NCBI GenBank assembly: GCA_963666515.2 | Contig: OY762897.2 | Location: forward strand, 672,001-736,000 | Direction of reading: 5' to 3' | DNA: 64,000 bases | Origin: Candidatus Binatia bacterium | Lineage (GTDB): Bacteria > Desulfobacterota > Binatia > UBA9968 > JAJDTQ01 | In this document: piece after piece, positions 1 through 64,000 of the stretch | Layout of the letters: each line of letters begins with the position of its first letter | Numbering within the stretch: the first letter of the stretch is position 1 | Program-made: the position numbers and the translations under genes | Notes under the pieces: generated by a model | Told to the model about the DNA's origin: nothing | The model's input: the letters and a program-made list of their open reading frames with translations, nothing else | Database searches by the model: none

Positions 1-222
1 CGGATCGTCGATGACCCAGCGGCCGATCGGATCGTCGCGGTTCGCAAGCGCATGCGGCTCAGCCGACAGAAGTTCGCCGACCGTTTCGGTCTGGATGTCC
101 GCGCGTTACAGGACTGGGAACAAGGGCGGCGTGTCCCCGACCGCGCAGCCCGTGTACTGTTGACCGTCATTGATCGCGAACCCGATGCCGTCGTGCGGGC
201 GCTTGGCAGCGTCGGCACATGA
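1..222 (+). CDS. Partial (5'-truncated by window) XRE/HigA-like helix-turn-helix protein
   Basis: Frame +1 reads [52 protein letters not shown], a classic XRE HTH with WEQGRRxP; TGA at 220-222; not in the ORF track. Confidence 0.85.
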
Positions 223-312
223 AGACGAAACAACCTCTCCGTTGAACTGTGGGAGAACGCCATATTGTTCGGACTGTTTAGCGCGGCTACCAAGCTCGGT
301 GTTTCGTCGGCT

Positions 313-430
313 GGTTTCGCCAAGAGCGACCGGGAGAACCTGCACCGGAACGAGCTTGAGGTTTTCAGGCTGCTGGCCGACGAGTATCTGGCGCTGGACG
401 GAGCGGGCCTGACGGCCGCGCAGGCCGCCG
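313..430 (+). pseudogene. C-terminal fragment of a RelE/HigB-like toxin
   Basis: GFAKSDRENLHRNELEVFRLLADEYLAL resembles the C-terminal end of RelE-like toxins; the N-terminal part is missing. Confidence 0.55.
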
Positions 431-625
431 GTGCGGGAGATGACACCGGAGGACATCCGCACGCTGCGTCTGCGCGAGCAGGCGAGCCAGGCGGTGTTCG
501 CGCGCCATCTCAACGTGACCACGGGCCTGGTGAGCCAGTGGGAGCGCGGCGAGAAGCGCCCGCGCGGCGCGTCGCTGAAGCTCCTCACGTTGGTGGCGAA
601 GAACGGGCTCAGAGCCGTTGTCTGA
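431..625 (+). CDS. Short or N-truncated XRE HTH antitoxin-like protein
   Basis: MTPEDIRTLRLREQASQAVFARHLNVTTGLVSQWERGEKRPRGASLKLL is a typical HigA/YiaG-type HTH. Confidence 0.75.
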   Translation: MREMTPEDIRTLRLREQASQAVFARHLNVTTGLVSQWERGEKRPRGASLKLLTLVAKNGLRAVV

Positions 626-639
626 GGTTTTGATGCGTA

Positions 640-1956
640 TTACCGCATCAGCCCGGGCAGAAAGGTGGCGATCGGCGGGAACAGCATGACCAGGGCGAGG
701 GCGATGATGTTGATGAGCACGAAGGGGATGACGCCGCGGTAGATGGCGCCCAGGGTGACGTCGGGCGGGGAGACGCCCTTCAGGACGAAGAGGTTCATGC
801 CGAAGGGTGGGGTGATGAGCGACAGCTCGATGTTAACCATGGTGACGATGGCGAACCACAGGGGGTCGAGGCCCAGGGAGCGGATGACCGGGAAGAAGAT
901 CGGCACCGTGATGAGCATGATGGAGATGGGCTCCATGAACGCGCCCATGATGAGGATCACGATCTGCATGCTGGCGATGATGATCCACGGCGACACCGGC
1001 AGCTCGGTGGCAAACATCGAAAGGCCCATGGCGGCGCCGGAATGGGCCAGGATCTGGCTAAAGGCGGTGGCGCTGGTGACGATGAGCAGGGCGAATCCCG
1101 AGACTTCGACCGTTCCCAGCAGGGCCTTGCGCAGGATCTCCCACGACAGACGCCGGTAGGCCACTGCCAGGCAGAAAGCTCCGGCCACGCCCATGGCCGC
1201 GGATTCGCTGGGGGTGGCGATGCCCATGAAGATCGACCCCAGCACCACCAGCACGAGCACCACCAGCGGCAGGAAGTACAGGAGCGCGTTCAGGCGCTCG
1301 CTCCAGGACACTCTCTCCAGCTCAACGGCCGGCGCCAAATCCGGCCGGACAGTGCAGACGATGACGATGTAGCCGAACAGCAGCGTCGCCAGCAGCAGTC
1401 CGGGCAGGATTCCGCCAATCAGCAGATCCCCCACCGAGAGCTGGCTGATGCCGCCGAAGATCACCATCAGCGCGCTGGGAGGGATCAGCACCGCGAGCCC
1501 GCCGGAGGTGGCGAGGGTGCCCACGGCGAGGCCGGTGTCGTAGCCCTGCTTGCGCATCTCCGGCACCAGGATCGTGCCCAGGGTGGCCGAGCTGGCCATG
1601 CTGGAGCCGCTGCCGGCGCCGAACGCCGTGCCCGCGAGCACGGCCAGAACGGCGAGGCGGCCGGGCACCTTGCCCAGCCACTTGCCGATGGAGGTGATGG
1701 CGAGAGCGGCCAGACCCGAATGAAGCACCAACTCGCCCATGAGCACGAACAGCGGCAGGGCGATGAACGCGAAGGTGCCGATGCTCGTGAAGCTGCTGAG
1801 GGCGATGGCCTGGACCGCGCCCGGGCCCACCAGCACGTAGAGGAACCCGAGGTTCAGCACACCGAACGCGAACGCGATCGGGATGCCCGACGCCATGAGC
1901 ACGATCAGGGCGCCGAACATGATGACCAGAACGATCCACCACTCGAGGAAGATCAG
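640..1956 (-). CDS. dctM: TRAP transporter large permease (start uncertain: CTG at 1956 or ATG at 1920)
   Basis: Many TM segments; ALPLFVLMGEL, LIPPS, ATPSESAA and ITPPFGMNLFV motifs; follows dctQ and dctP. Confidence 0.92.
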   Translation of the reverse strand: MIFLEWWIVLVIMFGALIVLMASGIPIAFAFGVLNLGFLYVLVGPGAVQAIALSSFTSIGTFAFIALPLFVLMGELVLHSGLAALAITSIGKWLGKVPGRLAVLAVLAGTAFGAGSGSSMASSATLGTILVPEMRKQGYDTGLAVGTLATSGGLAVLIPPSALMVIFGGISQLSVGDLLIGGILPGLLLATLLFGYIVIVCTVRPDLAPAVELERVSWSERLNALLYFLPLVVLVLVVLGSIFMGIATPSESAAMGVAGAFCLAVAYRRLSWEILRKALLGTVEVSGFALLIVTSATAFSQILAHSGAAMGLSMFATELPVSPWIIIASMQIVILIMGAFMEPISIMLITVPIFFPVIRSLGLDPLWFAIVTMVNIELSLITPPFGMNLFVLKGVSPPDVTLGAIYRGVIPFVLINIIALALVMLFPPIATFLPGLMR

Positions 1957-2468
1957 AGGCCTCCCTTCTCGGAAGTCGTTGCGGCGTGCGCGCGCGATCC
2001 GGTGAGGATTCTGACCAGGAAGGCGAGGCCCAGCCACGCGGCCCCGATGGGGATGATCACCAGCACCGGGAACTTCGGGAGGTTGAGCGCGGTGGAGAAC
2101 CGGTAGCCGTTCTCGAACGCGTGCCACGCCACCACCCAGCCCTGCCACGCGAGCACCACGCAGTAGATGAGCCCCAGGAAGTCGGTGACGACCCGCAGCC
2201 TGCCTTGCGATGCCGGGCTGAGCCGTGCGGTCACGATCTCCACCTTCACGTGGTGGTCGTTCATGAGGATCCACGCGGCCGGGACGAAGCAGAGATAGAC
2301 GAGCAGGTATTCGTTGATGTCGAGAACCCAGATGGTTGGTGCGGCGAAGAGCATGCGGGCGAGCACGTCGTAGAGAACGGTCACCGCCATGGTCACGACG
2401 AACGCGGCGGAGACGTATCCCAGCACGCGGTTCGTCCTGTCGAATGCGCGGTTCAGCGTATTCAGCAT
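1953..2468 (-). CDS. dctQ: TRAP transporter small permease
   Basis: 171 aa with 4 TM segments, HVKVEI motif, located between dctP and dctM. Confidence 0.9.
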   Translation of the reverse strand: MLNTLNRAFDRTNRVLGYVSAAFVVTMAVTVLYDVLARMLFAAPTIWVLDINEYLLVYLCFVPAAWILMNDHHVKVEIVTARLSPASQGRLRVVTDFLGLIYCVVLAWQGWVVAWHAFENGYRFSTALNLPKFPVLVIIPIGAAWLGLAFLVRILTGSRAHAATTSEKGGL

Positions 2469-2559
2469 GGAGGTGGTCCTACTTCGTAGGACAGGAGGGC
2501 GTCGGCTGCCCTGTCATGCAGGCCGGCAGCCGACGCGGATCAGGTCCGGACGGCCCGGA

Positions 2560-3576
2560 TCAGTTGTAGGGCGCCAGGGCCTTCTGGATCTGCGCGCCGT
2601 ACTTGGGCGATTGCTTGAGCAGCTCGGGCCAGTAGGCGTTGCGGGCTTCGCCCAGCCGCTTCTTGGCTGCGTCGTCCACCTCGATCACCTTCATGCCGTT
2701 CTTCTCGAGCCGCTTGATTGCCGCGTTGTCGTTGGTCTGGAAGTACTTGAGAATCCCGGGCTCCATGTCCACGATGGTCCCCTCCAGCACCTTCTTCACG
2801 TTGTCCGGCAGCTTGTCCCACTTCCCCGTCGGCATGTAGACGCCGCCCGGCGCGAACTGGATGGGCGTGGCGATCATGGCCTTGTAGACCTTGTGCTCGC
2901 CGAAGCTCCAGGCGTCGTTGGGCGCGCGGTAGGCGCCGTCCACCACACCGCGCTGCAGCGCCGTGTACAGCTCGTTGGCCGGCAGGGTCTGGGGCGAGCC
3001 TCCGAGATACTGGATGGCGGCGGCATCCTGGGCCCCCGAGGCGCGGATGCGCTTGCCCTTGATGCCGTCGAGGTCCTTGATGGGCGTGGCCATGAGGAAG
3101 CGGAAGCCGGTGCCGGCCACGGTGATGCCCAGGAAGCGCATGGACGATTTCTCCCGGTAGGCCTTGTTGATGATATCCAGGGCGCCGCTCTTGCGCAGGC
3201 CGTCCAGGAAACCCTGCAGGCTCTTGGGCGCGATCAGGCTCACGGCCGCGGCCTCGACGGTCTCGCCCACGTAGTAGGCGGGCGCGGAGTTGGTCATGTC
3301 GGCGATGCCGGTGCGCAGAGCCTGGAACTGCTCGAACGCGGAGGCCACCTCGTTCCCGCCCAGCAGCCGGATCTGCACCACGCCCTTGCCGCGCTTGTTC
3401 ACTTCCTTGATGTAGTTCTTGTACCAGGTGTTGCCGTCGATGCTCAGCGGCCAAGCCGAGATGGCGCGGATGACCACCTCCTTGCCGTCGGCCGGCGCGG
3501 CGGCGGTGAGGGTCCACACGGGGACGGCCAGCAACAGGGCGAGCAGGGAGACTCTCGCGAGGGATTTCGTACGCAT
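2560..3576 (-). CDS. dctP: TRAP transporter substrate-binding protein
   Basis: Signal peptide; IKGKRIR and ELYTALQRGVVDG motifs. Confidence 0.92.
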   Translation of the reverse strand: MRTKSLARVSLLALLLAVPVWTLTAAAPADGKEVVIRAISAWPLSIDGNTWYKNYIKEVNKRGKGVVQIRLLGGNEVASAFEQFQALRTGIADMTNSAPAYYVGETVEAAAVSLIAPKSLQGFLDGLRKSGALDIINKAYREKSSMRFLGITVAGTGFRFLMATPIKDLDGIKGKRIRASGAQDAAAIQYLGGSPQTLPANELYTALQRGVVDGAYRAPNDAWSFGEHKVYKAMIATPIQFAPGGVYMPTGKWDKLPDNVKKVLEGTIVDMEPGILKYFQTNDNAAIKRLEKNGMKVIEVDDAAKKRLGEARNAYWPELLKQSPKYGAQIQKALAPYN

Positions 3577-3589
3577 GGTTAACCTCCGG

Positions 3590-4093
3590 TTATGAGATCG
3601 CCTCGTAGGGGTAGCGCTTCACCTTCTCCATGTTCTTGCCCTCGATCCTGATCAGCTTGGTGGTATCTGCGCGCCAGGGCGAATGGAGATCCCCTTCGTT
3701 GTACAAGTGAGCCATGCCGCGCTTGAGGGTATAGGTGCGCAGCTTGCGGGCCTTGCCCTTCTTCCCGTCGCTCGCGGGCTCGACCTTCTCCCAGTCGGTC
3801 ATCTCGGTCTCGCCTGAGGCCTGGCCGTAGATGGCCCAGGCCGGACCGTGGTCGTGGGGGTTGCTGCCCTTGGCCCCCTTGTTGTGGTGCGCAAGGATGC
3901 AGAAACCCAACTCGGAATCTTCGTAGATCACCTTGCGCTCCGGCTGGTCATCTTCGATGTGCTCGGCGATGAATTCATCGTCCTTGCAGATATCTTCGAC
4001 CAACGAAACGATCTTCTGCCGCCCCTCGGGTCCTGGCTCCGCCTTGAGAATGCGATGACAGTCTGCAGCGAACTGTTCCAGCGTATGGCTCAT
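3590..4093 (-). CDS. Cupin, cysteine/thiol-dioxygenase-like protein
   Basis: Start MSHTLEQF at 4093 after a GGAG; PHDH...WAIYG and distal LHSP give a 3-His metal site. Confidence 0.65.
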   Translation of the reverse strand: MSHTLEQFAADCHRILKAEPGPEGRQKIVSLVEDICKDDEFIAEHIEDDQPERKVIYEDSELGFCILAHHNKGAKGSNPHDHGPAWAIYGQASGETEMTDWEKVEPASDGKKGKARKLRTYTLKRGMAHLYNEGDLHSPWRADTTKLIRIEGKNMEKVKRYPYEAIS

Positions 4094-4187
4094 GATACGA
4101 CTCCTTCGAATGAGAAATGGCGGGCCCGAACGGCCCGCGTATCCGCATTTTGAATCCTTGTACGCTTTCCACCGCGAGGGTGTCAAG

Positions 4188-5180
4188 CTACTCCGCCCAA
4201 CCAACAATGGGCGTGAACAGGTCCTCCAGCGCCGGCCTGGGCTCCGCCACGAACCCCTGCTCGACGAGGTACTGCATGAACGTGTCCAGCGTGCCGCGGT
4301 TGGCCTCCACCCCGTAAGGATAGGGGTCGCCGCCGAACAGCTCGCGGATCTCGTCCATCTCGGCGTTGAGCCAGGGGACCATGTACATCATGGCGCCGCT
4401 GAAGCTCATGTGCTCCAGCACCCATGCCTTGGCCGCCTGGAACGCCTTGAACATGCTCTCGGCGATCCACGGGTGTTGCGCGTGAAGCTCCTCGCGCATG
4501 ACGATGGTGTGCATGATGGGGAAGATGCCGGTGGCCCGGAAGTACTCCCGCTCGGCCCGCCTGTAGTCCGGGAAGAGCCGCGCGACGGCCGGGTTCTTCC
4601 CCAGGGAATCCGGCTGCCGCGCGCCCAGGTAGGCGGCGATGTCGCCCGCCGCCAGCAGGTCGTTGATGGACTTGTCCGAAGGCGCCGTTTCCAGATCCAG
4701 GCTGCCCAGCGGCCTCAGGTCCACCTCGTCGTCCGGCGGCCGCGGCGCGTTGACGCCGCCCTCGACCCAACGGATCCCGGACAGGTCGACGCCGTGGCGG
4801 TGCTGCAGGATGCCGCGTATCCACACGGCCGCGGTCTGGCCGTACTCCTGCACGCCCACGCGCTTGCCGTTGAGGTCCGCAGGCTCGACAATGTCCAGGT
4901 CCCGGTTCACGTACACGTAGGCGTGCCGGAAGAGCCGCGACGGGAACACCGGCAGCGCGATGAACGGGAACGAGCCGCGCGAGCGCCGGCTGAGGTAGGT
5001 GGACAGCGACATCTCGCACAGGTCGAAGGCCCGGGTCTTCATCATGCGGGTGAATATCTCCGGTGGCGACTGGATCTGGAGGCAGGTGACGTCGATGCCC
5101 TCGGGCCGCACCTCGCCCTTGGCGATGGCTTCGACGCGGTCATACGGGCCGGTGGCAAGGGTCAATGAGAGATTCCCCAA
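4188..5180 (-). CDS. 4,5-dihydroxyphthalate decarboxylase (PhtD)-like / periplasmic-binding-fold protein, paralog 1
   Basis: YDR, FDxxEMSLS, PVFPSRLFRH, GKRVGVQEY, GIFPIMH and PYGVEANR motifs; no signal peptide. Confidence 0.85.
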   Translation of the reverse strand: MGNLSLTLATGPYDRVEAIAKGEVRPEGIDVTCLQIQSPPEIFTRMMKTRAFDLCEMSLSTYLSRRSRGSFPFIALPVFPSRLFRHAYVYVNRDLDIVEPADLNGKRVGVQEYGQTAAVWIRGILQHRHGVDLSGIRWVEGGVNAPRPPDDEVDLRPLGSLDLETAPSDKSINDLLAAGDIAAYLGARQPDSLGKNPAVARLFPDYRRAEREYFRATGIFPIMHTIVMREELHAQHPWIAESMFKAFQAAKAWVLEHMSFSGAMMYMVPWLNAEMDEIRELFGGDPYPYGVEANRGTLDTFMQYLVEQGFVAEPRPALEDLFTPIVGWAE

Positions 5181-5382
5181 AGTCGTTTCCTCCGTGGCAA
5201 GGTCTCCCGCGCGATTTTTGCATCGGCGACATGCAGCCTATATGATAGCGGCGAAAGCGCGGGCGGCTGCGTGGCGAGCCGGTTTTTCGTCGGCTTTCGA
5301 GTTCGAAGGCAGCTTTCCAAAGTCGGGCGGAAACCGCAAGGTTCGCCCCATGATCGCCAATCCAACGTGTCGGGAGTCTTTC

Positions 5383-6378
5383 ATGCAGATGCAGTTCAGT
5401 CTCCACAGTCCCAACGGAGGCTTGAAGGAAGCGGAGCGGATCCGCGACCGCGTGGTGCGTGCGGAGCAGCTCGGCTTCGAGGGCATCTACCTCGGTTGCA
5501 GCCAGCTCAGCACCCCGGAGCCGTTCCAGATACTGGCCGTTTGCGCGGTGGCCACGAATCGCCTGAAGCTCGGCACCGCCGTCACCAACATGGTGTACCA
5601 GGACCCCACCGTCCTGGCGGGGTCGGCCGCGACCCTGAGCGACATCTCCGACGGCCGCGCCGTTCTCGGCCTGGGCACCGGCGACGGACCCGTGTACGCC
5701 ATGGGCCGCAGGGCCACCCGGCTCAAGGAGTTCGAGGAAGGCGTGCGCACCATCCGCAATGTCCTCCAGGGCGGCGAGCTGGTGACCCCCAACAACCGCG
5801 TGCGCGTGAACTACCGGATGCTGCCCACGCCCGTGTACCTCTCCATGGAGGGACCCAAGGGCCTGCGGCTGGCGGGACGGGTAGCCGACGGCGTGTTTCT
5901 CGGCAGCGGCGTGGAGCCCCGCGCGGTGAGCTGGGCGCTGGCGCGCATCGCCGAGGGCGCGGCCGAGGCCGGGCGCTCGCCGGACGAGATCGCCACCCTG
6001 GCCTGCGGCATGGTGTGCATCAAGGACGACGGCGACGAGGCGCGCCAGATCGTGCGCCGCCGCCTTGCCAACCGCGCCCACCACAACTTCCAGTCCACCA
6101 TCGAGACCGTGCCCGAGGAGGAGATGGAGAGCATCGAGAAGTTCATGGCGGCCTTCGACCAGTCCAAGCCCATGGAGGAACGCTCCGACCCGGCGTTGAT
6201 CACCGACTATCTCGTGCGCCGCTTCGCCATTGCCGGCACCCCCAAGGAGTGCATCGAGCGCCTGGAGGAACTGGCGGACGCCGGCGTCAAGCGCGTCATG
6301 CTCACACCCGCGCGCAGAGTCTACGAGGAAACCGTGGAAGCCCTGGCGAAACAGGTGATGCCGGCATTCGCAGGCTAG
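5383..6378 (+). CDS. LLM-class flavin-dependent oxidoreductase (Mer-like)
   Basis: AEQLGFEG, LGTAVTN, SDGRAVLGLGTGD, LAGRVADG and GTPKEC motifs; start MQMQFS after GGAG. Confidence 0.9.
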   Translation: MQMQFSLHSPNGGLKEAERIRDRVVRAEQLGFEGIYLGCSQLSTPEPFQILAVCAVATNRLKLGTAVTNMVYQDPTVLAGSAATLSDISDGRAVLGLGTGDGPVYAMGRRATRLKEFEEGVRTIRNVLQGGELVTPNNRVRVNYRMLPTPVYLSMEGPKGLRLAGRVADGVFLGSGVEPRAVSWALARIAEGAAEAGRSPDEIATLACGMVCIKDDGDEARQIVRRRLANRAHHNFQSTIETVPEEEMESIEKFMAAFDQSKPMEERSDPALITDYLVRRFAIAGTPKECIERLEELADAGVKRVMLTPARRVYEETVEALAKQVMPAFAG

Positions 6379-6410
6379 GAGTCCGTCCGGGAAACCAGGC
6401 GGTACCAAGG

Positions 6411-6438
6411 GTAGGGGCGACCGGCCGGTCGCTCCTAC
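6411..6438. repeat. GTAG-type REP-like palindrome
   Basis: GTAGGGGCGACCGG/CCGGTCGCTCCTAC, 13 of 14 positions self-complementary, intergenic. Confidence 0.7.
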
Positions 6439-6487
6439 GGGAGTCCGCTGCCGCGCAGGCTCCCAGGAGCGACCACTGGGGAGACAC

Positions 6488-7501
6488 ATGCGATTCTATA
6501 TCAATATCCTCTCCACCTACTACCCGGACTTGGATCCGCCTTACGAGGTCTACTACCGGCAGATGCTGGAACAGATCGAGCTGGCCGAGGAGCTGGGGTT
6601 CGAGTGCTTCATGTTCAACGAGCACCATTTCCTGGGCTACGGCGGCCTCATCGCCAACCCCGCGGTGATGCTTGCCGCGGCCGCGACCCGCACGTCGCGC
6701 ATTCGTCTGGGTCCATGCATCGCCATCCTGAGTGTGCGGCATCCGCTGCAGGTGGCCGAGGACTACGCCATGGTGGACGCCATCTCGGGCGGCCGGCTGG
6801 AGTTCGGCATCGGGCTGGGCAACACGGCGCTGGACTACCGCGTCTTCGAGACTCCGCAGGAGGAGGGAAGGGCGCGATACCAGGAGGCCCACGACATCAT
6901 CACCAAGGCGTGGACACAAGAGCGTTTCAGCCACGAAGGGGAGTTCTGGAAGTTTGAGGAGATCACGCTCTACCCCCGGCCCGTGCAGAAGCCGCTGCCG
7001 CTCACCTGGGTGGCGGGTACGTCACCCGAGGGGCTCGGATGGGCCGGCCGCAACGGCTACCACATCATGACCGTGGGCCATCCCCATCCGCCGGACAAGG
7101 TTGGCGCCGGGGTGGCCGCGTGGCGCGAGGGCCTGCTGGCTTCGGGCCGCGACCCCGCGGACTACCACTGCCAGTACCATCTGCGCACCTACGTCAACGA
7201 GGACGCCGCGGTCGCCCGGGAGATCGGCGAGAAGGCCATCGACCGCTACGAGGCGATCTCCCAGATCCAGCGCAAGGCGCCCCCTCCTCCGGGTTTCGTT
7301 TATCCGTGGAAGGAGATGCTCGAGACCGGCCGTAATCTATACGGAACCCCGGATCAGTGCATCGAGATCATCCACAACGCTCGCCGCCACTACTACTTCG
7401 ACACCGTGACCCACAACTTCAACTTCGGCGGCCTCCCGCACGAGGAAGTGAAGAAGTCCATGCGCCTCTTCGCCCGGGAAGTCATGCCGGCGTTCCGGTG
7501 A
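6488..7501 (+). CDS. LLM-class flavin-dependent oxidoreductase (luciferase-like)
   Basis: AEELGF..FNEHHF, HPLQVAEDYAMVDAISGGRLEFGIG and FAREVMP motifs. Confidence 0.92.
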   Translation: MRFYINILSTYYPDLDPPYEVYYRQMLEQIELAEELGFECFMFNEHHFLGYGGLIANPAVMLAAAATRTSRIRLGPCIAILSVRHPLQVAEDYAMVDAISGGRLEFGIGLGNTALDYRVFETPQEEGRARYQEAHDIITKAWTQERFSHEGEFWKFEEITLYPRPVQKPLPLTWVAGTSPEGLGWAGRNGYHIMTVGHPHPPDKVGAGVAAWREGLLASGRDPADYHCQYHLRTYVNEDAAVAREIGEKAIDRYEAISQIQRKAPPPPGFVYPWKEMLETGRNLYGTPDQCIEIIHNARRHYYFDTVTHNFNFGGLPHEEVKKSMRLFAREVMPAFR

Positions 7502-7510
7502 CATCGTTCC

Positions 7511-8521
7511 TTACAGGTCCAGCGTGCTCGGTGCGAAGATCTCTTCCGGTGCGAGCTTGCGCGGCGTGAGCTTCTGCTCGAAGGAGTACTCGGTGAGGGT
7601 TTCGAGCATGGCGGCATTGTCCTTGATGCCGTAGGGGAAGGGGTCTTCTCCGACGATGGACCGCGTCTGCTCCAGGTATGCGGGACCGAAGAAAAGGTCC
7701 GATGGGATGGCGCGCGGCAGTTGCCCGAGCCAGTGTTCCTTGGCTTTTGTGAAGGCGGCGTAGAGGTTGAAGGCGAGCCACGGGTGCTTCTCATGCACGT
7801 CGCCGCGGATCACGTAGCAGTGGTTGATGGGGACGAACCCGTGAGCCTCCACGTAACGTTTCCCTTCCGCCATCATGTCCGGGAACAGCGGCCGGACCAA
7901 GCCTTCGTCGCCCTCCCGGCGGTCTCCGGTGGAACGGTCGATGACGTTACGCTCCGCGTGGAAGGTGCTGAGCAGCATGGCCGTGTCGAGCTCCCGGTTG
8001 ACCAGCATGGAGATCAGGCTCTTGTCATCGGGTATCCGGTGGAAGCGGATCCCCTCCGGCGGGGTAAACCCGGTTGCGCCGCCGTGGCTCAATGCCTCGC
8101 TGCGCTCCATGTACCAGTCTACGCCGTACTGGGACACGCCGAAGTCGTGCTCCAGGGTGCCGCGGGTCCACAGCGCCGCGGTCTGCTGGTATTCGCCCAC
8201 GCCAATACGCTTCCCCGCCAGCTCTTCAGCGTGCTCGATGCCGGAATCCTTATGGACGTAAAGCGCCAGGTGCATGAAGCGGCGCGAAGGAAACACGGGG
8301 ATGGCCACCATGTCGTGCCCCCGGGACTTGGCGATGAGCAGCGAGGACATGGACATCTCGGCGACCTCGAACTCGCCGAACTTGAGCTGCCGCCAGAAGG
8401 TCTCGGAAGGGTTCGAGTGGGTCCAGACCAACTCCACTCCTTCCACCGGAATGGTGCCGTCGAGAAGCGGGGCGATACGTTCGTACTTGGCGGAGACGAG
8501 GCTGAGCTGGAGTTTCTTCAT
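7511..8521 (-). CDS. PhtD-like / periplasmic-binding-fold protein, paralog 2
   Basis: FEVAEMSMSS, PVFPSRRFMH, GKRIGVGEYQQTA, PINH and PYGIKDN motifs. Confidence 0.85.
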   Translation of the reverse strand: MKKLQLSLVSAKYERIAPLLDGTIPVEGVELVWTHSNPSETFWRQLKFGEFEVAEMSMSSLLIAKSRGHDMVAIPVFPSRRFMHLALYVHKDSGIEHAEELAGKRIGVGEYQQTAALWTRGTLEHDFGVSQYGVDWYMERSEALSHGGATGFTPPEGIRFHRIPDDKSLISMLVNRELDTAMLLSTFHAERNVIDRSTGDRREGDEGLVRPLFPDMMAEGKRYVEAHGFVPINHCYVIRGDVHEKHPWLAFNLYAAFTKAKEHWLGQLPRAIPSDLFFGPAYLEQTRSIVGEDPFPYGIKDNAAMLETLTEYSFEQKLTPRKLAPEEIFAPSTLDL

Positions 8522-8592
8522 GTGCGCGGGTTACGGGACGGACCGTAGTGAGTGGTCCGTCCCGGGTCGGATGCGGTTGATGATCGGCTTCG

Positions 8593-9669
8593 CTACTGCG
8601 CCGTCACGCAGGCGGTGAGCACGGACGGAAGCTCGGCCATAACCGGCTCCCAGGAATCCCCGCGGTCGCGGGTGACGTAGAGGGCGCCGAGGCCGCGCTG
8701 CTTGGGATCGAAGCCGAAACCGCGGGCGCCGTCGCCCATGGCGGCGAAGACCGTATTCGCGTCTTCTGGGTGGCGCTGCAGCGTCCACGGCATGTACGGC
8801 ATCATCTCGGCGATGCCGTTGGTGGCGGTGCGCCAGGACGCGCCTTCGTCATCGCTCAGCATGATCACGCCGTGGGGGTTCGTGCTCTCGCCGCGCCACA
8901 CTCCAGGGGAACCGCGCCCGCCGCACACCATCATCCGCGGGGTGTCGCCCGGCAGGAAGTACCAGTCGTGGGTGTAGCTGTACTTCTCGGTGTAGCCCCA
9001 CGGCATGCCGTCCTCGACCCGGCGCCACTGCCGTCCGCGGTCGTCGCTGCGGAAGAAGCCCCGGGCGCACGATACGTAGTAGCGGTCCTTGCTGCCCGGA
9101 TAGTTGTAGATGTGGTGCATGTCGAGATAGTCGATGCCGCTGCTCGCGTCCTCCCAGGTCTTGCCCCGGTCCTCGCTACGCACGACGCCGCCGTGCTCCA
9201 GCGTCAACAGCAGGAGGTCCGAGTCGTCCGGATGGATCAAGATGTTGCAGACGTGCGGGAACTGCACGCCGACGTACGGCCCTGGGACGCACCACTGGTT
9301 CTGGACCTCCTCGGGCATCTGCTGCAGGCTCTCCAGGTTCTCCCAGGTGTCGCCGCCGTCCTCGCTGCGCATGAGCTGCACCGGACCCAGTCCGGCATAG
9401 ACCACGCGGTCGTCGCGGGGGTCCACCACGAAGCAGCGGGCGTCGCCCTCGATGACCCTCTTCCAGCTCTTGCCCGCGTCGTCGGTGCGGTAGGCGCCGT
9501 CGAAGGGCACGGCGGCGAAGACGCGCTCGGGCCGGGTCTTTGAGCCAGCCAGCCCGTCCACGGTCTGCCCCGGAAAATGCTCGGCGCACGCCTCCAACCC
9601 ACCGCCGCGATCCTCGTAGACGGTGAGCCCGCCGTTGAACGCCACGTAATAGCGGAGTGAATCGCTCAT
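8593..9669 (-). CDS. BNR/Asp-box repeat beta-propeller protein
   Basis: Repeated RxxDxGxxW Asp-boxes (RTDDAGKSW, RSEDGGDTW, RSEDRGKTW, RSDDRGRQW, TRDRGDSW); no signal peptide. Confidence 0.85.
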   Translation of the reverse strand: MSDSLRYYVAFNGGLTVYEDRGGGLEACAEHFPGQTVDGLAGSKTRPERVFAAVPFDGAYRTDDAGKSWKRVIEGDARCFVVDPRDDRVVYAGLGPVQLMRSEDGGDTWENLESLQQMPEEVQNQWCVPGPYVGVQFPHVCNILIHPDDSDLLLLTLEHGGVVRSEDRGKTWEDASSGIDYLDMHHIYNYPGSKDRYYVSCARGFFRSDDRGRQWRRVEDGMPWGYTEKYSYTHDWYFLPGDTPRMMVCGGRGSPGVWRGESTNPHGVIMLSDDEGASWRTATNGIAEMMPYMPWTLQRHPEDANTVFAAMGDGARGFGFDPKQRGLGALYVTRDRGDSWEPVMAELPSVLTACVTAQ

Positions 9670-9687
9670 CGGTCTCTCCTTTCCTCT

Positions 9688-10941
9688 CTAGCGCGGCGCC
9701 ACCAGGATTTCTTCCCGTGGGAAGTGGTCCATGATCTCGGCGCCGTCCTTGGTCACCACCACCATGTTCTCCAGTCGCACGCCGCCCACGCGGGTCTCGC
9801 CCTCGCGGCTCTCGATGGCGATGGTCATGCCCTCCTCGAAGACCTGCGGGTAGTTGAGCGACCACTGGCGGTTGATGATGGGGATGTCGTAGTTGGTGCT
9901 TCCCTGGGTGAGGCCGATGCCGTGGCCGATCTCGCTGGCCAGCACCTCGCACTCCTCGTCGTAGCCCCAGCTCGTCGCCGGCGGGAAGTGCTTGGCGGCG
10001 TCGGCGGTGGTGGCGCCGGGCTTGATGGCGTCGATGACCCCATCGATGCTGTCCCGTACGCGCTTGTACCAGTCCTGCTCCTTGGCGGTGGGTTTCCGCC
10101 CCACGATGAAGGTCCGGTACGTGCAGGTGGCGTAGCCCTGGTAGGTGAGGCCGCAGAGCGAGCCGTACAGCAGGTCGCCGGTCTGCAACAGCCGGCTGGA
10201 CTGATGGAAGCCGCGGTCGAAGGTGGAGGGCCCGGAGCGCCAGCCTCCGGGCGGCGCCGACTCCGCGCCCATGTCGTAGCCCGCCTTGGTGGCGATGCCC
10301 GACAGCTCGGTGTCTCGGACCCCCGGCTTGGCGTTCTCCCATATGCTGTACCAGACGCCTTCGACGATGGCCGCGGCGGTCTTGAGGCAGTCGATCTCGT
10401 CGGGGGTCTTGATCTTGCGGATCTCCTTCATCACCAGGCTGAAGTCCACGAGGTTCTTGACGCCGGCGTTGGTGAGGGCCTCCCGTGCGATGCCGTCGAA
10501 GGCGCTGAAGCCGATCTTTTCGTTCAGCAGGCCCCGGCTCTTCAACTCGTCGTGGATGTCGGCGGCGAATTGCCGGGCCTCGTCCTTGGCCGCCTCGATG
10601 CCGCAGGCCGCGGTGAGCCAAGCCCGCGCCGGCCGCCACTCCTTGATCCACGGCGCCTGATCCGGCATCTGGTGGAAGTGGCCGCTGTGCTCGTACATGA
10701 CCGGGTCATGGTCGGCAAAGAACAGGGTGTAGCGGCACATGGGATAGTTGAACCCCTTGAGGCCGGTGAGGTAGCGGATGTTGGCCGAGTTGGCTTCCAG
10801 CAGCGCCGGGATGCCGTGCTCGCGCATGATCCGCTTGGCCCGCTCGGCCCGCTCCCGCCGCATGCGGTCCGTGTTCAGCCGCTCCTGCCAGTCCGATATC
10901 TCGTTGCCGTAGATGAGCTTGGATGCGTACTGCGGTGCCAT
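9688..10941 (-). CDS. M24 family (Xaa-Pro peptidase/creatinase-like) hydrolase
   Basis: NIRYLTG, RKIKTPDEI, GHGIG and GGVRLEN motifs; start MAPQY after AGGAGG. Confidence 0.88.
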   Translation of the reverse strand: MAPQYASKLIYGNEISDWQERLNTDRMRRERAERAKRIMREHGIPALLEANSANIRYLTGLKGFNYPMCRYTLFFADHDPVMYEHSGHFHQMPDQAPWIKEWRPARAWLTAACGIEAAKDEARQFAADIHDELKSRGLLNEKIGFSAFDGIAREALTNAGVKNLVDFSLVMKEIRKIKTPDEIDCLKTAAAIVEGVWYSIWENAKPGVRDTELSGIATKAGYDMGAESAPPGGWRSGPSTFDRGFHQSSRLLQTGDLLYGSLCGLTYQGYATCTYRTFIVGRKPTAKEQDWYKRVRDSIDGVIDAIKPGATTADAAKHFPPATSWGYDEECEVLASEIGHGIGLTQGSTNYDIPIINRQWSLNYPQVFEEGMTIAIESREGETRVGGVRLENMVVVTKDGAEIMDHFPREEILVAPR

Positions 10942-10988
10942 GGGGAACCTCCTTGGGTGACTGCGGAAATCAGGAGTCTGTCCGTCGA

Positions 10989-11013
10989 GGGCGGGTCCGA
11001 AATCCGCCCCTAC
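10989..11013. repeat. GTAG-type REP-like hairpin
   Basis: Reverse strand reads GTAGGGGCGGATTTCGGACCCGCCC, sharing the GTAGGGGCG head with 6411-6438. Confidence 0.55.
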
Positions 11014-11109
11014 ATGGCCACATGAGCCTGTCCTTGTCAAGGTTCGGCCGGGGTACTAGGATGACCGGAAACCCCAAGCGGCAGCGTTCACGGAAGGAGA
11101 CGAGAGAAG

Positions 11110-12138
11110 ATGAGCAACTACCGCGCCGTCGATGCGGACGGCCACGTGATGGAGCATCCCGGGGAGATCAAGGAGTTCTTCGAGCCGCCCTACAACCAAC
11201 TGCCCTGGACCGTCTACTCGCTGTTCCCGAGCGTGGACGGTTTCGTCCGCGGCTTCTCGCGTCTGACCGAGGAAGACGATCCGAACGCCGAGCGCTGGGT
11301 GGAGTTTCTCGACCGCTGCGGCATCGAGACCTCCTACCTGTATCCGTCGGTGGGCTTGGCCAGCGGCATGATCCAGGACCGGGACTATGCCGCGGCCATC
11401 GCACGGGCCTACAACCGCTGGGTGCACGCGAAGTTCATGCAGGCCAGCGAGCGCCTGCGCGCGGTGGCGCTGATCCCGGCCCAGAACATCCCGGAAGCGG
11501 TCACCGAGCTTCGCGCCGCGGTGACCGAGCTGGGCATGCCCGGCGCCATGCTGCCGTCGGTGACGGCCGCCGGCAAGCACTATGGCCACCGCGACTTCGA
11601 CCCCCTCTACGAGGAGGCCCAGCGCCTCGGCTGCTGCCTGGCCATCCACGGCGCCGTGAGCCAGCGCATCGGCATCGACAACTCCGAAAACCTCTTCAAG
11701 ACCCACACGCTGGAGCACCCGTTGTCCCAGCTCATCCAGTTCACCGACATGATGACCGAGGGCGTGTTCGAGCGCTTTCCCGACCTGCGCTTCGCCTTCC
11801 TGGAGGCGGGCGCCGGCTGGGCCCCCTACATGATGGACCGCATGGACGAGAACTACGAGCGGCGAAGGCGCTGGTGCCCGGTGCTGACCAAGCGCCCCAG
11901 CGACTACGTGCGCGACGGCAACATCTACTTCAGTTGCGAGGTGGAGGAGAGGACCCTCCCCACCGTGCTGCAGCTCGTGGGCGAGGACCGGATCCTCTTC
12001 GCATCTGACTATCCGCACGAGCGCCACAAGGGCGAGTTCTACGGCGACATCGACGAGTTGAACGCCCGGGAAGACCTCTCGGACACGCAGAAGCACAAGG
12101 TGCTCTACGCCAACGCCGAGCGGTTCTACAACGGCTGA
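11110..12138 (+). CDS. Amidohydrolase_2 family metal-dependent hydrolase/decarboxylase
   Basis: DADGHVME, LAIHG, GVFERFPDLRFAFLEAGAGW and FASDYPH motifs. Confidence 0.9.
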   Translation: MSNYRAVDADGHVMEHPGEIKEFFEPPYNQLPWTVYSLFPSVDGFVRGFSRLTEEDDPNAERWVEFLDRCGIETSYLYPSVGLASGMIQDRDYAAAIARAYNRWVHAKFMQASERLRAVALIPAQNIPEAVTELRAAVTELGMPGAMLPSVTAAGKHYGHRDFDPLYEEAQRLGCCLAIHGAVSQRIGIDNSENLFKTHTLEHPLSQLIQFTDMMTEGVFERFPDLRFAFLEAGAGWAPYMMDRMDENYERRRRWCPVLTKRPSDYVRDGNIYFSCEVEERTLPTVLQLVGEDRILFASDYPHERHKGEFYGDIDELNAREDLSDTQKHKVLYANAERFYNG

Positions 12139-12180
12139 GGCAAGCAGCCCGGAAGGGAAGCCGACAGGAGGAAACCCAAC

Positions 12181-12630
12181 ATGCCGAAGGTCTCATCATT
12201 GGGCCACGTGGGCCTGCTGGTCCACGACATCGAGCGCTCCAAGGCGTTCTACCGCGACGTGTTGGGCCTCACGGTCAGCGACGAGAGCGACACCGGCACC
12301 GTCTTCATGACCGCCCAGGAACGCCATAAAGAGCACCACGAGCTGCAATTGCGTCCCGGCCGGGAAGAAGGCGGGAGCATCGTCACGCAGATATCCTTCC
12401 GCTGCGGCACCCTGGCCGAACTGAAAGCCTTCCACCGCGACTTCGTGGAACGCGGCATCCCCATCCAGCACGTCAACAGCCACGGCAACGCCATCGGCAT
12501 CTATTTCACCGACCCCGACGGCAATACGGTGGAAGTCTACTGGCCCACCGGCATCGACTGGCCCCAGCCCTTCCGCAAGCCGGTGGATCTCAGCGCCACC
12601 GACGAGGATATCCTGGCGAATCTGACGTGA
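12181..12630 (+). CDS. VOC family (glyoxalase/extradiol dioxygenase-like) protein
   Basis: LGHVGL..DIERSKAFYRDVLGL, HHEL and YFTDPDGNTVEVY motifs. Confidence 0.9.
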   Translation: MPKVSSLGHVGLLVHDIERSKAFYRDVLGLTVSDESDTGTVFMTAQERHKEHHELQLRPGREEGGSIVTQISFRCGTLAELKAFHRDFVERGIPIQHVNSHGNAIGIYFTDPDGNTVEVYWPTGIDWPQPFRKPVDLSATDEDILANLT

Positions 12631-12631
12631 C

Positions 12632-12784
12632 CCTTGTGACGTAGGTGCGCAGTAGTACCTTGCCGGTGTCCGGTTCACCGGCAAGCACACATTCGATCCC
12701 TTCCGTGAGCAGGGCTTCGCGAAATACGGGGTCCCGTTCAACGCGCTCCCAGATGGTTTCCCTGAAGTCTCGCGTCAGAGCCAT
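12632..12784 (-). pseudogene. N-terminal remnant of an addiction-module antitoxin/transcriptional regulator
   Basis: MALTRDFRETIWERVERDPVFREALLTEGIECVLAGEPDTGKVLLRTYV matches the N-terminus of HigA-like antidote proteins; the HTH half is missing; composition differs from neighbours. Confidence 0.6.
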
Positions 12785-12807
12785 CAACTCTCTCATTTCA
12801 CGATTCT

Positions 12808-15054
12808 TCACGACCCCTGCAACGCCGCGTACACTTTCTCCGCGGTGAGCGGCAGGTCGTAGATGCGCGCGCCGGTGGCGTCGGCCACGGCGTTGGCGAT
12901 GGCGGCGGCGGTGGGGACGTTGGGCAGTTCGCCGATGGCCTTGCCCTGGAAGGGGACCGGGCCTTCGCCCTGGTCGACGAACACGGTGTCGAGGCGCGGG
13001 ATGTCCTTGGCGCAAGGGAGCTTGAAGTCGCCCAGGTTCAGGGTGGTGATCCTGCCGTCGGACATGGGGTTGTCTTCCATGAGCGCGAAGCCCACGCCGT
13101 TGACCACGCCGCCGTCGATCTGGCCCTGGTAGGTCAGGTGGTTGATGATACGGCCGGAGTCGTGGGCGGTGGTCATGCGGGTGACCTTCACCTGGCCGGT
13201 TTCCGGGTCCACCTCCACCTCGGCGACCTGGGCCGCGAACGAGGTGATGGGCGGCTGGCCCTCGGGGGCGAAGAGGGTGTCGTGGTGGAACGAGCCGCCG
13301 GCCTCGGCGATGGCGGCTTGGGCCGCCTCGGCGAAGGACAGCTCGCCGCCCTCGGGGGCGGCGAAGCGACCGTCCACCCGGCCCACCTGGTCGGGCGCGC
13401 AGCCGAGCTTTTTGGCGGCGCACTCCACGAGCATTTCGTGCACCTCCCGGGCGGCCTTGTGGGCGGCGTGTCCGGTGGTGTTGGTGGACTTGCTGCCGCC
13501 GGTGCCGGGATCCCAGGGCGAGTTGTCGGTGTCCTCCACCTGGATGCGGATGGTCTCGGGCGCGGTACCCAGGGTCTCGCTTACGATCTGCACGATGGCG
13601 GTGTGGATTCCGGGCCCCACGTCGGGCACGCCGACGAGAACCGTAACCGTGCCGTCTTCATCCAGATCGATGCCGGCGTTGGCGTTGCCGCCGCCGGCGC
13701 CGCGTTCGTAGAGCGCGATGCCGCGGCCCCGGTTGGGTCCGGGCTGGCTCGCGCGCCATCCGGACGCCTCCACGGCCTTGGCCAGGGTCTCCTTGGCCAG
13801 GATGCCGTCCCACTTGGCGCCCAGCGGCGAGGCGTCGCCGGGGTCCAGCAGGTTGCGCATGCGAAAGTCCACCGGGTCGATTCCCATCTCCCTGGCGATG
13901 TGGCCCATCTGCGACTCCACCGCGAACACGATCTGTGGGCTTCCCGGAGTCCGTGTCTGCGTGCACGGCACCTGGTTGGTGTAGGCGCACACGGTCTCGA
14001 TGCGGATGGCCGGCACCCGGTAGTAGCTGGCCAGCCGCCGGGCGCCCAGCACGGTGATCTCGGGGTTGGCCTTCCACGCGGCGTAGGCGCCGCCGGTGAA
14101 AGTGACCTTGCCCTCGACGGCCGTTATGGCGCCGTCGTTCTTGACTCCGGTGCGAATCGTGACCACGGCCGGATGGCGGTGCGCCGCGGTGGCGATCTCC
14201 TCGGTGTAGGTGAGCACCATGCGCACCGGCCGGCCCGTTTCCTTGGCCAGGAAATAGCACACCGGCGTGTCGATCATGGAAGCCTTGCCGCCGAAGTCGC
14301 CGCCCACCGAGAGGATGTGGACGTTGACCTTCTCAGGCTCAAGGCCCAGGTCCGCGCAGAGCCGGTTCTTCAGCGCGAACGGCCCCTTGTTGGAGGCCCA
14401 AACCTCGACGTTGCCGGAAGCGTCCACCGCTACGGTGCAGGCGTGGGGCTCCAGGTAGCCGTGGTGCGCCAGTTGGGTCGCGAAGGTGTTCTCGAACACC
14501 CGGTCGGCGGCGGCGAATCCGGCGTCGAGGTCGCCGTTCTGCCACACGCTGTGGGACTGGACGTTGGGCCGGTCGGGGTCCACGCCCTCCGCCAGCGGCG
14601 GCGCGTTCTTGTACTCCCGCGGCGCGTCGTGCAGCGCCACGGTGCCGGGCTTCACCGCCTCCAGCGGATCGTACACCCCCGGCAGTTCCTCGTAGTCCAC
14701 CTCGATGAGCCGCAACGCCGCGTCGCAGATCTCCGGCGTGTCCGCGGCCACCGCGGCCACCGGGTCGCTCACGAACCGCACCTTGTCCCTGGCCAGCACC
14801 GGCATGTCCTTCATGCGCAGCCCCACGTACACTCCCGGCAGGTCCGCGCCGGTCAGCACCGCGTGGACCCCCGGCAGCGCCTTGGCCTTGCCGGTGTCGA
14901 TGTTGCGTATGTGCGCATGGGGCAGCGGGCTGCGCAGCACCTTGGCGTAAAGGGAGTCCGGGATCGGCAGATCCGCGGCGTAGCGCGTGGCGCCGGTGAC
15001 TTTGTCCGCGCCTTCGATGCGGGGCATGGGTTTTCCGACGGTCTGATAGGCCAA
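12808..15054 (-). CDS. Xanthine dehydrogenase/CoxL-family molybdopterin-binding large subunit
   Basis: KVTGATRY, LRSPLPHA, VGGDFGGK, VEVDPETGQV, GQIDGG and KAIGE motifs; TTG start after GGAGG. Confidence 0.93.
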   Translation of the reverse strand: MAYQTVGKPMPRIEGADKVTGATRYAADLPIPDSLYAKVLRSPLPHAHIRNIDTGKAKALPGVHAVLTGADLPGVYVGLRMKDMPVLARDKVRFVSDPVAAVAADTPEICDAALRLIEVDYEELPGVYDPLEAVKPGTVALHDAPREYKNAPPLAEGVDPDRPNVQSHSVWQNGDLDAGFAAADRVFENTFATQLAHHGYLEPHACTVAVDASGNVEVWASNKGPFALKNRLCADLGLEPEKVNVHILSVGGDFGGKASMIDTPVCYFLAKETGRPVRMVLTYTEEIATAAHRHPAVVTIRTGVKNDGAITAVEGKVTFTGGAYAAWKANPEITVLGARRLASYYRVPAIRIETVCAYTNQVPCTQTRTPGSPQIVFAVESQMGHIAREMGIDPVDFRMRNLLDPGDASPLGAKWDGILAKETLAKAVEASGWRASQPGPNRGRGIALYERGAGGGNANAGIDLDEDGTVTVLVGVPDVGPGIHTAIVQIVSETLGTAPETIRIQVEDTDNSPWDPGTGGSKSTNTTGHAAHKAAREVHEMLVECAAKKLGCAPDQVGRVDGRFAAPEGGELSFAEAAQAAIAEAGGSFHHDTLFAPEGQPPITSFAAQVAEVEVDPETGQVKVTRMTTAHDSGRIINHLTYQGQIDGGVVNGVGFALMEDNPMSDGRITTLNLGDFKLPCAKDIPRLDTVFVDQGEGPVPFQGKAIGELPNVPTAAAIANAVADATGARIYDLPLTAEKVYAALQGS

Positions 15055-15088
15055 GGTTCACCTCCGGTTGGTTCGTCTTCGTGCGTCG

Positions 15089-15148
15089 GTCCTTCGACTT
15101 CGCTCGTCCTTCGGCAAGCTCAGGACTCGCTACGCTCAGGACGAACGG
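15089..15148. repeat. Nested REP-like palindrome (CCTTCGAC..GCTCAGGACGAACGG type)
   Basis: Outer GTCCTTCGACTTCGCT...ACGCTCAGGACGAACGG encloses an inner GTCCTTCGGCAAGCTCAGGAC. Confidence 0.65.
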
Positions 15149-15155
15149 TATCGGG

Positions 15156-16238
15156 TCAGTTCAGTATCCGGGCCGCGTTCTCGCCCAGGATCTTGCGCTT
15201 GTTCTCGTCTGTCAGCTTGTCGCTCTCCACGATGGGGCGGGTCACCTCGCCGGGAGGGGAGGAGTCCCAGTGCGGCGTGTCCGTGGCCAGCACCAGGTTG
15301 TCGTCGCCCAGCATCTCCACGGCCAGCTCGAAGTGCTCGTCCTCGAACGGCTCGCAGCCGACGTACACCTGCCGCATGAAGTACTCGCTGGGCTTCATCC
15401 TGAGCCACGGCACCAGGTGCGGGAGCTTCTCGTGGTGCTCGTCCATGCGCCCCAGCCACCACGGCATCTGCGAGGCGCCGGTCTCCAGGCACACGAGGTT
15501 GAGCTTGGGAAACCGCTCCAGCACGCCGCCGCAGATGAACGTCATCATGCACACCATGGACTCGAAGACGCGGCCCACCATGTGGGAGAAGAAGAAGTTG
15601 TCGGCGAAGCGTTCCTGGCCCATGGATTCGTGCTTGGTGTCGTGGATGATGATGGGCCAGCCCAGGTTCTCCAACTCGGCGTAGATGGGGTCGTAGTACG
15701 GGTCCCACCACTGGCGTCCGGCCACCGGCACCGCCTTCATGTTGAGGGCCTGGTTGCCCATGTCCGCCATGCGGTGAAGCTCCTGGACCGCCAGGTCCGC
15801 GTCCTGCCACGGAACGACGCCGGCCCATTGCAGGCGCTCCGGGAACTCCCCGGCGTACTGCCGCATGTAGTTGTTCTCGGCACGGCAATAGGCGGCGGCC
15901 AGTTGCGGGTCGTCCGGGAACCACACCAGGTCCAGTGCCGGCGAGTTGGGGGACAGCACCGCCACGTCGATGGCGTCCTTGTCGAGGTTGCGCACCCGGC
16001 CCCCGGCCGCCAAGTCTTCCGCCTTGTGCCAGACGGGCTTCTCGCCGCTCTGTCGGGTCACCTCCGACCCCACCATGATGCGCGTCCCCACAAGGGTCTT
16101 GCGCCGTTCGTCGGGGGCGGTGGGAAGCGGCCGGGGAAGGTGTCCCTTCCATTCGTCCTCGATGCAGTCGGCCCAGTTGGCCACGTCGCCCACCAAGTGG
16201 CTGTCGAGGTCGATGACCTTGGTACCGTTGATGGCCAT
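15156..16238 (-). CDS. Amidohydrolase_2 family protein
   Basis: IDLDSHL, IIIHD, GGVLERFPKL...LETG and ATDTPHWD motifs; start MAINGTK after AGGAG. Confidence 0.9.
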   Translation of the reverse strand: MAINGTKVIDLDSHLVGDVANWADCIEDEWKGHLPRPLPTAPDERRKTLVGTRIMVGSEVTRQSGEKPVWHKAEDLAAGGRVRNLDKDAIDVAVLSPNSPALDLVWFPDDPQLAAAYCRAENNYMRQYAGEFPERLQWAGVVPWQDADLAVQELHRMADMGNQALNMKAVPVAGRQWWDPYYDPIYAELENLGWPIIIHDTKHESMGQERFADNFFFSHMVGRVFESMVCMMTFICGGVLERFPKLNLVCLETGASQMPWWLGRMDEHHEKLPHLVPWLRMKPSEYFMRQVYVGCEPFEDEHFELAVEMLGDDNLVLATDTPHWDSSPPGEVTRPIVESDKLTDENKRKILGENAARILN

Positions 16239-16526
16239 GTGGATTCTCCTCTCTGGATGGCCGCTGCCCCGCGCGCCAAGGTGGCGTGCGGACGCACAAG
16301 CGGGCGGGATCGGCGGTGCGCCGAAACGACAAGCGTGGAGCATACCGTCCCGCGCATCATGCCGACGCGAATGGCGGGACAGGACACTCGCCGTTGATGT
16401 TGAATAGCGTTCCTGGACGGGCAGTTCAAGGGATGGCAGACTGCCGGGACTGCGCCCGGCAGGTTCGGGGGCTCGGTCTGCCGAGTCGTCAAATGCGGGC
16501 ACACACGAAAGCGGGGGAACTCATCC

Positions 16527-17477
16527 ATGCTGTTCATCAAGGAAACGCCGGTGGAGACCATCATACCCATGTCGCGGGCCATCGAGGCGGTGGAAGAGTC
16601 CCTGGCGGAAACTTCGCGCGGCAACGCCGTAGTGCTGCCGCGGCGGCGCATCCACCACGCGAACCGGATGCTGTTCGGCGTGCTCCCGGGCTCCTTCAAG
16701 GGCGCCATGGGCGCCTACCTCCAGACCGACCGGAACCGGGCGATCCACCACGAGACCGTGATCCTCTACAGCGTCGAGACCGGCGAGCCGCTGATAATGT
16801 TCCAGGACTGCGCCATCAACGAACTTCGCACCGGCGCGGCCGGCGGCGTCGGCGCCAAGTATCTGGCTCCGCTCGACGCCACGCGGGTGGCGGTCATTGG
16901 CAGCGAGAAGCACGCCTTCACCCAGCTCCAGGCGGTATGTGCGGTGCGCCCCGTCGACACCGTCAAGGTCTTCAGCCCGACTCCGGCGCATCGGCTGCGG
17001 TTCGCAGATCGCGTCCGCGCGGCCCTGGAACTGGAGGCCGCGGCCGTAGACAGCGCCGAGGCTGCCCTGGACGGCGTGGACATCGTCATCACCGCCACCA
17101 GCGCCCAGAGCCCCGTGTTCGAAGGCCGGAGCCTCCGTCCCGGCATGCACGTCACCTCCATCGCCAACGGCGACAAGACACGCGTACGCGAGGAGATCGA
17201 CCACGACACCCTCCGACGGGCCGCACGGGTGTGCGTTACCTCGAAGGCGACCGTGCAGGCCAACGAGAGCGACCTGTTCCGGGCGGTCCGGGACGGGGTT
17301 CTGAACTGGGACGGCGTGTCGGAGCTGGGAGACGTGATTCTCGGCAACGCCCCCGGCCGCACCGGGGCGGAAGAGATCACGCTGTTCAAGCTTCAGGGTC
17401 TGGGGATCATGGACCTGGCGGTAGGGCTGCAGGCCTACGAGGCATTGAAGGATTCGACGACGGTGGAGAGAATATAG
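16527..17477 (+). CDS. Ornithine cyclodeaminase / mu-crystallin family protein
   Basis: LRTGAAGGVGAKYLA, DIVITATSA, PGMHVTSI, ELGDVI..GR and ITLFKLQGLGIMDLA motifs. Confidence 0.9.
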   Translation: MLFIKETPVETIIPMSRAIEAVEESLAETSRGNAVVLPRRRIHHANRMLFGVLPGSFKGAMGAYLQTDRNRAIHHETVILYSVETGEPLIMFQDCAINELRTGAAGGVGAKYLAPLDATRVAVIGSEKHAFTQLQAVCAVRPVDTVKVFSPTPAHRLRFADRVRAALELEAAAVDSAEAALDGVDIVITATSAQSPVFEGRSLRPGMHVTSIANGDKTRVREEIDHDTLRRAARVCVTSKATVQANESDLFRAVRDGVLNWDGVSELGDVILGNAPGRTGAEEITLFKLQGLGIMDLAVGLQAYEALKDSTTVERI

Positions 17478-17518
17478 CTGCCACAAGTGCGAGGTTGTGA
17501 AGGTCCGCGCGCCTCCAC

Positions 17519-17548
17519 GTCATTCCGGCGAAAGCCGGAATCCAGGGG
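17519..17548. repeat. REP-like palindrome between convergent genes (possible bidirectional terminator)
   Basis: GTCATTCCGGCGAAAGCCGGAATCCAGGGG hairpin; its flanks recur exactly at 24984-25037. Confidence 0.75.
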
Positions 17549-17563
17549 TGGGGGCGTTCCGGG

Positions 17564-18352
17564 CTACTTCAGCCGCAGAATTTCCCGCCGCACCATATCC
17601 TGCCAGGAGGCTCCGGGGCGGTCGGTCCAGTTGCCGGGCAAATCGATGATCTGCCCCTTGCGCTTGAACGAATGCGCAAGCCCCAAGGCTTCGGCCAGCA
17701 GGGACTCCTGCCGGAGGCCTGCGCGCGGCCGCCCGAAGGTCCGGCCCACGGGGTTGTCGATGCACACCGCCCTCGGGGGCTTGACCCGCTCCACGATGTC
17801 GCGCACCGTGCCTACCAGCAGCGTCGGGATTCCCGAGGCCTCCACCACGTTGGCGACGAGACTCACGGTCTCGTGGCAGTAGGGTCAGTAGGGGACCATC
17901 AGCGCAAGGTCCACGCGCATGGCCGCGAGCCTGCGCGCCAGCTCCGGCGCGAGCGTTTCGGTGATGGCCTCGTGGTCGGAGACGCCGCCGTAGATGGAAA
18001 AATGCGCTTGGGCGACGCTGCCGACGACGCCTTTTCGCGCCAACTCCTGGAGCGCGCGCCTGGGAAAGACCACTTCGGCATCCCTGCGAACGTCGGCGCC
18101 CACGGGAGAGTGATGGTCGACGGTGACCTCGACGTCCGGGTTCGCGGCGATGCGGCGATGGCTCGTGTCGCCCCCGGCGGTGAACGCGCGCTGGTTGGTC
18201 TGGCGGATGGCCGCGCTCGTGACGATGCTCACGCGCATCTCGTCCAGCGTCTTTGCCAAGGGCTGCCACGCGATTTTGGGCGCGCGCCGCAGCTTGCGCG
18301 GCGGCCTTGGGGCCGCGTGTTCCGCCAGGATGGGGAGATAGTCGAGGGCCAC
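17564..18352 (-). CDS. PrdB/GrdB-like (glycine/betaine/sarcosine/D-proline reductase B family) selenoprotein, Sec at TGA 17885-17887
   Basis: ORFs 17885..18697 and 17564..17866 are in the same frame; read-through gives LMVPY-U-PYCHETVSLVANVVEASGIPT (UxxC); hairpin follows the TGA; GTG start at 18352, 262 aa. Confidence 0.85.
17853..17884 (-). promoter_or_regulatory. Putative bacterial SECIS element
   Basis: After UGA: CCCTACTGCC-ACGAGAC-CGTGA-GTCTCGT, a perfect 7-bp stem with the loop starting 17 nt after UGA and G as second loop base. Confidence 0.72.
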
Positions 18353-18354
18353 CG

Positions 18355-18783
18355 CTAGCCGGCCTTGGTGACGTAGACCGGCCCGCCCTTGCCGATCCGC
18401 TCCCGGTCTTCCTTGGGCAGATCCTTGATGTCCACTCGCAACTCGTGATTGATGTGCTTGATGTCCTCGGACGGACCCGAGCGGTTGCCCATGAGGATCA
18501 TCGGGCCGGTGCCGGTGTTCTCGAGCTGGTAGAAGTCGCCGCCGTGGATGAGCGCTACCATGCCCGGCGTCATCACCGCCTTGCCGCCGTCCGGGAAGTG
18601 CATGGTGCACTCGCCTTCCATGACGTAGAAGCTCTGGTCGGCGTTGTGGCAGTGCATGTCGTCCTTGTCGCCGGGTTCGCGATAGACGTGCACCCACGTG
18701 TGGAAGCGCTTGGTGTTCAGCACGACCTCACGCTTCAGGTCCTTACGCCCCTTGTCCATCAGATCCATGACTTCGATGGCCAT
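18355..18783 (-). CDS. Cupin domain protein
   Basis: MHCHNADQSFYVMEGE cupin motif; start MAIEV after AGGAG; stop lies 2 nt before the selenoprotein start. Confidence 0.85.
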   Translation of the reverse strand: MAIEVMDLMDKGRKDLKREVVLNTKRFHTWVHVYREPGDKDDMHCHNADQSFYVMEGECTMHFPDGGKAVMTPGMVALIHGGDFYQLENTGTGPMILMGNRSGPSEDIKHINHELRVDIKDLPKEDRERIGKGGPVYVTKAG

Positions 18784-18931
18784 TTGATTCTCCTTTTCAA
18801 GAGATATCTCCAATTGTGATCATTTTTCCGTGCGGCGACGGGCGTCGGTCGTGTTTGGCCCGCTGAATACGCTTAGTGTATAGTCTCAATCCGTACGAAC
18901 ACGCAAGTTGTGGAAGGAGGCGACGAACATC

Positions 18932-19906
18932 ATGCCGGATCCCAAGCTGACCATGGCCCTGTCCCACTACGACAGGCACGTGCCCCTGTTCGATGGAAGC
19001 GTGACCGCCGAGGGCCTGGACCTGGAGGTGCTGGAGATCGGCCAGTCGCACCCGCTCAGGCACGGCGCCCGGCGCCACGAGCGCATGCTCCAGGACGGCG
19101 AGTTCGACATCTGCGAGCTGTCGCTGTCGTCTTACCTCATCTCCCAGAGCCGCGACATGCCCATCAAGGCCATCCCGGTGTTCCCGCGCCGGCTGTTCAG
19201 CCTGTCGCAGATGTGGGTCAACGTGGACGCCGGCATCGAGTCGCCCAGGGACCTCGTCGGCAGGACCGTGGGCCTGAGCACCTTCCAGACCACCCTCTCC
19301 GTGCTCGCCAAGGGGGACCTGCAGAGCGAGTACGACGTGCCTTGGCGCGAGATCGACTGGGTCATCGACAAGCCCGAGGCGCTGTCCATCCAGCTCGAAG
19401 GGGTGAGCATGCGCTACCTGGAGAAAGGCGATAGCATCGGCGCCATGCTGGAGCGGGGCGAGATCGACGCCCTGATGATGCCCCATCCGCCCGACGAGGT
19501 GGTGGACGGGTCGGAGAAGATCCGCCGGCTGTTCCGCGACCCTCGGGCCGAGGAACTCAAGTACTACCGCAAGAACGGTTACTACCCCATCATGCATGTG
19601 GTGGCCTTCAAGAACGAAGTGCTGGAGCAGTATCCCTTCGCCGTGCAGAGCGTCACCGATGCCTTCGAGAAGGCCAAGGCGGCCTGCTTCGAGTATTACT
19701 CCGACCCCAACTGGTCCAGCCTCGCGTGGACCCGGCATCTCTACGAGGAAGAGCGCGAAACGCTGGGCCTGGACTACTGGCCTTACGGCCTCAAGCGCAA
19801 CCGCGCCAACCTGGAGCGCTTCATGGGCTACTCCCACGACCAGGGGCTCATGGACAGGCAGGTGGCGGTGGAGGAGTTGTTCGTCGAATCGACGCTGGAT
19901 TCCTGA
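18932..19906 (+). CDS. PhtD-like / periplasmic-binding-fold protein, paralog 3
   Basis: YDRH, FDICELSLSSY, PVFPRRLF, YPIMH and WPYGLKRNR motifs; start after AGGAGG. Confidence 0.85.
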   Translation: MPDPKLTMALSHYDRHVPLFDGSVTAEGLDLEVLEIGQSHPLRHGARRHERMLQDGEFDICELSLSSYLISQSRDMPIKAIPVFPRRLFSLSQMWVNVDAGIESPRDLVGRTVGLSTFQTTLSVLAKGDLQSEYDVPWREIDWVIDKPEALSIQLEGVSMRYLEKGDSIGAMLERGEIDALMMPHPPDEVVDGSEKIRRLFRDPRAEELKYYRKNGYYPIMHVVAFKNEVLEQYPFAVQSVTDAFEKAKAACFEYYSDPNWSSLAWTRHLYEEERETLGLDYWPYGLKRNRANLERFMGYSHDQGLMDRQVAVEELFVESTLDS

Positions 19907-20072
19907 GACGGAGAGACGCCGCAAGTGCGGCGTTACCGAGCCTTCGGCCATCCATGCCGACCCGATATTGGATATTACGGAATTCAATTCCGTATTTGCA
20001 AGGGATCTCGGGGCAGTTCGTGCGCTGGCGCGAGCTGGTCGGAGATGCGACCGGTCGGCCGGTAACGTAGGA

Positions 20073-21113
20073 TTAGCGTGAATTGTTGCCGCTGCCGGCT
20101 TCCTCGCGGTAGAGTCCGAGCAGTTCCAGGAGGGGGCGATCGGTGGCGGAGAAAAGGATGGCAGGCTCCGCGTCCGAGCTGTTTCTGTGACGATGCCAGC
20201 TCCAGTTGGGAACGACGATGAAATCCCCTTCCTCCCACGCCATTTCCGTGCCTTCGACTTCGACGACGCCCGAGCCGCGGAAACCGTGGTACAGGTGGTT
20301 GGCGGTGTGGCGGTGGGGCAGGGTGTGCTCTCCCGGTTCCAGCATCTGAATCCAACATGAGAACGTGGGGAATGTCGGTCCCCCGGTAACCGGGTCCCGG
20401 TATTCGAGGCAACGCCCGTCGTAAGGGCTTTTGTCTTCGGCGAGCATCTCGTTCAGAGCAGGCAGGGTCTCGCGCCACTTGTATACCGATTGTTTGAGGC
20501 TCGTACCCGGAGGCGCGAGGCCCCCGGGATTACGAACCGTGGTGTCGGTCGTACTGTTGAAGAGTCTCAGCTCCTCGGCTGGGTGCGGCTCTTGAAACAT
20601 CGTGCGCAGGTGCGCCATCAGACCCACGTCGAGCGCGTCGATCCAGACCGCATCCCGGTCGGATTCGTTGACGTGGTTGTGCCAACTCCAGTTCGGCTGA
20701 ACGACGAGATCGCCTGTCTCCATGACGCACTTCTCGCCGTCGGTGATGGTGTAGGCATCCTCGCCGCCTTCGAGGATGAAGCGGATGGCCGCGGCCGTGT
20801 GCCGGTGGGCGTAGACCGCCTCGCCGGCCTTGACCAACTGAACGGCCATGACCAGCGTGTTGCTGGTGCCGCGCGCGATGTCGGGATGCATCAGTGTGAT
20901 GGCCCGGCGGGAGCCCTTGAAGTTGGTCGGCACGAGCCTCGCGGCAGCGTCCAGCCCCTCCCGGATCTTCGACCACTTCCACAGCTTGGGGGCGCCGAAG
21001 GGTCGAGGCTCGACGATGTGCCTGTCTTCGCCGACCCACAACCCCTGCATGGACTCGCTCTCGAGCAGGTCGTCGAGCGCCTTCAGGTCGGTAATCCGCT
21101 CGCTGTTCGTCAC
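20073..21113 (-). CDS. Gentisate 1,2-dioxygenase-like bicupin
   Basis: AHRHTAAAIRF, WSWHNHVN, WIDALD and second cupin PHRHT...WSWHRH motifs. Confidence 0.88.
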   Translation of the reverse strand: MTNSERITDLKALDDLLESESMQGLWVGEDRHIVEPRPFGAPKLWKWSKIREGLDAAARLVPTNFKGSRRAITLMHPDIARGTSNTLVMAVQLVKAGEAVYAHRHTAAAIRFILEGGEDAYTITDGEKCVMETGDLVVQPNWSWHNHVNESDRDAVWIDALDVGLMAHLRTMFQEPHPAEELRLFNSTTDTTVRNPGGLAPPGTSLKQSVYKWRETLPALNEMLAEDKSPYDGRCLEYRDPVTGGPTFPTFSCWIQMLEPGEHTLPHRHTANHLYHGFRGSGVVEVEGTEMAWEEGDFIVVPNWSWHRHRNSSDAEPAILFSATDRPLLELLGLYREEAGSGNNSR

Positions 21114-21144
21114 TCCGTTACTCCAGGAACCGGACCCGCGTCGC

Positions 21145-22272
21145 TCACTGCAACTGCGGCATCACCTGCTTGTGGAAGAGGTCCAGGGAAGCCAGGACCT
21201 TGCTGTGAGGAAGGTTGCCGATGTGGAACATGCCCATGAAGTGATCGGCGCCCACCGCGCGCATTTGCGCGTTCAGTCTTTGGGCCACGGTGTCGGGGCT
21301 CCCGGCGAAGATGTATCCCACCCGGTCCAGGTCCTCCCAGCTCAGCGATGAGAAGTCGTGGCGTTGGCGGTTCTCCTCGCGGAAGTAGTTGAACGACTTG
21401 TCGGTGTAGAGGGCTTCTCTCACGCGCGCCCCCTCGGCGCTGGCGGTCTGCTTGAACCCGCGATTGAGGAGCGTAAAAAAATAGCGCAGCGCCGGTTCGG
21501 CCACCTCACGCGCCTTCTCGTCCGTTTCGTCCACGTAGATGTGGCGGCACAGGATGAACTGGCCGGGGTCGGCTTCCCAGCCGCCGTCTCGTGCCACCTT
21601 GCGGTAGTAGTTGAAGGTATCCTCGATCTGGCTGGTGGTCTGGTACACCTGGGCAATGGGGATGCGCCGCTGCGCGCACCACTCGACGGATTCAGCGCTG
21701 CGGGCGGCGACCCAGACCGGCGGGTGGGGCTGCTGGATCGGACGGGGCCAAGTGGCGCAGTTCTCCAGATGGAAAAACTTGCCGTGGTAGCTCCAGGTGG
21801 GCTCCTTCCACGCCGTCATGATCAGCTCGAAGGCCTCCTCGAAACGCCCGCGCGATTCGCTCGGATCGACGTTGTACCAGAGGTATTCCGGCGGTATGCC
21901 GCGCACGAAGCCCGCGATCAGGCGGCCCCCGGACATGCAGTCGACCATGGCGTACTCCTCCGCCACCCGCACCGGGTGGTGGCGCAGCGGCAGGACGTTG
22001 CCGAGCACGCCGATCTTGATCTCGCTGGTCCTCTGGCTCAGGGCCGCGGCAACCAGATTGGGCGACGGCATGGTGCCGTAGGCGCTGTAGTGGTGCTCAT
22101 TGAACAGGACCCCTTCGAAGCCGAGCTGCTCGCAGTGTTCCATCTCGTAGAAGTGTTCCTCATAGTTGCGGCAGCCTTCGAGCGGGTCGAACAGGTTGCT
22201 GGGCAGCGGCGTGCCCGGGATGTCCATGGGCACATGCGGATAGGCGAGCAGGTCGAAGTTATAGATCTTCAT
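21145..22272 (-). CDS. LLM-class flavin-dependent oxidoreductase
   Basis: FNEHHYS, HPVRVAEEYAMVDCMSGGRL and PRPIQQPHPPVW motifs. Confidence 0.92.
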   Translation of the reverse strand: MKIYNFDLLAYPHVPMDIPGTPLPSNLFDPLEGCRNYEEHFYEMEHCEQLGFEGVLFNEHHYSAYGTMPSPNLVAAALSQRTSEIKIGVLGNVLPLRHHPVRVAEEYAMVDCMSGGRLIAGFVRGIPPEYLWYNVDPSESRGRFEEAFELIMTAWKEPTWSYHGKFFHLENCATWPRPIQQPHPPVWVAARSAESVEWCAQRRIPIAQVYQTTSQIEDTFNYYRKVARDGGWEADPGQFILCRHIYVDETDEKAREVAEPALRYFFTLLNRGFKQTASAEGARVREALYTDKSFNYFREENRQRHDFSSLSWEDLDRVGYIFAGSPDTVAQRLNAQMRAVGADHFMGMFHIGNLPHSKVLASLDLFHKQVMPQLQ

Positions 22273-22301
22273 TTGTTCTCATTTCCAAGCGGCGGGTGCG
22301 C

Positions 22302-22970
22302 CTACGCATAGCTGTCGTAGATGCCGTCGAATTTCCCCAGCTTCAGCCGCACCGTATGCTGCGCGGCCTCACGGACCAACCGCTGTTGCCGGGGCGTCGT
22401 GGCCAGACGGGTGATCACTTCCGAGGCCATCGCGGTGTGTTCCTCGTCCGCGACCATGTGGACCGTGAAGAACTCGCAGGCTTCGTCGCCAAGGCCATAA
22501 TGCCTTCGCGCATGGAGGTTGAACTCCTCCGAATAGCGGCGGACCATGCTCTCGTCCACCAGGGCTCCGACCCGGTTCTCCGCCGGCGAGCCCAGCAGCA
22601 TGCCGTGGATCATCCGGCTCGTGTGCACGAGGCACCCGAAGACCGGCGTGGCGTCTGCGAAATCCTCCTCGCTGAGCCCCAGCGCGAGGCCGAAGCGCTT
22701 GGCCAGATCGGGATGAGTCCTCTCTTCCTCGAACTGGTAGGCGAAGTGGCTGAAGAGCTGGCTGTCGTGGGCGTTTTTCACCATGCACAATGCAAAGCCC
22801 TTCAACAGGACGACGTTGTGCAGATAGTGCTGCAGCGACCATCCCTGGAGTCGCCGCACCGAGAGCTTGCCTTCCCGCAGCTCGGAGAAGTAGCGGTGTT
22901 CCATCAGTCGCCGGATTCCGGGTTCGATGATCTCGTTGACGATCGAGTCGACGAAGGTTTCGTTGGCCAT
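22302..22970 (-). CDS. Heme-oxygenase-like diiron enzyme (PqqC/TenA/CADD-like)
   Basis: All-helical; EEERTH and FFTVHMVADEEH ligand motifs. Confidence 0.8.
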   Translation of the reverse strand: MANETFVDSIVNEIIEPGIRRLMEHRYFSELREGKLSVRRLQGWSLQHYLHNVVLLKGFALCMVKNAHDSQLFSHFAYQFEEERTHPDLAKRFGLALGLSEEDFADATPVFGCLVHTSRMIHGMLLGSPAENRVGALVDESMVRRYSEEFNLHARRHYGLGDEACEFFTVHMVADEEHTAMASEVITRLATTPRQQRLVREAAQHTVRLKLGKFDGIYDSYA

Positions 22971-23167
22971 GGTGCTGTCCCGACAAACTTCCCATTACTT
23001 CCAATCCTTCAGGCGTGTCAAACAGAAGCGAACGTCGAGCACCGAACGGCCTCACCATGGCGGAAAGCAGCGTCCGGTTCGCGGTTGACAATGCTTCCGG
23101 CCTCATCGTAGTGTCCGGGAATTCAAAGGGTTCCGTGTCTTCCGAACACGCGCCAGGGGAGGTGTTT

Positions 23168-24217
23168 ATGAACGGTAGAGCACCAACCGGAGTAGCCCTG
23201 TTCACCCTCGCCGTCGCCTTGTGCCTGTGGCTTCACCCCGGGGCTTCGGCACAGGCCGCTTCATTCTACGAAGGCAAGACGGTCAAGATGATCGTCGGAG
23301 TCAGTCCGGGTGGCGGATTCGACACGTTCGCGCGCATGCTGGCCCGGCATCTCCCGTCCTACATGCCGGGCGAGCCCAGGTTCATCGTGCAGAACATGCC
23401 GGGCGCGGGCAGCCTGATAGCGGCCAACCGAGTCTATGCGGAACAACCGGGCGACGGGCTCACCATTGTCAACTTCGCCGCCGGAATCATCATGCAGGCC
23501 TTGATGCAGGACCCCGCGGCCAAGTTCGACCCCAAGAAGTTCATGTTTCTGGGCGACCCCTCCCTGCCGGCCCTGCCGAGAGTGCTGTGGGTGCGGGGCG
23601 ACCTGAAAGTACGCACCCTTGCGGATCTGCAGAAGCGAAAGGAGCCCCTCGCCGTCGGCGCGACGGGCGTGGGTCAGTCCGCCGCCATCATGGGTGAATT
23701 TGAGCGTTACCTCGGGCTCAACGTCAAGGTCGTCTTCGGGTACCGGGGCTCCAGCGGCATCCTCGCGGCGCTGGAACGTAAGGAGCTGGAGGGAATGAAC
23801 CTGTCGCTCCATTTCGTCCAGGACCGGTACGGTCACCTCATCGAGAACGGGACCATCCGGCCGTTCCTCGCCATCGGCACCGGACCCGGGGCGGAAGCGC
23901 CGCCGGGGGTGGCAACCCTGAAGGACCTGACCCTCAGTTCCGACCAGCGGCAGATGGCCGATTTCCTGATCGGGAGCTGGAGCATTCTTCGCCTCTACGC
24001 GCTCCCTCCGGGGACGCCGCCGGACCGGTTCGAAGTCTTGCAGGAAGCCTTCCTCAAGGCTCTCGCCAGCCGCAGGTTCATCAGCGAGGCCAAGCGCCAG
24101 GGCATCCGGGTCTCCCCGCGCTCGGGAAAGGACGTGGCCCGGATCATCAAGCTCATGACCGATGCCCCTCCGGGCGTCGTCGCCCAATACCGGAAGTTTC
24201 TGGGCCTCAAGAACTAG
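23168..24217 (+). CDS. Tripartite tricarboxylate transporter (TctC/Bug-like) substrate-binding protein
   Basis: Signal peptide; SPGGGFDTFAR, VQNMPGAG and GYRGS...ALERKE motifs. Confidence 0.88.
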   Translation: MNGRAPTGVALFTLAVALCLWLHPGASAQAASFYEGKTVKMIVGVSPGGGFDTFARMLARHLPSYMPGEPRFIVQNMPGAGSLIAANRVYAEQPGDGLTIVNFAAGIIMQALMQDPAAKFDPKKFMFLGDPSLPALPRVLWVRGDLKVRTLADLQKRKEPLAVGATGVGQSAAIMGEFERYLGLNVKVVFGYRGSSGILAALERKELEGMNLSLHFVQDRYGHLIENGTIRPFLAIGTGPGAEAPPGVATLKDLTLSSDQRQMADFLIGSWSILRLYALPPGTPPDRFEVLQEAFLKALASRRFISEAKRQGIRVSPRSGKDVARIIKLMTDAPPGVVAQYRKFLGLKN

Positions 24218-24299
24218 GCGGAGTTTGACGGTCCATGTGCTGGCTGGTATCCGTTTGCGCATCGAATCCACGCCGGAACCTTCTGGACAGGGAGCACGC

Positions 24300-24947
24300 A
24301 TGGACAGTCACGAATTCGCCAAGAAGGTGCAGAAGCGCGTCAAGGAGTTCTGCAACGGCCTCGACGACAACCTGCCCGCCTACAGCTACATTCCGCTCAC
24401 CACGGACGAGATGCGCGTCAAGGTGATGCAGAGCCGGCTCTTCAACGAGGTGCGCGCGGCCGAGGTCTTCGGCTCATGGCTCAAGACCACGCCGGAGTTG
24501 GAGGTGAAGGCCATTCTGGCGGAAGCCATCCACGAGGAGTTCGTTCACGCGGAGTACCTTTCGGAAGCCCTGAAGAGCAAGGGCGCCGTCCCTTACGACT
24601 ACAAGCCGGTGCCCGCCCAGATGGCGATGTTCAACGGGTTCGAGGCGCTGACCACGACCTGTGAGCGCATCGCCGCGTTTCCGTTCGCCGGCGAGGGCGT
24701 GGCCGACTACCTCATCGGCAAGAGCCTGGAGGCCGGCACGGTGCCGGAGTGGGTCACCGGCCCTTACCAGAAGATCCACGACGACGAGGAAGAGCACGGC
24801 AACTACCCGTTCGACCTGCTCGTCAAGTACGCCACCAGCCCCGAGATCCAGGACCGCGTCGTCCGCGCCGTGGAGATGAGCCTCATGCTCCGGCGCCAGT
24901 ACTTCGACAACCTGGATCGCTGGGTCTACCAGGATAGCTGGTCGTAG
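24300..24947 (+). CDS. Ferritin-like (diiron four-helix bundle) protein
   Basis: Two E...ExxH pairs (NEVRAAE...HEEFVH; GEGVA...DEEEH). Confidence 0.8.
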   Translation: MDSHEFAKKVQKRVKEFCNGLDDNLPAYSYIPLTTDEMRVKVMQSRLFNEVRAAEVFGSWLKTTPELEVKAILAEAIHEEFVHAEYLSEALKSKGAVPYDYKPVPAQMAMFNGFEALTTTCERIAAFPFAGEGVADYLIGKSLEAGTVPEWVTGPYQKIHDDEEEHGNYPFDLLVKYATSPEIQDRVVRAVEMSLMLRRQYFDNLDRWVYQDSWS

Positions 24948-24983
24948 GCGGTTGGGGCGGGACAGTGGAAACCGCCCGCGCCA

Positions 24984-25037
24984 CCCCTGGATTCCGGCCC
25001 CGTATCGAGTACGGGGTAGGCATTTCGCCGGAATGAC
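24984..25037. repeat. REP-like palindrome with 24-nt inserted hairpin
   Basis: CCCCTGGATTCCGGC[CCCGTATCGAGTACGGGGTAGGCA]TTTCGCCGGAATGAC equals the reverse complement of 17519-17548 plus an insert. Confidence 0.8.
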
Positions 25038-25051
25038 GGTTTCCGATAACG

Positions 25052-25984
25052 CTACGGTAGCAACAGCCCCGACTTTAGCAGCGCCCGCCGGATGCGCTCG
25101 CGCTCCTCGTCCGTGATGCGCTTCAGGGGCGGGCGTACCACGGCCTTGTCGATGCGTCCCAGGAGCGCCAGCGCTTCCTTCATGCGGTTGTGCATGTCCA
25201 CGAACGGCGGGGCGTAGAACACCTCAACCAGCGGAGCCAAGCGGTCGTTGAGCCGGCGGCCGGCTTCCAGGTCCCCGTCCTGCACGGCGCGGAACAACTC
25301 CGCGTGCAGGTCCGCGGTGACGCTTCCCATTCCCGAGATGGAGCCGTCGGCGCCGAGCACGTAGCTTGCGAACATGGACATGGTGTAGCTGCTCAGCATG
25401 GCCACGGGCCGGCCGGTGCCGCGCAGGGCGCGCAGGTTGGCCTCCAGCGCCACCATGTCGTTGCTCCAGTCCTTGACCCCCACCACGTGGTCGATCTCCG
25501 CCAGCCGCGCCAGGGTTTCGGGAGCGTAGCCGATGCCGATGGCAGGCGGATACTCGAAGACGATGAGCGGCAGGTCCGTAGCCTCGGCGATGGTCTCGAA
25601 ATGGACCACGGCCATCTCCGGCCGCAGCCGTGCGCCCCACATGAACAGCGTCGGCGGAAAGATCAGGAGTCCGGCCGCGCCTTCCGCCTTGGCGTCCCTG
25701 GCCAACTCCGCGGCTTCCAGCGTGTTGTCGGTGTAGATGCCGGAGATGAGATCCACCCGGTCGCCCACCTCGTCCGCGGCGATGGCCAGCGCCCGGCGCC
25801 GTTCCTCCCGGTCCAGCGACGACACCTCACCCGCATGGCCGTTGCAGACGATGGCGCCGACGCCGTCCACGGACGCCAGCCACGAGAGATGTTTCCGGTA
25901 ATTGACCTCGTCGAACGACAGGTCCTCGTTGAAGGGCAGCAGATTGGCCGGGATGGCGCCGCTGAAACGGAGAGTGCCGGTCAT
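25052..25984 (-). CDS. Dihydrodipicolinate synthase/N-acetylneuraminate lyase family aldolase
   Basis: NGHAGE, LIVFEYP and Schiff-base Lys in VGVKDWS. Confidence 0.9.
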   Translation of the reverse strand: MTGTLRFSGAIPANLLPFNEDLSFDEVNYRKHLSWLASVDGVGAIVCNGHAGEVSSLDREERRRALAIAADEVGDRVDLISGIYTDNTLEAAELARDAKAEGAAGLLIFPPTLFMWGARLRPEMAVVHFETIAEATDLPLIVFEYPPAIGIGYAPETLARLAEIDHVVGVKDWSNDMVALEANLRALRGTGRPVAMLSSYTMSMFASYVLGADGSISGMGSVTADLHAELFRAVQDGDLEAGRRLNDRLAPLVEVFYAPPFVDMHNRMKEALALLGRIDKAVVRPPLKRITDEERERIRRALLKSGLLLP

Positions 25985-26005
25985 GGTTCACCTCCTGCGA
26001 AGGAT

Positions 26006-28330
26006 TTACGGGCCGCCCGGCTCCGGCATCCGGTAGCCGAGTCCGCGCTCGTTGACGACATAGGTAGCTTCCGTCGCGTGGTCGCCCAGCTTGTGCCGCA
26101 GCTTCCTCACGAAATTCCGAACCGGCTCCGGGTTGTCCGTATCCTTCGCTCCCCACAGTTGGCTCAGCAGGGACTCATAGGTGAGGACCCGTCCGGCGTT
26201 CACGGAGAGGAGGCGCAGCAGCTCGTACTCGGTGACCGTGAGCCGCACCGGCCGGCCGGCCACGCTCACCCGGCGCCGCGCGTAATCGATGACCAGCTCT
26301 CCGAGAACGAAAGGCTCGGGTGCGCTGCGCTTGCGTAGCGCCGCGCGCACTCGCGCCGTCAACTCCGTCGGTGAGAAGGGCTTGACGATGTAGTCGGCGG
26401 CGCCGGCCTCCAACGCCCTTGCGATGGTCTCGTCCCGGCCGTAGGCGGAGATGAAGATCACCGGCAGATCGGCGAGCGCGGGAAGGCTCTCCATCAATTC
26501 GATGCCGTCGGTCCCCGGGAGCATGAGATCAAGCAGGACCAGCTCCGGCTTCTTCGTCTCCAGCAGGCGGGACACTTCCTGCGGCTCGCCCGTCACCGTC
26601 GCGACATACCCCGCCGCCGAGAGCGTGTCGCGCACGTAGCGAAGCGTCTGGGGGTCGTCGTCCACCACCAGGACGCTCGTCCCCGCTTGTCCCTCGTGCG
26701 GCCGGGGAACGTGGACCCCGGCGGCGCTTGCCGCGGCGCTCTCGGCCGCCTCCCCGGCCACCGGCAGCGTGAACGTCACGCGCGTGCCCTTGCCCGCTCC
26801 GGCGCTCTCCGCCCGGATGCGGCCCCCGTGCGCCTCCACCAGCCCCTTGCAGATGACCAGCCCCAAGCCCGAACCTCTACCCTCCCCGTCGCCGGCCCCG
26901 GCGTGCCGGCGGAACAGACGCGTCAACTGCTCCGGCTCCATGCCCTCGCCCTCGTCGGTTACCGAGACCGCGACGTGGGCGCCGTCGCGCGCCGCCGCCA
27001 CCCGGATCGGGGCGGTCTGCGGAGAATGGCGCGAGGCGTTGGTGAGGAGGTTGTTCAGCACCTGGACGATGCGGCGCCCGTCGGCCATGACGCGGGGCAG
27101 ATCGGGCGGAAGGTCGATGAGGACGGCCTGCCTGCCGCTTGCGCTCAGGAACGTGGTCCGCGCCCGGTCCGCCAGGACGACGAGGTCCGCCGGCTCGGGC
27201 GCGACCGGCAGCGTTCCCGCGGCGATGCGCCCGGCGTCCAGCAGGTCGCCGACCAGGACGTCCATGCGGTCGGCCTGCTCGTCGACGATGCGGAAGAACT
27301 GGCGCAGCTCCGCCATGTCCAGGTCTCGCACCGCCCCCAGCACCGTGGCGGCCGAGCCCTTGATGGCGGCAAGCGGCGCCCGCAGCTCGTGGCTCACCAT
27401 GCCGATGAACTCCGCCCGGGAGCGCTCCAGCGCCTCGAACGGCGCCAGGTCCTGCATGGTCACGACCACCGTCTCGACCGCGCCGCCGGCCGACTGGACC
27501 GGGGTGACGTCGATCAGCGTCCGAACGCTGCGCCCGTCCGGAAGAGACAGTTGCACCTCCTCGGCGCGTACCTTCTCGGCGCTCCTGAGTTCGCCCAGAT
27601 GGACCTCGCGGCCGTCGGCGAACCGGCAGGTCAACATCGCCGAAACCTCCGCCACGGAGAGCCCCGGTATCTCCACCCCGGCAACGATGCGCCTTGCCTC
27701 GCGGTTCAACGACAGCGGATGGCCGGTCGCTGCGTCGAACACCACCACGCCGACCGGGCAGGTCTCGACCAGCGCCTCGAGATCGGCCCGCACCCGCCGC
27801 TCGGCGCGGTGCGCCCCGGCGTTGGCGATCGCCGTTGCCGCCTGCGAGGCGAACAGCACCAGCAACTCCTCGTCCTCGTCCGTGAACGCCCCTTCCTTCT
27901 CGCCCAGGAAGAAGACGCCCACGTCCAGGCCCTGGTGACGCATCGGCATCGCCTGGAACGTCCCGTAGCGGACGGGGAGAGACGAATAGCCGAGCGAGCG
28001 GATATACCCGTCGAGGTCCGGCAGTCTCAGCGGCGCCGCAAGGCCGTGGAGGTGTTCGAAGAGTCGCGGCCCGTCGGGCCATTCCATCATCGCCCGGTGT
28101 TGCTCGGGTCCGAAGCCGGAGGTGACGAAGTCCCGGACCTCTCCGCGTTCGTCGGTGGTGGCGATGGCGCCGTAGCGGGCGCCGGTGAGCGCGCGGGCGC
28201 TGTCGACGACCTCGCGCAGCACCGAATCGACGTCGAGGCTGGCGTTGATCCGCAGGATGGCCGCGACGAGGGTGGAGAGGCGCTCGCGCGGCGTCTCGGT
28301 TTCCTGCATCGTTTCGTTGCGTCTCTCCAA
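26006..28330 (-). CDS. Cytoplasmic hybrid sensor kinase-response regulator (GAF-PAS-HisKA-HATPase-REC-wHTH)
   Basis: VSHELRAPL, QVLNNLLTNA, GSGLGLVIC, VLVVDDD...LLDLMLP...VKPF and OmpR-type LTVTEYELL...RKLRHKL...GLGYR; start may be 28309. Confidence 0.9.
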   Translation of the reverse strand: MERRNETMQETETPRERLSTLVAAILRINASLDVDSVLREVVDSARALTGARYGAIATTDERGEVRDFVTSGFGPEQHRAMMEWPDGPRLFEHLHGLAAPLRLPDLDGYIRSLGYSSLPVRYGTFQAMPMRHQGLDVGVFFLGEKEGAFTDEDEELLVLFASQAATAIANAGAHRAERRVRADLEALVETCPVGVVVFDAATGHPLSLNREARRIVAGVEIPGLSVAEVSAMLTCRFADGREVHLGELRSAEKVRAEEVQLSLPDGRSVRTLIDVTPVQSAGGAVETVVVTMQDLAPFEALERSRAEFIGMVSHELRAPLAAIKGSAATVLGAVRDLDMAELRQFFRIVDEQADRMDVLVGDLLDAGRIAAGTLPVAPEPADLVVLADRARTTFLSASGRQAVLIDLPPDLPRVMADGRRIVQVLNNLLTNASRHSPQTAPIRVAAARDGAHVAVSVTDEGEGMEPEQLTRLFRRHAGAGDGEGRGSGLGLVICKGLVEAHGGRIRAESAGAGKGTRVTFTLPVAGEAAESAAASAAGVHVPRPHEGQAGTSVLVVDDDPQTLRYVRDTLSAAGYVATVTGEPQEVSRLLETKKPELVLLDLMLPGTDGIELMESLPALADLPVIFISAYGRDETIARALEAGAADYIVKPFSPTELTARVRAALRKRSAPEPFVLGELVIDYARRRVSVAGRPVRLTVTEYELLRLLSVNAGRVLTYESLLSQLWGAKDTDNPEPVRNFVRKLRHKLGDHATEATYVVNERGLGYRMPEPGGP

Positions 28331-28379
28331 CGGTCCATCCTTTCCGCGGCCGGGCCGCTACGGCTCGCCCACGCCCGGA

Positions 28380-29972
28380 TCAGTGCGTGTCGAATATCTC
28401 CTGGTAGCGCGCAATCGCCGCGATCGCCGCCTCGCGTTCCCGCGCCGTCGGATTGCGAGGGTCGCGCGCCTTGGGCAATCTTCCCAGGCGCAGCATGGCC
28501 GCGCGCAACAGCATGCGCGCCTTGGTGGCGTCCAGGTTGCTCCCCTCGATGGTCAGATCGTTGGGATTGGAGGGCAGGGCGCCCTCGGGGTCGCCGCGGC
28601 TCACCCGCACCACCGGCATGCCGCTCAAGGCGGCGATGGCGAGGGCCGCCATCTGGCTGTGCAGCGCCGAGCCGGTGCCCGCCGCCCCCTCCAGCACGAA
28701 CCCGTGGAACCGCGACGCGTCCGGCTCCGCGGACGCTTCCTGCGCGAGCCCGCGTTCGAGGCGCGCCATGATGTCCACCTCCACCTCCGGGTCCGCGGTG
28801 TCTTCCTCCGCCATGTAGTGGCCGTACTTCACGACGTGCACCGGCGCGATGGCGTCGCCGCGCAGCGAGCCGTCGTCATCCTTGATGCGGATGGTCGCCG
28901 TCCCGTCGCTGTCGCCGTATTCCTGAAACCGGACCTCGGCGGGCAGGCCCTTCACCGCGAGCGCGGATGCGCCCGTGGTCCGGTACGCGGGACGGAACCA
29001 CACGCGCACCTCGTGGCCGGCGCTTCCGAGCACGCCGCCGTGGCCGCCGGTGGCGCGGTAGCCGCCCGGCCGCGCATCGCCCTTCTTGAACACGCGCGCC
29101 GCGAAGATCTGCTCGTCGACGATGCCCACCGCACCCAGCCCCGTGCCGAGGCCCGAGGCGATGTAGCGGGTCGCGTCCACGACGTTGCGGTCGCCGTCGT
29201 TGGCGAGGGAGCCGTGGGGACGCTGCGACGAGATGCCCACGAACGGCAGGTCGGTGTCCAGCACCAGGCTCAGCCAGTAGAGCGTCTCCTCCACGTGCGG
29301 GCTGCCTTCCAGCCAGATGAAGCCGTCGTAGCGCCCCGAGTCGATGGTCTGCTGGACGACGTTGACCGCACGGGCCATGGCGTTGTGGGGCGGGAACTTG
29401 CTGAGGGGCCTGGGGCTGTAGGGGAAGAAGTCCCGCCCGCCCACCTCGCCCTGTTTCGTGTAGCCCGACGGCGGGAGCACGCGCACGAAGTCGAAATCCG
29501 CGAGCCGGTCCAGCTCGCTGGCCGCGCCGTCGTGGCCGCGCCCGCCCAGCCCGCGGTCTATGTCCTCGAACAACCCGGACGCATCGGGAAAGTACGATTG
29601 TCTCCCGCCGTAGCCGATGCCCGCGTCCCGCTGGTCGCCGTCCTCGAAGGGCGTGCCGCCCTCGGAGCCGTCGGCGCGGCGCGCCACGTAGGGCAGGGGA
29701 TACGCGCCGTCCTCCGGGCGCAGCTCCACCTCGTAGTACGGCTTGCCGTCGTCGTGGTAGACCTCGGCCGCGTCGGCTTCCAGCGGGTGCGCGCTGAACC
29801 TCTCGATGCGCACCCGCACGGGCTCGTGCAGGCGCTGCGGGACCAGGTGGTCGAACCGCCCGTCGAGTTGTCGCTCGCCTGCCGCCCGCCCCTTGTTGCT
29901 CGTGACCAGCGGAGGCGTGTTGGCGATGGTGGCGCGCGGCCCCGAGAACACCGCTATGCGTGGCTTGGGCAT
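28380..29972 (-). CDS. Asparaginase-domain protein (atypical)
   Basis: GPRATIAN, EGSPHVEETLYWL, SSQRP...NDGDRN, GFVLEG and LDATKARMLL motifs of the asparaginase/glutaminase fold. Confidence 0.75.
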   Translation of the reverse strand: MPKPRIAVFSGPRATIANTPPLVTSNKGRAAGERQLDGRFDHLVPQRLHEPVRVRIERFSAHPLEADAAEVYHDDGKPYYEVELRPEDGAYPLPYVARRADGSEGGTPFEDGDQRDAGIGYGGRQSYFPDASGLFEDIDRGLGGRGHDGAASELDRLADFDFVRVLPPSGYTKQGEVGGRDFFPYSPRPLSKFPPHNAMARAVNVVQQTIDSGRYDGFIWLEGSPHVEETLYWLSLVLDTDLPFVGISSQRPHGSLANDGDRNVVDATRYIASGLGTGLGAVGIVDEQIFAARVFKKGDARPGGYRATGGHGGVLGSAGHEVRVWFRPAYRTTGASALAVKGLPAEVRFQEYGDSDGTATIRIKDDDGSLRGDAIAPVHVVKYGHYMAEEDTADPEVEVDIMARLERGLAQEASAEPDASRFHGFVLEGAAGTGSALHSQMAALAIAALSGMPVVRVSRGDPEGALPSNPNDLTIEGSNLDATKARMLLRAAMLRLGRLPKARDPRNPTAREREAAIAAIARYQEIFDTH

Positions 29973-29976
29973 CCGA

Positions 29977-30909
29977 TCATCCCTCCTGGAACACCACCCG
30001 CCCCTCGGCCCACGCCCGGATCAGGTGGTGGGCGATGGCCACGGGGTCCGGCAGCCGCAGGTCCGGGTTCTCGCCGGCCAGGGAGGAGACGACTTCCTCC
30101 CGGGAGAACCAGCGCACGTCGGTCATCTCCTCGTCGTCCTTGGCGATGTCCGTGGTCAAGGCCTTGCCGTGGCAGCCGATCATGAGCGAGGACGGGAAGG
30201 GCCAAGGCTGGGAAGAGTGGTAGCGCACCTCGCCCACGGTGATGCCGGCCTCCTCCTTCACCTCCCGCCGCACGGCCTCCTCGATGCACTCGGCCTGGTC
30301 GATGAAGCCGGCCAGGGCGGAGTAGCGGCCGGAGCGGGCCAGCCGCCCGCGGGACTGGCCCAGCAGGGCGCGCTCGCCGTCGGTGACCACCATGATGGCC
30401 ACGGGATCGGTGCGCGGGAAGTGCTCGGTGTTGCAGGCGGCGCATTTGCGCACCTGGCCGCCGCGCCCCTGCTCGGTGACGCCGCCGCACAGGCCGCAGA
30501 AGCGGTGCCGGCGGTGCCAGTCCACCTGGGCCTTGCTCTGGGCGAGTATGCCCACGTCCTGGGGCTTGAGCTGCGCGGCCGCGGCCCGGGCCTCCACGAA
30601 GGTCCAGGGTTCCTCCAGGTCAAGCTCCCGGAGCGGCTCGGCGACCGCGGACACGTCCACCGCGAAGTGGGCGGCGCCGTCCATGAGGCCGAGGAAGACC
30701 GGTGGGCCTTCCAGCCCGAGACCTTCGATGTCCGCGGGCCGGACCCAGCCCAACTCGGCCCGGTCGCCGTTCCGCAACAGGATGTCGAGCTGCCACAGCA
30801 GCAGGAAACGGGAACGGGGGTCCCTGGCCGCCTTGCTGAGCCATTCCTCGTCCCGGCGCTGCACGTCGCCCCGGTCCAGGGGATTGCCGGAAAAAACGTG
30901 TGTGGTCAT
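29977..30909 (-). CDS. nudC: NAD(H) diphosphatase
   Basis: FCGLCG...CAAC zinc site, FPRTDP, Nudix box GFIDQAECIEEAVRREVKEEAG and SQPWPFPSS. Confidence 0.95.
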   Translation of the reverse strand: MTTHVFSGNPLDRGDVQRRDEEWLSKAARDPRSRFLLLWQLDILLRNGDRAELGWVRPADIEGLGLEGPPVFLGLMDGAAHFAVDVSAVAEPLRELDLEEPWTFVEARAAAAQLKPQDVGILAQSKAQVDWHRRHRFCGLCGGVTEQGRGGQVRKCAACNTEHFPRTDPVAIMVVTDGERALLGQSRGRLARSGRYSALAGFIDQAECIEEAVRREVKEEAGITVGEVRYHSSQPWPFPSSLMIGCHGKALTTDIAKDDEEMTDVRWFSREEVVSSLAGENPDLRLPDPVAIAHHLIRAWAEGRVVFQEG

Positions 30910-30976
30910 GACCGAATCTCCGGCGTCGCGCAACGCAGGTCGCCGGCTTCACGCACGGAACTGCCGGACACCGCAT

Positions 30977-33214
30977 TCATACCAGCCCCCAGGTGCGCCG
31001 CAGCCACCATTCCGCGGCCAGCAGCAGCACCGCGAGGGTGAACAGCAGCGGCTCGTTCCAGAGCGCCACCCGGCTTCTCGCCTGGATGCTGGACGGCGCT
31101 GCCCGCTCCATCAACTGCTCGAACTCCGACCAGTGGGCGTCCGTCAGGGCGGCGGCGGGGACGAACATGCCCTGGCTGCGGGCCGCCACGGCTTCCAGCA
31201 ATTCCGGGCGCGGCCGGCCGTCGTCGTTCTCCTCCGACGGCAGCGCCACGAGGAAGTTGGCGGCGGCGCTTCCCAGGGGCGTTCCCCCGGACGACGCCTG
31301 GGCCTCGATGCGGTGGGACCCTTCCAGCCGGGGCGTAAACTTGGAGCGGTACTCGCCGGGCTGGTCGGTGGCTGCGGACTCCAGCGGCGACCGTTCACCC
31401 TCCGGTCCGGTGACCACGACCTGGAGGGCCGGGTCCGTGGCCGGGGCGTGGTCGTCCCGCAGAACCCGGATGCGAAATTCGAGGGGTTCTCCCGGCCGCC
31501 GGGAGCCGCCCACCGCCAGGATCTGCACCTGCTCGAAGGCGGGCTCGCGGGCCAGCCAGCGCACGCCGTTCCGAATGAGCTTCAGGTGGATCTGAGGGTT
31601 CTGGTTGCGGCCCACCGCGTCGAAGTTCCAGCGCCAGAGGTCGTCGCTGGCGAACGCCAGCGACCGCCCCTTGTGGTACCGGCCCACCGTCAGCAAGGGC
31701 GCCTCGCGCCCCGGCGTCCGCGCCGACAGCAGCACCTCGCCGTTGGGCTGCGCCACCTCGTTGAGGGTGGTCAGCGGGGGCAGCGCGCGCCAGGCTTCCT
31801 CGTTGGCCGCGGGATCGGCGAACACGCGCGTCAACGGGTGGGCCTTGCCCGCCGGCGTCAGGGCGGCGCGCGCGGCGACGCCGGTCCTGAAGGCGCCGCG
31901 TCCGTCGAGCTTCACCGGCAGCACCGGCGCCAGCGCGGTTTCGTGGTATCCGCCGCGGTCGAAGGCGCGGGTCCCGCCCAGCATGGCGATGCCGCCGCCG
32001 TCGCGCACGAAGTCGCGGATGTTCTCGAAGTAGAGCGGGTTGAAGTAGGTGCGGTGCGAGAAGTCGTCGAGGATCAGCACGTCGAAGTTCTTGAGTTCCT
32101 CGACGAAGATCTCGTCGATGGGGAAGGGGATCAGGCTCAGCTCGTTCTCGCGCACGTCCACCACGTCGCTGGGAGTGCGCAGGAAGACGAACGAGACCAG
32201 TTCCAGGAACGGGTCCTGTTTCAGCGCGAAGCGGAGGAACCGGTAGTTCCACGACGGGGACCCCGACAGGGTCAGCACCCGCAGCTTGTCCCGGCGCACC
32301 TCCATGCGGAACGCCTTGCGGTTGTTGCCGGCGATGCTCTCGCCGGCCAGCTCGGGCAGGGTCAGGGTAAAACCGTGGGCGCCCAGCTCCCGCGGCGTGT
32401 AGTTCATGGTGATGCGGTTCTGGTAGGCGTCCCGGTCGATGGCGATGGGATGCGTCGAGATGAGGTTGCGGCCGAGGTTGAAGTAGAGCGGCACGTTGGC
32501 GCCGGCCAGGCCGTACGCCTGAATGGTGAAGTCGATGGTGATGGCGCGGCCGCGAAAGGCCAGCTCCGGGGCGCGCAGGCCCGCGATGCGCAGGTCCTTG
32601 AAGCCGTCCGCCTGTCCCACCGCGATGGCGAGGAGCGGCCTGGGGTGGCCCTTGAAATCGTCGAGGGCATCGGCCGGGTTCACGATGCCGTCGGACACGA
32701 CGATGGTCCCGGCGGCGTCCGGCTCGTGTTTCGCCGCCTGTTCGAGGGCATGGAACAGCCGGCTGGCGTCGCCCGCGGGGGCCGCGGCCCCAAGCCGGTC
32801 AAAATCGCGTGGGGCGGTCTCCCGGTCGAAGGCGTAGAGCTTGAGATCGTATTTTCCGGCGAGGCCGCGGGTCAGTCCGGCGGACGCAAGCGCCTCCCTG
32901 GCGGCGTCGAGCCGGGTGGCGTCACCGCGGCCGGCGGCGAGCCCCATGCTCTCGGAAGTGTCCAGCAGCACCACCAGCGGGCGCCGCAGCGGCGTGGGCT
33001 CCTCCACCGTGCGCACGGGCCCCAGGAGAAACAGCAGCAGCAGGGCGTAGACCACCCCTCGCAGCAGCGTCAGCAGCGAGGCCTTGCCGAGCCCCAGGCT
33101 CCGGTGCAGGAAGCGGAACTGGTTGACCAGGAGGCCCGCCGCGGCCAGCGCCAGCGCCGCCACCAGCCACAGCGGCAGCCCTCCGCCGAATACGATGTCC
33201 AGTGTTCCCGTCAT
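30977..33214 (-). CDS. Membrane protein with VWA-like and glutamine-amidotransferase-like domains
   Basis: N-terminal TMs, LLDTSESM MIDAS motif, FVRDGGGIAMLGG and C-terminal EWWLRR. Confidence 0.8.
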   Translation of the reverse strand: MTGTLDIVFGGGLPLWLVAALALAAAGLLVNQFRFLHRSLGLGKASLLTLLRGVVYALLLLFLLGPVRTVEEPTPLRRPLVVLLDTSESMGLAAGRGDATRLDAAREALASAGLTRGLAGKYDLKLYAFDRETAPRDFDRLGAAAPAGDASRLFHALEQAAKHEPDAAGTIVVSDGIVNPADALDDFKGHPRPLLAIAVGQADGFKDLRIAGLRAPELAFRGRAITIDFTIQAYGLAGANVPLYFNLGRNLISTHPIAIDRDAYQNRITMNYTPRELGAHGFTLTLPELAGESIAGNNRKAFRMEVRRDKLRVLTLSGSPSWNYRFLRFALKQDPFLELVSFVFLRTPSDVVDVRENELSLIPFPIDEIFVEELKNFDVLILDDFSHRTYFNPLYFENIRDFVRDGGGIAMLGGTRAFDRGGYHETALAPVLPVKLDGRGAFRTGVAARAALTPAGKAHPLTRVFADPAANEEAWRALPPLTTLNEVAQPNGEVLLSARTPGREAPLLTVGRYHKGRSLAFASDDLWRWNFDAVGRNQNPQIHLKLIRNGVRWLAREPAFEQVQILAVGGSRRPGEPLEFRIRVLRDDHAPATDPALQVVVTGPEGERSPLESAATDQPGEYRSKFTPRLEGSHRIEAQASSGGTPLGSAAANFLVALPSEENDDGRPRPELLEAVAARSQGMFVPAAALTDAHWSEFEQLMERAAPSSIQARSRVALWNEPLLFTLAVLLLAAEWWLRRTWGLV

Positions 33215-33220
33215 GACATC

Positions 33221-33985
33221 CTACTGGGTGAGCCGGCGGCGGATGAACGGCACGTGGATCAGGTCCTGCTTGTAGTTGCCGGTCATGGAGTAGAGGATCA
33301 GGTTGACGCCGAGATGGAAGGCGTCGCGACGCTGCTCCTCGCCGTTGGGCACACACGGGTGGCTCCACCGTCCGAGACCGTCCCGTTCCCAGGCGCCCGC
33401 CAGGTCGTTGTGGCAATAGACCACCGGCGTGGTCTCGCCGAGTTGGATGCCTTCGAGGTAGGAGCTGGTGGCCACCCGGCCGCCGATCCGCCGGAGCAGG
33501 TAGTAGCTCCGCAGGAGCGCGTGGGTGAGGGGAATCTTGCGCATCTCCCGTGCGGGGAACAACCGCTGCATCTCCGCGCGGAAGCGCCGGTCGAAGCCGT
33601 AACCGAGCTGCCCGAGGGTGTTGTCGGCCAGCAGGAAACCGCCGAACGACAGGAAACGCCGGAGGTTCCGCAGCTCGTCCTCGGAGAACGGCTGGAAGTC
33701 GTACTTGCCGGCCATGTAGAGGAACGGGAACGAGAAAAGCTCGGGGTCGGTGAGCCGCACCACCCGGCGTTCCAGCGCCGCGTTCACGCTGGTCCGGCGC
33801 ATCAACTCCTCCATCAACGGGGTCACGGCGCGGGGACGCGGGTCCCAGTCGCCGCCGCGGTAGCGCACCTGGGCGAAGACGAACTGGATCCGTTGCGCAG
33901 AGTCCGCCGCGGGAAGCGCCGCCGGCAGGCTCCACGCGGCCGCCGCGGTTCCCAGCAGGCTTCGCAGGAATTTTCGCCTATTCAT
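33221..33985 (-). CDS. DUF4159 domain protein with Tat signal
   Basis: MNRRKFL Tat motif; PFLYMAG, GGFLLAD and GVNLILY motifs. Confidence 0.82.
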   Translation of the reverse strand: MNRRKFLRSLLGTAAAAWSLPAALPAADSAQRIQFVFAQVRYRGGDWDPRPRAVTPLMEELMRRTSVNAALERRVVRLTDPELFSFPFLYMAGKYDFQPFSEDELRNLRRFLSFGGFLLADNTLGQLGYGFDRRFRAEMQRLFPAREMRKIPLTHALLRSYYLLRRIGGRVATSSYLEGIQLGETTPVVYCHNDLAGAWERDGLGRWSHPCVPNGEEQRRDAFHLGVNLILYSMTGNYKQDLIHVPFIRRRLTQ

Positions 33986-36077
33986 AATTCCGTTGCCCCA
34001 GCCAGCTTTCGAACAGCAGCGTGAGGATCAGCACCACCACCAGGCCCAGCGCGAGGTCGGTGCGGGTGCCGCCGCCGGACAAGGCGCCCGCGGCAAGGAC
34101 CTCGTGGCTCACGGGCCCGAACTTCCGCTGCAGCTCGTCGGCGCCGATGCGCTCCAGGCGCGATTCCATGGGCGGCGGGTTCACCGCGTACAGCGAGGCG
34201 ATGTCCAGTCCTCCGCCGGGGGAGACCACCCGGTAGACGCCGGCGAAGTGGTTGCCGTCGAAGGAGCCGGAAGCCTTTCCCTCCGCCGGCTCCAGCGTGA
34301 CCTCTCTCTCCGTGCGGTTCGGGTCCACCACCCGCAGTTGCTTCCCGGCGTGGGCGGCGTCGGCGGACCATCGTTTCGCCGTACCCGCGGTGATGCCGGT
34401 GTCGATGGAGCCGCTGCCGCCGCCCGCCATGTAGGTCACCAGGGATTGCATCAGCGGTACGTAGCCGGTCTTGAGAGGAAGGTTGTTCCAGGCGCTGTCC
34501 GCGGTGGAGGTGTACAGGAGAATCCGGCCCTTGCCGTGCTCCTTCTCCACCACGAGCGGCTCGCCGTTGCTCAACCGCATCAGGGTGCGTCCGCCCGCGG
34601 ACGCCAACGCGAAGTACGACGATACCTTGACCGCGCGCAACGAGTCCAGCAGGCGCCGGTCCGCGAAGGCGCGCAGGGCGGGATGCGCGACGTCCACCTC
34701 GCCCACGGTGACGTTCCGGTCCAGGGGCGCCCGCCGCCGCGGCCCAAGGGGGCCGGGGAGGAGCGGGGAGGCGTTGCTCCACAGCGCCCGGTTGTAGTCC
34801 TCGGCCGCCACCTGGTCGCCCAGGGACAGCAGCAGGCCGCCGCCGCGCTCGACGAAGGCGGCGAGCCGGGCCACGAATGCCGGCGGCAACGCGGCGACGT
34901 TGGCCAGGACCACGGCCTGATACCCGTCGGGGTCCACCCGGCCCACGGCGCCGGAGAGGATGACCTCCGGCAGCAGCACCGAGTTGGCCACGTCGCCGGC
35001 AGGGTTCAGCGCCCGGCTCAGGAAGAAGGTCTCGCTGGCCACCAGCGCCCTCTGGGGGTCGCCGTCCACCAGCAGGACGTTCAGCCGGTCCCGGGTGTGC
35101 AGGGTGAAGTAGTGCCGCAGGTTGCCGGACAAGCCGTCCCCGTGGAGCGACACGTAACCGGAATGGCTGCCGGGCCGGTCGAGCTTGAACCGGAAGTCCA
35201 CCGTGGACTCCTCGTCCGGCGACAGGGTCACCTGCTTCTCGTCCCGCACTTCGCCGTCGATGGTGAGGCGGGCCGCCAGGTCGGGGATGGCGCCGTCGGC
35301 AAAGCCACCGAGTGTGGCCGCCAGCCCGATATCCAGTCCCGGAGCGACGTGGACGGCCCGGGAGGCGAGCGCGGTGACGGTGGCGCTCGGCGGGGCGTCC
35401 GGCGAGCCCACGGTGACGATTTTCACCGGGACGGTGGGATCGTACTCGCCCACGGCCGGCAGCGACAGCCGGTCCCAGCCGGAAAGTCCCAGGTCCGTGA
35501 CCACCCACAGGGCCTTCTGCCCGCCGCTTTGGCCCAGGAGCCCGTAGCCCGTGCGCAGAGCGGCCGTGAAGTCCGCGGCGCCGGCGGTGACCGCCAGCGG
35601 CCCGAGGTCTTTGAGGGCGGCTTCCCGCGGGTCCTTGAGCCGGGGTTGCCGGCTGCCCACCGGGTTGGTGGCGACTACCGCGGCCCGGTCGCCCTCGCCC
35701 AGCGCCTCCAGGATGCGGCCGGCGGCCTGCTTCGCTTCGCTGAACGTGGCGCCCTGGTCGCGCACCTGCATGCTCAGCGAGTTGTCCACGACGATGACGG
35801 TGGCGAGCGGCGCGCCCCGGGCCGCGAGCCCCACGCCGGTTTCCCACAGTGGGTGCGCCATGAGCAGCACGAGGAAGATGATGGCCAGGGTCCGCACCGC
35901 CAGCAGCAGCCAGTTGCGCAGGTTGTAGGTGCGCGCCACCCGCCGCTGCGAGATCAGCACGAACCGCACCGCGGGGAAGCGCAGGCGTTTCTGCTGCCGC
36001 CGGTTGAGCAGGTGGATGACCAGCGGGATCACCGCGGTGGCCAGGGCCGCCAGGTACAAGGGGTAGAGGAACGCCAG
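33978..36077 (-). CDS. BatA N-terminal / VWA domain protein (possible CTG start at 36077)
   Basis: FLYP...PLVIHLLNRR...FPAVRF BatA motif, VDNSLSM MIDAS motif and C-terminal TM. Confidence 0.85.
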   Translation of the reverse strand: MAFLYPLYLAALATAVIPLVIHLLNRRQQKRLRFPAVRFVLISQRRVARTYNLRNWLLLAVRTLAIIFLVLLMAHPLWETGVGLAARGAPLATVIVVDNSLSMQVRDQGATFSEAKQAAGRILEALGEGDRAAVVATNPVGSRQPRLKDPREAALKDLGPLAVTAGAADFTAALRTGYGLLGQSGGQKALWVVTDLGLSGWDRLSLPAVGEYDPTVPVKIVTVGSPDAPPSATVTALASRAVHVAPGLDIGLAATLGGFADGAIPDLAARLTIDGEVRDEKQVTLSPDEESTVDFRFKLDRPGSHSGYVSLHGDGLSGNLRHYFTLHTRDRLNVLLVDGDPQRALVASETFFLSRALNPAGDVANSVLLPEVILSGAVGRVDPDGYQAVVLANVAALPPAFVARLAAFVERGGGLLLSLGDQVAAEDYNRALWSNASPLLPGPLGPRRRAPLDRNVTVGEVDVAHPALRAFADRRLLDSLRAVKVSSYFALASAGGRTLMRLSNGEPLVVEKEHGKGRILLYTSTADSAWNNLPLKTGYVPLMQSLVTYMAGGGSGSIDTGITAGTAKRWSADAAHAGKQLRVVDPNRTEREVTLEPAEGKASGSFDGNHFAGVYRVVSPGGGLDIASLYAVNPPPMESRLERIGADELQRKFGPVSHEVLAAGALSGGGTRTDLALGLVVVLILTLLFESWLGQRNYE

Positions 36078-36078
36078 C

Positions 36079-36969
36079 TTACTTCCTCCAGCTCAGGTAG
36101 CTCACCAGAGCCTGGTCCAGCGGCGTGGCCGTGGAGACCAGTTGATAGTCGATGGCGTACTCGTGGCAGCCCGACCGGAGCGTGTCGATGTGGTTCTCCA
36201 TCACCCGGCGGTACTCGGCCTGTATGGCCTTGGGATCGGCCGTGACCCGGAGCCGGGGGTCCTCGATGTCCTCGAAGCGGGTGTTGCCGGAGAAGGGCAG
36301 GGTCAGCTCGGTCTCGTCCAGCACGTGGAACACCAGCACGTCGTTGCCCCTGTAGCGGAACAGGCGCAGCCCCTGGAGCACCGACTCGGCGTCGTCCAGG
36401 AGGTCCGACACCAGCACCACCAGGCCGCGCCGGCGGATGCCGCCGGCCACCTCCCGCAGGATGCGGCCCACGTCGGTGTCGCCTCCGGTGGTCTCGGCTT
36501 CGAGCCGCTGCAGCAGCTCCACCATGTAGCCGCGGGTGGCCTTGGGCGGAAGCTGCGAGTCGATGCGGTCGGAGAAGGTGGTGAGCCCGGCGGCGTCCTG
36601 CTGCCGGAGGATGAGGTAGGCGAGCGAAGCCACCAGGATGCAGGCGTACTGGAACTTGGTGACCTCGCCGGACGCGTAGTCCATGGAGCCGCTCACGTCC
36701 AGCAGCAGGTGGGTCTTGAGGTTGCTCTCGTCCTCGAATTCCTTGATGAAGTAGCGGTCCAGCTTGCCCAGGGCCTTCCAGTCGATGCGCCGGATCTCGT
36801 CGCCCGGGGCGTACTCCCGGTGCTGCTCGAACTCGACGCTGAAGCCCTTGGCGCGGCTCCGGTGGAGCCCGGCCATGACGCCCTCCACGACCCAGCGCGC
36901 CTTCAGATGCAGGTTCGAAAGCCTCGCCAGCACCGCAGGGTCGAAGTAGCTTTGTTCGGGGGTGGCCAT
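36079..36969 (-). CDS. DUF58 (MoxR-associated VWA-like) protein
   Basis: GLHRS..KGFSVEF..HREYAPGDEIRRIDWK and LLDVSGSM motifs. Confidence 0.93.
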   Translation of the reverse strand: MATPEQSYFDPAVLARLSNLHLKARWVVEGVMAGLHRSRAKGFSVEFEQHREYAPGDEIRRIDWKALGKLDRYFIKEFEDESNLKTHLLLDVSGSMDYASGEVTKFQYACILVASLAYLILRQQDAAGLTTFSDRIDSQLPPKATRGYMVELLQRLEAETTGGDTDVGRILREVAGGIRRRGLVVLVSDLLDDAESVLQGLRLFRYRGNDVLVFHVLDETELTLPFSGNTRFEDIEDPRLRVTADPKAIQAEYRRVMENHIDTLRSGCHEYAIDYQLVSTATPLDQALVSYLSWRK

Positions 36970-37196
36970 GAGCGCCGAAGCGGTAGTGGAATACGGCGTC
37001 AGTTAACCACCTTCGCCCGGCGAACTCAAGGCGGCGGAGGCCGGTCGAGGTGGCGCCGTGGTGTGAATGGAGCCGGCAGGCAACGGCGTGCCGGTGTCCC
37101 GTTCGGAGATCGGTATGCTAAGATGCGCGAAGCGATGGCGGCGGGCGGGAAGGGCGAAGGACACATCGGATCACCGGCGCACGGGCGTACCCATTC

Positions 37197-38411
37197 GTGA
37201 AACGGAACAGCGGACTTCGGGCCATCGGCAGGGACCGGGTGGCGCTCCTGGGCTATCTCACTGGCGGGCACTTCGCCGTGCACTGGTTCGGCCAGCTCTT
37301 TCCCATGATCCTGCACCCCCTGGAGGTGGCGCTGCGGCTGAGCTACGTGCAGGTGGGTCTCCTCACCACCACGCGGGAGCTGACCACCGGGCTCACGAAC
37401 CTGCCGGCGGGGGTTCTGGGGGACCGCCTGGCGCGTCATCGGACCGCGATCCTGGTCTCGGCCCTGCTGGCCTTCGGGGTGGCCTACCTCACCTTCGGCC
37501 TCGCCCCCGGCTACTTCTATGCGCTGGTCGCGGCCGGGCTCGTGGGGGTGGGCATCGCCCTGTGGCATCCCACGGCCATGGCGTCGCTATCGAGCCGGTT
37601 TCCGGAACACCGGGCCACGGCGTTCGCCGTCCACGGCATGGGCGCCACCACCGGCGACACCCTGACGCCGCTGGCCGTCGGCGTTCTGTTGACTCTCTAT
37701 CCCTGGCGCAACGTCATGGCATTGCAGGTCCTTCTGGCCGCGGCGCTGAGCGTTCCCTTGTGGCTCGGCCTGCGCGGCGTCTTTGCCGCGCCGCCGGCCG
37801 CGTCCGGGACCGGCGGCGGCACGGAGGGGTCGGGTCTGGGCGAGTTCCTCCGCAACCCTGCCTTCCTGGGCGTGGCCCTGGCCAACGGGCTCATGAACGC
37901 CGGCCGGATCCTGATCATGACCTTCTTCCCGCTCTACGTGCAGGAGACCTTGGGCTACGGCTCCACCGGACTGGGCTACTACTACGCGCTGCTGCACGTG
38001 TTGGGCACGGTCTCCCAGCCCGTCCTGGGCTACCTGTCGGATCGCTTGGGCCGGAAGGCCGTGCTGTTGCCGGCGTTCCTGATGCTGGCGGTGCTCTACA
38101 CGCTGATTCCGCTGGTGCGTCCGGGGGTTCCTCTGGGGATCGTGGTGACCCTCATCAGCCTGTTCTTCTACACCCTCAGCAACATCACCGCGGCCGCGGT
38201 CGTGGACGTGGCAGGCTCGCGCATTCAGGCCACCTCGCTGGGCATCACGTTCCTTTCCAACAGCCTGTTCACCCTGCCCGGCCCGGTCATCGCCGGATAC
38301 CTGGTGGGGCTCTACGGCATGGGCTCGGTGTTCTACCTGTCCGGCGGCTTTCTGCTGGCGGCCGCGGTGGCGATCGTCCCGTTGCGGCTTTACCGGGGTT
38401 CCGGACGGTGA
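37197..38411 (+). CDS. MFS transporter
   Basis: About 12 TM segments; GVLGDR and GYLSDRLGRK motif A. Confidence 0.9.
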   Translation: MKRNSGLRAIGRDRVALLGYLTGGHFAVHWFGQLFPMILHPLEVALRLSYVQVGLLTTTRELTTGLTNLPAGVLGDRLARHRTAILVSALLAFGVAYLTFGLAPGYFYALVAAGLVGVGIALWHPTAMASLSSRFPEHRATAFAVHGMGATTGDTLTPLAVGVLLTLYPWRNVMALQVLLAAALSVPLWLGLRGVFAAPPAASGTGGGTEGSGLGEFLRNPAFLGVALANGLMNAGRILIMTFFPLYVQETLGYGSTGLGYYYALLHVLGTVSQPVLGYLSDRLGRKAVLLPAFLMLAVLYTLIPLVRPGVPLGIVVTLISLFFYTLSNITAAAVVDVAGSRIQATSLGITFLSNSLFTLPGPVIAGYLVGLYGMGSVFYLSGGFLLAAAVAIVPLRLYRGSGR

Positions 38412-38487
38412 TCCCTCGGCTTCGTTTCGGTCGGGCCCGTCCCGAGGGTGTCCAAGGGCTCGATGTGAGCCGTGACGGGAACGGACC

Positions 38488-39237
38488 ATGACTTCCTGGC
38501 TGTCCCCGATCTCGAACATGGAGCTGCCGCCCGATGCCGTCCACGTGTGGCGCACGGCCACCGAGGTTCCCGAATCCCGCGTGGCCGCCCTGCACGATCT
38601 CCTGTCGCCGGACGAGCGCGCCCGCGCGGGCCGGTTCGTGTTCGAGGCAGACCGGCGGCGGTACATTGTGGCCCGGGGCGTGCTGCGGACCCTCCTCGGG
38701 CGTTATCTCCGCGTGGAGCCGACCTCCCTGGTGTTCCGTTACGGCGCCCACGACAAGCCGTCGCTGGCGGGAACCCCCGGCGGCCGGGACGTGCGTTTCA
38801 ACCTGTCCCATTCCTACGGGTGGGCGCTGCACGCCTTCGCCGTCGGGCGGGAGGTCGGCGTCGACGTCGAGCGCATACGTCCGGAAACCGACATCGTGGG
38901 CGTCGCCGAGTATTCCTTCTCGCCCGTGGAGGTGGCTTCCTTGATGAGCGTTCCGGATGGGCAGCGGCGCGAGGCCTTCTTCAACTGCTGGACGCGGAAG
39001 GAGGCGTTCATCAAGGCCCACGGCGAGGGGATCTCGCTGGGCCTCAGCCGGTTCGACGTGACGTTGCGGCCGGGCGAGCCCGCGGCGTTGCTGCGGTTCG
39101 ACCAGGACCCCGCGGAGGCGGCCCGATGGTCCATGCGCGCCCTGGACGCGGGCGCGGGCTACAAGGCCGCGCTGGCAGTGGAAGGGGAGGGATGGGATCT
39201 CAAGTGCTGGGAATATCCGGATGAGGGTCTGTTCTGA
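38488..39237 (+). CDS. Sfp-type 4'-phosphopantetheinyl transferase
   Basis: FNLSHS, VGVDVE and WTRKEAFIKA motifs. Confidence 0.95.
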   Translation: MTSWLSPISNMELPPDAVHVWRTATEVPESRVAALHDLLSPDERARAGRFVFEADRRRYIVARGVLRTLLGRYLRVEPTSLVFRYGAHDKPSLAGTPGGRDVRFNLSHSYGWALHAFAVGREVGVDVERIRPETDIVGVAEYSFSPVEVASLMSVPDGQRREAFFNCWTRKEAFIKAHGEGISLGLSRFDVTLRPGEPAALLRFDQDPAEAARWSMRALDAGAGYKAALAVEGEGWDLKCWEYPDEGLF

Positions 39238-39289
39238 GGTTCATCCGGTTCCACCGGAACAAGACAATCGACACGGAAAGGAGAATCAC

Positions 39290-39838
39290 ATGGCGCGCAT
39301 CGCGAAGATCGAGACGAAGGAAGCCCTGGCCCCGGAGCACCATGCAGTGTTCGATGCCATCGCGCAGAGCCGCGGCCGGGTGCAGGGGCCGTTTCCCATG
39401 CTGCTGCACAGCCCGGAGCTGGCCGGCCGCGTGGCGCACCTGGGCGCCCACGTGCGCTTCGAGATGGGACTTTCCCAGAAGCTCAAGGAACTGGTGATCC
39501 TCACCGTGGCGCGGGAACTGGACTGCGCCTTCGAGTGGTCGGTGCACGCCGGGCACGCGCGCGCCGCGGGGATCACGGACGACTGCATCGAGGCCGTGCG
39601 GATGCGGCGGGAGCCCGCGGGCCTCACCCCGGAGGAAACCGGCGTGCGCCGCTACGCCCGTGAGCTGATCCGGTCCCATCGCGTGAGCGCGGAGACCTTC
39701 GCCGCGGCGGAAGCGCACCTGGGGGCCGCGGGCTGCGTGGAGCTTTCGGCCTTCATCGGATACTATGTGCTGCTGGCGTGCGTCCTGAACTCCATGGAGG
39801 TGGAGCCCGCGGAGGATGGGGACGTGCTGGACCCATGA
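39290..39838 (+). CDS. Carboxymuconolactone decarboxylase/AhpD-like protein
   Basis: GPF..LLHSPELA, KELVILTVAR...FEWSVH and IGYY motifs; start MARIAK after AGGAG. Confidence 0.85.
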   Translation: MARIAKIETKEALAPEHHAVFDAIAQSRGRVQGPFPMLLHSPELAGRVAHLGAHVRFEMGLSQKLKELVILTVARELDCAFEWSVHAGHARAAGITDDCIEAVRMRREPAGLTPEETGVRRYARELIRSHRVSAETFAAAEAHLGAAGCVELSAFIGYYVLLACVLNSMEVEPAEDGDVLDP

Positions 39839-39884
39839 GGGATCAGGCCGGAATCACCGACGGGACGGACATGACGGAGCGGAC

Positions 39885-41480
39885 ATGAGCGACAGACCCA
39901 ACTTTCTCTTCATCATCACCGACCAGCACCGGGCGGACCACCTGGGCTGCTACGGCAATCCGGTGGTCCAGACGCCACACATCGACGGGTTGGCGTCGTC
40001 GGGAGCCCGCTTCGAGCGGTTCTACACGGCCACGCCCATCTGCATGCCCAACCGGGCGACGCTCATGACCGGCCGGATGCCGTCGCTCCACGGCGTGCGG
40101 CACAACGGCATCCCGCTCTCCTGGCGGGCCACGACGTTCACCGACATCATGGCCGCGGCCGGGTACCACACGGCTCTCATCGGCAAGTGCCACCTCCAGA
40201 GCATCAAGGACGACCTCCCGGTCATCGGCATGCCCGAGCCGGACCCGCGGCTTACCCGGCCCCCCGAGCGGCTCCGCGAGGCGCGCAAGGACATCGGCGG
40301 GCGCTACGACCAGGAGCTGCCGTCCACCTGGGCGAAGGATCCGGAGTTCGAGCCGGTGTTTCCCTACTACGGTTTCCAGCACGTGGAGTTGTGCATCAAG
40401 CATGCCGACCAGGTGGTGGGACACTACGAGCGCTGGCTCCGCGAGCGCCACCCGGACCCCGACTCCCTGCGCGGGGCGAAAAACCAGCTTCCGGGCAACG
40501 ACTACCGGGCGCCTCAGGCGTGGCGCACCCGCATGCCCGAAGAGTTGTACCCCACCAGCTACGTGGCGGAGCGCACCATGGCGTTCCTGGAGGAGCACGT
40601 GGATTCGGGACAGGAGCGGCCGTTCTTCCTCCAGTGCTCGTTTCCCGACCCGCATCACGCGTTCACGCCGCCGGGCCGGTACTGGGACCTCTACCATCCT
40701 GAGCAAATCGAGCTGCCGGCTTCGTTCCATCGCGGCGAGCATCCGGTGCTGCCGCACCTGGCCCGGCTCTACGAGGAGCGCGACCGGGGCGAAGCCAACC
40801 GCGACGGCCAGCGCGGCTTCGCCATCACCGAGCGGGAGGCGCGGGAAGCCATCGCCCTCACCTACGGCATGATCACCATGATCGACGACGCCATCGGCCG
40901 CATCCGGGCGCGGCTGGAAGCCCTGGGTCTGGCGGAGGACACGGTGATCGTCTTCACCAGCGACCACGGCGACTTCATGGGCGACCACCAGCTCCTGCTC
41001 AAGGGCGCGCTGCACTATCGCGGGCTGGTGCGGGTGCCGTTCATCTGGGTCGATCCCGCGGAACCCGCGAAAGGGGTGGTGAACTCCGGGCTGTGCGGCA
41101 CCCTGGACCTGCCCAGCACCTTCCTGCACCGCGCCGGCCTGGAAGGCCACAATGGCATGCAGGGGGTAAGCCTGCTGCCGGCCATGGACGGGTCGGACAC
41201 CGGCTACGACTCGCTGCTCATCGAGGAGCACCAGCGCCGCGGCTACATGGGCTTCGACAACAACTTCCGCGCCCGCACCCTGATCACGCCGGACCGGCGC
41301 CTGACCCTGTACGAGGGCACGGATTGGGGCGAGGTCTACGACCTGGAAAACGACCCGGACGAGATGCGCAACCTGTGGGACGAGCCGGGCTCCCGGCGCG
41401 CCGAGCTGACCGAGGCGCTGGCCCGCAAGATGATGGCCCTCGCCGACACGAGCCCCCTGGCGACGCATCACGGGCCGTAG
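39885..41480 (+). CDS. Cys-type sulfatase
   Basis: PNFLFIITDQHR, CMPNRATLMTG (CxPxR), GKCH and FTSDHGD motifs. Confidence 0.95.
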   Translation: MSDRPNFLFIITDQHRADHLGCYGNPVVQTPHIDGLASSGARFERFYTATPICMPNRATLMTGRMPSLHGVRHNGIPLSWRATTFTDIMAAAGYHTALIGKCHLQSIKDDLPVIGMPEPDPRLTRPPERLREARKDIGGRYDQELPSTWAKDPEFEPVFPYYGFQHVELCIKHADQVVGHYERWLRERHPDPDSLRGAKNQLPGNDYRAPQAWRTRMPEELYPTSYVAERTMAFLEEHVDSGQERPFFLQCSFPDPHHAFTPPGRYWDLYHPEQIELPASFHRGEHPVLPHLARLYEERDRGEANRDGQRGFAITEREAREAIALTYGMITMIDDAIGRIRARLEALGLAEDTVIVFTSDHGDFMGDHQLLLKGALHYRGLVRVPFIWVDPAEPAKGVVNSGLCGTLDLPSTFLHRAGLEGHNGMQGVSLLPAMDGSDTGYDSLLIEEHQRRGYMGFDNNFRARTLITPDRRLTLYEGTDWGEVYDLENDPDEMRNLWDEPGSRRAELTEALARKMMALADTSPLATHHGP

Positions 41481-41499
41481 GAGACCGCATCGGCTGGAT

Positions 41500-41552
41500 G
41501 CGCCCTGTGGACACGGGCGGGTTGAAACCCCTGCACCCGCGTGTCCGCGAGG
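41500..41552. other. Intergenic stem-loop
   Basis: GTGGACACGGGCGG...CCCGCGTGTCCGC imperfect inverted repeat between the sulfatase and LLM genes. Confidence 0.4.
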
Positions 41553-41583
41553 CGCGGCCCGCTTGGTGATGGGTAGGAACTCC

Positions 41584-42591
41584 ATGGGAGACAATCGGCT
41601 GGAATTGGGCCTGGGGTTGCGCGCGCGGCATCCGTCCGTGCTGGCCGAACATTCGCGCCAGGCCGAGGACGCGGGCTTCAGCCACGTCTGGCTGTACGAT
41701 TCGCCGCGTTGCGCCGAGCCGTACGTTTCCTTGCCCTATTGCGCCATGGCCACGTCGCGGGCCATCGTCGGCCTGGCGGTGACGAATACCCAGACGCGCG
41801 ACCCGACGGTGGTAGCCAACGCCTTCGCGACCCTCGCCATCCTTACCGGAGGCCGGGTCAAGTTCGGCGTCGGGCTCGGCGACAGCGCCGTAAAGTTCCT
41901 CGGCAGGAAGCCGTCCCGTTTCGACGCGTTCCGGGAAAGCATCGACGTCGTGCAGGGGCTCCTCCGAGGCGAGAGCGTGCCCTACAACGGCCGCCGGCTG
42001 GCGCTTCCGGCGGTGCCCGAGGTCAAGCCGCCGCTGTTGCTGGCGGCCGAGAGGCCGCGAACCTTCAAGCTCGCCGGGGCGGCCGCCGACGGGGCCATCA
42101 TCAGCCCGGGCGGGTCGCCGCGCTTCCTGCGTTACGCCATCGGGAGGATTCGGGAAGGCGCGGCGCGGGCCGGACGGGACCCGGATGCGCTCCACATCTG
42201 CGCCTGGACCCACTGTGTCGTGGGCGAGACAACGGAAGAGGCCATGGATGCGCTGGCGCCCGAAGTGGGCCGGACCCTGTTCAAGGCCGCGTTGCGGGTT
42301 CCGCCGGAAGTGCTGGGCGCCTCGGAACCGCTGTTGTCGGACGAACTGCGCGGCCACGTGCTCGACGAGGCCACGCGGCAGGACCACGAGTACGATCTCG
42401 CGCGTACCCTGCGCTCCGCCCTGGGCGACGAGTTGTTCCGTGAGATGACCCTGATGGGCACGCCCGACGACTGCGCGCGCAAGATCGCGGAACTGGCGGA
42501 GGTGGACGGCCTCAGCCAGCTCATCGTCAACGTCTACGGCCAGGATCGCGAATTCGCCCTGAAGACGTTGGGCAGCCAGATGGCCCGCTGA
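41584..42591 (+). CDS. LLM-class flavin-dependent oxidoreductase (Mer-like)
   Basis: AEDAGFSHVWLYDS, GLAVTN..TRDP, GGRVKFGVGLGDS and LAGAAADG motifs. Confidence 0.9.
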   Translation: MGDNRLELGLGLRARHPSVLAEHSRQAEDAGFSHVWLYDSPRCAEPYVSLPYCAMATSRAIVGLAVTNTQTRDPTVVANAFATLAILTGGRVKFGVGLGDSAVKFLGRKPSRFDAFRESIDVVQGLLRGESVPYNGRRLALPAVPEVKPPLLLAAERPRTFKLAGAAADGAIISPGGSPRFLRYAIGRIREGAARAGRDPDALHICAWTHCVVGETTEEAMDALAPEVGRTLFKAALRVPPEVLGASEPLLSDELRGHVLDEATRQDHEYDLARTLRSALGDELFREMTLMGTPDDCARKIAELAEVDGLSQLIVNVYGQDREFALKTLGSQMAR

Positions 42592-42629
42592 CCTGAAACA
42601 CACCACCCGCGCCGCGACAGGCGGCGTCC

Positions 42630-43556
42630 CTACAGCGGTACCGCCTCGCCCTCCGGCACTTTGTCCTTGTCGATGTGCTTCAGCGCCTGGACGACGAAAT
42701 CCTGCCCGAACACCTCGGTCCAGCCCTTCTGCAGCCTGCCCACCATGGGGCCGGGCTTGCCCTCGCCGATGGCGTTGCCGTTGATGCGGGTGAGCGGCAG
42801 CACGCAGCGCGAGGTGGTGGTCATGAACGCTTCGTCGGCGTTCATGATGTCGTACAACTGGAAGTCGGTCTCGTCCACCGGGATGTCCAGGTGCTGGGCG
42901 ATCTCCAGCACCGCGCCCCGCGTGACGCCCGACAGGATGGTCTGAACCGGCGCCGTGACCAGGGTGCCGTTGCGCACGATCCAGAAGTTGGCAGCGGTCA
43001 ACTCGGTGACGTTGCCGTCCAGGGTCAACAGCAGGGCATAGGCCTCGGGGTCCACCAACTGGGCCTGCTGCTCCGCCAGCCACAGGTGCATGCGGCTGGT
43101 GCTCTTGATCTTGGGGTCCCACACCTGGGTGGGGATGGCGCGGATGTGCGTGGTGATGACGTGGCCGCCGTAGATGTAGTGGTGGGCGAACTTGTTGAAG
43201 GCGATGGGCTCGCACAGGATCACCACCGTGGCCCGGCCGGCCTTGTCCGGCCCGCGGGTGACGTAGTGGCCGACGAAGTAGTCCTCGTCCGCTCCCAGCA
43301 GCCCCTTGTTCTGCTTCACCAACTCCACGGTGGTCTCGTGCATCTCGTCCGCGGTGAGGCCGGCATCCAGCTTCACCGCCTTGAGCGACCGGTAGAGGCG
43401 GGCGATGTGCCGGTCCAGTTGAAATATCTCCCCGCCAAAGGTCCGCGTCCGCTCGAACACGCCCAGGCCGGACAGGAAACCGCGGTCATATATGGAAACG
43501 CTTGCCCGACTCTCGGGCAGGAACTCGCCGTTGACGTATGCCGTGCGCTCTTCCAT
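42630..43556 (-). CDS. PLP-dependent aminotransferase class IV (IlvE/D-amino acid aminotransferase/PabC-like)
   Basis: YVNGEF, DRGFLSGLGVFE, HIARLYRS, KIKS, LSGVTR and ADEAFMTTT motifs. Confidence 0.92.
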   Translation of the reverse strand: MEERTAYVNGEFLPESRASVSIYDRGFLSGLGVFERTRTFGGEIFQLDRHIARLYRSLKAVKLDAGLTADEMHETTVELVKQNKGLLGADEDYFVGHYVTRGPDKAGRATVVILCEPIAFNKFAHHYIYGGHVITTHIRAIPTQVWDPKIKSTSRMHLWLAEQQAQLVDPEAYALLLTLDGNVTELTAANFWIVRNGTLVTAPVQTILSGVTRGAVLEIAQHLDIPVDETDFQLYDIMNADEAFMTTTSRCVLPLTRINGNAIGEGKPGPMVGRLQKGWTEVFGQDFVVQALKHIDKDKVPEGEAVPL

Positions 43557-43659
43557 GGAATGCTCCCTTCGGGATATGGTTTGCCCCACATCGTAGGACT
43601 TTCGGCGGGCATCTGTAAACCGGATTCCGGTAGACCACAGGCGCCGTCCTCCGAAAGAT

Positions 43660-43695
43660 TTGACAACTGATTGCACAACTCTTAGCCTACGTAGG
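43660..43695 (+). promoter_or_regulatory. Putative sigma70 promoter with overlapping palindromic operator of the TA operon
   Basis: TTGACA (43660-43665), N17, TAGCCT; perfect palindrome CCTACGTAGG at 43686-43695. Confidence 0.55.
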
Positions 43696-43721
43696 TAGTT
43701 TACGATGAGGAGCACTTCACC

Positions 43722-44126
43722 ATGAGCAGCAAATACGCCCCGCTCGAATCGCACCTGCGTGACTTGGGCCGCGCACACGTGCCCATGACGTTCAGCGACA
43801 TCGAGCGCGTTGTCGGTCTACGGCTGCCGCCGGCAGCCTTCAAGCACCGTGCATTGTGGTCCAACAACCCTGGCAACTGGGTCATGACGAAGGCCTGGCT
43901 GGCGGCGGGATACGAGACCGAGAAGGTCGACATGGAGAAGCGCAAGCTCGTATTTCGGAAGGCCGTGCCGGATGCCCCGGCCCCAGATGCCGGCAGCGAC
44001 TCGTCCAGGGCCGAACGTAGCGGTTCGTTCGCGGACATCTTTGGCGCGCTGAAGGACACAGTGACGATATCGCCTGGCACGAATCTGACGGACCCGATCG
44101 ACGAAGACTGGAACGCCGCGCGGTAA
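43722..44126 (+). CDS. Putative antitoxin with an atypical N-terminal domain (KYxPL...TFxxIE...LPxxA...WSN type)
   Basis: Lies immediately upstream of a PIN toxin; C-terminal FGALKDTVTISPGTNLTDP resembles VapC-binding tails. Confidence 0.65.
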   Translation: MSSKYAPLESHLRDLGRAHVPMTFSDIERVVGLRLPPAAFKHRALWSNNPGNWVMTKAWLAAGYETEKVDMEKRKLVFRKAVPDAPAPDAGSDSSRAERSGSFADIFGALKDTVTISPGTNLTDPIDEDWNAAR

Positions 44127-44133
44127 CCGCCAC

Positions 44134-44547
44134 ATGACCGACTATTTGCTCGATACGTGCGCTGTCATCTGGACCGCACACAACGACCCCTTGCGCGAGG
44201 CGGCGGCGAGTGCATTGCAAGACGCGTACCGCCGCGGGGCGCGGTTGTTCGTGTCTCCCATCACAGCGTGGGAGATCGCGATGCTCGTTGCGAAAGGGAA
44301 GATCGCGCTGGCCCAGGATACGGGCCTGTGGTTCGAGCGCTTCTGCGCGCTGCCTTCGGTAACGTTGGCCGCGATGCCGGTATCCGTGCTGGTCGCATCG
44401 ACCACCCTTCCGGGTACGCCGCCCCACGATCCGGCGGATCGCATCATCATTGCAACCGCACGTGCCTTCGGATACGTGCTCACGACGCGTGACGCCGAGA
44501 TCCAGGAGTACGCGGGTCAGGGTCATGTACGGGTCGTCGAGTGCTGA
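44134..44547 (+). CDS. vapC: VapC/PIN-domain toxin
   Basis: LLDTCAVIW, VSPITAWEI, HDPADRIIIATA and LTTRD motifs. Confidence 0.92.
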   Translation: MTDYLLDTCAVIWTAHNDPLREAAASALQDAYRRGARLFVSPITAWEIAMLVAKGKIALAQDTGLWFERFCALPSVTLAAMPVSVLVASTTLPGTPPHDPADRIIIATARAFGYVLTTRDAEIQEYAGQGHVRVVEC

Positions 44548-44558
44548 CCTTGGCGGCG

Positions 44559-45188
44559 TCACTGGGCTTCGATCAGCAACCGGAGCAACTCCTCGGGCGA
44601 GTCCACGATGTGGTCGGGGGTTTCCTTCGTGAGCGTGGCTCGGCTCTGATAGCCCCAGGTGACGCCCGCGGTGCGGACGCCCGCTGCCTTGCCGTGGCGG
44701 ATGTCGCCGCGGGTGTCGCCGATCATGAACCCCTGTTCCGGCGGGACATGGAAATGCGCCAGGGAGTGCAGTATCTTCTCGCTCTTGGCGCCCGGCTGTC
44801 TGGCATCGAGCACCAGCGAGACGCATTCGTTAACTTCGTTCCGCGCGAGGCCCTGCCGTACCAGGTTCTCGTAGTTGGAGGTGACGATGACGATGATGTG
44901 CCGTTGCGACAGGGTCCTCAAAAGATCTGGGATGCCCGGGAACATGGTCGGCTCGTAGCCGTCGGCTTCCAGCAGGGCGTGGGTCCGGCGGGTGTAGCGG
45001 TCGATGTCGGCTTCCGGGACGCCCAGCAGTGCGGCGAGGCCGGCGGCGTTCAGGTCTTCGATGGTCTCGAAGTCGTTCCGGGTCGGCGGCCGGCCCAGCC
45101 CGGTATCCGCGGCGGTCCGCTGGAAGGCGCCCAGGAGCTGGTCGAAGGAGTCGACGAGGACGCCGTCATAGTCGAAGTGGAGCAGCAT
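44559..45188 (-). CDS. HAD-family hydrolase (phosphoglycolate phosphatase-like)
   Basis: FDYDGVLVDS, VTSN and MIGDTRGDI..GKAAG...VTWGY motifs. Confidence 0.92.
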   Translation of the reverse strand: MLLHFDYDGVLVDSFDQLLGAFQRTAADTGLGRPPTRNDFETIEDLNAAGLAALLGVPEADIDRYTRRTHALLEADGYEPTMFPGIPDLLRTLSQRHIIVIVTSNYENLVRQGLARNEVNECVSLVLDARQPGAKSEKILHSLAHFHVPPEQGFMIGDTRGDIRHGKAAGVRTAGVTWGYQSRATLTKETPDHIVDSPEELLRLLIEAQ

Positions 45189-45204
45189 GCGGCGGGGCTG
45201 CGGT

Positions 45205-46233
<1,029 letters not shown>

Positions 46234-46262
46234 GGTGGCAAGCTTCCTTCCGTTGCTTCCAA

Positions 46263-47870
46263 CTAACCGCGCAGCTTCCGCATGGTCTCGCGGGTCTTGC
46301 GGACTGCCGCGTCGTCTCCCACGGCCTCGTAGACCCCGACCAGGACCCGGTACACGCCGGGGTGGAACGGATTGATCTGGAGCGCCTCCAGCAGGGCGCC
46401 GCGCGCGCGCGCGTGGTCGCCGGCCTCGTGGTGGAGCCGCCCGGTCAGGTAATACGTGTGCACCGCGTCGGGGTCGAGATACCGGGCCTTCTCCAGGTGC
46501 GGCAGCGCCTGGTCGTAGCGCCGGGACTGGATCAGGGTCTCGCCCAGCCGGTTGAGGATGACGGTGGAGTCGGGTCCGGCCCGGAGCGCCCGGCGGTACT
46601 CGGCGCCGGCCGCCCGCAGCCGGCCGCGCTCGCGCAACCGGTCTCCCAGGTGGGTGCGGTTGCGGGCGATCTCCGACCGGATCTCGGTCAGGTCCACGGA
46701 AACCGGCTGGTCTCCCTGCTCCGCGACCTTGAAGCGGCGCAGGCGGCTGCCCTGCACGACCGTGAGCCCCTGGCTTTCCACGAAGCGCCGCCAATCCGCT
46801 TCGAAGCCGTCCAGCGGCACGCCCATGACCGCTTCGATGGCTTCCGCGGTGGAGAGCCGCCTCACCAGCGACAGCACCTCCCGGATGCCCCCGGGGCCCT
46901 TGCTCCGGGTGATGTAGTCCACGGCCGAGGCCACCTCGGCGTAGGCGAGCTGGACCTGCTCCGGCGTGTCCAGGCGGATGAGGGACGGCTCCATGTCCTT
47001 GAAGCTGACGAACTCCTGCCGCTCGACGGCCGTGGCCAGCAGGGTCTCGTTGGCCGGCGTGAGGTAGTCCGGCCGCTCGCCCTGCACCGGGTTCCGCCAC
47101 ACGGTCTCGTAGTAGCGCGCGATGCCTTCGTGCAGCCAGATGGGCGCCTTGTTCCGCGTCAGGTTGACGATGACCCGGTGGATGTACTCGTGGACGAGGG
47201 AGTCGAGCCAGCGGTATCCGTGGGCCATCACCCGCGGCGAGATGATCATGACCTTGTTGAACTTGCACAGCCCGATGGCGCCGGTCTCCTCGATGTCGCG
47301 CTGCGTGAACGTGGTGATGGCGGTGAAGGACTGCACGTCCGGGGCGATCTCGATCCGCACCTTGCCGCGCGGCCGGTACCCCAGCGCGCGCTCCACCTCC
47401 CGGTGGGCCTGCTCCAGCGCCGCCAGCGCGGGTTCCGCCAGGATGCCGTCGCTCTCTTCGTGCAGGTGGAGCAGGAAGTGGTCGCTCTCGTAGCGCTTGA
47501 AGTGGCGGGTGACGTCGTGGGTCTGTTGCAGCAGCAGCCGCAGGGCCTGGCGGCGTTCGTCCTCGGCGTCGATGGCCAGGGCCTTCTCCACGGTGGCGAG
47601 GGCCTTGGCGTAGGAACCGTCGTAGTAGTACAGCAGCGCGGCCAGGTCCAGCGCGTCCACGGACCGCGGCTGCGTTTCCAGGAGCCGTTCGATGACGGGG
47701 CGGGCATCCTCGACCCGCCACTCCCCCAGGAGTTCCCGCGCCGTCTCGACCGCGGAGGCCTCGGGCGCCGGGTCGGCGGCGTGTCCGGGAACCGCGGCGC
47801 CGAGCGTGAGGACGCACGCGAGCCACAGCGCGCGGGACGCGTGTCGGAACCCTGTGGAAAGTCTCTTCAT
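46263..47870 (-). CDS. Secreted TPR protein with peptidase MA-like (HExxH) domain
   Basis: Signal peptide, TPR helices and LVHEYIH...PIWLHEGIARY gluzincin motif. Confidence 0.85.
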   Translation of the reverse strand: MKRLSTGFRHASRALWLACVLTLGAAVPGHAADPAPEASAVETARELLGEWRVEDARPVIERLLETQPRSVDALDLAALLYYYDGSYAKALATVEKALAIDAEDERRQALRLLLQQTHDVTRHFKRYESDHFLLHLHEESDGILAEPALAALEQAHREVERALGYRPRGKVRIEIAPDVQSFTAITTFTQRDIEETGAIGLCKFNKVMIISPRVMAHGYRWLDSLVHEYIHRVIVNLTRNKAPIWLHEGIARYYETVWRNPVQGERPDYLTPANETLLATAVERQEFVSFKDMEPSLIRLDTPEQVQLAYAEVASAVDYITRSKGPGGIREVLSLVRRLSTAEAIEAVMGVPLDGFEADWRRFVESQGLTVVQGSRLRRFKVAEQGDQPVSVDLTEIRSEIARNRTHLGDRLRERGRLRAAGAEYRRALRAGPDSTVILNRLGETLIQSRRYDQALPHLEKARYLDPDAVHTYYLTGRLHHEAGDHARARGALLEALQINPFHPGVYRVLVGVYEAVGDDAAVRKTRETMRKLRG

Positions 47871-47934
47871 CGGTCCGGCGGCGACGGGGTGACGGGGATG
47901 GCGCGCGCTGCCGGCGCCGGCCCAGCACGATCGG

Positions 47935-50900
47935 CTATTGCGACAGCTCCTTGAAATAGCGCTCGACCTGATCCTTGTAGCGTTCCGGCACGCCCTCCTT
48001 CAGCGACTCCAGAACCTCCTGGCGAAACCGCTCGGGCTTGTAGTCGTCCTTCCCGGGGAGCTTGAACTTCTCCGTGTCCAGGCCGGTCAGGTTGTCGTCG
48101 ATGTCGTGGTCGGGGAACTGCGGGGTCCCGGCGGGGGGCAGGAACTGCCCCGTGGGCAGGAACCGGCCGCGGCGGAACACGTGGACCAGCGGCACCCGCC
48201 CGAACCGTCCCCGCTGGGCCAGCCGCTGCATCGCCTGCTGCATTTGCTGGCTGGATTCGGACAGGCGGTTGATGGCCTCCTGTTCGGGGGGAATGGCCTG
48301 TCCCGGGCGGAGTGAGCCCAGCTCGCCGGTGGCCTCGCCCATGAACGCGCCCGCCTCGGCGATGTTGTTGACGATCTTCGGGTCCAGCGACGGGAAGAGT
48401 TGGAACAGGTACCGCAGCCTTTCCACCAGGTCCCGGGTCCGGGTCGCCAGCACGTCTTCCCGCGTGGCAAGCTCCCGGACCTCGCCCTTCTGCGGCGCGG
48501 TCAGCTCCGGGTAGGGGAGGCCGGCGATGGCCCGGTACTCCCGCGCCAGCGCCGTCAGCATCGCCAGGGCCGCCTTCTGCACCTCGTCCAGCGCTCCGAT
48601 TTCCGCAAGCTCTTCGGTCACCGGCCCCAACTGCTTGGACAGCGCGTCGAAGTTCCGGTTCTCGATCATTTCCCGCAGCCCCGACAGCAGCCCGCGGACG
48701 GCCGCGCTGCGCTCGCGTTCCGCCGGGGGCCGGGCGCGGTCGCTCTCCAGGCCGGGAGCGGCGAGCAGATGGGCCAGCACCGCCAGGTCGGCCTGGGCGC
48801 CCGCCGCAAGCCGCCCGACGGCCTGCTCGCGCTGCTCGTCGATCTCCCGGGTGTTGTCCTTGTGGACGCTCTCGGTTCCCAGCAGGATTTCCTGCTGTTC
48901 CCGGAGGATCTGCTGCAACTCGTCGCTGGAGCGGCTCATGGCCCCCTGCATGCGGGACATCATGGACCCCTGGGCCTGCTGCTGTCCGCTCCGCAGCGAA
49001 GCCGCGAGCTGCGCCATCTGGTTGAACAGCTCCCGCGCCAACTGCATGGCGCCCTCGATGTCGCCCTCCCTGAGCTTCTGGCGGATCCGGTCCATCATGG
49101 ACTGCATGTCCGAGAACGGCATGTTGCGCAGGTTCTGCGGGTTGACGAACTGGTTCGGAACCTGTTGGGCGAACTGCATGAGCGATGCCTGCAGTTCCTG
49201 GAGTTGCCGGGCGAGTTCCGACAGTTCCTTCAGCACCTCGTCCAGCTCCTTGTTGCCGCTTCTCAGCTTCTCCAGCGAGTCCATGAAGCGCTGCTGGTCC
49301 TTGACCATGTCCTTGGCGGTGGCCGCCATGTCCTGTCCCGCGAGCCGCCGGCTCACGTCCTCGCTGAGCATCGATAGCCGTTCCAGCTCCGTGGCCATGG
49401 CGTCGTGGGCCTGCTCGCGCTCGGCCGGCGACGCCGCCTGCCGCATCCCCTCCATGAGATCGGTCCGCGCGTGCTCCAGGTTGTTCCTCAGGGTCTCCAG
49501 GTCGGACCATGTGGCGAAGTCGCTGATGCGATCCTCCCGGGTGCGCCGCATGGCCTCGTCCACGCGCTGCGCCATCCGGTCGAGGCCCTCCGCCAGCCGC
49601 TGCCCCGGCTCGCCCTCCTGCGGTTCGTCAGGAGGAGCTTCGAGGTGGTCGCCCAGCAGGTCCACCATCTTGTCGGAGATGTCGCGGATCATCTCGGCCA
49701 CCTGGCGGTGCTCGGCCTTGAGGTTCTTGAGGCGGAGGCTCAAGGGCCGCGACTTGACGAGCTTGGGACCGGAAATGGTGTCGTTGTCGAGCACCTCCAG
49801 GTGGTAGACCACGACGTCGCCTTCCTTGAGACGGATGGTGTCCAGATCCCAGATGAACATTTCCTGGAGGGTGCGGGCAACCTCGTCGCGCCACACCGGG
49901 ATGCGCTCCTCCCGGTCCCCGACCGCGGCCACCAGGGTGACTTGCCGGACGCCGTAGTCGTCTCCGGCGCGGTACTCCAGGGCCAGCCTCTCGTCGCCGT
50001 TCACTTCCAGGTCTTCCGTCGGCTTGAGCAGCTCCACGAGCGGGAAGCTGTCGGGCACGGCGACCATTTCGTAGGGCACCGGCAGGTTCTCGAAGCCGAA
50101 GGCGTCCTCCAGGCGGATGCGGTACGGCTGCGAGCGGAACAGCACGATGCTGCCCTGGGCGTTGTCGCCGGTGATCTTCAGCGGCACCTCCCGGCCGTCC
50201 TCCAGGGCGACGGCCGCCTGAGCCATGCTCTTGTTGGTGGTGGCGGAGAAGCTCAGGGTCGAGCCCTTGACGCCGCGGACGTTGCCGCCGGTGAAGGTCC
50301 GGTCGGGGAGGCCCGTGTAGTGGGGCGGGTAGAGCGTCACCTTCAGGTCCGTGACTGCCGGCCGGTCCACCGCGGTGACCGCGTACCAGGGCGACTCGAA
50401 CGGCCCGGTTACGACCTGGTAGACGAGGTTCTCGGTGACCTCGGGCAGCACGGCCGCGTACCGTCCGTCCTCGGCCCGGTCCATGCCGACGGTCTGTGCC
50501 GCGTCGTCTCCTTGCCCTGAAGGGGCGGGCTTGAACACCAGCTCCACGCGGTCCGGACGGGCGCCGGAGGTGACGGCTTCGACGGAGACCGCGGCGCCGC
50601 GGATCACCCGCACGTCCCGGGTCACCACGCGGATGAATATCTCGGCCGGCGGCAGGTGCTCCAGCGGATGCGCCACCAACGCCACGGCGCGGCCGGGGAA
50701 GTCCGGGAGCCAGACGGCCAGGGCCAGCACCGGCGCGGCCGACAGCGCCAGCAGCCGCACCCTGGCCCGCAACGGCCGGGTGTCCACCAGCGCCGCGGGT
50801 TGCATGGGACGGATCTGGTCGCGGGTCTGGCGGATCAGCGCGTGGATCATGGGCGCGGAAGCGCCGCCCGTCCGGGCCGAGTCCGCCAGTTGCGGGTAGA

Positions 50901-51225
50901 GCTGCAGCGAGTTGATGAGGTTGTTGCGGAGTTCCGGGCGCAGCCTCTCGACGGCGCGGGCCGCCCACGAGAGGCTCCGGGACCGCAGGAAATGCCACAG
51001 CGTGAGCCCGGTGACCGCCAGCAGCGTGGCGACGGAAAGCAGGCTGAAAGCCAGGGGGGCGTAGGGCAGGTGTTCCTTGACCGCGTCCACGCCCATGCCC
51101 AGGGCCGCCAGCACGGCCAGCGCGGTGCCGGCAAGGCACAGCGACTCCAGGCCCCGGACCCTTCGGGACCGGTTCACGAACCCTCGCAGGAAATCGTCTA
51201 TCGGACGGTAGTCTTCTTCGTGCAA
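47935..51225 (-). CDS. DUF4175-like membrane-anchored coiled-coil protein
   Basis: N-terminal TMs, Ig-like region with DDYGV and DNDTISGP, long Q/M-rich coiled coil, C-terminal VPERYKDQVERYF. Confidence 0.8.
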   Translation of the reverse strand: MHEEDYRPIDDFLRGFVNRSRRVRGLESLCLAGTALAVLAALGMGVDAVKEHLPYAPLAFSLLSVATLLAVTGLTLWHFLRSRSLSWAARAVERLRPELRNNLINSLQLYPQLADSARTGGASAPMIHALIRQTRDQIRPMQPAALVDTRPLRARVRLLALSAAPVLALAVWLPDFPGRAVALVAHPLEHLPPAEIFIRVVTRDVRVIRGAAVSVEAVTSGARPDRVELVFKPAPSGQGDDAAQTVGMDRAEDGRYAAVLPEVTENLVYQVVTGPFESPWYAVTAVDRPAVTDLKVTLYPPHYTGLPDRTFTGGNVRGVKGSTLSFSATTNKSMAQAAVALEDGREVPLKITGDNAQGSIVLFRSQPYRIRLEDAFGFENLPVPYEMVAVPDSFPLVELLKPTEDLEVNGDERLALEYRAGDDYGVRQVTLVAAVGDREERIPVWRDEVARTLQEMFIWDLDTIRLKEGDVVVYHLEVLDNDTISGPKLVKSRPLSLRLKNLKAEHRQVAEMIRDISDKMVDLLGDHLEAPPDEPQEGEPGQRLAEGLDRMAQRVDEAMRRTREDRISDFATWSDLETLRNNLEHARTDLMEGMRQAASPAEREQAHDAMATELERLSMLSEDVSRRLAGQDMAATAKDMVKDQQRFMDSLEKLRSGNKELDEVLKELSELARQLQELQASLMQFAQQVPNQFVNPQNLRNMPFSDMQSMMDRIRQKLREGDIEGAMQLARELFNQMAQLAASLRSGQQQAQGSMMSRMQGAMSRSSDELQQILREQQEILLGTESVHKDNTREIDEQREQAVGRLAAGAQADLAVLAHLLAAPGLESDRARPPAERERSAAVRGLLSGLREMIENRNFDALSKQLGPVTEELAEIGALDEVQKAALAMLTALAREYRAIAGLPYPELTAPQKGEVRELATREDVLATRTRDLVERLRYLFQLFPSLDPKIVNNIAEAGAFMGEATGELGSLRPGQAIPPEQEAINRLSESSQQMQQAMQRLAQRGRFGRVPLVHVFRRGRFLPTGQFLPPAGTPQFPDHDIDDNLTGLDTEKFKLPGKDDYKPERFRQEVLESLKEGVPERYKDQVERYFKELSQ

Positions 51226-51458
51226 CGGAGGATCCTCCCGGCGGTGGCCGCTACCGAATACCCGTTGGAAGTCCGTGTCGTTTGATCCATTCTAGAGTTT
51301 TTTCCCGGATTCACAAGGGCGAAGGGCCATGTGCGGGCGGGTCCGAACCCCGTCGAGCGGCGAGACCGGCCGCCAATCTGGCAACTCACCGGGGCTTGTG
51401 CTATGACCCTTGTTTCACCTGCATTCCCCGCAAGAACCCCGGCGAAAGGACCCGTTGC

Positions 51459-53038
51459 ATGGACCGCGACCCCACGGCACTGCCCCTCGTCTGTCATGAA
51501 GGACACGAAGACCACGACCACGATGAGCCCCTTCCCGATGAAGACCACCCCATGTGGCGTCCGAGCGCATCTCGCTGACCTCCGTCGGCATCGACATCGG
51601 CTCGTCCACGTCCCATCTCATCTTCTCCCGGCTGGTCCTCCGCCGGCAGGGCATCTCCCTGTCGAGCCGTTTCGTGGTGGTGAGCCGGGAGATCGTCTAC
51701 GAGTCGCCGATCCTGCTGACGCCCTACGTGGACAAGCTGACCATCGACACGGAGAAGCTGAACGAGTTCATCCACGACGCCTACGCCCGCGCCGGCCTCA
51801 CCCGCGGCGACATCGACACCGGCGCCCTGATCGTCACCGGCGAGGCCGCCAAGAAGAAGAACGCGGAGGCCATCGCGGCCTTGTTCTCGGAGGAGGCGGG
51901 CAAGTTCGTGTGCGCCACCGCCGGCCACAACCTGGAGGCGATTCTGGCGGCCTACGGCTCCGGCGCGGTGGAGGCGTCGACCCGTGACGGCGACGTCGCG
52001 TGCCTGAACGTGGACATCGGCGGCGGCACCAGCAAGATCGCCATCACCCGGGGCGGACAGGTGGTGGACACCGCGGCTCTGGAGGTGGGCGCGCGGCTGG
52101 TGGCCCTGGACGAGAGCCAGAAGATCAACCGGCTCGAGGACGCGGGAGCGCGCATCGGAGACGCCAGCGGCGTGCCGCTGGCCTTGGGCCAGGTGCTGGC
52201 GGAGGCCGACAAGGAACGCATGGCCGGGACGTTGAGCGGCTGTCTGCTGGAGGTGCTGGGACGCGGGCCGTTGTCGCCGCTGACCCAGGAGATCATGCTG
52301 ACGCCGGCGCTTTCCTATCAGGACCCGATTCATTCCGTCCAGTTCTCCGGCGGCGTGTCGGAGTACATCTACGGCTACGAGACCGGGGACAAGGGGGACC
52401 TCGGCAACCACGTGGGGAGGAAGATCCGCGCCGGGGCCGTGGAGCTGGCGACCCGCGAATCGTGGGAATTCAAGGAACCCGAAGTGCGCATCCGCGCCAC
52501 GGTCATCGGCGCCTCCCAGTACACCGTGCAGGTGAGCGGCAACACGATCTTCCTGTCCGACGACACCGTGCTGCCGCTGCGGAACCTCCAGGTGATCACG
52601 CCGCGTTTCCGCCAGACCGAGCCGCTCACCACCGAGGACGTGCGCGGCGCCATCGAGAGCGCGCTGCAGCGCTTCGACATGACCGAGGGGGACCGCGGCG
52701 CGGCGCTGGCGCTCCACTGGGAGCTGGGGCCTTCCTATCCCCTCATCAAGACGCTGGCCACCGGCGTGGTGGAGGGGATGAAGGAGCACCTCCGTCAGGG
52801 ACGGAATCTGGTGCTGGTGTTCGACGCCGACATCGCCAAGCTGGTGGGCAACATCATCGACAAGGAAATCCGTCCCGGGACCGGCGTCATCTCCATCGAC
52901 GGCATCGACCTCAAGGACTTCGATTTCGTCGACATCGGCGAGGAGTTGCCGGACGCCAAGGCCGTGCCGGTGGTGATCAAGTCGCTGATCTTCCGTCACG
53001 AAGAGTGGGGCAGGGGACGCCTGCTGGCCAACGACTGA
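51459..53038 (+). CDS. eutA: EutA-like (ethanolamine ammonia-lyase reactivase family, actin-like ATPase) protein with probable frameshift near 51555
   Basis: SVGIDIGSSTS, TGEAAKKKNA, FVCATAG, NVDIGGGTSK, RATVIGASQYT and VPVVIKSL motifs; His/Asp-rich N-terminal piece (ATG 51459) lies in another frame. Confidence 0.85.
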
Positions 53039-53086
53039 CGGCGGGCGGCGCGCCACCCTTCCCGAAAGCCTGCCGCAAGTAACGTC

Positions 53087-54052
53087 CTACCTCTCGGGAC
53101 GACGGGCGTTCATCCTGCTTCCAAGCCTGATGGGGTGCTCCGGGTGGAGCGTCCTGAAGCCTGCGATGGAGACCCACACCCGCAAGAGATGGCGGCCGGC
53201 GCCGTCGGCGGCGAACCGGGTGCGCGTGTGCAGGACCACATGGTTGTTGAAGTATTCGATGTCGCCGGGCTGGAGTTCCAGGGAAACCGCGACCTCGTCG
53301 GCTACGGTATTGAAGACTTCGAGAGCGCGGTTCTGGGCCTCGGTCAGCTCGGGGACTCCGGCCAGTTTCTGCGCCCGTCTGATGTGGACCGGGAAGGCGC
53401 AGGCGTTGAACACGCCGCGGTGAACGCTCAGGAACGGCAGCCGGGTCCACGGGTGGGCGTGGTCCGGATGCGGGTGCGGCAACGCCACGTGAAACGGCCG
53501 GGTGAGCACGCGCAACCGCTCGGGATACTCCGCCGCCAGGATGTTGTAGACGGTGGCGGCGCTGGCGAACCTGCGGGTTCCGCCGGCGCGGGCGGGGCTC
53601 AGGCAGAGGAAGCCGATGACGTCTTCGGGGTCGGCGTGAAAGGGAAGCTCGCCGGTCGCGCGAAATCCCAACCGGTCGCGGTTATCGGACTCCGCCCGTA
53701 CGTGCGCCATCCGCACCCCTCCCGGCTGCTCGGCGATATCGCCCAGCAGTCCGCTCAGGGCCGAGAAGGCGCCGGCGACCTCCGGCTCGTTCAGGCTCGT
53801 CAACGGCAGACCCCGGAGGATCCGGAAACCGAGACCGGACTTGAGTTCACGGGCGGTGGCCGCCATCTGCGAAGCCAGCAGCGGCCGGCGGGGCGTCTTC
53901 CGAGGCCCGGCTACGGGCGCTTCCCGCGCCAACGCCGAAAGCTCCGCCAGTTCGCCGCCGGTGAAGTGATGGCGCCAGGCTTCCGACCGTTCGATGTCGC
54001 CCGGCGCCCAGGCCGCGGGGTCTGCCGTCCTTGGAAACTCTCTCGCGTCCAT
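53087..54052 (-). CDS. TauD/TfdA (clavaminate synthase-like) Fe(II)/2-oxoglutarate dioxygenase
   Basis: GLGFRILRGLP, FHAD (HxD), A..GG....S and LQPGDIEYFNNHVVLHTRT facial-triad motifs. Confidence 0.9.
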   Translation of the reverse strand: MDAREFPRTADPAAWAPGDIERSEAWRHHFTGGELAELSALAREAPVAGPRKTPRRPLLASQMAATARELKSGLGFRILRGLPLTSLNEPEVAGAFSALSGLLGDIAEQPGGVRMAHVRAESDNRDRLGFRATGELPFHADPEDVIGFLCLSPARAGGTRRFASAATVYNILAAEYPERLRVLTRPFHVALPHPHPDHAHPWTRLPFLSVHRGVFNACAFPVHIRRAQKLAGVPELTEAQNRALEVFNTVADEVAVSLELQPGDIEYFNNHVVLHTRTRFAADGAGRHLLRVWVSIAGFRTLHPEHPIRLGSRMNARRPER

Positions 54053-54071
54053 GGCCCTGCAAGCGATGGCG

Positions 54072-55409
54072 TCACTTTTCGCGGAAGGCGTCCTGCCGGT
54101 AGCCCCGGAGGGGTTGCAGGACGTATTCGATGACGCGTTGCGTGCCGAGGATGAGCGCGGCTTCCGCGGCCATTCCGGGCAGCAGTTCGACTTTCTGCCC
54201 CTCGATCTCCATGTAGGTCCGGTCGAGATCGATGAGCGCCTTGAACACGGGGCCGGCCGGCCCGGGCTGCGGAGCGGTTGCCGGGCCGGCGCCGGCCGCG
54301 ACGTTCCCGGGCGCCGGCGAGCCGCCCTGAGCCCCTGCGTTCACCGCATCCTTGCCCACGTGGCTCACCGTGCCCTCGATGGCGCCGTAGCGGCGGAAGT
54401 CGAAGGTCGCCACCTTGAGGGTGACCCGCTGGCCGGGCTTCACGAAGCCGATGTCGGTGTTGGCGACGAAGGCCTCCACGCGGACCCCGGCGTTGCCGGG
54501 TACGATCACCATGAGGCGGGCGCCGGGCTCCACCATGCCGTTCTCCGTGTGCACGGCGAGGTCCTGGACCACGCCGTCCACCGGCGACCGCAGGGTGTGC
54601 CGGGCGCGGTGCTCCCGCGCCTGGCGGAGATCCTGCCGCAGCACGATCATCCTTTCGCGAACGGCCGCGAGGGTGGAACGGCGTTCCCGGTAGAACTCGG
54701 AGGCGGCGCGTTCCTTCTGCGCCCGGATCCCCGCCAGAGAGGCCGTGACCTCGGTCAGCTCCCTGCGGCGCAGCGCGATGTCGCCCTCCAGCTCCACCAG
54801 CCGCTCCTGCTCTTCGAAAAGAGCCAGTCGGGAGCCGTGGTCCCTGCGGTACAGGGTCTCGCGCATGGCCGTCCGCTCGCGCAGAATGGGCAGCAGGCTC
54901 CTGTGCTTGGCGAGCGCGGCCTCGATGGTGAGGAGTTGCGCGCGACGCTCCGCCATCACGCCGTCCAGTTCGTGGAGACGCGCCCGGTGCGCCGCGACCT
55001 GATCCGCCAGGAGCGCCTTGTTGACGGAGACGATCTCCGGCGGGGCGCCGGCGGGCGGGTGGAAAGGCAGGGCCTTGCGCCACGCCAGGGCGGCCTCGAG
55101 GCGCGCGGCTTCCACGGACTTGATTTGAAGCTCGGCGGCGAGCTTGGAGATCTCGGCGTCCACCAGGGTCGTGTCGATCTCGATCAGCACGTCGTCCTGC
55201 TCGACCGGGGTTCCTTCCTCGACGGCGATGCGGCTGATCTTGCCCTGCTCGAAGGACCGGATGACCTTCACCTGCCCGGTGGGCACGATGCGGCCCGGAG
55301 CCACCGCGGCCAGTTCGACCTCCGCCACCGACGCCCACGTCAGGGTGGCGACGAGAAAGACGCAAAGCGCTACGAGCAGGAGGACGTCCGGGCGATGGAA
55401 TCTCTTCAC
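54072..55409 (-). CDS. HlyD-family type I secretion periplasmic adaptor
   Basis: N-terminal TM, APGRIVP..VK, coiled coil, LRSPVDGVV, DIGFVKPGQ..KVATFDFRRYG and LLPGM...RVIEYVLQPL...FRE. Confidence 0.95.
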   Translation of the reverse strand: MKRFHRPDVLLLVALCVFLVATLTWASVAEVELAAVAPGRIVPTGQVKVIRSFEQGKISRIAVEEGTPVEQDDVLIEIDTTLVDAEISKLAAELQIKSVEAARLEAALAWRKALPFHPPAGAPPEIVSVNKALLADQVAAHRARLHELDGVMAERRAQLLTIEAALAKHRSLLPILRERTAMRETLYRRDHGSRLALFEEQERLVELEGDIALRRRELTEVTASLAGIRAQKERAASEFYRERRSTLAAVRERMIVLRQDLRQAREHRARHTLRSPVDGVVQDLAVHTENGMVEPGARLMVIVPGNAGVRVEAFVANTDIGFVKPGQRVTLKVATFDFRRYGAIEGTVSHVGKDAVNAGAQGGSPAPGNVAAGAGPATAPQPGPAGPVFKALIDLDRTYMEIEGQKVELLPGMAAEAALILGTQRVIEYVLQPLRGYRQDAFREK

Positions 55410-55852
55410 GCGGAGCTCCCGAGGCCCTCCCCTCTCGACCGCCGCAACCGGACCCCCTTCTCACCGGCCCACAGGAGAGAACAGGCCGCGGCGGCAAGCA
55501 CAAGAGCGGCCCGCCACCATCCGAGGACGTCCCCGACCTCCCACCAGTGGAACAGCGTCGTCACTTCACCCGCGGCCAGGGCGAGCAACATCAAGGCCGG
55601 CAGGGCGTACGGTCTGACGAGCCGGTTCAAGGAGGCTGCGATCACGAAGACGAAGATCGAAAACAGCATCGCGCCGACCACCGCGCTGCCGGCGGACCTG
55701 CCGTGGTACTCCACAAGCCACGCCGTCTGCCCCATGAGCCAGAATGCTCCGGCAACGACGGCGAAGCACGCTGCCCGCGATATCCTGAGATACCGGCTGA
55801 ACTTGTCGTCCCCTTCCCTGTGGCGGAAGGCTCCCATGAACTCGAATTGCAT
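55406..55852 (-). CDS. Small 4-TM membrane protein (immunity-like, unknown)
   Basis: AGGAGG RBS, four hydrophobic segments and GTGA 4-nt overlap with the HlyD gene. Confidence 0.7.
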   Translation of the reverse strand: MQFEFMGAFRHREGDDKFSRYLRISRAACFAVVAGAFWLMGQTAWLVEYHGRSAGSAVVGAMLFSIFVFVIAASLNRLVRPYALPALMLLALAAGEVTTLFHWWEVGDVLGWWRAALVLAAAACSLLWAGEKGVRLRRSRGEGLGSSA

Positions 55853-55904
55853 CGTTGCCTCCTGTAACGGTCACGTTTCCATGATTCCTGCATCGAACGG
55901 GTAA

Positions 55905-55936
55905 GGCGACGGGGGATGCGTGAATCCCCCGTCGCC
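55905..55936 (-). terminator. 13-bp perfect stem-loop downstream of the precursor gene (attenuator or mRNA stabiliser)
   Basis: GGCGACGGGGGAT-GCGTGA-ATCCCCCGTCGCC; only a short U tail. Confidence 0.7.
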
Positions 55937-55979
55937 GTTCTGGCCATGCCGCAAACGCTGCTTCGTGACGGCGGTTGAC

Positions 55980-56447
55980 CTATGGCATTCCCATTGCGTT
56001 GTTCATGTCCTGGGCGGCCTCGTCGGGATCGATGGCGCAGTTGGGACTGGTTACCAGCGTGCCGATGGCGCCCGTAGCCGCACCCGCGGCGGTTCCGAGA
56101 ACAGCGCCTCCGCCCGTCACGATGGTGGCGGTCCCTCCCAAGGCCGCGCCCACCGTAGCGTCCACCGCGACGTCGGTGCCACACGAGCCTCCCGAATCGG
56201 TGTCGTCGCTGCCACCGAGATTCGATGACACCGCGTCATCGTAGTCGTCCGCGCTCATGTTGTCCTCGTCGTCCGAGCTGCACGAGCAACTGGAACAACT
56301 GCAGCTACACCCGCAGCCACATCCGCACCCGCAGCCACATCCGCACCCGCATCCGTGGATCTCCAGGTCCAGCTCGTCCTCCCGCGCATCGAGCAGCCAG
56401 GGAACGGCTACCGGCCCCTTTTCGATGGAATGGTTGAAGAGTTGCAT
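55980..56447 (-). CDS. Putative RiPP/bacteriocin-like precursor with (GC)8-SCSCSSCSCSS tract
   Basis: AAGGAG RBS, leader ending EDELDLEIHG, 14 Cys, acidic linker and Gly-zipper C-terminus; synonymous codon variation within the repeat; upstream of HlyD. Confidence 0.75.
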   Translation of the reverse strand: MQLFNHSIEKGPVAVPWLLDAREDELDLEIHGCGCGCGCGCGCGCGCSCSCSSCSCSSDDEDNMSADDYDDAVSSNLGGSDDTDSGGSCGTDVAVDATVGAALGGTATIVTGGGAVLGTAAGAATGAIGTLVTSPNCAIDPDEAAQDMNNAMGMP

Positions 56448-56654
56448 TTCGTATCTCCTTCCTGGTTTGGATTGTTGAGCGTGCTATCGCCGCCCACATA
56501 AGATTAAATCGGCCAGGTGGAGTCGAAACTTTAGGGGAAATTTCGCGGTCAAGGCATTTTTCTGCACAGCGGTCACCGGCCGCGGGGGACGACGACCGGT
56601 GACTGCGCCTCGTTGCTGCGAAAAAGTGGGATGGATGAGTGTGGCGGGCCGGGG

Positions 56655-58649
56655 CTAGTCTGAAGTTCTGAGGCCAAGACAGCGTAAGTGGTTGAATTTA
56701 GGGGGAATAGGATTGAGACGGCAGTACGGGTTCTGACTACACGGGGAGTTTGAGGTGGAGGAGTTCCAAGGCGAGGCGTTGGAGGTCGGTGGGGAGGGTG
56801 AGTTGTTGGAAGGTCAGCTTTGAGCCTTGGAGTTGAAGGGTATTGCGGGTGAGGGTGGCCAAGTGGCGGAGCAGACCGCGGAAGTGGTGCACGGGTTGCC
56901 CCTGTGGGGTTCGGCGGGTGGCGGCTTTGCGCTCGGAGCTGTGGGAGGGCACGCTGGGGCTGACGGGGGAGGGGCGGCGGCGAGCGGCGTCCTGGGGGTC
57001 GTCTTCGGCGAACAAGAGTGGAGCCCAGGCTCGCCGCATGTGCCACTCGACGTAGTAGGCGAGCATGCACAGGAAGACGTGGGCGCGCACGCGCTGGGAC
57101 AGGCGGTGGTGGATCGGGCGCACGTGGAGGTCCACGGTCTTGAGGCATCGGAAGGCGCGCTCGACTGCGGCGAGGCGTTTATAGGCGCTGACGGTGGAAG
57201 TGGCATCGAGGAGGGGCTCAGGGACGGAGGTGCGGATGACGTAGAGGCCGTCGAGGCGGGCCTCTTGAGCGATGGCGTCGGATTTGCGCTGATAGCGGAA
57301 CGAGGACTCGGTGACGGTCATGTCGAAGTGCTTGGCCATCTTGAAGCGGCCCAACACCCGGCCCACCCGCAGTGCGATGGCGCTCTCACCGCGAAGCGGT
57401 CGTTTGGGGCGTTGGGTGGCCCGGACGATCTTGTCCAGTTCCTGCTCGGTGGCGTCCAGCAGGGCTTGGCGTTTGCGCCGACGCTCCTGGCACAGCAGGG
57501 GGTTGAGGCAGGCGATGAGGCGTTCGCCGGGGAAGTCTGGATGAGCGATTTCAGCCAGGTCGGTGTGGTCGAACAGGGACGACTGCAAGGGGCCTTGGTC
57601 TTGGGCGAGCTTGGCGACGGCATCGCTGCGTAGTGCACTGATCCAGTCCAGACCCTCCACCGGGCGCAGTTCCTCGTCGATGCGCGCACTGGTCAACATT
57701 CCCCGATCGCCGACGAACACCACACGCTCGAGCCCGAAGCGCTCGCGGACCTTGTGGATCTGGTCCGCCAAAGTGCTCGGGTCAGCGGTGTTGCCCTCGT
57801 AGACCTCCACCGCCACCGGACAGCCGTCGGCGTTGCACAGTAGTCCGTAGACGATCTGCAGCTTGCCTTTCTTGCCGTCCCGCGAGTAGCCGATGCGCCC
57901 CAGCGGGCAGCGCCGCCCTTCGAGATAGCTCGAAGTCACGTCGTAGAGCACCAGCGTGCCGTGGTGGAGATGGCGCTTGGCCAGACTGCGTTCGATGCGC
58001 CCCTGACGCTCCCCCAGCCAGTCCATGGCCTCATACAACTCTTCGGCCTGCACCGCCTCAAGGCCGAGTTCCTCGCCCAGGGTGGACGTCGCACTCTCGG
58101 CATCCAACGCCCGCGCCGTGGCCAGCTTCGAGTCCGGACACAGCACCCGGGACACGATCAAGGCCACACTACGGTCGCGTTGGACGCTGTGCCGAGAGTC
58201 CAGCAGCCGCTCCAGCCCCAGCGCCTTGACCGTGCCCAGCACCGCAGCCACGTGTCCATGGGGGCGTGAGCGCAACACTTGCAATGCCTCCTCGGCCGGC
58301 ACCAGGGTCTTGCCGCCGAGTGCGAGGCGCACCAGTTCCACCACCGAATCGGGCAGGTGGGAGAGGTTGCCGACGGTTTCGTTTTTGACCTTGCCGTTTT
58401 CGCGGTAGGAGCGCCTGAGCAGGTGGGTGGTGTAGACTCGGTCTTTGTATCGACGCGTGGTAGTAACGACGTGTACGGCGGCCTTGCGTCTTGGCATACA
58501 TGGGATTGTAGCACAATCACCGAATGAGTCAAGTCTATTTAGTGACTACATGTTACGCCTGAAATCTGCCCTTGAATCCCCAAATGTCTATCCAATACAA
58601 TGAGTTAGAGGCTGTCAGGCCGGAATCCGGCCCCAGAACTTCAGGCTAG
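56655..58649 (-). mobile_element. IS1634-family insertion sequence
   Basis: Ends CTAGTCTGAAGTTCTGAGGCC (56655-56675) and GGCCCCAGAACTTCAGGCTAG (58629-58649) match 19/21 as an inverted repeat; CTAG at both ends. Confidence 0.88.
56737..58497 (-). CDS. IS1634-family DDE transposase
   Basis: LLRRSYRENGKVK, LYDVTSSY.EG, GYSRDGK, FVGDRGM and YKRL..VERAFR.LK...RPIHH...RVRAHVFLC motifs. Confidence 0.93.
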   Translation of the reverse strand: MPRRKAAVHVVTTTRRYKDRVYTTHLLRRSYRENGKVKNETVGNLSHLPDSVVELVRLALGGKTLVPAEEALQVLRSRPHGHVAAVLGTVKALGLERLLDSRHSVQRDRSVALIVSRVLCPDSKLATARALDAESATSTLGEELGLEAVQAEELYEAMDWLGERQGRIERSLAKRHLHHGTLVLYDVTSSYLEGRRCPLGRIGYSRDGKKGKLQIVYGLLCNADGCPVAVEVYEGNTADPSTLADQIHKVRERFGLERVVFVGDRGMLTSARIDEELRPVEGLDWISALRSDAVAKLAQDQGPLQSSLFDHTDLAEIAHPDFPGERLIACLNPLLCQERRRKRQALLDATEQELDKIVRATQRPKRPLRGESAIALRVGRVLGRFKMAKHFDMTVTESSFRYQRKSDAIAQEARLDGLYVIRTSVPEPLLDATSTVSAYKRLAAVERAFRCLKTVDLHVRPIHHRLSQRVRAHVFLCMLAYYVEWHMRRAWAPLLFAEDDPQDAARRRPSPVSPSVPSHSSERKAATRRTPQGQPVHHFRGLLRHLATLTRNTLQLQGSKLTFQQLTLPTDLQRLALELLHLKLPV

Positions 58650-59299
58650 TGCGCCACCTGGGCCATGGCCATGGTGATGGACTCTTCGATTTCGGCGATG
58701 ACGGCGCCCACCTCGCGCCCGATGAGGTCCATGACGCGGAGTTGCTCGACACGGGGACGCACCCGCTCCATCTCGCGTTCCGAGAAGATGTCGCTCAGGA
58801 TGTCGCAGGCGTCCACCAGGCAGACCAGCGCCACGTCCCGCGGGTCGGGCATGTCGTCGGACAGCAGCACGTCCTCCATGCGCAGCTTGACGCCCCGTTG
58901 CACCCGCCCGTCGATGGTGGGATAGCGGCGGGAATGGAACACCCACAGGAACTTCTCGTCCTTGGCCTCCAGAATGCCCCGTTCGACGAGGCTGTCCATG
59001 GCCCGCTGGCGGACGTCGGCGGCGTGCTCCCGGGCCAGCACCTCCACCCAGGCCTTGGTGCTCATGGTTTCCCCGGCGTTGGCGATGCGCTCCAGTGAGC
59101 CGTCCAGCAGGGGGTTGCCGGTGGGTGTCGAGTCGAGGACCTGAAGCTTCTCGGGGTCGGTGTCGATGCGGTTGGCGAAGGCCAGGTCCATCAGCACCGC
59201 CCCCACCAGGATGTGCTCCACCGCACCGCCCCGGATGGGCAGGAACAGGCCGTCGTCGTCCAGCATCAACAGCAGGATTTCTTCCGTGAACGTAAGCAT
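58646..59299 (-). CDS. GPP34/GOLPH3 (Vps74)-family protein
   Basis: LTFTEEILLL.LDD, GAVLMDLA, TGNPLLD and LVERGIL...KFLWVF..RRYP motifs. Confidence 0.85.
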   Translation of the reverse strand: MLTFTEEILLLMLDDDGLFLPIRGGAVEHILVGAVLMDLAFANRIDTDPEKLQVLDSTPTGNPLLDGSLERIANAGETMSTKAWVEVLAREHAADVRQRAMDSLVERGILEAKDEKFLWVFHSRRYPTIDGRVQRGVKLRMEDVLLSDDMPDPRDVALVCLVDACDILSDIFSEREMERVRPRVEQLRVMDLIGREVGAVIAEIEESITMAMAQVAH

Positions 59300-59308
59300 G
59301 CGCCTGAC

Positions 59309-59641
59309 CTATTCTGCCGCGAGGGCGGCGTCACGGGTTTCGTGGTATTCAAGCATGTTGAGGAAGCCGCTCACCTCCATCACCGATTTGCACGAGGGCT
59401 GGAGCGCGCACACGGCCAGCTTGCCGCCTTCGTTCTGGCACTTCTTCGCGCTGACGAGGACCACCCGCAGTCCGGCGCTGCTGATGTACTCCATGTTCTC
59501 GCAATCCAGCAGCACGCGATGGTCGCCGCGCTCAATGATCTCCGAGATCCGCTTCTCGAGCTCCGGGCTGGTGAAACCGTCGACGCGCCCGTTCGGGGCC
59601 ACCACCACCAAGGATCCTTTGGTTTCCTCTTGAATGTCCAT
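59309..59641 (-). CDS. STAS-domain anti-sigma factor antagonist
   Basis: GRVD...LLDCENMEYISSAGLRVVL with the phosphorylatable Ser; real start MDIQEET at 59641. Confidence 0.92.
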   Translation of the reverse strand: MDIQEETKGSLVVVAPNGRVDGFTSPELEKRISEIIERGDHRVLLDCENMEYISSAGLRVVLVSAKKCQNEGGKLAVCALQPSCKSVMEVSGFLNMLEYHETRDAALAAE

Positions 59642-59829
59642 CCGGCACCTTTTCTTCCGGTTTCGACAGACCCTGCCAACAGCTATCGCGGCATTGTTGC
59701 CAACAAGTGATTGATCGATATCAATGTGGCCCACGTATACCACAGGGGCAAGGCTTGGGCAACAAGCCCGCAGCCGCCAATTCCGCCAGGAGCGGTCACG
59801 AAACGTCAACCGTTCATGCCGCGCGGGCG

Positions 59830-61401
59830 TTACTTCTTGCCGGGCTCGAATCCTCCCTGCTCGTGGTACACGATCTTCTTGTCTTCCTCGAACGCCCGGA
59901 CCGATGGAATGGTCCCGCGCAGGCCGAGTTCCTTCCAGCGCTCGGCCACTTGGTCGTACATCTCCCGCCTCAGCGTGGTGCGCTTGGAGAACACCGGCAG
60001 GTAGCGGTGTTCCTTGCAGGCGTTGATCAGCGCCTTGGACCCGTAGGGCCGCTCTTCCGGCGGGTTCTGGGTCGGGTCCAGCCACGTGCTCCAGGTGTTG
60101 CGCAGCAGGTCGATGTCCTCGATGGGGTTGCAGCGGCTGCTCATGGCCCAGATCACTTGGTCCATGTCGGTGGGGTCGATGTCCTCGTCCACCGCGATGA
60201 TCCACTTGGTGTAGTAGGCGCCGCCCGGCACCTGGGCCGCCAGGGCCAGACACTGGGCCGCGTGGCCGGCGTAGCGCTGTTCCAGGCTGATGACGGTCAT
60301 GCCGAAGCCCCCGGCGCCGGCCGGGTGGGCGTAGACGCCCTGAACGCCCGGTATGCCGAGCTTGTCCAGGTCGTCCCAGATGCGCGCCGACCGGATGACC
60401 GCGAAGAAGCCGCTCTGCTCGCAGGACGGGTAGTCCGCCATGATGGCGTTGGTGAGCACGGGGTTGGAGCGGTAGTGCACCCGGGTGATGTCCACCAGCG
60501 GGCATCCGGCTTCCGGCCTGCCGTAATATCCGGGGAACTCCCCGAACGGTCCCTCGGTCTTCACCGAGTTGGGGTGGATGACCCCCTCGACCACCAGCTC
60601 GGCGTTGGCCGGCAGCAGCAGGTCGCTGGTCTGGGCCCGCACCACCGGGATGGCCTCGCCCTTGATGCCGCCGGCGAACTCGTACTCCGACACGTTCTTG
60701 GGAAAGGTCTGGGAGCCCACCAGCATGAACAGCGGGTCGATGCCCCAGGCCGCGGCCACGGGCACGGACTCGCCCTTTTCCCAGTAGCGGGTGATGTGCA
60801 GCCGCGCGTCCTTGCCCGGCGACAGGTAGAGCCCCACCTGCTGCTTGCCCTGGAACATCATCCGGTAGGTGCCCACGTTCAGGTATCCGGAATCCGGATC
60901 GCGGGTGAACACTGCGTCCGCGGTGCCGGCGTAACGGCCACCGTCCAGGGGCCAGTGCCTGGGGATGGGAAGCTCTTCCAGGTCGATGTCCGCTCCTTCG
61001 AGGGTGTTCTCGTAGACCGGAGCCTCGGCGGCCGGCACCTCGCGCGGCGGGATGCGGTCCTTCATCTTGTCCTTGAGCCGGCGGATCAGCTCCAGCGTCG
61101 GCGTCTCGGGGGGCTCCTCGATGGTCAGGGCGATGCGCTTGGAGCTGGGGCCCAGGATGTTCCACAGCATCCGCGCGCCGATGGCGCTGTCCTCATACCC
61201 CCTGGGGTTGTCGAACAGGATGGCCGGGGACGGGTTCTGCTTGGCGACGAGGTAGGTGATGGCGCTCATCTCCTCGTCCCGGTCCACCGGCTTGTCGATC
61301 TGGACCAGCTCGTTGATGCCTTCCGCGCGGTCCAGCCACTCGCGGAGATCCTGAATCGGACGGCCTGCCGCCGCCGGCTCCGTCCTGTTCGCTTCGGCCA
61401 T
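59830..61401 (-). CDS. UbiD-family prFMN-dependent (de)carboxylase
   Basis: DLREWL, DGGRY, NVGTYR, AELVVEG, EGPFGEFPGYY and IAVDEDID motifs. Confidence 0.93.
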   Translation of the reverse strand: MAEANRTEPAAAGRPIQDLREWLDRAEGINELVQIDKPVDRDEEMSAITYLVAKQNPSPAILFDNPRGYEDSAIGARMLWNILGPSSKRIALTIEEPPETPTLELIRRLKDKMKDRIPPREVPAAEAPVYENTLEGADIDLEELPIPRHWPLDGGRYAGTADAVFTRDPDSGYLNVGTYRMMFQGKQQVGLYLSPGKDARLHITRYWEKGESVPVAAAWGIDPLFMLVGSQTFPKNVSEYEFAGGIKGEAIPVVRAQTSDLLLPANAELVVEGVIHPNSVKTEGPFGEFPGYYGRPEAGCPLVDITRVHYRSNPVLTNAIMADYPSCEQSGFFAVIRSARIWDDLDKLGIPGVQGVYAHPAGAGGFGMTVISLEQRYAGHAAQCLALAAQVPGGAYYTKWIIAVDEDIDPTDMDQVIWAMSSRCNPIEDIDLLRNTWSTWLDPTQNPPEERPYGSKALINACKEHRYLPVFSKRTTLRREMYDQVAERWKELGLRGTIPSVRAFEEDKKIVYHEQGGFEPGKK

Positions 61402-61460
61402 GCTTCACCTTCCTTGTCTTGTGATGTTCGTTTCCTTCTTGGTCAGCGGTATCGCCGCGG

Positions 61461-62225
61461 CTACTCCTTCATGTCTTCCGGCAGCAGCCCGGCGAAGTAG
61501 GCGAACGCGTGGTGGGCGCGCCCGCGGTTGGTGGCCCCCATGACGGCGATGTTCCGGCCCGGCATGGACGGCGCCTCGCCGATGCTGCTGGCCACCCACT
61601 GCATGTAGGCGGTGCGCTCCAGGTAGACGGCGTGGCTGGTGGCCTCCTCGACACAGTCGCCCACCGCGGTCATTCCGTGACCCTGCATCAGCACGGCCAT
61701 GCGGTCGCCCAGCGTGGCCACCAACTCGGCGCCGTCCTGGACGCTGTAGATGAGCCGGGGGCTGTGGAAGATGGGCGTCTCCGGGGCGAACGCCGACGCT
61801 TGGTTGTAGATGGGACGGATGGGCACGCCGGCGATGGCGAAGGCTGTGGCCAGGGGCTGGTGCGTGTGCACCACCGAGTTGACGTCCGGGCGCGCCTGCA
61901 GGATGGCCGCGTGGATCATGGTTTCCCGGGGCGGGATCTTGAGATTGATCACGGCTTTCTGGTTGCCGGCCTGGGCCCAGTTGGCCTCGCTGTTCTCCAT
62001 GTAGGCGTCGATGTCCACTTCCATGATGTCCCTGGCGCGGATCGACCCCAGGGGCGCCAGCACCGGCTTGATCAGCAGCTTGTTGGTGCCGGGGATGCGC
62101 GCGCTCACGTGGCCGTGGTAGTCGGCGAGGCCCTGGTGGAAGAGGATGCGGGTGGCCAACGCCACGGTCTTCTTGAGCCGACCGAGCTCGCGCGCGTTGA
62201 GTTTGCCCTTCTGCGACTTGGCCAT
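61461..62225 (-). CDS. Class II aldolase/adducin family protein
   Basis: GHVSAR, ETMIHAAI..ARPDV.SVVHTH and LMQGHG Zn-binding His motifs. Confidence 0.92.
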   Translation of the reverse strand: MAKSQKGKLNARELGRLKKTVALATRILFHQGLADYHGHVSARIPGTNKLLIKPVLAPLGSIRARDIMEVDIDAYMENSEANWAQAGNQKAVINLKIPPRETMIHAAILQARPDVNSVVHTHQPLATAFAIAGVPIRPIYNQASAFAPETPIFHSPRLIYSVQDGAELVATLGDRMAVLMQGHGMTAVGDCVEEATSHAVYLERTAYMQWVASSIGEAPSMPGRNIAVMGATNRGRAHHAFAYFAGLLPEDMKE

Positions 62226-62521
62226 GGAGGTTCCTCCTCGATAACGCCGAACCGGGCCCCGCGCCGGGATTCGTGGTTTGCACGGACGAACGGGAAGGCG
62301 GAACGCTGCTTCAGCGGGAAAGAAAAACGGGCGGAAAGCCCGTTGGAATCGGGGGTTTCATAGCACACGGGACCCCGCGAATCCAGCCGGCTCCGTAGAC
62401 TCCCGGCGCGGCTTTGTGTTACAAATGCTCCTGCCTTCCGCCTCATCGGCCCGAATCAATTTTCCACAAGGTCGTTTCGGAGCTCCGGAAGTCGCTTGCC
62501 GGCGAGTGAGGGACGAAGTTC

Positions 62522-64000
62522 ATGGACTACAAAGACACGCTCAACCTCCCCAGGACGGCGTTCCCCATGCGCGGCAACCTTCCCCAGAAGGAGCCCGCGT
62601 GGGTGGAGAAGTGGGAGCGTGAGGGCATTCACGGGAAGATGGTGGAGGCCAACCGCGGCCGCCCCAAGTTCATCCTTCACGACGGTCCGCCGTACGCCAA
62701 CGAGCGCATCCACATCGGCCACGCCCTCAACAAGGTCCTCAAGGACATCATCGTCAAGTACAAGAGCATGCGGGGCTATTGCACGCCCTACGTCCCCGGC
62801 TGGGACTGCCACGGCCTCCCCATCGAGCTGCAGGTGGAGAAGAACCTGGGGCGGGAGAAGAAGAACCGGCTCAGCAAGGTGGAGGTGCGCCAACTGTGCC
62901 GCGCTCACGCGGAGAAGTTCATCGGCGTCCAGCGGGAGGAGTTCAAGCGGCTGGGCGTGCTGGGCCGCTGGGCCGAGCCCTACCGGACCATCGACTTCGA
63001 GTACGAGGCCACCGAGGTCCGCGAGCTGGGCAAGTTCATGGCCAGCGGCGCCATGTACCGGAGCAAGAAGCCGGTCTACTGGTGCGCTTCCTGCGCCACC
63101 GCGCTGGCCGAGGCCGAGGTGGAGTACGACAACCAGCGCACTCCGTCGGTCTACGTGAAGTTCCCAATCAAGGACGCCAAGGGGAAGCTGCCGGACGACG
63201 GGGACGGCGGCTTCGCCATCTGGACCACCACGCCCTGGACGCTGCCGGCGAACCAGGCCATCGCCCTGCATCCGCAGATGCGTTACCGCCGCGTGCGCAC
63301 CCCCGCGGGCGTGCTGGTGGTGGCGGAAGAGCTGGCGCCTTCGCTGATGGAGGCTTTCGGGTATGACGCCGGGGCCTTCGAGGTGCTGGAGGGTTCGTGG
63401 TCCGGGGCCGAGCTTGAAGGCATCGTGTGCTCGCACGCGTGGCTCGACCGGGACGTGATCGTCATCCTGGGAGAGTTCGTCACCGCGGACCAGGGCACCG
63501 GTTGCGTCCACGTGGCGCCGGGACACGGGCACGAGGACTTCGAGGCGGGCCGCCGCTACGGCCTCGACGCCTATGCGCCGGTGGACGACAACGGCCGGTT
63601 CACCGCGGACGCCGCGGAGTTCCAGGGCGACATGGTCTTCGACGCCAACCCGCGGATCGTCGCCCGGCTCGACGAAGAGCAGCGCCTGCTGGGGTCCCAG
63701 GACATCGACCACAGCTACCCGCACTGCTGGCGCTGCAAGCAGCCGGTGCTGTTCCGCGCCACCGAGCAGTGGTTCATCTCCATGGCGCACACGGGCCTGC
63801 GACAGGGCTCCCTGGACGCCATCGAGCAGGTGCAGTGGATCCCCCCCTGGGGGCAGGACCGCATCACCGGCATGATGGCCAACCGTCCGGACTGGTGCAT
63901 CTCGCGGCAGCGTTCCTGGGGCGTGCCCATTCCCGTGCTGTACTGCGCGGACTGCGGCGAGACGCACCTGAGCGAGGCGTTGTGCGAGCACGTGGCCGGG
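62522..64000 (+). CDS. ileS: Isoleucyl-tRNA synthetase (partial, runs off the window)
   Basis: [69 protein letters not shown] and [15 protein letters not shown]; absent from the ORF track because there is no stop. Confidence 0.98.

Follow-up and report, generated by a model that had tools for sequence, protein, structure and literature searches.

Four co-oriented genes, all on the minus strand, occupy positions 53087-56447 of the window (the whole stretch of 64,000 nt that was analyzed, from a Candidatus Binatia genome). Their products are a small Cys-rich protein, a protein with four hydrophobic segments (4-TM protein), an HlyD-family adaptor, and an oxygenase of the TauD type. In the direction of transcription, the genes and features are as follows.

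55980-56447, minus strand: precursor gene (155 aa); open reading frame with an AAGGAG ribosome binding site (RBS)
56355-56447, minus strand: leader, residues 1 to 31; conserved W17 and L26-D-L-E-I-H31, columns invariant or nearly so in 23 sequences
56274-56354, minus strand: Cys-rich tract, residues 32 to 58, (GC)8 followed by CSCSSCSC, with 12 Cys; from composition and alignment
56184-56273, minus strand: acidic linker rich in Asp, Glu, and Ser, residues 59 to 88; from composition
56037-56183, minus strand: variable domain at the C terminus, spanning Cys89 to Cys137, rich in Gly and Ala and carrying five (G/A)xxxG motifs (a glycine zipper); from motifs and hydrophobic peaks
55905-55936, minus strand: hairpin with a 13-bp stem and a 6-nt loop; from folding, about -28.9 kcal/mol on its own
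55406-55852, minus strand: gene for the 4-TM protein (148 aa), a putative immunity protein; from four hydrophobic segments
54072-55409, minus strand: gene for an HlyD-family type I secretion periplasmic adaptor (445 aa); from TIGR01843
53087-54052, minus strand: gene for a TauD/TfdA-family Fe(II)/2-oxoglutarate oxygenase (321 aa), a putative second tailoring enzyme; from PF02668

The RBS of the precursor gene lies 7 nt 5′ of its ATG, and the 4-TM gene has an AGGAGG 5 nt 5′ of its ATG. The 4-TM stop codon and the GTG start codon of hlyD overlap by 4 nt (GTGA), and 19 nt separate the hlyD stop codon from the tauD ATG. This layout, including the orientation, RBS, 13-bp stem-loop, overlap, and gap, had been described in a first-pass annotation, and every element and coordinate of it was confirmed. 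An IS1634 element lies about 210 nt upstream and may have changed expression.

Taken whole, the 127-nt spacer between the precursor and 4-TM genes has a folding energy of -50.8 kcal/mol (z = -2.54), a value reached by 4 of 200 shuffles. Its hairpin is not followed by a U-tract and is absent from the output of a terminator scan. A hairpin of -19 kcal/mol or lower follows the precursor stop codon in 11 of 26 loci, with differing sequences. The hairpin is likely an attenuator or an mRNA stabilizer.

The precursor has 14 Cys, with a concentration of 12 between residues 33 and 56, along with 25 Gly and 24 acidic versus 2 basic residues. The DNA of the Cys tract contains an 18-nt unit repeated 2.4 times with a 100% match (positions 56308-56351). 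No Pfam or NCBIfam family matched the protein. It has no Sec signal peptide: the N terminus is acidic, and a Kyte-Doolittle scan gave no hydrophobic segment in residues 1 to 90. Neither DUF2282 nor an EGKCG motif was found in it, the repeats being Cys-Gly and Cys-Ser without Lys. The leader is not of the double-glycine kind, since it ends in LEIHG-C with His at -2. An alignment of 23 sequences showed W17 and G32-C-G-C-G36 to be invariant across the family, and the acidic stretch after the Cys tract is present in all aligned members. No architectural variant lacks the leader; even the short forms of 66 to 97 aa, which consist of leader and Cys tract alone, have it. Judged by this conservation, the small protein is a leader-bearing Cys-rich precursor and more than a chance ORF. 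The existence of the short members suggests that the tract, once modified, is functional by itself, perhaps as a metal binder, and this could even be the primary role.

A search with the 155-aa protein recovered a tiny family: 35 clusters among 1.84 billion proteins, all from one genus of Candidatus Binatia. The window precursor belongs to a set of 29 homologous proteins; precursors of the family range from 66 to 309 aa. That the locus encodes a small Cys-rich precursor, as first proposed, is borne out by its occurrence in 26 of the 27 other genomes of the genus. Matches number one to five per genome, and remnants or orphan fragments occur; the source genome (G000) has exactly one precursor. 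Among the 28 genomes, 27 encode the precursor, 27 HlyD, 27 the TauD orthologue, and 26 an enzyme of the MNIO (DUF692) family that is described below. One genome that is 98% complete (G014) lacks all four alike.

Behind the conserved N terminus, the C termini of the family are of at least five types with no relation to one another. When the last 85 residues of 24 precursors were compared, they fell into eight clusters, to which a LAS type is additional; the window precursor groups with three related loci (cluster 1). The LAS type carries a Zn-hydrolase motif (HYxGxAxD...HxH), and its model matches Hedgehog-N/LAS folds with a probability of 1.00. The glycine-zipper domain of the window precursor is, by its motifs, a putative membrane-acting toxin module.

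The gene downstream of the precursor changes with the C-terminal type. The 4-TM protein of the window (hydrophobic segments at residues 29-47, 57-75, 83-101, and 109-127) belongs to no Pfam or NCBIfam family; in 13 of 20 loci, a homologue of it is encoded beside the precursor. A 4-TM gene lies downstream of glycine-zipper-type precursors in 14 of 15 loci, a Sel1-repeat protein gene follows type C precursors (4 of 4), another small membrane protein (a different 4-TM protein) follows type D (2 of 2), and a related signal-peptide protein follows the LAS type (2 of 2); these loci come from related genomes and so are not independent events. Short forms without a C-terminal domain have no 4-TM gene (L048, L049, and L079). 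The first-pass proposal of an immunity gene agrees with this pattern, since the 4-TM gene tracks the glycine-zipper C terminus and is replaced when the C terminus changes. The swap of genes with C-terminal type follows toxin/immunity logic and marks the precursor and 4-TM genes as a polymorphic cassette in which the 4-TM protein is the putative cognate immunity protein. The Sel1 and 4-TM partners could instead be receptors or chaperones.

HlyD matched TIGR01843 at 333 bits (cutoff, 208.65; E value, 2.3e-99), as expected from its initial assignment as an HlyD-type adaptor, and is the sole match to itself in the source genome (tblastn E ≤ 1e-8). The oxygenase matched PF02668 at 117.4 bits (cutoff, 27; E value, 1.4e-33). 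Its HxD...H triad, reported as intact at the outset, held up: in an alignment with two solved hydroxylases, H139-x-D141, the distal His (NNHVVLH), and the Arg (GRHLLRVW) all had counterparts. These nearest solved relatives are 7n7v, a hydroxylase whose substrate is not assigned, and FrbJ, a small-molecule hydroxylase; the enzyme could act on something other than a peptide. It forms a clade of its own, with about 80 proteins at ≥49% identity and then a gap to ≤38%. Of the near-full-length hits to HlyD in the genus, 32 in number, 31 have a TauD orthologue after them, and by this synteny the enzyme belongs to the system.

The four genes had been read as one system. In relatives, however, the two halves were found independently at the same chromosomal spot: the precursor and 4-TM genes without HlyD-TauD in L029, L038, and nine other loci, and HlyD-TauD without the precursor and 4-TM genes in L080 to L083. 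The small protein co-occurs with TauD and HlyD at the level of the genome, but strict synteny of the four genes fails. Gene identities, family architecture, synteny, and co-occurrence were established directly, and this arrangement indicates two modules side by side, a precursor/4-TM cassette and an HlyD-TauD operon tail.

The other genes of the operon to which that tail would belong are encoded in the same genome. The first-pass annotation listed no YcaO, LanM, radical SAM, or DUF692 enzyme, which is correct for YcaO, LanM, and radical SAM among the four genes and for DUF692 within the window only: a DUF692 (MNIO) enzyme is encoded 63 kb upstream, just outside the window, in a single MNIO-partner-ABC-SDR cluster. 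TauD is thus not the only enzyme, as had been supposed. The MNIO gene (G000:C1:664.07-665.07 kb, corresponding to L042:10071-11066, minus strand) matched PF05114 (MbnB_TglH_ChrH) with an E value of 1.4e-73 (25-bit cutoff). The nearest structure to its product is DUF692 protein 3bww (2.5e-35), followed by TglH (2.8e-17) and MbnB (2e-6). The gene for the partner protein (261 aa) overlaps the MNIO stop codon, the pair lying at G000:C1:663.3-665.0 kb. An AlphaFold model of the partner (mean pLDDT, 70.8; 77 to 93 in the C-terminal half) matched chain A of the TglHI holoenzyme (8hi7/8hci; 1.8e-5), which was taken as TglI by its length of 268 to 269 residues versus 304 for the chain labeled DUF692, and NGO1945 (3dee; 8.1e-4, TM 0.61). 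Against Pfam DUF2063, the partner scored 16.7 bits, below the cutoff of 27.2.

In relatives, MNIO, partner, HlyB-like ABC transporter, HlyD, TauD, and SDR genes form a contiguous operon, with hlyD placed after the ABC gene. HlyD-TauD is the tail of this operon in eight core and five accessory loci, and the source-genome cluster lacks exactly the HlyD-TauD pair that is present in the window. By gene content and order, the window pair is the end of the MNIO operon, moved to another place. In L039 and L066, the gene immediately upstream of MNIO-partner-ABC-HlyD-TauD-SDR-S9 encodes a family precursor; in L067, such a gene lies no more than 2.4 kb away. The eight core operons (MNIO-partner-ABC-HlyD-TauD-SDR) have no adjacent precursor and so must act in trans. 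No Cys-rich ORF lies beside the source-genome MNIO gene, and since 63 kb separate that gene from the precursor, we infer action in trans there as well. Relatives often have an S9 peptidase together with the cassette, but the source genome encodes no close homologue of it (27% identity at best).

The ABC exporter of the source genome (661.5-663.3 kb; 599 aa) has ABC_membrane and ABC_tran domains and no N-terminal extension; for its orthologue in L039, a protein of 761 aa, HlyB is the closest match (1.1e-117). Neither form matched Pfam Peptidase_C39. With one OEP/TolC-like gene at 3.43 Mb, the type I secretion set (TIGR01843 adaptor, HlyB-like ABC exporter, and outer membrane factor) is complete, in three separate places in the source genome.

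These data suggest a model in which we infer every chemical step as well as export, toxicity, and immunity: the precursor is probably an MNIO-tailored, type I-exported glycine-zipper bacteriocin, with the 4-TM protein as its immunity protein and TauD as a second dedicated tailoring enzyme. The 31-aa leader would serve as the recognition element and be bound by the TglI/DUF2063-like partner of the MNIO, both encoded 63 kb away. The MNIO would then oxidize cysteines in the (Cys-Gly)8/(Cys-Ser) tract, its proposed substrate; by analogy with characterized Cys-modifying MNIOs, the likely products would be 5-thiooxazole-type heterocycles, at -4 Da per Cys. The TauD-type oxygenase of the window and the SDR encoded beside the ABC gene could add further tailoring of a kind that the model leaves unspecified. 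Export would proceed via the HlyB-like ABC exporter, the window HlyD adaptor, and a TolC-like channel. The glycine-zipper domain (Cys89-Cys137) would act on competitor membranes, and the 4-TM protein would shield the producer.

The tract itself, with 12 Cys within 24 residues and then an acidic run, would also suit a metallophore or metal-buffering protein. Function would then reside in the MNIO-modified tract, as an array of thiooxazoles that binds copper like those of bufferins, oxazolins, and captophorins; the C termini would be anchors or targeting modules and the 4-TM and Sel1 proteins docking partners. Characterized Cys-modifying MNIOs yield copper-binding heterocycles (PMC11252979 and PMC13097082), and the stand-alone short members have leader and Cys tract only. 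We nevertheless consider this explanation unlikely: the polymorphic C termini, one of them a LAS-fold hydrolase, are paired with specific downstream genes, a hallmark of toxin/immunity systems; the Sec signal peptide, DUF2282, and EGKCG motif are missing from the precursor and DoxX from the surroundings of both loci; and export is predicted to use the HlyB/HlyD system rather than Sec.

If the MNIO served neighboring precursors only, the window protein could be an unmodified type I secreted bacteriocin, its Cys tract a disulfide or metal-binding spacer. The 63-kb distance and the adjacent hlyD gene would fit, and untailored type I secreted glycine-zipper bacteriocins are known (the Cdz system; PMC5380434). 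The eight core operons without an adjacent precursor, the one leader common to all precursors, the pairing in the source genome of one MNIO with one leader-bearing protein, and the joint absence of all components from G014 make this improbable. Still more so, to the point of being hardly credible, is the initial reading, by which the four genes would make up a complete peptide system with no tailoring enzyme other than the TauD-type oxygenase. Tight spacing in the window and the constant company of TauD and HlyD speak for it, but synteny already contradicts it: the halves occur independently, HlyD-TauD is the tail of the MNIO operon in eight core and five accessory loci, and MNIO, partner, and ABC genes are present in the source genome.

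The tailored-bacteriocin model combines traits of several known systems. With MNIO-dependent Cys-modifying RiPPs (bufferins, oxazolin [HvfA], and fontiphorin, the "captophorins," and, further removed, TglHI and methanobactin MbnBC), it shares an MNIO (PF05114) with an RRE-type partner and a precursor that has many Cys, each beside a small residue. It differs in its lack of a Sec signal peptide and DUF2282/EGKCG motifs, a partner that scores below the DUF2063 cutoff, predicted export via an HlyB-like ABC transporter and HlyD, dedicated TauD, SDR, and often S9 peptidase genes, polymorphic precursor C termini with cognate downstream genes, and an enzyme unlinked to the precursor in the source genome. 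No DoxX gene lies near the precursor or MNIO locus; those of the source genome are at 1.31 and 2.02 Mb.

In class II microcins (MccV type), a small Gly-rich hydrophobic toxin is exported by an ABC transporter and an HlyD-family adaptor, and a small membrane protein encoded next to it confers immunity. The present system likewise has a small Gly-rich hydrophobic module, genes for an ABC exporter and an HlyD-family adaptor, and, beside the precursor gene, one for a small membrane protein of putative immunity function. In this it also resembles Caulobacter CdzC/D with CdzAB and CdzI, a type I secreted glycine-zipper bacteriocin (PMC5380434). Unlike both, it has no double-glycine leader and no detected C39 peptidase domain, and it has a long Cys tract and acidic linker between leader and toxin module as well as MNIO, TauD, and SDR tailoring genes. 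With polymorphic toxin systems, it shares a conserved N terminus, at least five unrelated C-terminal types, co-varying downstream genes, several cassettes per genome, and remnants or orphans; it differs in its very small proteins (66 to 309 aa), its predicted type I route, and an N-terminal region without a Pfam match, which looks more like the leader and core of a RiPP than like any trafficking domain known.

The closest described group may be "Adjamnio-I" (Antoine et al. 2025, Microb Genom, PMC12452194), with about 100 putative precursors of 122 to 293 residues and 8 to 21 Cys in the order precursor-MNIO-PME-type 2 partner. This description fits the accessory operons L039 and L066. The main text of that paper names no taxon and does not use the terms "toxin," "ABC transporter," "type I secretion," "dioxygenase," Binat-, Desulfobacterota, or Deltaproteobacteria. 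Set beside all of these, the locus may possibly, though we stop short of probably, represent an undescribed hybrid. In it, a leader in the style of RiPPs would precede a poly-Cys core that the MNIO (with the dedicated TauD and an SDR) converts into an array of sulfur heterocycles, 12 at most; this would be joined covalently to toxin domains that can be swapped, and the product would be type I secreted, one apparatus for modification and export serving many unlinked toxin/immunity cassettes in trans. If so, the tract in its modified form could serve as a handle, loaded with metal, that is required for export, cell surface retention, or target uptake.

The locus consists of four genes arranged head to tail, all on the minus strand:

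55980-56447, minus strand, Cys-rich precursor, 155 aa
55406-55852, minus strand, 4-TM membrane protein (putative immunity protein), 148 aa, with four hydrophobic segments
54072-55409, minus strand, HlyD-family protein, 445 aa
53087-54052, minus strand, TauD-family protein, 321 aa

The precursor ATG is preceded at 7 nt by AAGGAG, and a hairpin (55905-55936, 13 bp/6 nt) lies inside the 127-nt spacer that follows the gene. The 4-TM stop codon and the HlyD GTG overlap in the sequence GTGA, and 19 nt separate HlyD from the TauD start. The HlyD-family protein is a type I secretion (T1SS) adaptor (TIGR01843, 2.3e-99); TauD matches PF02668, with its HxD, distal His and Arg aligned with those of two solved hydroxylases. 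The first-pass annotation had described the ribosome binding site (RBS), hairpin, GTGA overlap, 19-nt gap, HlyD and TauD residues correctly in all details checked. Folding of the spacer gave z = -2.54, equalled in 4 of 200 shuffles. Scans of positions 52900 to 56800 found no promoter-like sites and 3 terminator-like sites versus 3.1 expected, none at the hairpin. Strong hairpins, unrelated in sequence, follow 11 of 26 precursors; these, like the strong RBS before most precursors, fit higher expression of the precursor than of the downstream genes.

The precursor family is real and very small. A word-indexed search of 5.8 billion proteins returned 29 relatives, and HMMER, run against all 1.84 billion representatives, gave 35 clusters at E <= 1e-3. 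Common to all members is a leader of ~31 residues with an invariant W17, then L-D-L-E-I/V-H-G. Directly after it come CGCGCG... (Cys-Gly/Cys-Ser pairs) and an Asp/Glu/Ser-rich stretch, beyond which the C-terminal domains are unrelated among members. The window's precursor, with five (G/A)xxxG motifs, belongs to a Gly/Ala-rich "glycine-zipper" type bracketed by two cysteines. Further types carry GFDP...TGxRGxGxMSSP, are long, helical and Ala-rich, or bear a LAS zinc-hydrolase signature; the structure model of the LAS type matched Hedgehog-N folds with a probability of 1.00. Short members of 66 to 97 aa amount to leader plus Cys tract. The intact ones at L048, L049, L053, L054, L062 and L064 (loci cut from relatives) have only a short acidic tail beyond the tract, and two of the three loci of one short-form subgroup (L053 and L054) share a C-terminal ...CTDDLSxQLGSG; by appearance these are classical RiPP precursors rather than remnants. 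In the window, the Cys-Gly tract is coded (56308-56351) by an 18-nt tandem repeat in 2.4 perfect copies (100% match), and the number of Cys-Gly pairs in homologues, counted by eye, runs from ~4 to ~15. Because the repeat is exact and the pair number variable, the tract may expand and contract by slippage.

Neither the precursor nor the 4-TM protein matched a Pfam or NCBIfam family; the lone profile match of the latter (16 bits versus a model cut-off of 715 bits) was set aside as chance. Nine other family members and the precursor of L039 gave only sub-threshold lines against Pfam, and HH_signal reached a sub-threshold E of 0.013 to 0.021 with two LAS-type members. In the protein atlas, the clusters nearest to the 4-TM protein are unnamed, with recognition below the usual mark. 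A DsbB/VKOR-like role for this protein was dropped, since it has no CxxC and only 2 Cys.

The window's proteins were mapped onto 20 relatives' loci of 20 kb each. The 4-TM gene adjoins the precursor in 13 of the 20, HlyD and TauD in only 4; precursor and downstream gene form a cassette of their own. C-terminal domains were then clustered on the last 85 residues with composition correction, without which all types merged via the acidic linker. A 4-TM homologue lies downstream of 14 of 15 glycine-zipper precursors and just upstream of the 15th. Type C is followed by a secreted Sel1-repeat protein (4/4), type D by a different small membrane protein (2/2) and the LAS type by a related signal-peptide protein (2/2); short forms lacking a C-terminal domain (L048, L049, L079) have no such downstream gene. 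A downstream gene that tracks the C-terminal type is the pattern of a polymorphic toxin/immunity cassette, here seen in loci from related genomes that do not count as independent events.

A secreted protein of the S9 prolyl-oligopeptidase family (PF00326, 2e-50) is frequently found after the 4-TM gene or as the last gene of the accessory operon described below (L023:11233-13209, L039:557-2590 and L085 to L087, all in relatives) and is a candidate leader or linker protease. The relative encoded by the source genome, G000, has only 27% identity and lies elsewhere in the genome.

Within the genus, a TauD orthologue follows 31 of 32 near-full-length HlyD matches, 30 of them within 65 nt; the single exception is G006:3732190. 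Mapping of 22 further loci revealed two operon types. The core operon, found in 8 genomes with no adjoining precursor, reads DUF6282-MNIO-partner-ABC(~600 aa)-HlyD-TauD-SDR, where MNIO is a multinuclear non-haem iron oxidase and the partner is a TglI/DUF2063-like protein. The accessory operon reads precursor-MNIO-partner-ABC(761 aa)-HlyD-TauD-SDR-S9 peptidase (L039, L066), with variants at L065, L067 and L068; for the longer ABC form, the nearest match is HlyB. In G000 and the related genomes G002 and G007, the core operon is MNIO-partner-ABC-SDR, missing exactly HlyD-TauD, and the pair is placed at the GPP34/EutA locus. HlyD-TauD is thus the tail of another operon. The GPP34/EutA locus is a variable spot holding one of four arrangements: precursor-4TM-HlyD-TauD (six loci, window included), a short precursor plus HlyD-TauD (three loci), HlyD-TauD alone (four loci), or precursor-4TM alone (two loci, both in genomes with an intact core operon).

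Two TauD orthologues in the genus do not adjoin HlyD. One is at G006:3804138; the other, at L104 (G012:C1:349887-353099), is a second orthologue (62-63% identity) that lies with an SDR, and no HlyD, 1.7 kb downstream of the gene for a LAS-type member of the family. L105, from G006, resembles a copy of the system that is degenerating: a LAS-type protein (5785-6663) with a leader-like N terminus (..YPWKWG..ELELDVDA..) and no Cys tract adjoins a decayed cluster (2046-5205) where ABC residues 1-257 run directly into HlyD residues 223-445.

The remainder of the G000 core operon lies at G000:C1:660.8-665.1 kb, 7 to 11 kb before the window's first base. Its four genes encode an MNIO (PF05114, 1.4e-73), a 261-aa partner, a 599-aa ABC exporter and an SDR. 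By sequence, the closest structure to the MNIO is 3bww (DUF692), with TglH and MbnB following in that order. A PDB sequence search with the partner gave nothing meaningful; in a fold search its model matched DUF2063 protein NGO1945 and chain A of the TglHI holoenzyme, which is taken to be TglI from its length relative to the 304-residue DUF692 chain. The first-pass annotation had described a system with no DUF692 enzyme, which does not hold once the genome outside the window is considered; its reliance on gene adjacency hid a pathway that would act in trans. G000 encodes a single MNIO cluster, with no Cys-rich ORF next to its MNIO, and a single leader-bearing protein, so that cluster and precursor are each other's only visible candidate. 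A predicted complex of MNIO, partner and precursor residues 1-70 scored 0.70 against 0.64 for a control in which another protein stood in for the MNIO, a pair of scores that carries no weight for or against the complex. One TolC-like gene is present in G000.

From the observed gene identities, architecture and synteny, we infer every step of the following route. The partner would bind the leader, the MNIO would oxidize Cys residues within the (CG)n/(CS)n tract, and TauD and SDR would make further changes before export via the HlyB-like ABC protein, HlyD and TolC. The glycine-zipper domain would then attack competitor membranes, with the 4-TM protein shielding the producer. Characterized relatives suggest which Cys chemistry to expect: HvfBC modifies six Cys that lie within repeated EGKCG motifs (PMC11252979), and products of this class were later reassigned as copper-binding 5-thiooxazoles (PMC13097082). 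YcaO-type azole formation was dropped, as the mapped loci showed no YcaO in their ORFs or reference-protein matches, and C39-type leader cleavage was dropped because there was no C39 match.

The main rival holds that the modified tract serves to bind metal, the remainder being accessory. In its favour are the short forms that stand alone and the copper role established for related products, but polymorphic C termini that pair with matched downstream genes, together with the presence of a hydrolase domain, argue against metal binding as the whole story. An unmodified bacteriocin is less likely, as is the closed four-gene system, with TauD as sole enzyme, of the first-pass annotation. That interpretation is partly supported. 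The locus is a displaced piece of a larger MNIO/T1SS pathway, beside one of the putative toxin-like substrates of that pathway, which would act in trans.

The producers are uncultured Candidatus Binatia. Of the 27 other genomes in the genus, 26 carry the precursor family, against 0 of 33 from the order's other genera. The exception, G014 (98% complete), is without MNIO, HlyD and TauD orthologue as well. Across 401 genomes sampled evenly over the class, leader matches were confined to the genus, and three matches outside it covered the hydrolase domain only. A search of 185,579 species genomes yielded 22 loci, all in MAGs titled Candidatus Binatia, "Deltaproteobacteria" or "Thermodesulfobacteriota"; a JGI metagenome contig scan added only 3 loci. 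Two run records labelled sponge metagenome contained 45% and 21% of the locus words. Outside the genus, an MNIO match (E <= 1e-30) was found in 3 of 250 genomes sampled phylum-wide, at only 32-33% identity. The TauD clade comprises ~80 proteins at >= 49% identity, followed by a gap to <= 38%.

Between GPP34 and the precursor lies an IS1634-family element (56660-58648, 1,989 bp; transposase 56737-58497, NF033559, 1.3e-91), ~210 nt upstream of the precursor ATG. It is probably active, as G000 has five copies at >= 98.8% identity. In G004 (L029), the same intergenic position carries an element of 84% identity, inserted the other way round with respect to the precursor; this identity and orientation suggest independent insertions. 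The flanking GPP34/GOLPH3 family homologue (Golgi phosphoprotein; 58646-59299, PF05719, 3.1e-45) occurs as two tandem copies at the same spot in several relatives (L031, L045, L082). On the other side, the EutA-like protein (51554-53038, PF06277, 7.8e-124) has three paralogues elsewhere in G000 (43-47% identity); the stretch examined showed no further ethanolamine-utilization gene next to it.

Research on MNIO enzymes is young, and the known Cys-modified MNIO products are Sec-exported copper-binding peptides. Our literature search found nothing joining MNIO to type I secretion, TauD, immunity proteins or polymorphic toxins, and PDB code 7N7V drew no mention in the searchable literature. A survey of MNIO clusters describes an uncharacterized group, "adjamnio-I", of 100 proteins (122-293 aa, 8-21 Cys) with the gene order precursor-MNIO-PME type 2, and its main text mentions no toxin, exporter or dioxygenase (PMC12452194). 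Compared by description, this group may be the same family as the window's precursor.

If the proposed route is true, MNIO chemistry would reach beyond metal homeostasis into interbacterial antagonism, and beyond peptides to modular proteins, through a RiPP pathway acting in trans on scattered cassettes that would escape adjacency-reliant genome mining. The system is directly testable because the substrate is simple: (Cys-Gly)n is the simplest conceivable repeat on which to follow MNIO processing of successive sites. By enzyme and partner, this is an MNIO RiPP pathway. Double-glycine microcins are defined by a GG leader and a C39 domain, both absent here; the bufferins, oxazolins and captophorins are defined by a Sec signal, DUF2282 or EGKCG and a nearby DoxX, again all absent. 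Here, instead, the MNIO class is tied to an HlyB/HlyD exporter, a private TauD clade and a polymorphic toxin/immunity family, and what is new is the link between MNIO chemistry and a polymorphic, exported protein family.

Follow-up and report, generated by a model that had tools for sequence, protein, structure and literature searches.

The 64,000-nucleotide stretch of DNA analysed here (the window) contains a gene for a 155-residue peptide whose Gly-Cys/Ser-Cys tract has, in our estimate, a somewhat better than even chance of being the core region of a leader-dependent precursor peptide for an MNIO (DUF692) system, with the events proposed below, including a toxin function of its tail. Most likely, an iron enzyme whose gene lies in another part of the genome rewrites the Gly-Cys repeat. 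Conversion of its cysteines to thiooxazoles, metal binding and toxicity would be the properties of the product.

The precursor gene was located at positions 55980-56447 (all window features named here lie on the reverse strand) from the list of open reading frames, its homologs, third-position-dominated variation and composition. Direct reading of the sequence revealed a Shine-Dalgarno site, AGGAGA (56454-56459), 6 nt 5′ of the ATG. The protein has a pI of about 4.05, 24 Asp plus Glu residues versus 2 Lys plus Arg residues, and 14 cysteines. Translation of positions 56274-56354 gave GCGCGCGCGCGCGCGCSCSCSSCSCSS, that is (GC)x8-SCSCSSCSCSS with 12 Cys in 27 residues, and this tract, its codons and the residues EDELDLEIH-G in front of it are as the earlier note had given them. 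The 18-bp unit which that note had seen repeated was recovered by Tandem Repeats Finder (56308-56351, 2.4 copies, 100% match). A homolog search with the precursor yielded 32 proteins (E ≤ 1), and a representative search gave 28 matches, two of which (P0044 and P0047, long repeat proteins) were judged spurious on reading. In 26 distinct copies of the gene, the column entropy summed over 28 ungapped codons was 17.8, 11.4 and 36.5 for codon positions 1, 2 and 3, respectively, and the repeat was not conserved in a different reading frame, the outcome that would have spoken against a peptide. The same leader was joined in frame to the Cys tract in 22 loci of species-representative genomes, and the family's tracts use mixed Cys codons (214 TGC, 114 TGT) and all four Gly codons. 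These results show that the precursor is a real gene under selection at the protein level, as had been supposed, and the sequences of the Gly-Cys tract mark it as more than a product of chance or a microsatellite. The notion that no gene exists and that a GC-rich simple repeat merely falls into a chance open frame could appeal to the many spurious ORFs that arise in high-GC DNA and to the duplicated 18-bp unit, but the Shine-Dalgarno site, the in-frame leader and third-position-dominated variation of the 26 copies, the mixed synonymous codons and the conserved synteny among related loci leave it practically no probability. No Pfam or NCBIfam family matched the precursor, its tail or the neighboring 148-aa protein, and atlas matches for these three were at or below the level reached by shuffled proteins.

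Alignments of the family members defined a leader comprising residues 1-31 (56355-56447), in which W17 is invariant and L19 and L26-D-L-E-x-H31 are nearly invariant; the family-wide motif is W17 plus LDLE[IV]HG. According to a script, 21 of the 24 copies have leaders 31-32 aa long, the lengths of 39 (L016) and 61 (L009) being start-codon artefacts of this script. The leader is acidic, and a hydropathy scan, the sole basis on which a Sec signal was judged, revealed no hydrophobic segment in it. It is followed by the Cys tract (residues 32-56, 56280-56354), (GC)x8 SCSCSSCSC with 12 Cys, which is the predicted core for the MNIO enzyme. A comparison of repeat number among homologs, which had been advised, gave tracts of 18-36 residues with 9-16 Cys, and 263 of the 302 Cys-to-Cys spacings in the family's tracts are C-x-C. 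The Cys-containing core of MNIO precursors and the dense C-x-C motifs of metallothionein-type proteins are thus both present.

Among the modifying enzymes that the earlier note had listed as candidates, DUF692 (MNIO) was found. The genome's sole MNIO gene (C1:664073-664954; PF05114, 1.3e-73) encodes a protein that matched the NCBIfam models MNIO_BufB (4.2e-60), HvfB (2.4e-54), ApyH (5.5e-27), ChrH (2.7e-16) and MbnB (1.9e-11) and the PDB entries 3BWW (1.5e-35), TglH (2.3e-17) and MbnB (1.8e-6). As it remained below the equivalog cut-offs of BufB (203 versus 310 bits) and HvfB (185 versus 360 bits), its chemistry may differ. Immediately downstream, C1:663301-664086 encodes a 261-aa partner, which was below the threshold for DUF2063 (E 0.009, 16.7 bits versus a cut-off of 27.2) and is therefore 'PME-type 2'-like. 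The AF2 model of the partner (pLDDT 71.6) matched the chain of TglHI that is not the MNIO (8HI7_A, E 9.7e-6) as well as NGO1945/3DEE (E 1.2e-3, TM 0.54). Both MNIO and partner, as expected for an MNIO precursor, are therefore encoded in this genome; of the two features of bufferins and captophorins, a Sec signal (by the hydropathy scan) and a DUF2063 partner at Pfam level (PME-type 1), neither is present here.

The system is split in this genome, with genes for an HlyD adaptor and a TauD-family oxygenase adjoining the precursor and the MNIO-partner-ABC genes located 64 kb away, followed by an SDR homolog. The adaptor (54072-55409) belongs to the HlyD family of type I secretion (TIGR01843, 2.3e-99, 333 bits versus a cut-off of 209). 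The oxygenase (53087-54052) is a TauD/TfdA-family Fe(II)/2-oxoglutarate enzyme (PF02668, 1.4e-33), for which the nearest solved structures are 7N7V, a 'predicted hydroxylase' (9e-30), and FrbJ (5e-23). Modification in trans is assumed because of the 64 kb between precursor and MNIO. The genome contains exactly one family peptide and one MNIO gene, and no precursor was found beside its MNIO-partner-ABC genes. A precursor directly upstream of the MNIO gene, absent here, is present in L009 and L061. The order in L009 is precursor-MNIO (PF05114, 3.4e-71)-partner-ABC-HlyD-TauD-SDR-peptidase S9, and its MNIO, partner and ABC proteins share 77%, 58% and 76% identity with those of this genome. L061 has the same eight genes, all on one strand; L062 has the order precursor-S9-MNIO-partner-ABC-HlyD-TauD, with one gene between precursor and MNIO. 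In relatives HlyD-TauD is contiguous with MNIO-partner-ABC, and MNIO and TauD genes lie within 6 kb of each other in 13 pairs from 11 genomes (L063 among the mapped loci). The S9 peptidase accompanies the system in seven mapped loci (L009, L010, L014, L016, L019, L061, L062); its ortholog is absent from this genome, which counts against the model with respect to leader removal, if any. An active IS element 208 bp upstream of the precursor's start codon was likewise counted against an MNIO precursor.

Among the genomes searched, the precursor family is confined to one Candidatus Binatia genus, and no family peptide was present in 142 genomes from other genera of the class. Within the genus the peptide occurs in 27 of 28 genomes, MNIO in 26 and TauD in 27; per genome, one to three MNIO genes stand beside one to five matches to the precursor. 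Precursor-adjacent MNIO paralogs of the genus show 77-81% identity and the unlinked copy 82-89%. All three are missing from G089 (2.7 Mb, 98% complete), and the sole other MNIO-negative genome is 76% complete. A metagenome scan added three loci, whose context was already known.

The earlier note had not mentioned that the protein continues for 99 residues beyond the tract, with an acidic linker and a toxin-like domain, and that a cognate membrane-protein gene follows. The linker (residues 57-88, 56184-56279), beginning with SSDDEDNMSADDYDD..., has 11 Asp plus Glu and no Lys or Arg residues and is near-identical across L003-L005, even where the next domain differs. In this protein it leads to a Gly/Ala/Thr-rich domain flanked by Cys89 and Cys137 (56034-56183), termed type H, which by sequence reading and composition is a putative membrane-active toxin module, and to a C-terminal tail, recognized from its composition (residues 139-155, 55983-56033). 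Glycine-zipper clusters were weak atlas leads for the type-H domain (scores of 0.83-0.84, below 0.9), and the hydropathy scan found no segment of the precursor's tail above a Kyte-Doolittle mean of 1.5, which was counted against a toxin. The next gene (55406-55852) encodes a 148-aa protein with four hydrophobic segments, mem148, whose hydropathy and gene association mark it as a candidate for immunity to the type-H domain; its NCBIfam match to 'Stx2f subunit A' (16 bits versus a cut-off of 715) was dismissed as chance. Folding of the 133-nt spacer 3′ of the precursor gene gave an MFE of -53.8 kcal/mol (z -3.39; none of 200 shuffles folded as well) and revealed a hairpin (55905-55936; 13 perfect base pairs, loop of 6 nt) that lacks a U-run and is possibly an attenuator or RNA stabiliser.

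The C-terminal domains of the family are variable or absent. At least five states were assigned by eye from the peptide sequences: Gly/Ala-rich and Cys-flanked, 'MGFDP', Hedgehog-N/LAS-like, long Ala/Glu-rich, and none. A mem148 homolog was present within 2.5 kb of all 13 type-H peptides, and a Sel1-repeat gene, whose product has an N-terminal hydrophobic signal-like segment, was found near all three 'MGFDP'-type peptides. None of six short forms had either neighbor. Such short forms, in which only a brief acidic tail follows the leader and tract, recur as conserved versions in several species (L007, L008, L012, L013, L023, P0036, P0038), suggesting that the tract works without a tail. Two of the 24 peptides fell outside every class and count against the association, namely that of L009, directly followed by the MNIO gene, and that of L022, which is type-H-like without a mem148 match. 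Across loci, the peptide (35-67% identity) and mem148 (31-66%) are far less conserved than the flanking HlyD (74-84%) and EutA (88-95%). For six further family members a profile of the terminal domain matched Hedgehog-N/LAS zinc-hydrolase chains only (24 of 24 matches, best 4e-5), an assignment that comes solely from this six-sequence profile; single-sequence PDB searches gave weak matches (E 0.3-0.5), no Pfam family matched, and the poor AF2 model (pLDDT 51) had no Foldseek match at E ≤ 0.001. The family thus has one constant N-terminal module, several alternative domains at the C-terminus and neighbor genes specific to the tail type, and at the level of sequence this association is the pattern of polymorphic toxins and their immunity genes.

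We propose that the 31-aa leader would be bound by the 261-aa partner, which would present the C-x-C tract to the BufB/HvfB-like MNIO. This enzyme would oxidise many or all of the 12 Cys residues to thiol-bearing heterocycles, by analogy 5-thiooxazoles (-4 Da each), and the modified tract would form a metal-binding, probably copper-binding, array. The TauD-family oxygenase and the SDR beside the ABC gene may contribute other modifications. As suggested by family membership, the product would exit via an HlyB-type ABC exporter and the window's HlyD adaptor. From the association pattern, the Cys-flanked Gly/Ala-rich domain would act as a bacteriocin-like membrane-active module and the adjacent 148-aa protein would protect the producer. 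A more far-reaching version, which we put forward tentatively and regard as unlikely, is a gene-encoded 'metallophore-toxin' chimera in which the N-terminal poly(Gly/Ser-Cys) tract, turned into a string of metal-chelating heterocycles by the MNIO, would stay on interchangeable, type I-secreted toxin domains and the metal-loaded array would serve as a targeting or uptake handle on competitors; the tail-less forms would then be free metallophores.

The sequence in front of the tract had previously been likened to a double-glycine leader cut by a C39 peptidase, and the tract to a YcaO substrate of the microcin B17 type. What stood of the earlier interpretation is a selected leader-plus-core peptide, most likely modified in trans, with a thiol-derived metal-binding array as a live reading; the two specific readings were not supported. 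They would require a YcaO acting in trans to form poly-thiazoles and a C39 ABC protein that removes the leader by cleavage behind HG or GC. The tract does conform to Gly-Cys, a classical substrate for azole formation, and the genome encodes one YcaO and one genuine C39-ABC exporter. However, the YcaO, SagD-type by TIGR03604 (1.5e-84), sits about 165 kb from the precursor in an NHLP-type TOMM cluster (about 155-170 kb away) that has its own NHLP-leader precursor (TIGR03793, 7.5e-12), two NHLM ABC genes and an adaptor, and the C39-ABC lies in the same cluster. The peptide's leader matched no NHLP or other NCBIfam model, no YcaO gene was present in the related loci mapped, and the linkage of YcaO and precursor that characterizes TOMMs is absent, so that a YcaO route for the tract is unlikely. 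The junction of leader and core is an invariant H-G-C and not GG, GA or GS. If G is taken as -1, position -3 is Ile, and if GC is taken as -2/-1, positions -6 and -8 are Leu; the double-glycine consensus has hydrophobic residues at -4, -7 and -12. An intein- or Hedgehog-like G|C autoprocessing at H-G-C was dropped, since no Hint-type domain follows, as was lanthionine formation on the SCSC part, since the mapped loci contain no dehydratase. The system's ABC exporter (C1:661509-663308, 599 aa) is HlyB-type, covering model positions 125-693, and its N-terminal domain is missing altogether. In relatives this domain scored 16.5-20.5 bits versus the Pfam C39 cut-off of 22 and has Arg at the position of the His in the genuine C39 'SHFVV' (MAFFT alignment). 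A tblastn search with it gave matches in 17 of the loci examined, and at this genome's locus and 18 others matches only at the start of the transmembrane domain. Both the cleavage site and the C39 domain on the system's ABC protein expected for such bacteriocins are therefore absent, and we consider processing by YcaO and C39 highly improbable.

Two further alternatives accept the peptide and its export and differ from the proposed modified, toxin-tailed precursor. The tract might be modified and exported for metal handling only, like bufferins or captophorins, with tails that are followers, anchors or carriers and a 148-aa protein that is a receptor, anchor or transport partner. The nearest characterised MNIOs do make copper-binding peptides for metal stress, and the tail-less forms point in the same direction. 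Against this stand the co-variation of tail type and downstream gene (13/13, 3/3, 0/6), the fast divergence of tail and neighbor, and the homology of one tail type to LAS/Hedgehog-N zinc hydrolases, which are typical of toxin-immunity cassettes and unexpected for a metal buffer; we rate this alternative as possible but doubtful. The other alternative, which we hold to be distinctly unlikely, is that the Cys residues stay unmodified and bind metal or form clusters, metallothionein-like, in a type I-secreted protein, while the MNIO acts elsewhere. The prevalence of C-x-C spacings, the small residues between the cysteines and the 64 kb between enzyme and peptide in this genome favor it. A lack of modification is at odds, however, with the precursor immediately upstream of MNIO in L009 and L061, with the lack of any other candidate precursor beside this genome's MNIO, with the joint absence of peptide, MNIO and TauD in G089, and with the leader, whose invariance would make little sense if no protein recognized it.

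The class of MNIO-modified peptides is growing fast, and its characterised Cys-modifying members nearest this enzyme are Sec-exported copper buffers. If the proposed precursor is correct, the family would add to them a leader-dependent C-x-C-repeat substrate, with the densest Cys core in the parts of the MNIO literature compared, export by dedicated HlyB/HlyD proteins, additional genes for an oxygenase and a reductase, genome-scattered precursors, and fused toxin-like domains that recombine and come with their own protection genes. A tract that is modified and kept on the toxin would link RiPP metallophores and polymorphic bacteriocins, and the chimera would be a ribosomal counterpart of siderophore-microcins; a mere metal buffer would still be a class of substrate not yet described for these enzymes. 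Three genes and a 60-residue substrate would make a simple test bed for MNIO processing of twelve adjacent sites. In the literature outside subscription-only papers, we found nothing that pairs MNIO with type I secretion and nothing relevant on Binatia RiPPs, DUF692 was absent from the matches listed on HlyD, polymorphic toxins or T1SS, and MNIO was found together with 'immunity protein' solely in general introductory text of PMC12452194 and its preprint. An MNIO-modified Cys tract combined with a swappable toxin-like tail and a protection gene is most likely not yet described for this peptide class.

Among known systems, the 'Adjamnio-I' putative precursors (Antoine et al. 2025) are, in the available part of PMC12452194, signal-less proteins of 122-293 residues with 8-21 Cys that precede MNIO genes in the order precursor-MNIO-PME-type 2. 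This description, the only basis of the comparison, fits our family; leader motif, taxonomy, export genes, tails and immunity genes are not given in that part of the text. The same source pairs signal-less Cys-rich precursors with non-Pfam 'PME-type 2' partners. In bufferins and captophorins (BufABC, HvfABC/oxazolin, FonABC), according to the accessible sections of PMC12452194 and PMC13097082, an MNIO and a DUF2063 partner produce 5-thiooxazole copper-binding peptides. For HvfB/FonB-type enzymes, these sections of PMC13097082 give a loss of four H per Cys and copper binding, and for known BufB/HvfB substrates Sec signals and Lys-Cys or Cys-Lys motifs. The precursor has neither a Sec signal, as judged by hydropathy scan, nor such a motif, which was counted against an MNIO precursor. 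The family resembles these systems in an MNIO that scores best against the BufB/HvfB models and 3BWW, in the Cys-rich repetitive precursor, in the precursor-MNIO-partner order of L009 and L061, and in a partner with a predicted NGO1945/TglI fold. It differs in its conserved acidic 31-aa leader without a Sec signal, in its C-x-C core (Gly/Ser/Ala-Cys), theirs being EGKCG or Cys-Lys in the text available, and in a partner below the DUF2063 cut-off. It also differs in the HlyB-type ABC and HlyD export genes, TauD-family oxygenase and SDR, in the lack of DoxX in its mapped loci, and in dispersed precursors that bear variable toxin-like tails with cognate neighbor genes.

Class II/siderophore microcins and Cdz-type bacteriocins are small, acidic, Gly-rich and disulfide-flanked, are exported by an ABC protein and HlyD, have a small membrane immunity protein, and carry a double-glycine leader of 15-20 aa that a C39 domain removes; class IIb microcins have a metallophore attached to the toxin. 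The precursor shares the small size, acidity, Gly richness and Cys flanks, the ABC-HlyD pair and a putative membrane immunity gene, but both the double-glycine leader and the C39 domain are missing, and its metallophore-like part is predicted to be gene-encoded, MNIO-made and on the N-terminal side, unlike that of siderophore microcins. Polymorphic toxins, reportedly described by Zhang, Aravind and colleagues in 2012, have a conserved N-terminal module and recombining C-terminal domains, each with its own neighbor gene. The constant N-terminal module, the swapped tails and the fast divergence of tail and neighbor are common to both, whereas the proteins described here are very small (69-309 aa) and their constant module is a RiPP-type leader plus Cys tract with no known trafficking domain. 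In the prochlorosins, one enzyme serves many dispersed precursors; our family is similar in its few MNIO genes, several precursors, invariant leader and variable remainder, and differs in enzyme class and chemistry.

The Cys-rich stretch at window positions 56274-56354 (- strand) translates to GCGCGCGCGCGCGCGCSCSCSSCSCSS, confirming the Gly-Cys/Ser-Cys tract with 12 Cys in 27 residues described in the earlier note. It corresponds to residues 32-58 of a 155-aa ORF (55980-56447, -), whose ATG is preceded at six bases by AGGAGA and whose product, the precursor, is strongly acidic (pI ~4.05; D+E = 24, K+R = 2). The duplicated 18-bp unit noticed in the same reading was recovered by Tandem Repeats Finder as 2.4 perfect copies at 56308-56351. 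The proposal that selection acts on the peptide rather than on a microsatellite also held: in 26 distinct gene copies, the summed column entropy over 28 ungapped codons was 17.8, 11.4, and 36.5 for codon positions 1, 2, and 3, respectively, the tract codons were mixed (TGC and TGT plus all four Gly codons), and the family members share a layout. In the family tracts, 263 of 302 Cys-Cys spacings were C-x-C, with G (217), S (89), A (32), and D (20) between the Cys residues. Comparison among homologs, which the note had recommended, revealed a drifting repeat number, from (GC)15 in locus L021 to (GC)3 plus interruptions in locus L003, which fits slippage under peptide-level selection. Judged from its codons, the precursor is best regarded as a protein under selection and not as a microsatellite.

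Among 5.8 billion protein clusters, a word-indexed search yielded 32 proteins at E<=1, and among 1.84 billion representatives, an exhaustive HMM search with a leader-plus-tract profile yielded only 28 at E<=0.001, two of which were judged to be spurious repeat proteins. A pattern scan covering 185,579 species-representative genomes produced 96 matches, including 22 confirmed loci from MAGs with the record titles Candidatus Binatia or "Deltaproteobacteria/Thermodesulfobacteriota bacterium". The layout M-x(15)-W-x-L-D-x(5)-[DE]-L-D-L-E-[IV]-H-G-C-G-C-G-C is common to all members, whose tracts comprise 18-36 residues and contain 9-16 Cys; in the first family alignment, W17, G32-C-G-C35, and two later Cys were invariant. 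In a class-wide sample, the family was present in 8 of 151 genomes, all eight from the window's own genus, and absent from all 142 sampled genomes of other genera. Within the genus it was found in 27 of 28 genomes (59 match rows, 1-5 per genome, with some genes giving two rows); the window genome has a single copy.

In locus L009 of a relative, the precursor gene is directly followed at its 3' side by a gene of the MbnB/TglH/ChrH family (DUF692; PF05114, 3.4e-71) encoding an MNIO, a DUF692-family iron enzyme, and then by genes for a 262-aa protein without family assignment, an ABC exporter, HlyD, TauD, an SDR, and an S9 peptidase. Locus L061 has the same eight genes, all on one strand, and locus L062 shows the order precursor-S9-MNIO-partner-ABC-HlyD-TauD. 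The genome search for DUF692 suggested earlier detected exactly one MNIO gene in the window genome (C1:664073-664954), located 7 kb beyond the window edge and 64 kb from the precursor. It is followed by the genes for the 261-aa partner and a 599-aa ABC protein, with an SDR homolog downstream; MNIO, partner, and ABC are 77%, 58%, and 76% identical to their L009 counterparts. Inspection of this locus revealed no precursor upstream of the MNIO gene. As HlyD-TauD, which lies beside the precursor in the window, is contiguous with MNIO-partner-ABC elsewhere and separate here, we regard these genes as one putative biosynthetic and export operon that is split in the window genome, with the precursor and its neighbor gene at the HlyD-TauD half. 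The distance between the two halves is 55-170 kb in the window's closer relatives, and a coordinate comparison identified 13 MNIO/TauD pairs within 6 kb of each other, in 11 genomes. HlyD-TauD shifts place between species (own genome C1:661509-664954 versus window 53087-55409), accompanying MNIO-partner-ABC in 11 genomes and the precursor in the window's closer relatives; in genome G166, precursor locus L006 lacks the pair, which is present at the MNIO locus 65 kb away.

Within the genus, whose genomes are kin and do not give independent counts, MNIO occurred in 26 and TauD in 27 of 28 genomes. Genome G089 (2.7 Mb, 98% complete) is devoid of peptide, MNIO, and TauD alike, and the sole other MNIO-negative genome is 76% complete. 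This co-occurrence supports the predicted peptide-MNIO link. Since 27 of 30 MNIO loci examined at ±1.5 kb had no adjoining precursor, a single enzyme pair probably acts on precursors scattered over the genome. In locus L022, a 23-residue fragment directly 3' of the precursor (11042-11110), 83% identical to the MNIO protein, looks like the relic of a deleted MNIO gene. The window genome also has an empty site at C1:253171-254409, ~1.2 kb between MFS and OCD genes, which in other species holds MFS-MFS-precursor-immunity-S9-(OCD). Because this site is occupied elsewhere and empty here, the cassette is present or absent depending on the species; no remnant was found at the empty site, only one 19-residue S9 row (E 0.33).

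The MNIO of the window genome matched MNIO_BufB best (E 4.2e-60; 203 bits, cut-off 310), followed by HvfB (E 2.4e-54; 185 bits, cut-off 360), ApyH (E 5.5e-27), ChrH (E 2.7e-16), and the MbnB model (E 1.9e-11). Among solved chains, the order was 3BWW (1.5e-35), TglH (2.3e-17), and MbnB (1.8e-6). The partner gave only a sub-threshold DUF2063 match (E 0.009). Its AF2 model (pLDDT 71.6) had as top Foldseek match chain A of the TglHI holoenzyme (E 9.7e-6), taken to be TglI since the 304-residue chain that the MNIO matched is TglH, followed by NGO1945/3DEE (E 1.2e-3, TM 0.54). The partner corresponds to a PME-type 2 protein in the terms of Antoine et al., in whose survey such partners go with precursors lacking Sec signals (PMC12452194). 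As HvfB/FonB-type MNIOs are reported to convert Cys to 5-thiooxazole (-4 H per site) with copper binding, we infer by analogy a thiooxazole-type chemistry on the tract (PMC13097082).

The ABC protein of the window genome is HlyB-type (TIGR01846, 1.3e-155) and, because the match begins at model position 125, lacks an N-terminal domain. The C39-like N-terminal domain of the system's ABC varies between genomes: an additional ~160-residue domain was matched by tblastn in 17 loci (among L027-L063), and in the own locus and 18 others the transmembrane start alone was matched. The extra domain scored under the Pfam C39 cut-off, and when aligned by MAFFT with the genuine C39 domain of the genome it has Arg at the His of "SHFVV", with the Cys region unaligned; these traits suggest a degenerate C39-like domain of HlyB type. 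The recommended genome search for YcaO and C39-ABC found one of each, both in a separate NHLP-type TOMM cluster outside the window (L064; C1:556987-572773) that has its own precursor. This cluster contains a 437-aa ORF with an NHLP leader domain, a fused leader-binding/SagD-type YcaO protein of 771 aa, NHLM ABC1 (with C39), ABC2, and a short adaptor ORF. Neither the double-glycine leader cut by a C39 peptidase nor the YcaO-made azoles of the earlier note were upheld by this arrangement, which is why we read the 31-residue leader as a candidate partner-recognition element. In L009, L010, L014, L016, L019, L061, and L062, the system comes with an S9 peptidase that has a hydrophobic segment at its N-terminus; a search of the window genome revealed no ortholog of this peptidase.

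On the - strand of the window, the precursor is followed by a perfect 13-bp, GC-rich hairpin without U-run (55905-55936), which may set the precursor-to-downstream transcript ratio, and by genes for a 148-aa protein (four hydrophobic segments, no family match), an HlyD-family type I secretion adaptor (TIGR01843, 2.3e-99), and a TauD-family oxygenase (PF02668, 1.4e-33); EutA follows on the other strand. An IS element of 1,995 bp with 21-nt terminal inverted repeats (56655-58649; DDE_Tnp_1 transposase at 56737-58497, -) occurs in the genome in five copies at 99-100% identity and four at ~70%. As it ends only 208 bp upstream of the precursor start codon, it may have displaced or replaced the precursor promoter. 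Locus L006 has a transposase 87% identical to that of the window at the same relative position. GPP34 genes (Golgi phosphoprotein 3-like, PF05719, 3e-45), an unusual family for bacteria, are located at window 58646-59299 and flank syntenic loci (L003, L004, L007), often as tandem pairs (~72-74% identity).

After the tract, an acidic linker leads into a variable part. By reading their sequences, we sorted 24 peptides (window and 22 loci) into tail types. Thirteen (window, L002-L006, L010, L014, L015b, L016, L018, L019, L020) carry type H, a Cys-flanked Gly/Ala-rich tail of ~50 residues, and all 13 have a homolog of the 148-aa protein within 2.5 kb. Three (L011, L015a, L017) carry an "MGFDP...GEMSSP" domain, each with a Sel1-repeat gene (PF08238) within 2.5 kb; both of two inspected Sel1 proteins have a hydrophobic N-terminal segment. 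Six short forms (L007, L008, L012, L013, L021, L023), with 6-36 residues after leader and tract, have neither neighbor within that distance, and in L007 and L008, which are syntenic, absence of the tail coincides exactly with absence of the 148-aa gene. L009 and L022, followed by the MNIO gene and its relic, fitted no class. Locus L015 (4667-8056) has two tandem precursors with different tails, each with its own neighbor type (Sel1 gene first, then a 4-segment membrane protein), and L019 has membrane-protein matches on both sides of the precursor. The peptide and the 148-aa protein have diverged much more among syntenic loci (35-67% and 31-66% identity, respectively) than have HlyD (74-84%), TauD (62-76%), and EutA (88-95%); L005 and L006 combine a window-like leader and linker with a different tail and the most diverged neighbor protein. 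Six further members (P0025, P0027, P0029, P0030, P0041, P0043) have another tail domain, whose profile had no PDB matches other than Hedgehog N-terminal domains (24 of 24 rows, best 4e-5), with the "...H-x6-D" zinc-site stretch inside the aligned region. The Hedgehog N-terminal fold also occurs in bacterial LAS/M15 cell-wall peptidases. With its constant head, swappable tails, and cognate fast-evolving neighbors, the family has the anatomy of polymorphic toxins and bacteriocins, and the tails are putative toxins.

The account we favor, with slightly more confidence than doubt, is that the MNIO/partner pair would oxidize the C-x-C tract in trans, the HlyB/HlyD system would export the product, and its bacteriocin-like tail would be neutralized by the 148-aa membrane protein. 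Its main rival retains the MNIO part and assumes that the product handles metal and is not toxic; the conserved short forms suggest that the tract is functional by itself, and we rate this reading as rather unlikely. An unmodified, metallothionein-like array is improbable, as neither the invariant leader nor the direct adjacency of precursor and MNIO genes in relatives is easily reconciled with it. A YcaO/C39 route on the tract is very improbable and largely excluded, since the linked system consists of an MNIO and an HlyB-type ABC and the YcaO and C39 belong to the NHLP cluster. That the tract is no gene at all has next to no probability, being largely excluded by the in-frame family, the third-position-dominated variation, and the mixed synonymous codons.

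Our literature search on MNIO peptides retrieved no report of a type I secretion route, of TauD/SDR genes, of dispersed precursors, or of precursors fused to toxin-like tails that have cognate genes; "MNIO" combined with "immunity protein" led to a general introduction only. MNIO-modified Cys-rich peptides as such are already known. The survey describes adjamnio-I as 100 sequences of 122-293 residues with 8-21 Cys and the order precursor-MNIO-PME-type 2 (PMC12452194). Compared by description only, adjamnio-I may be the present family, which may thus already be listed there in silico, without description.
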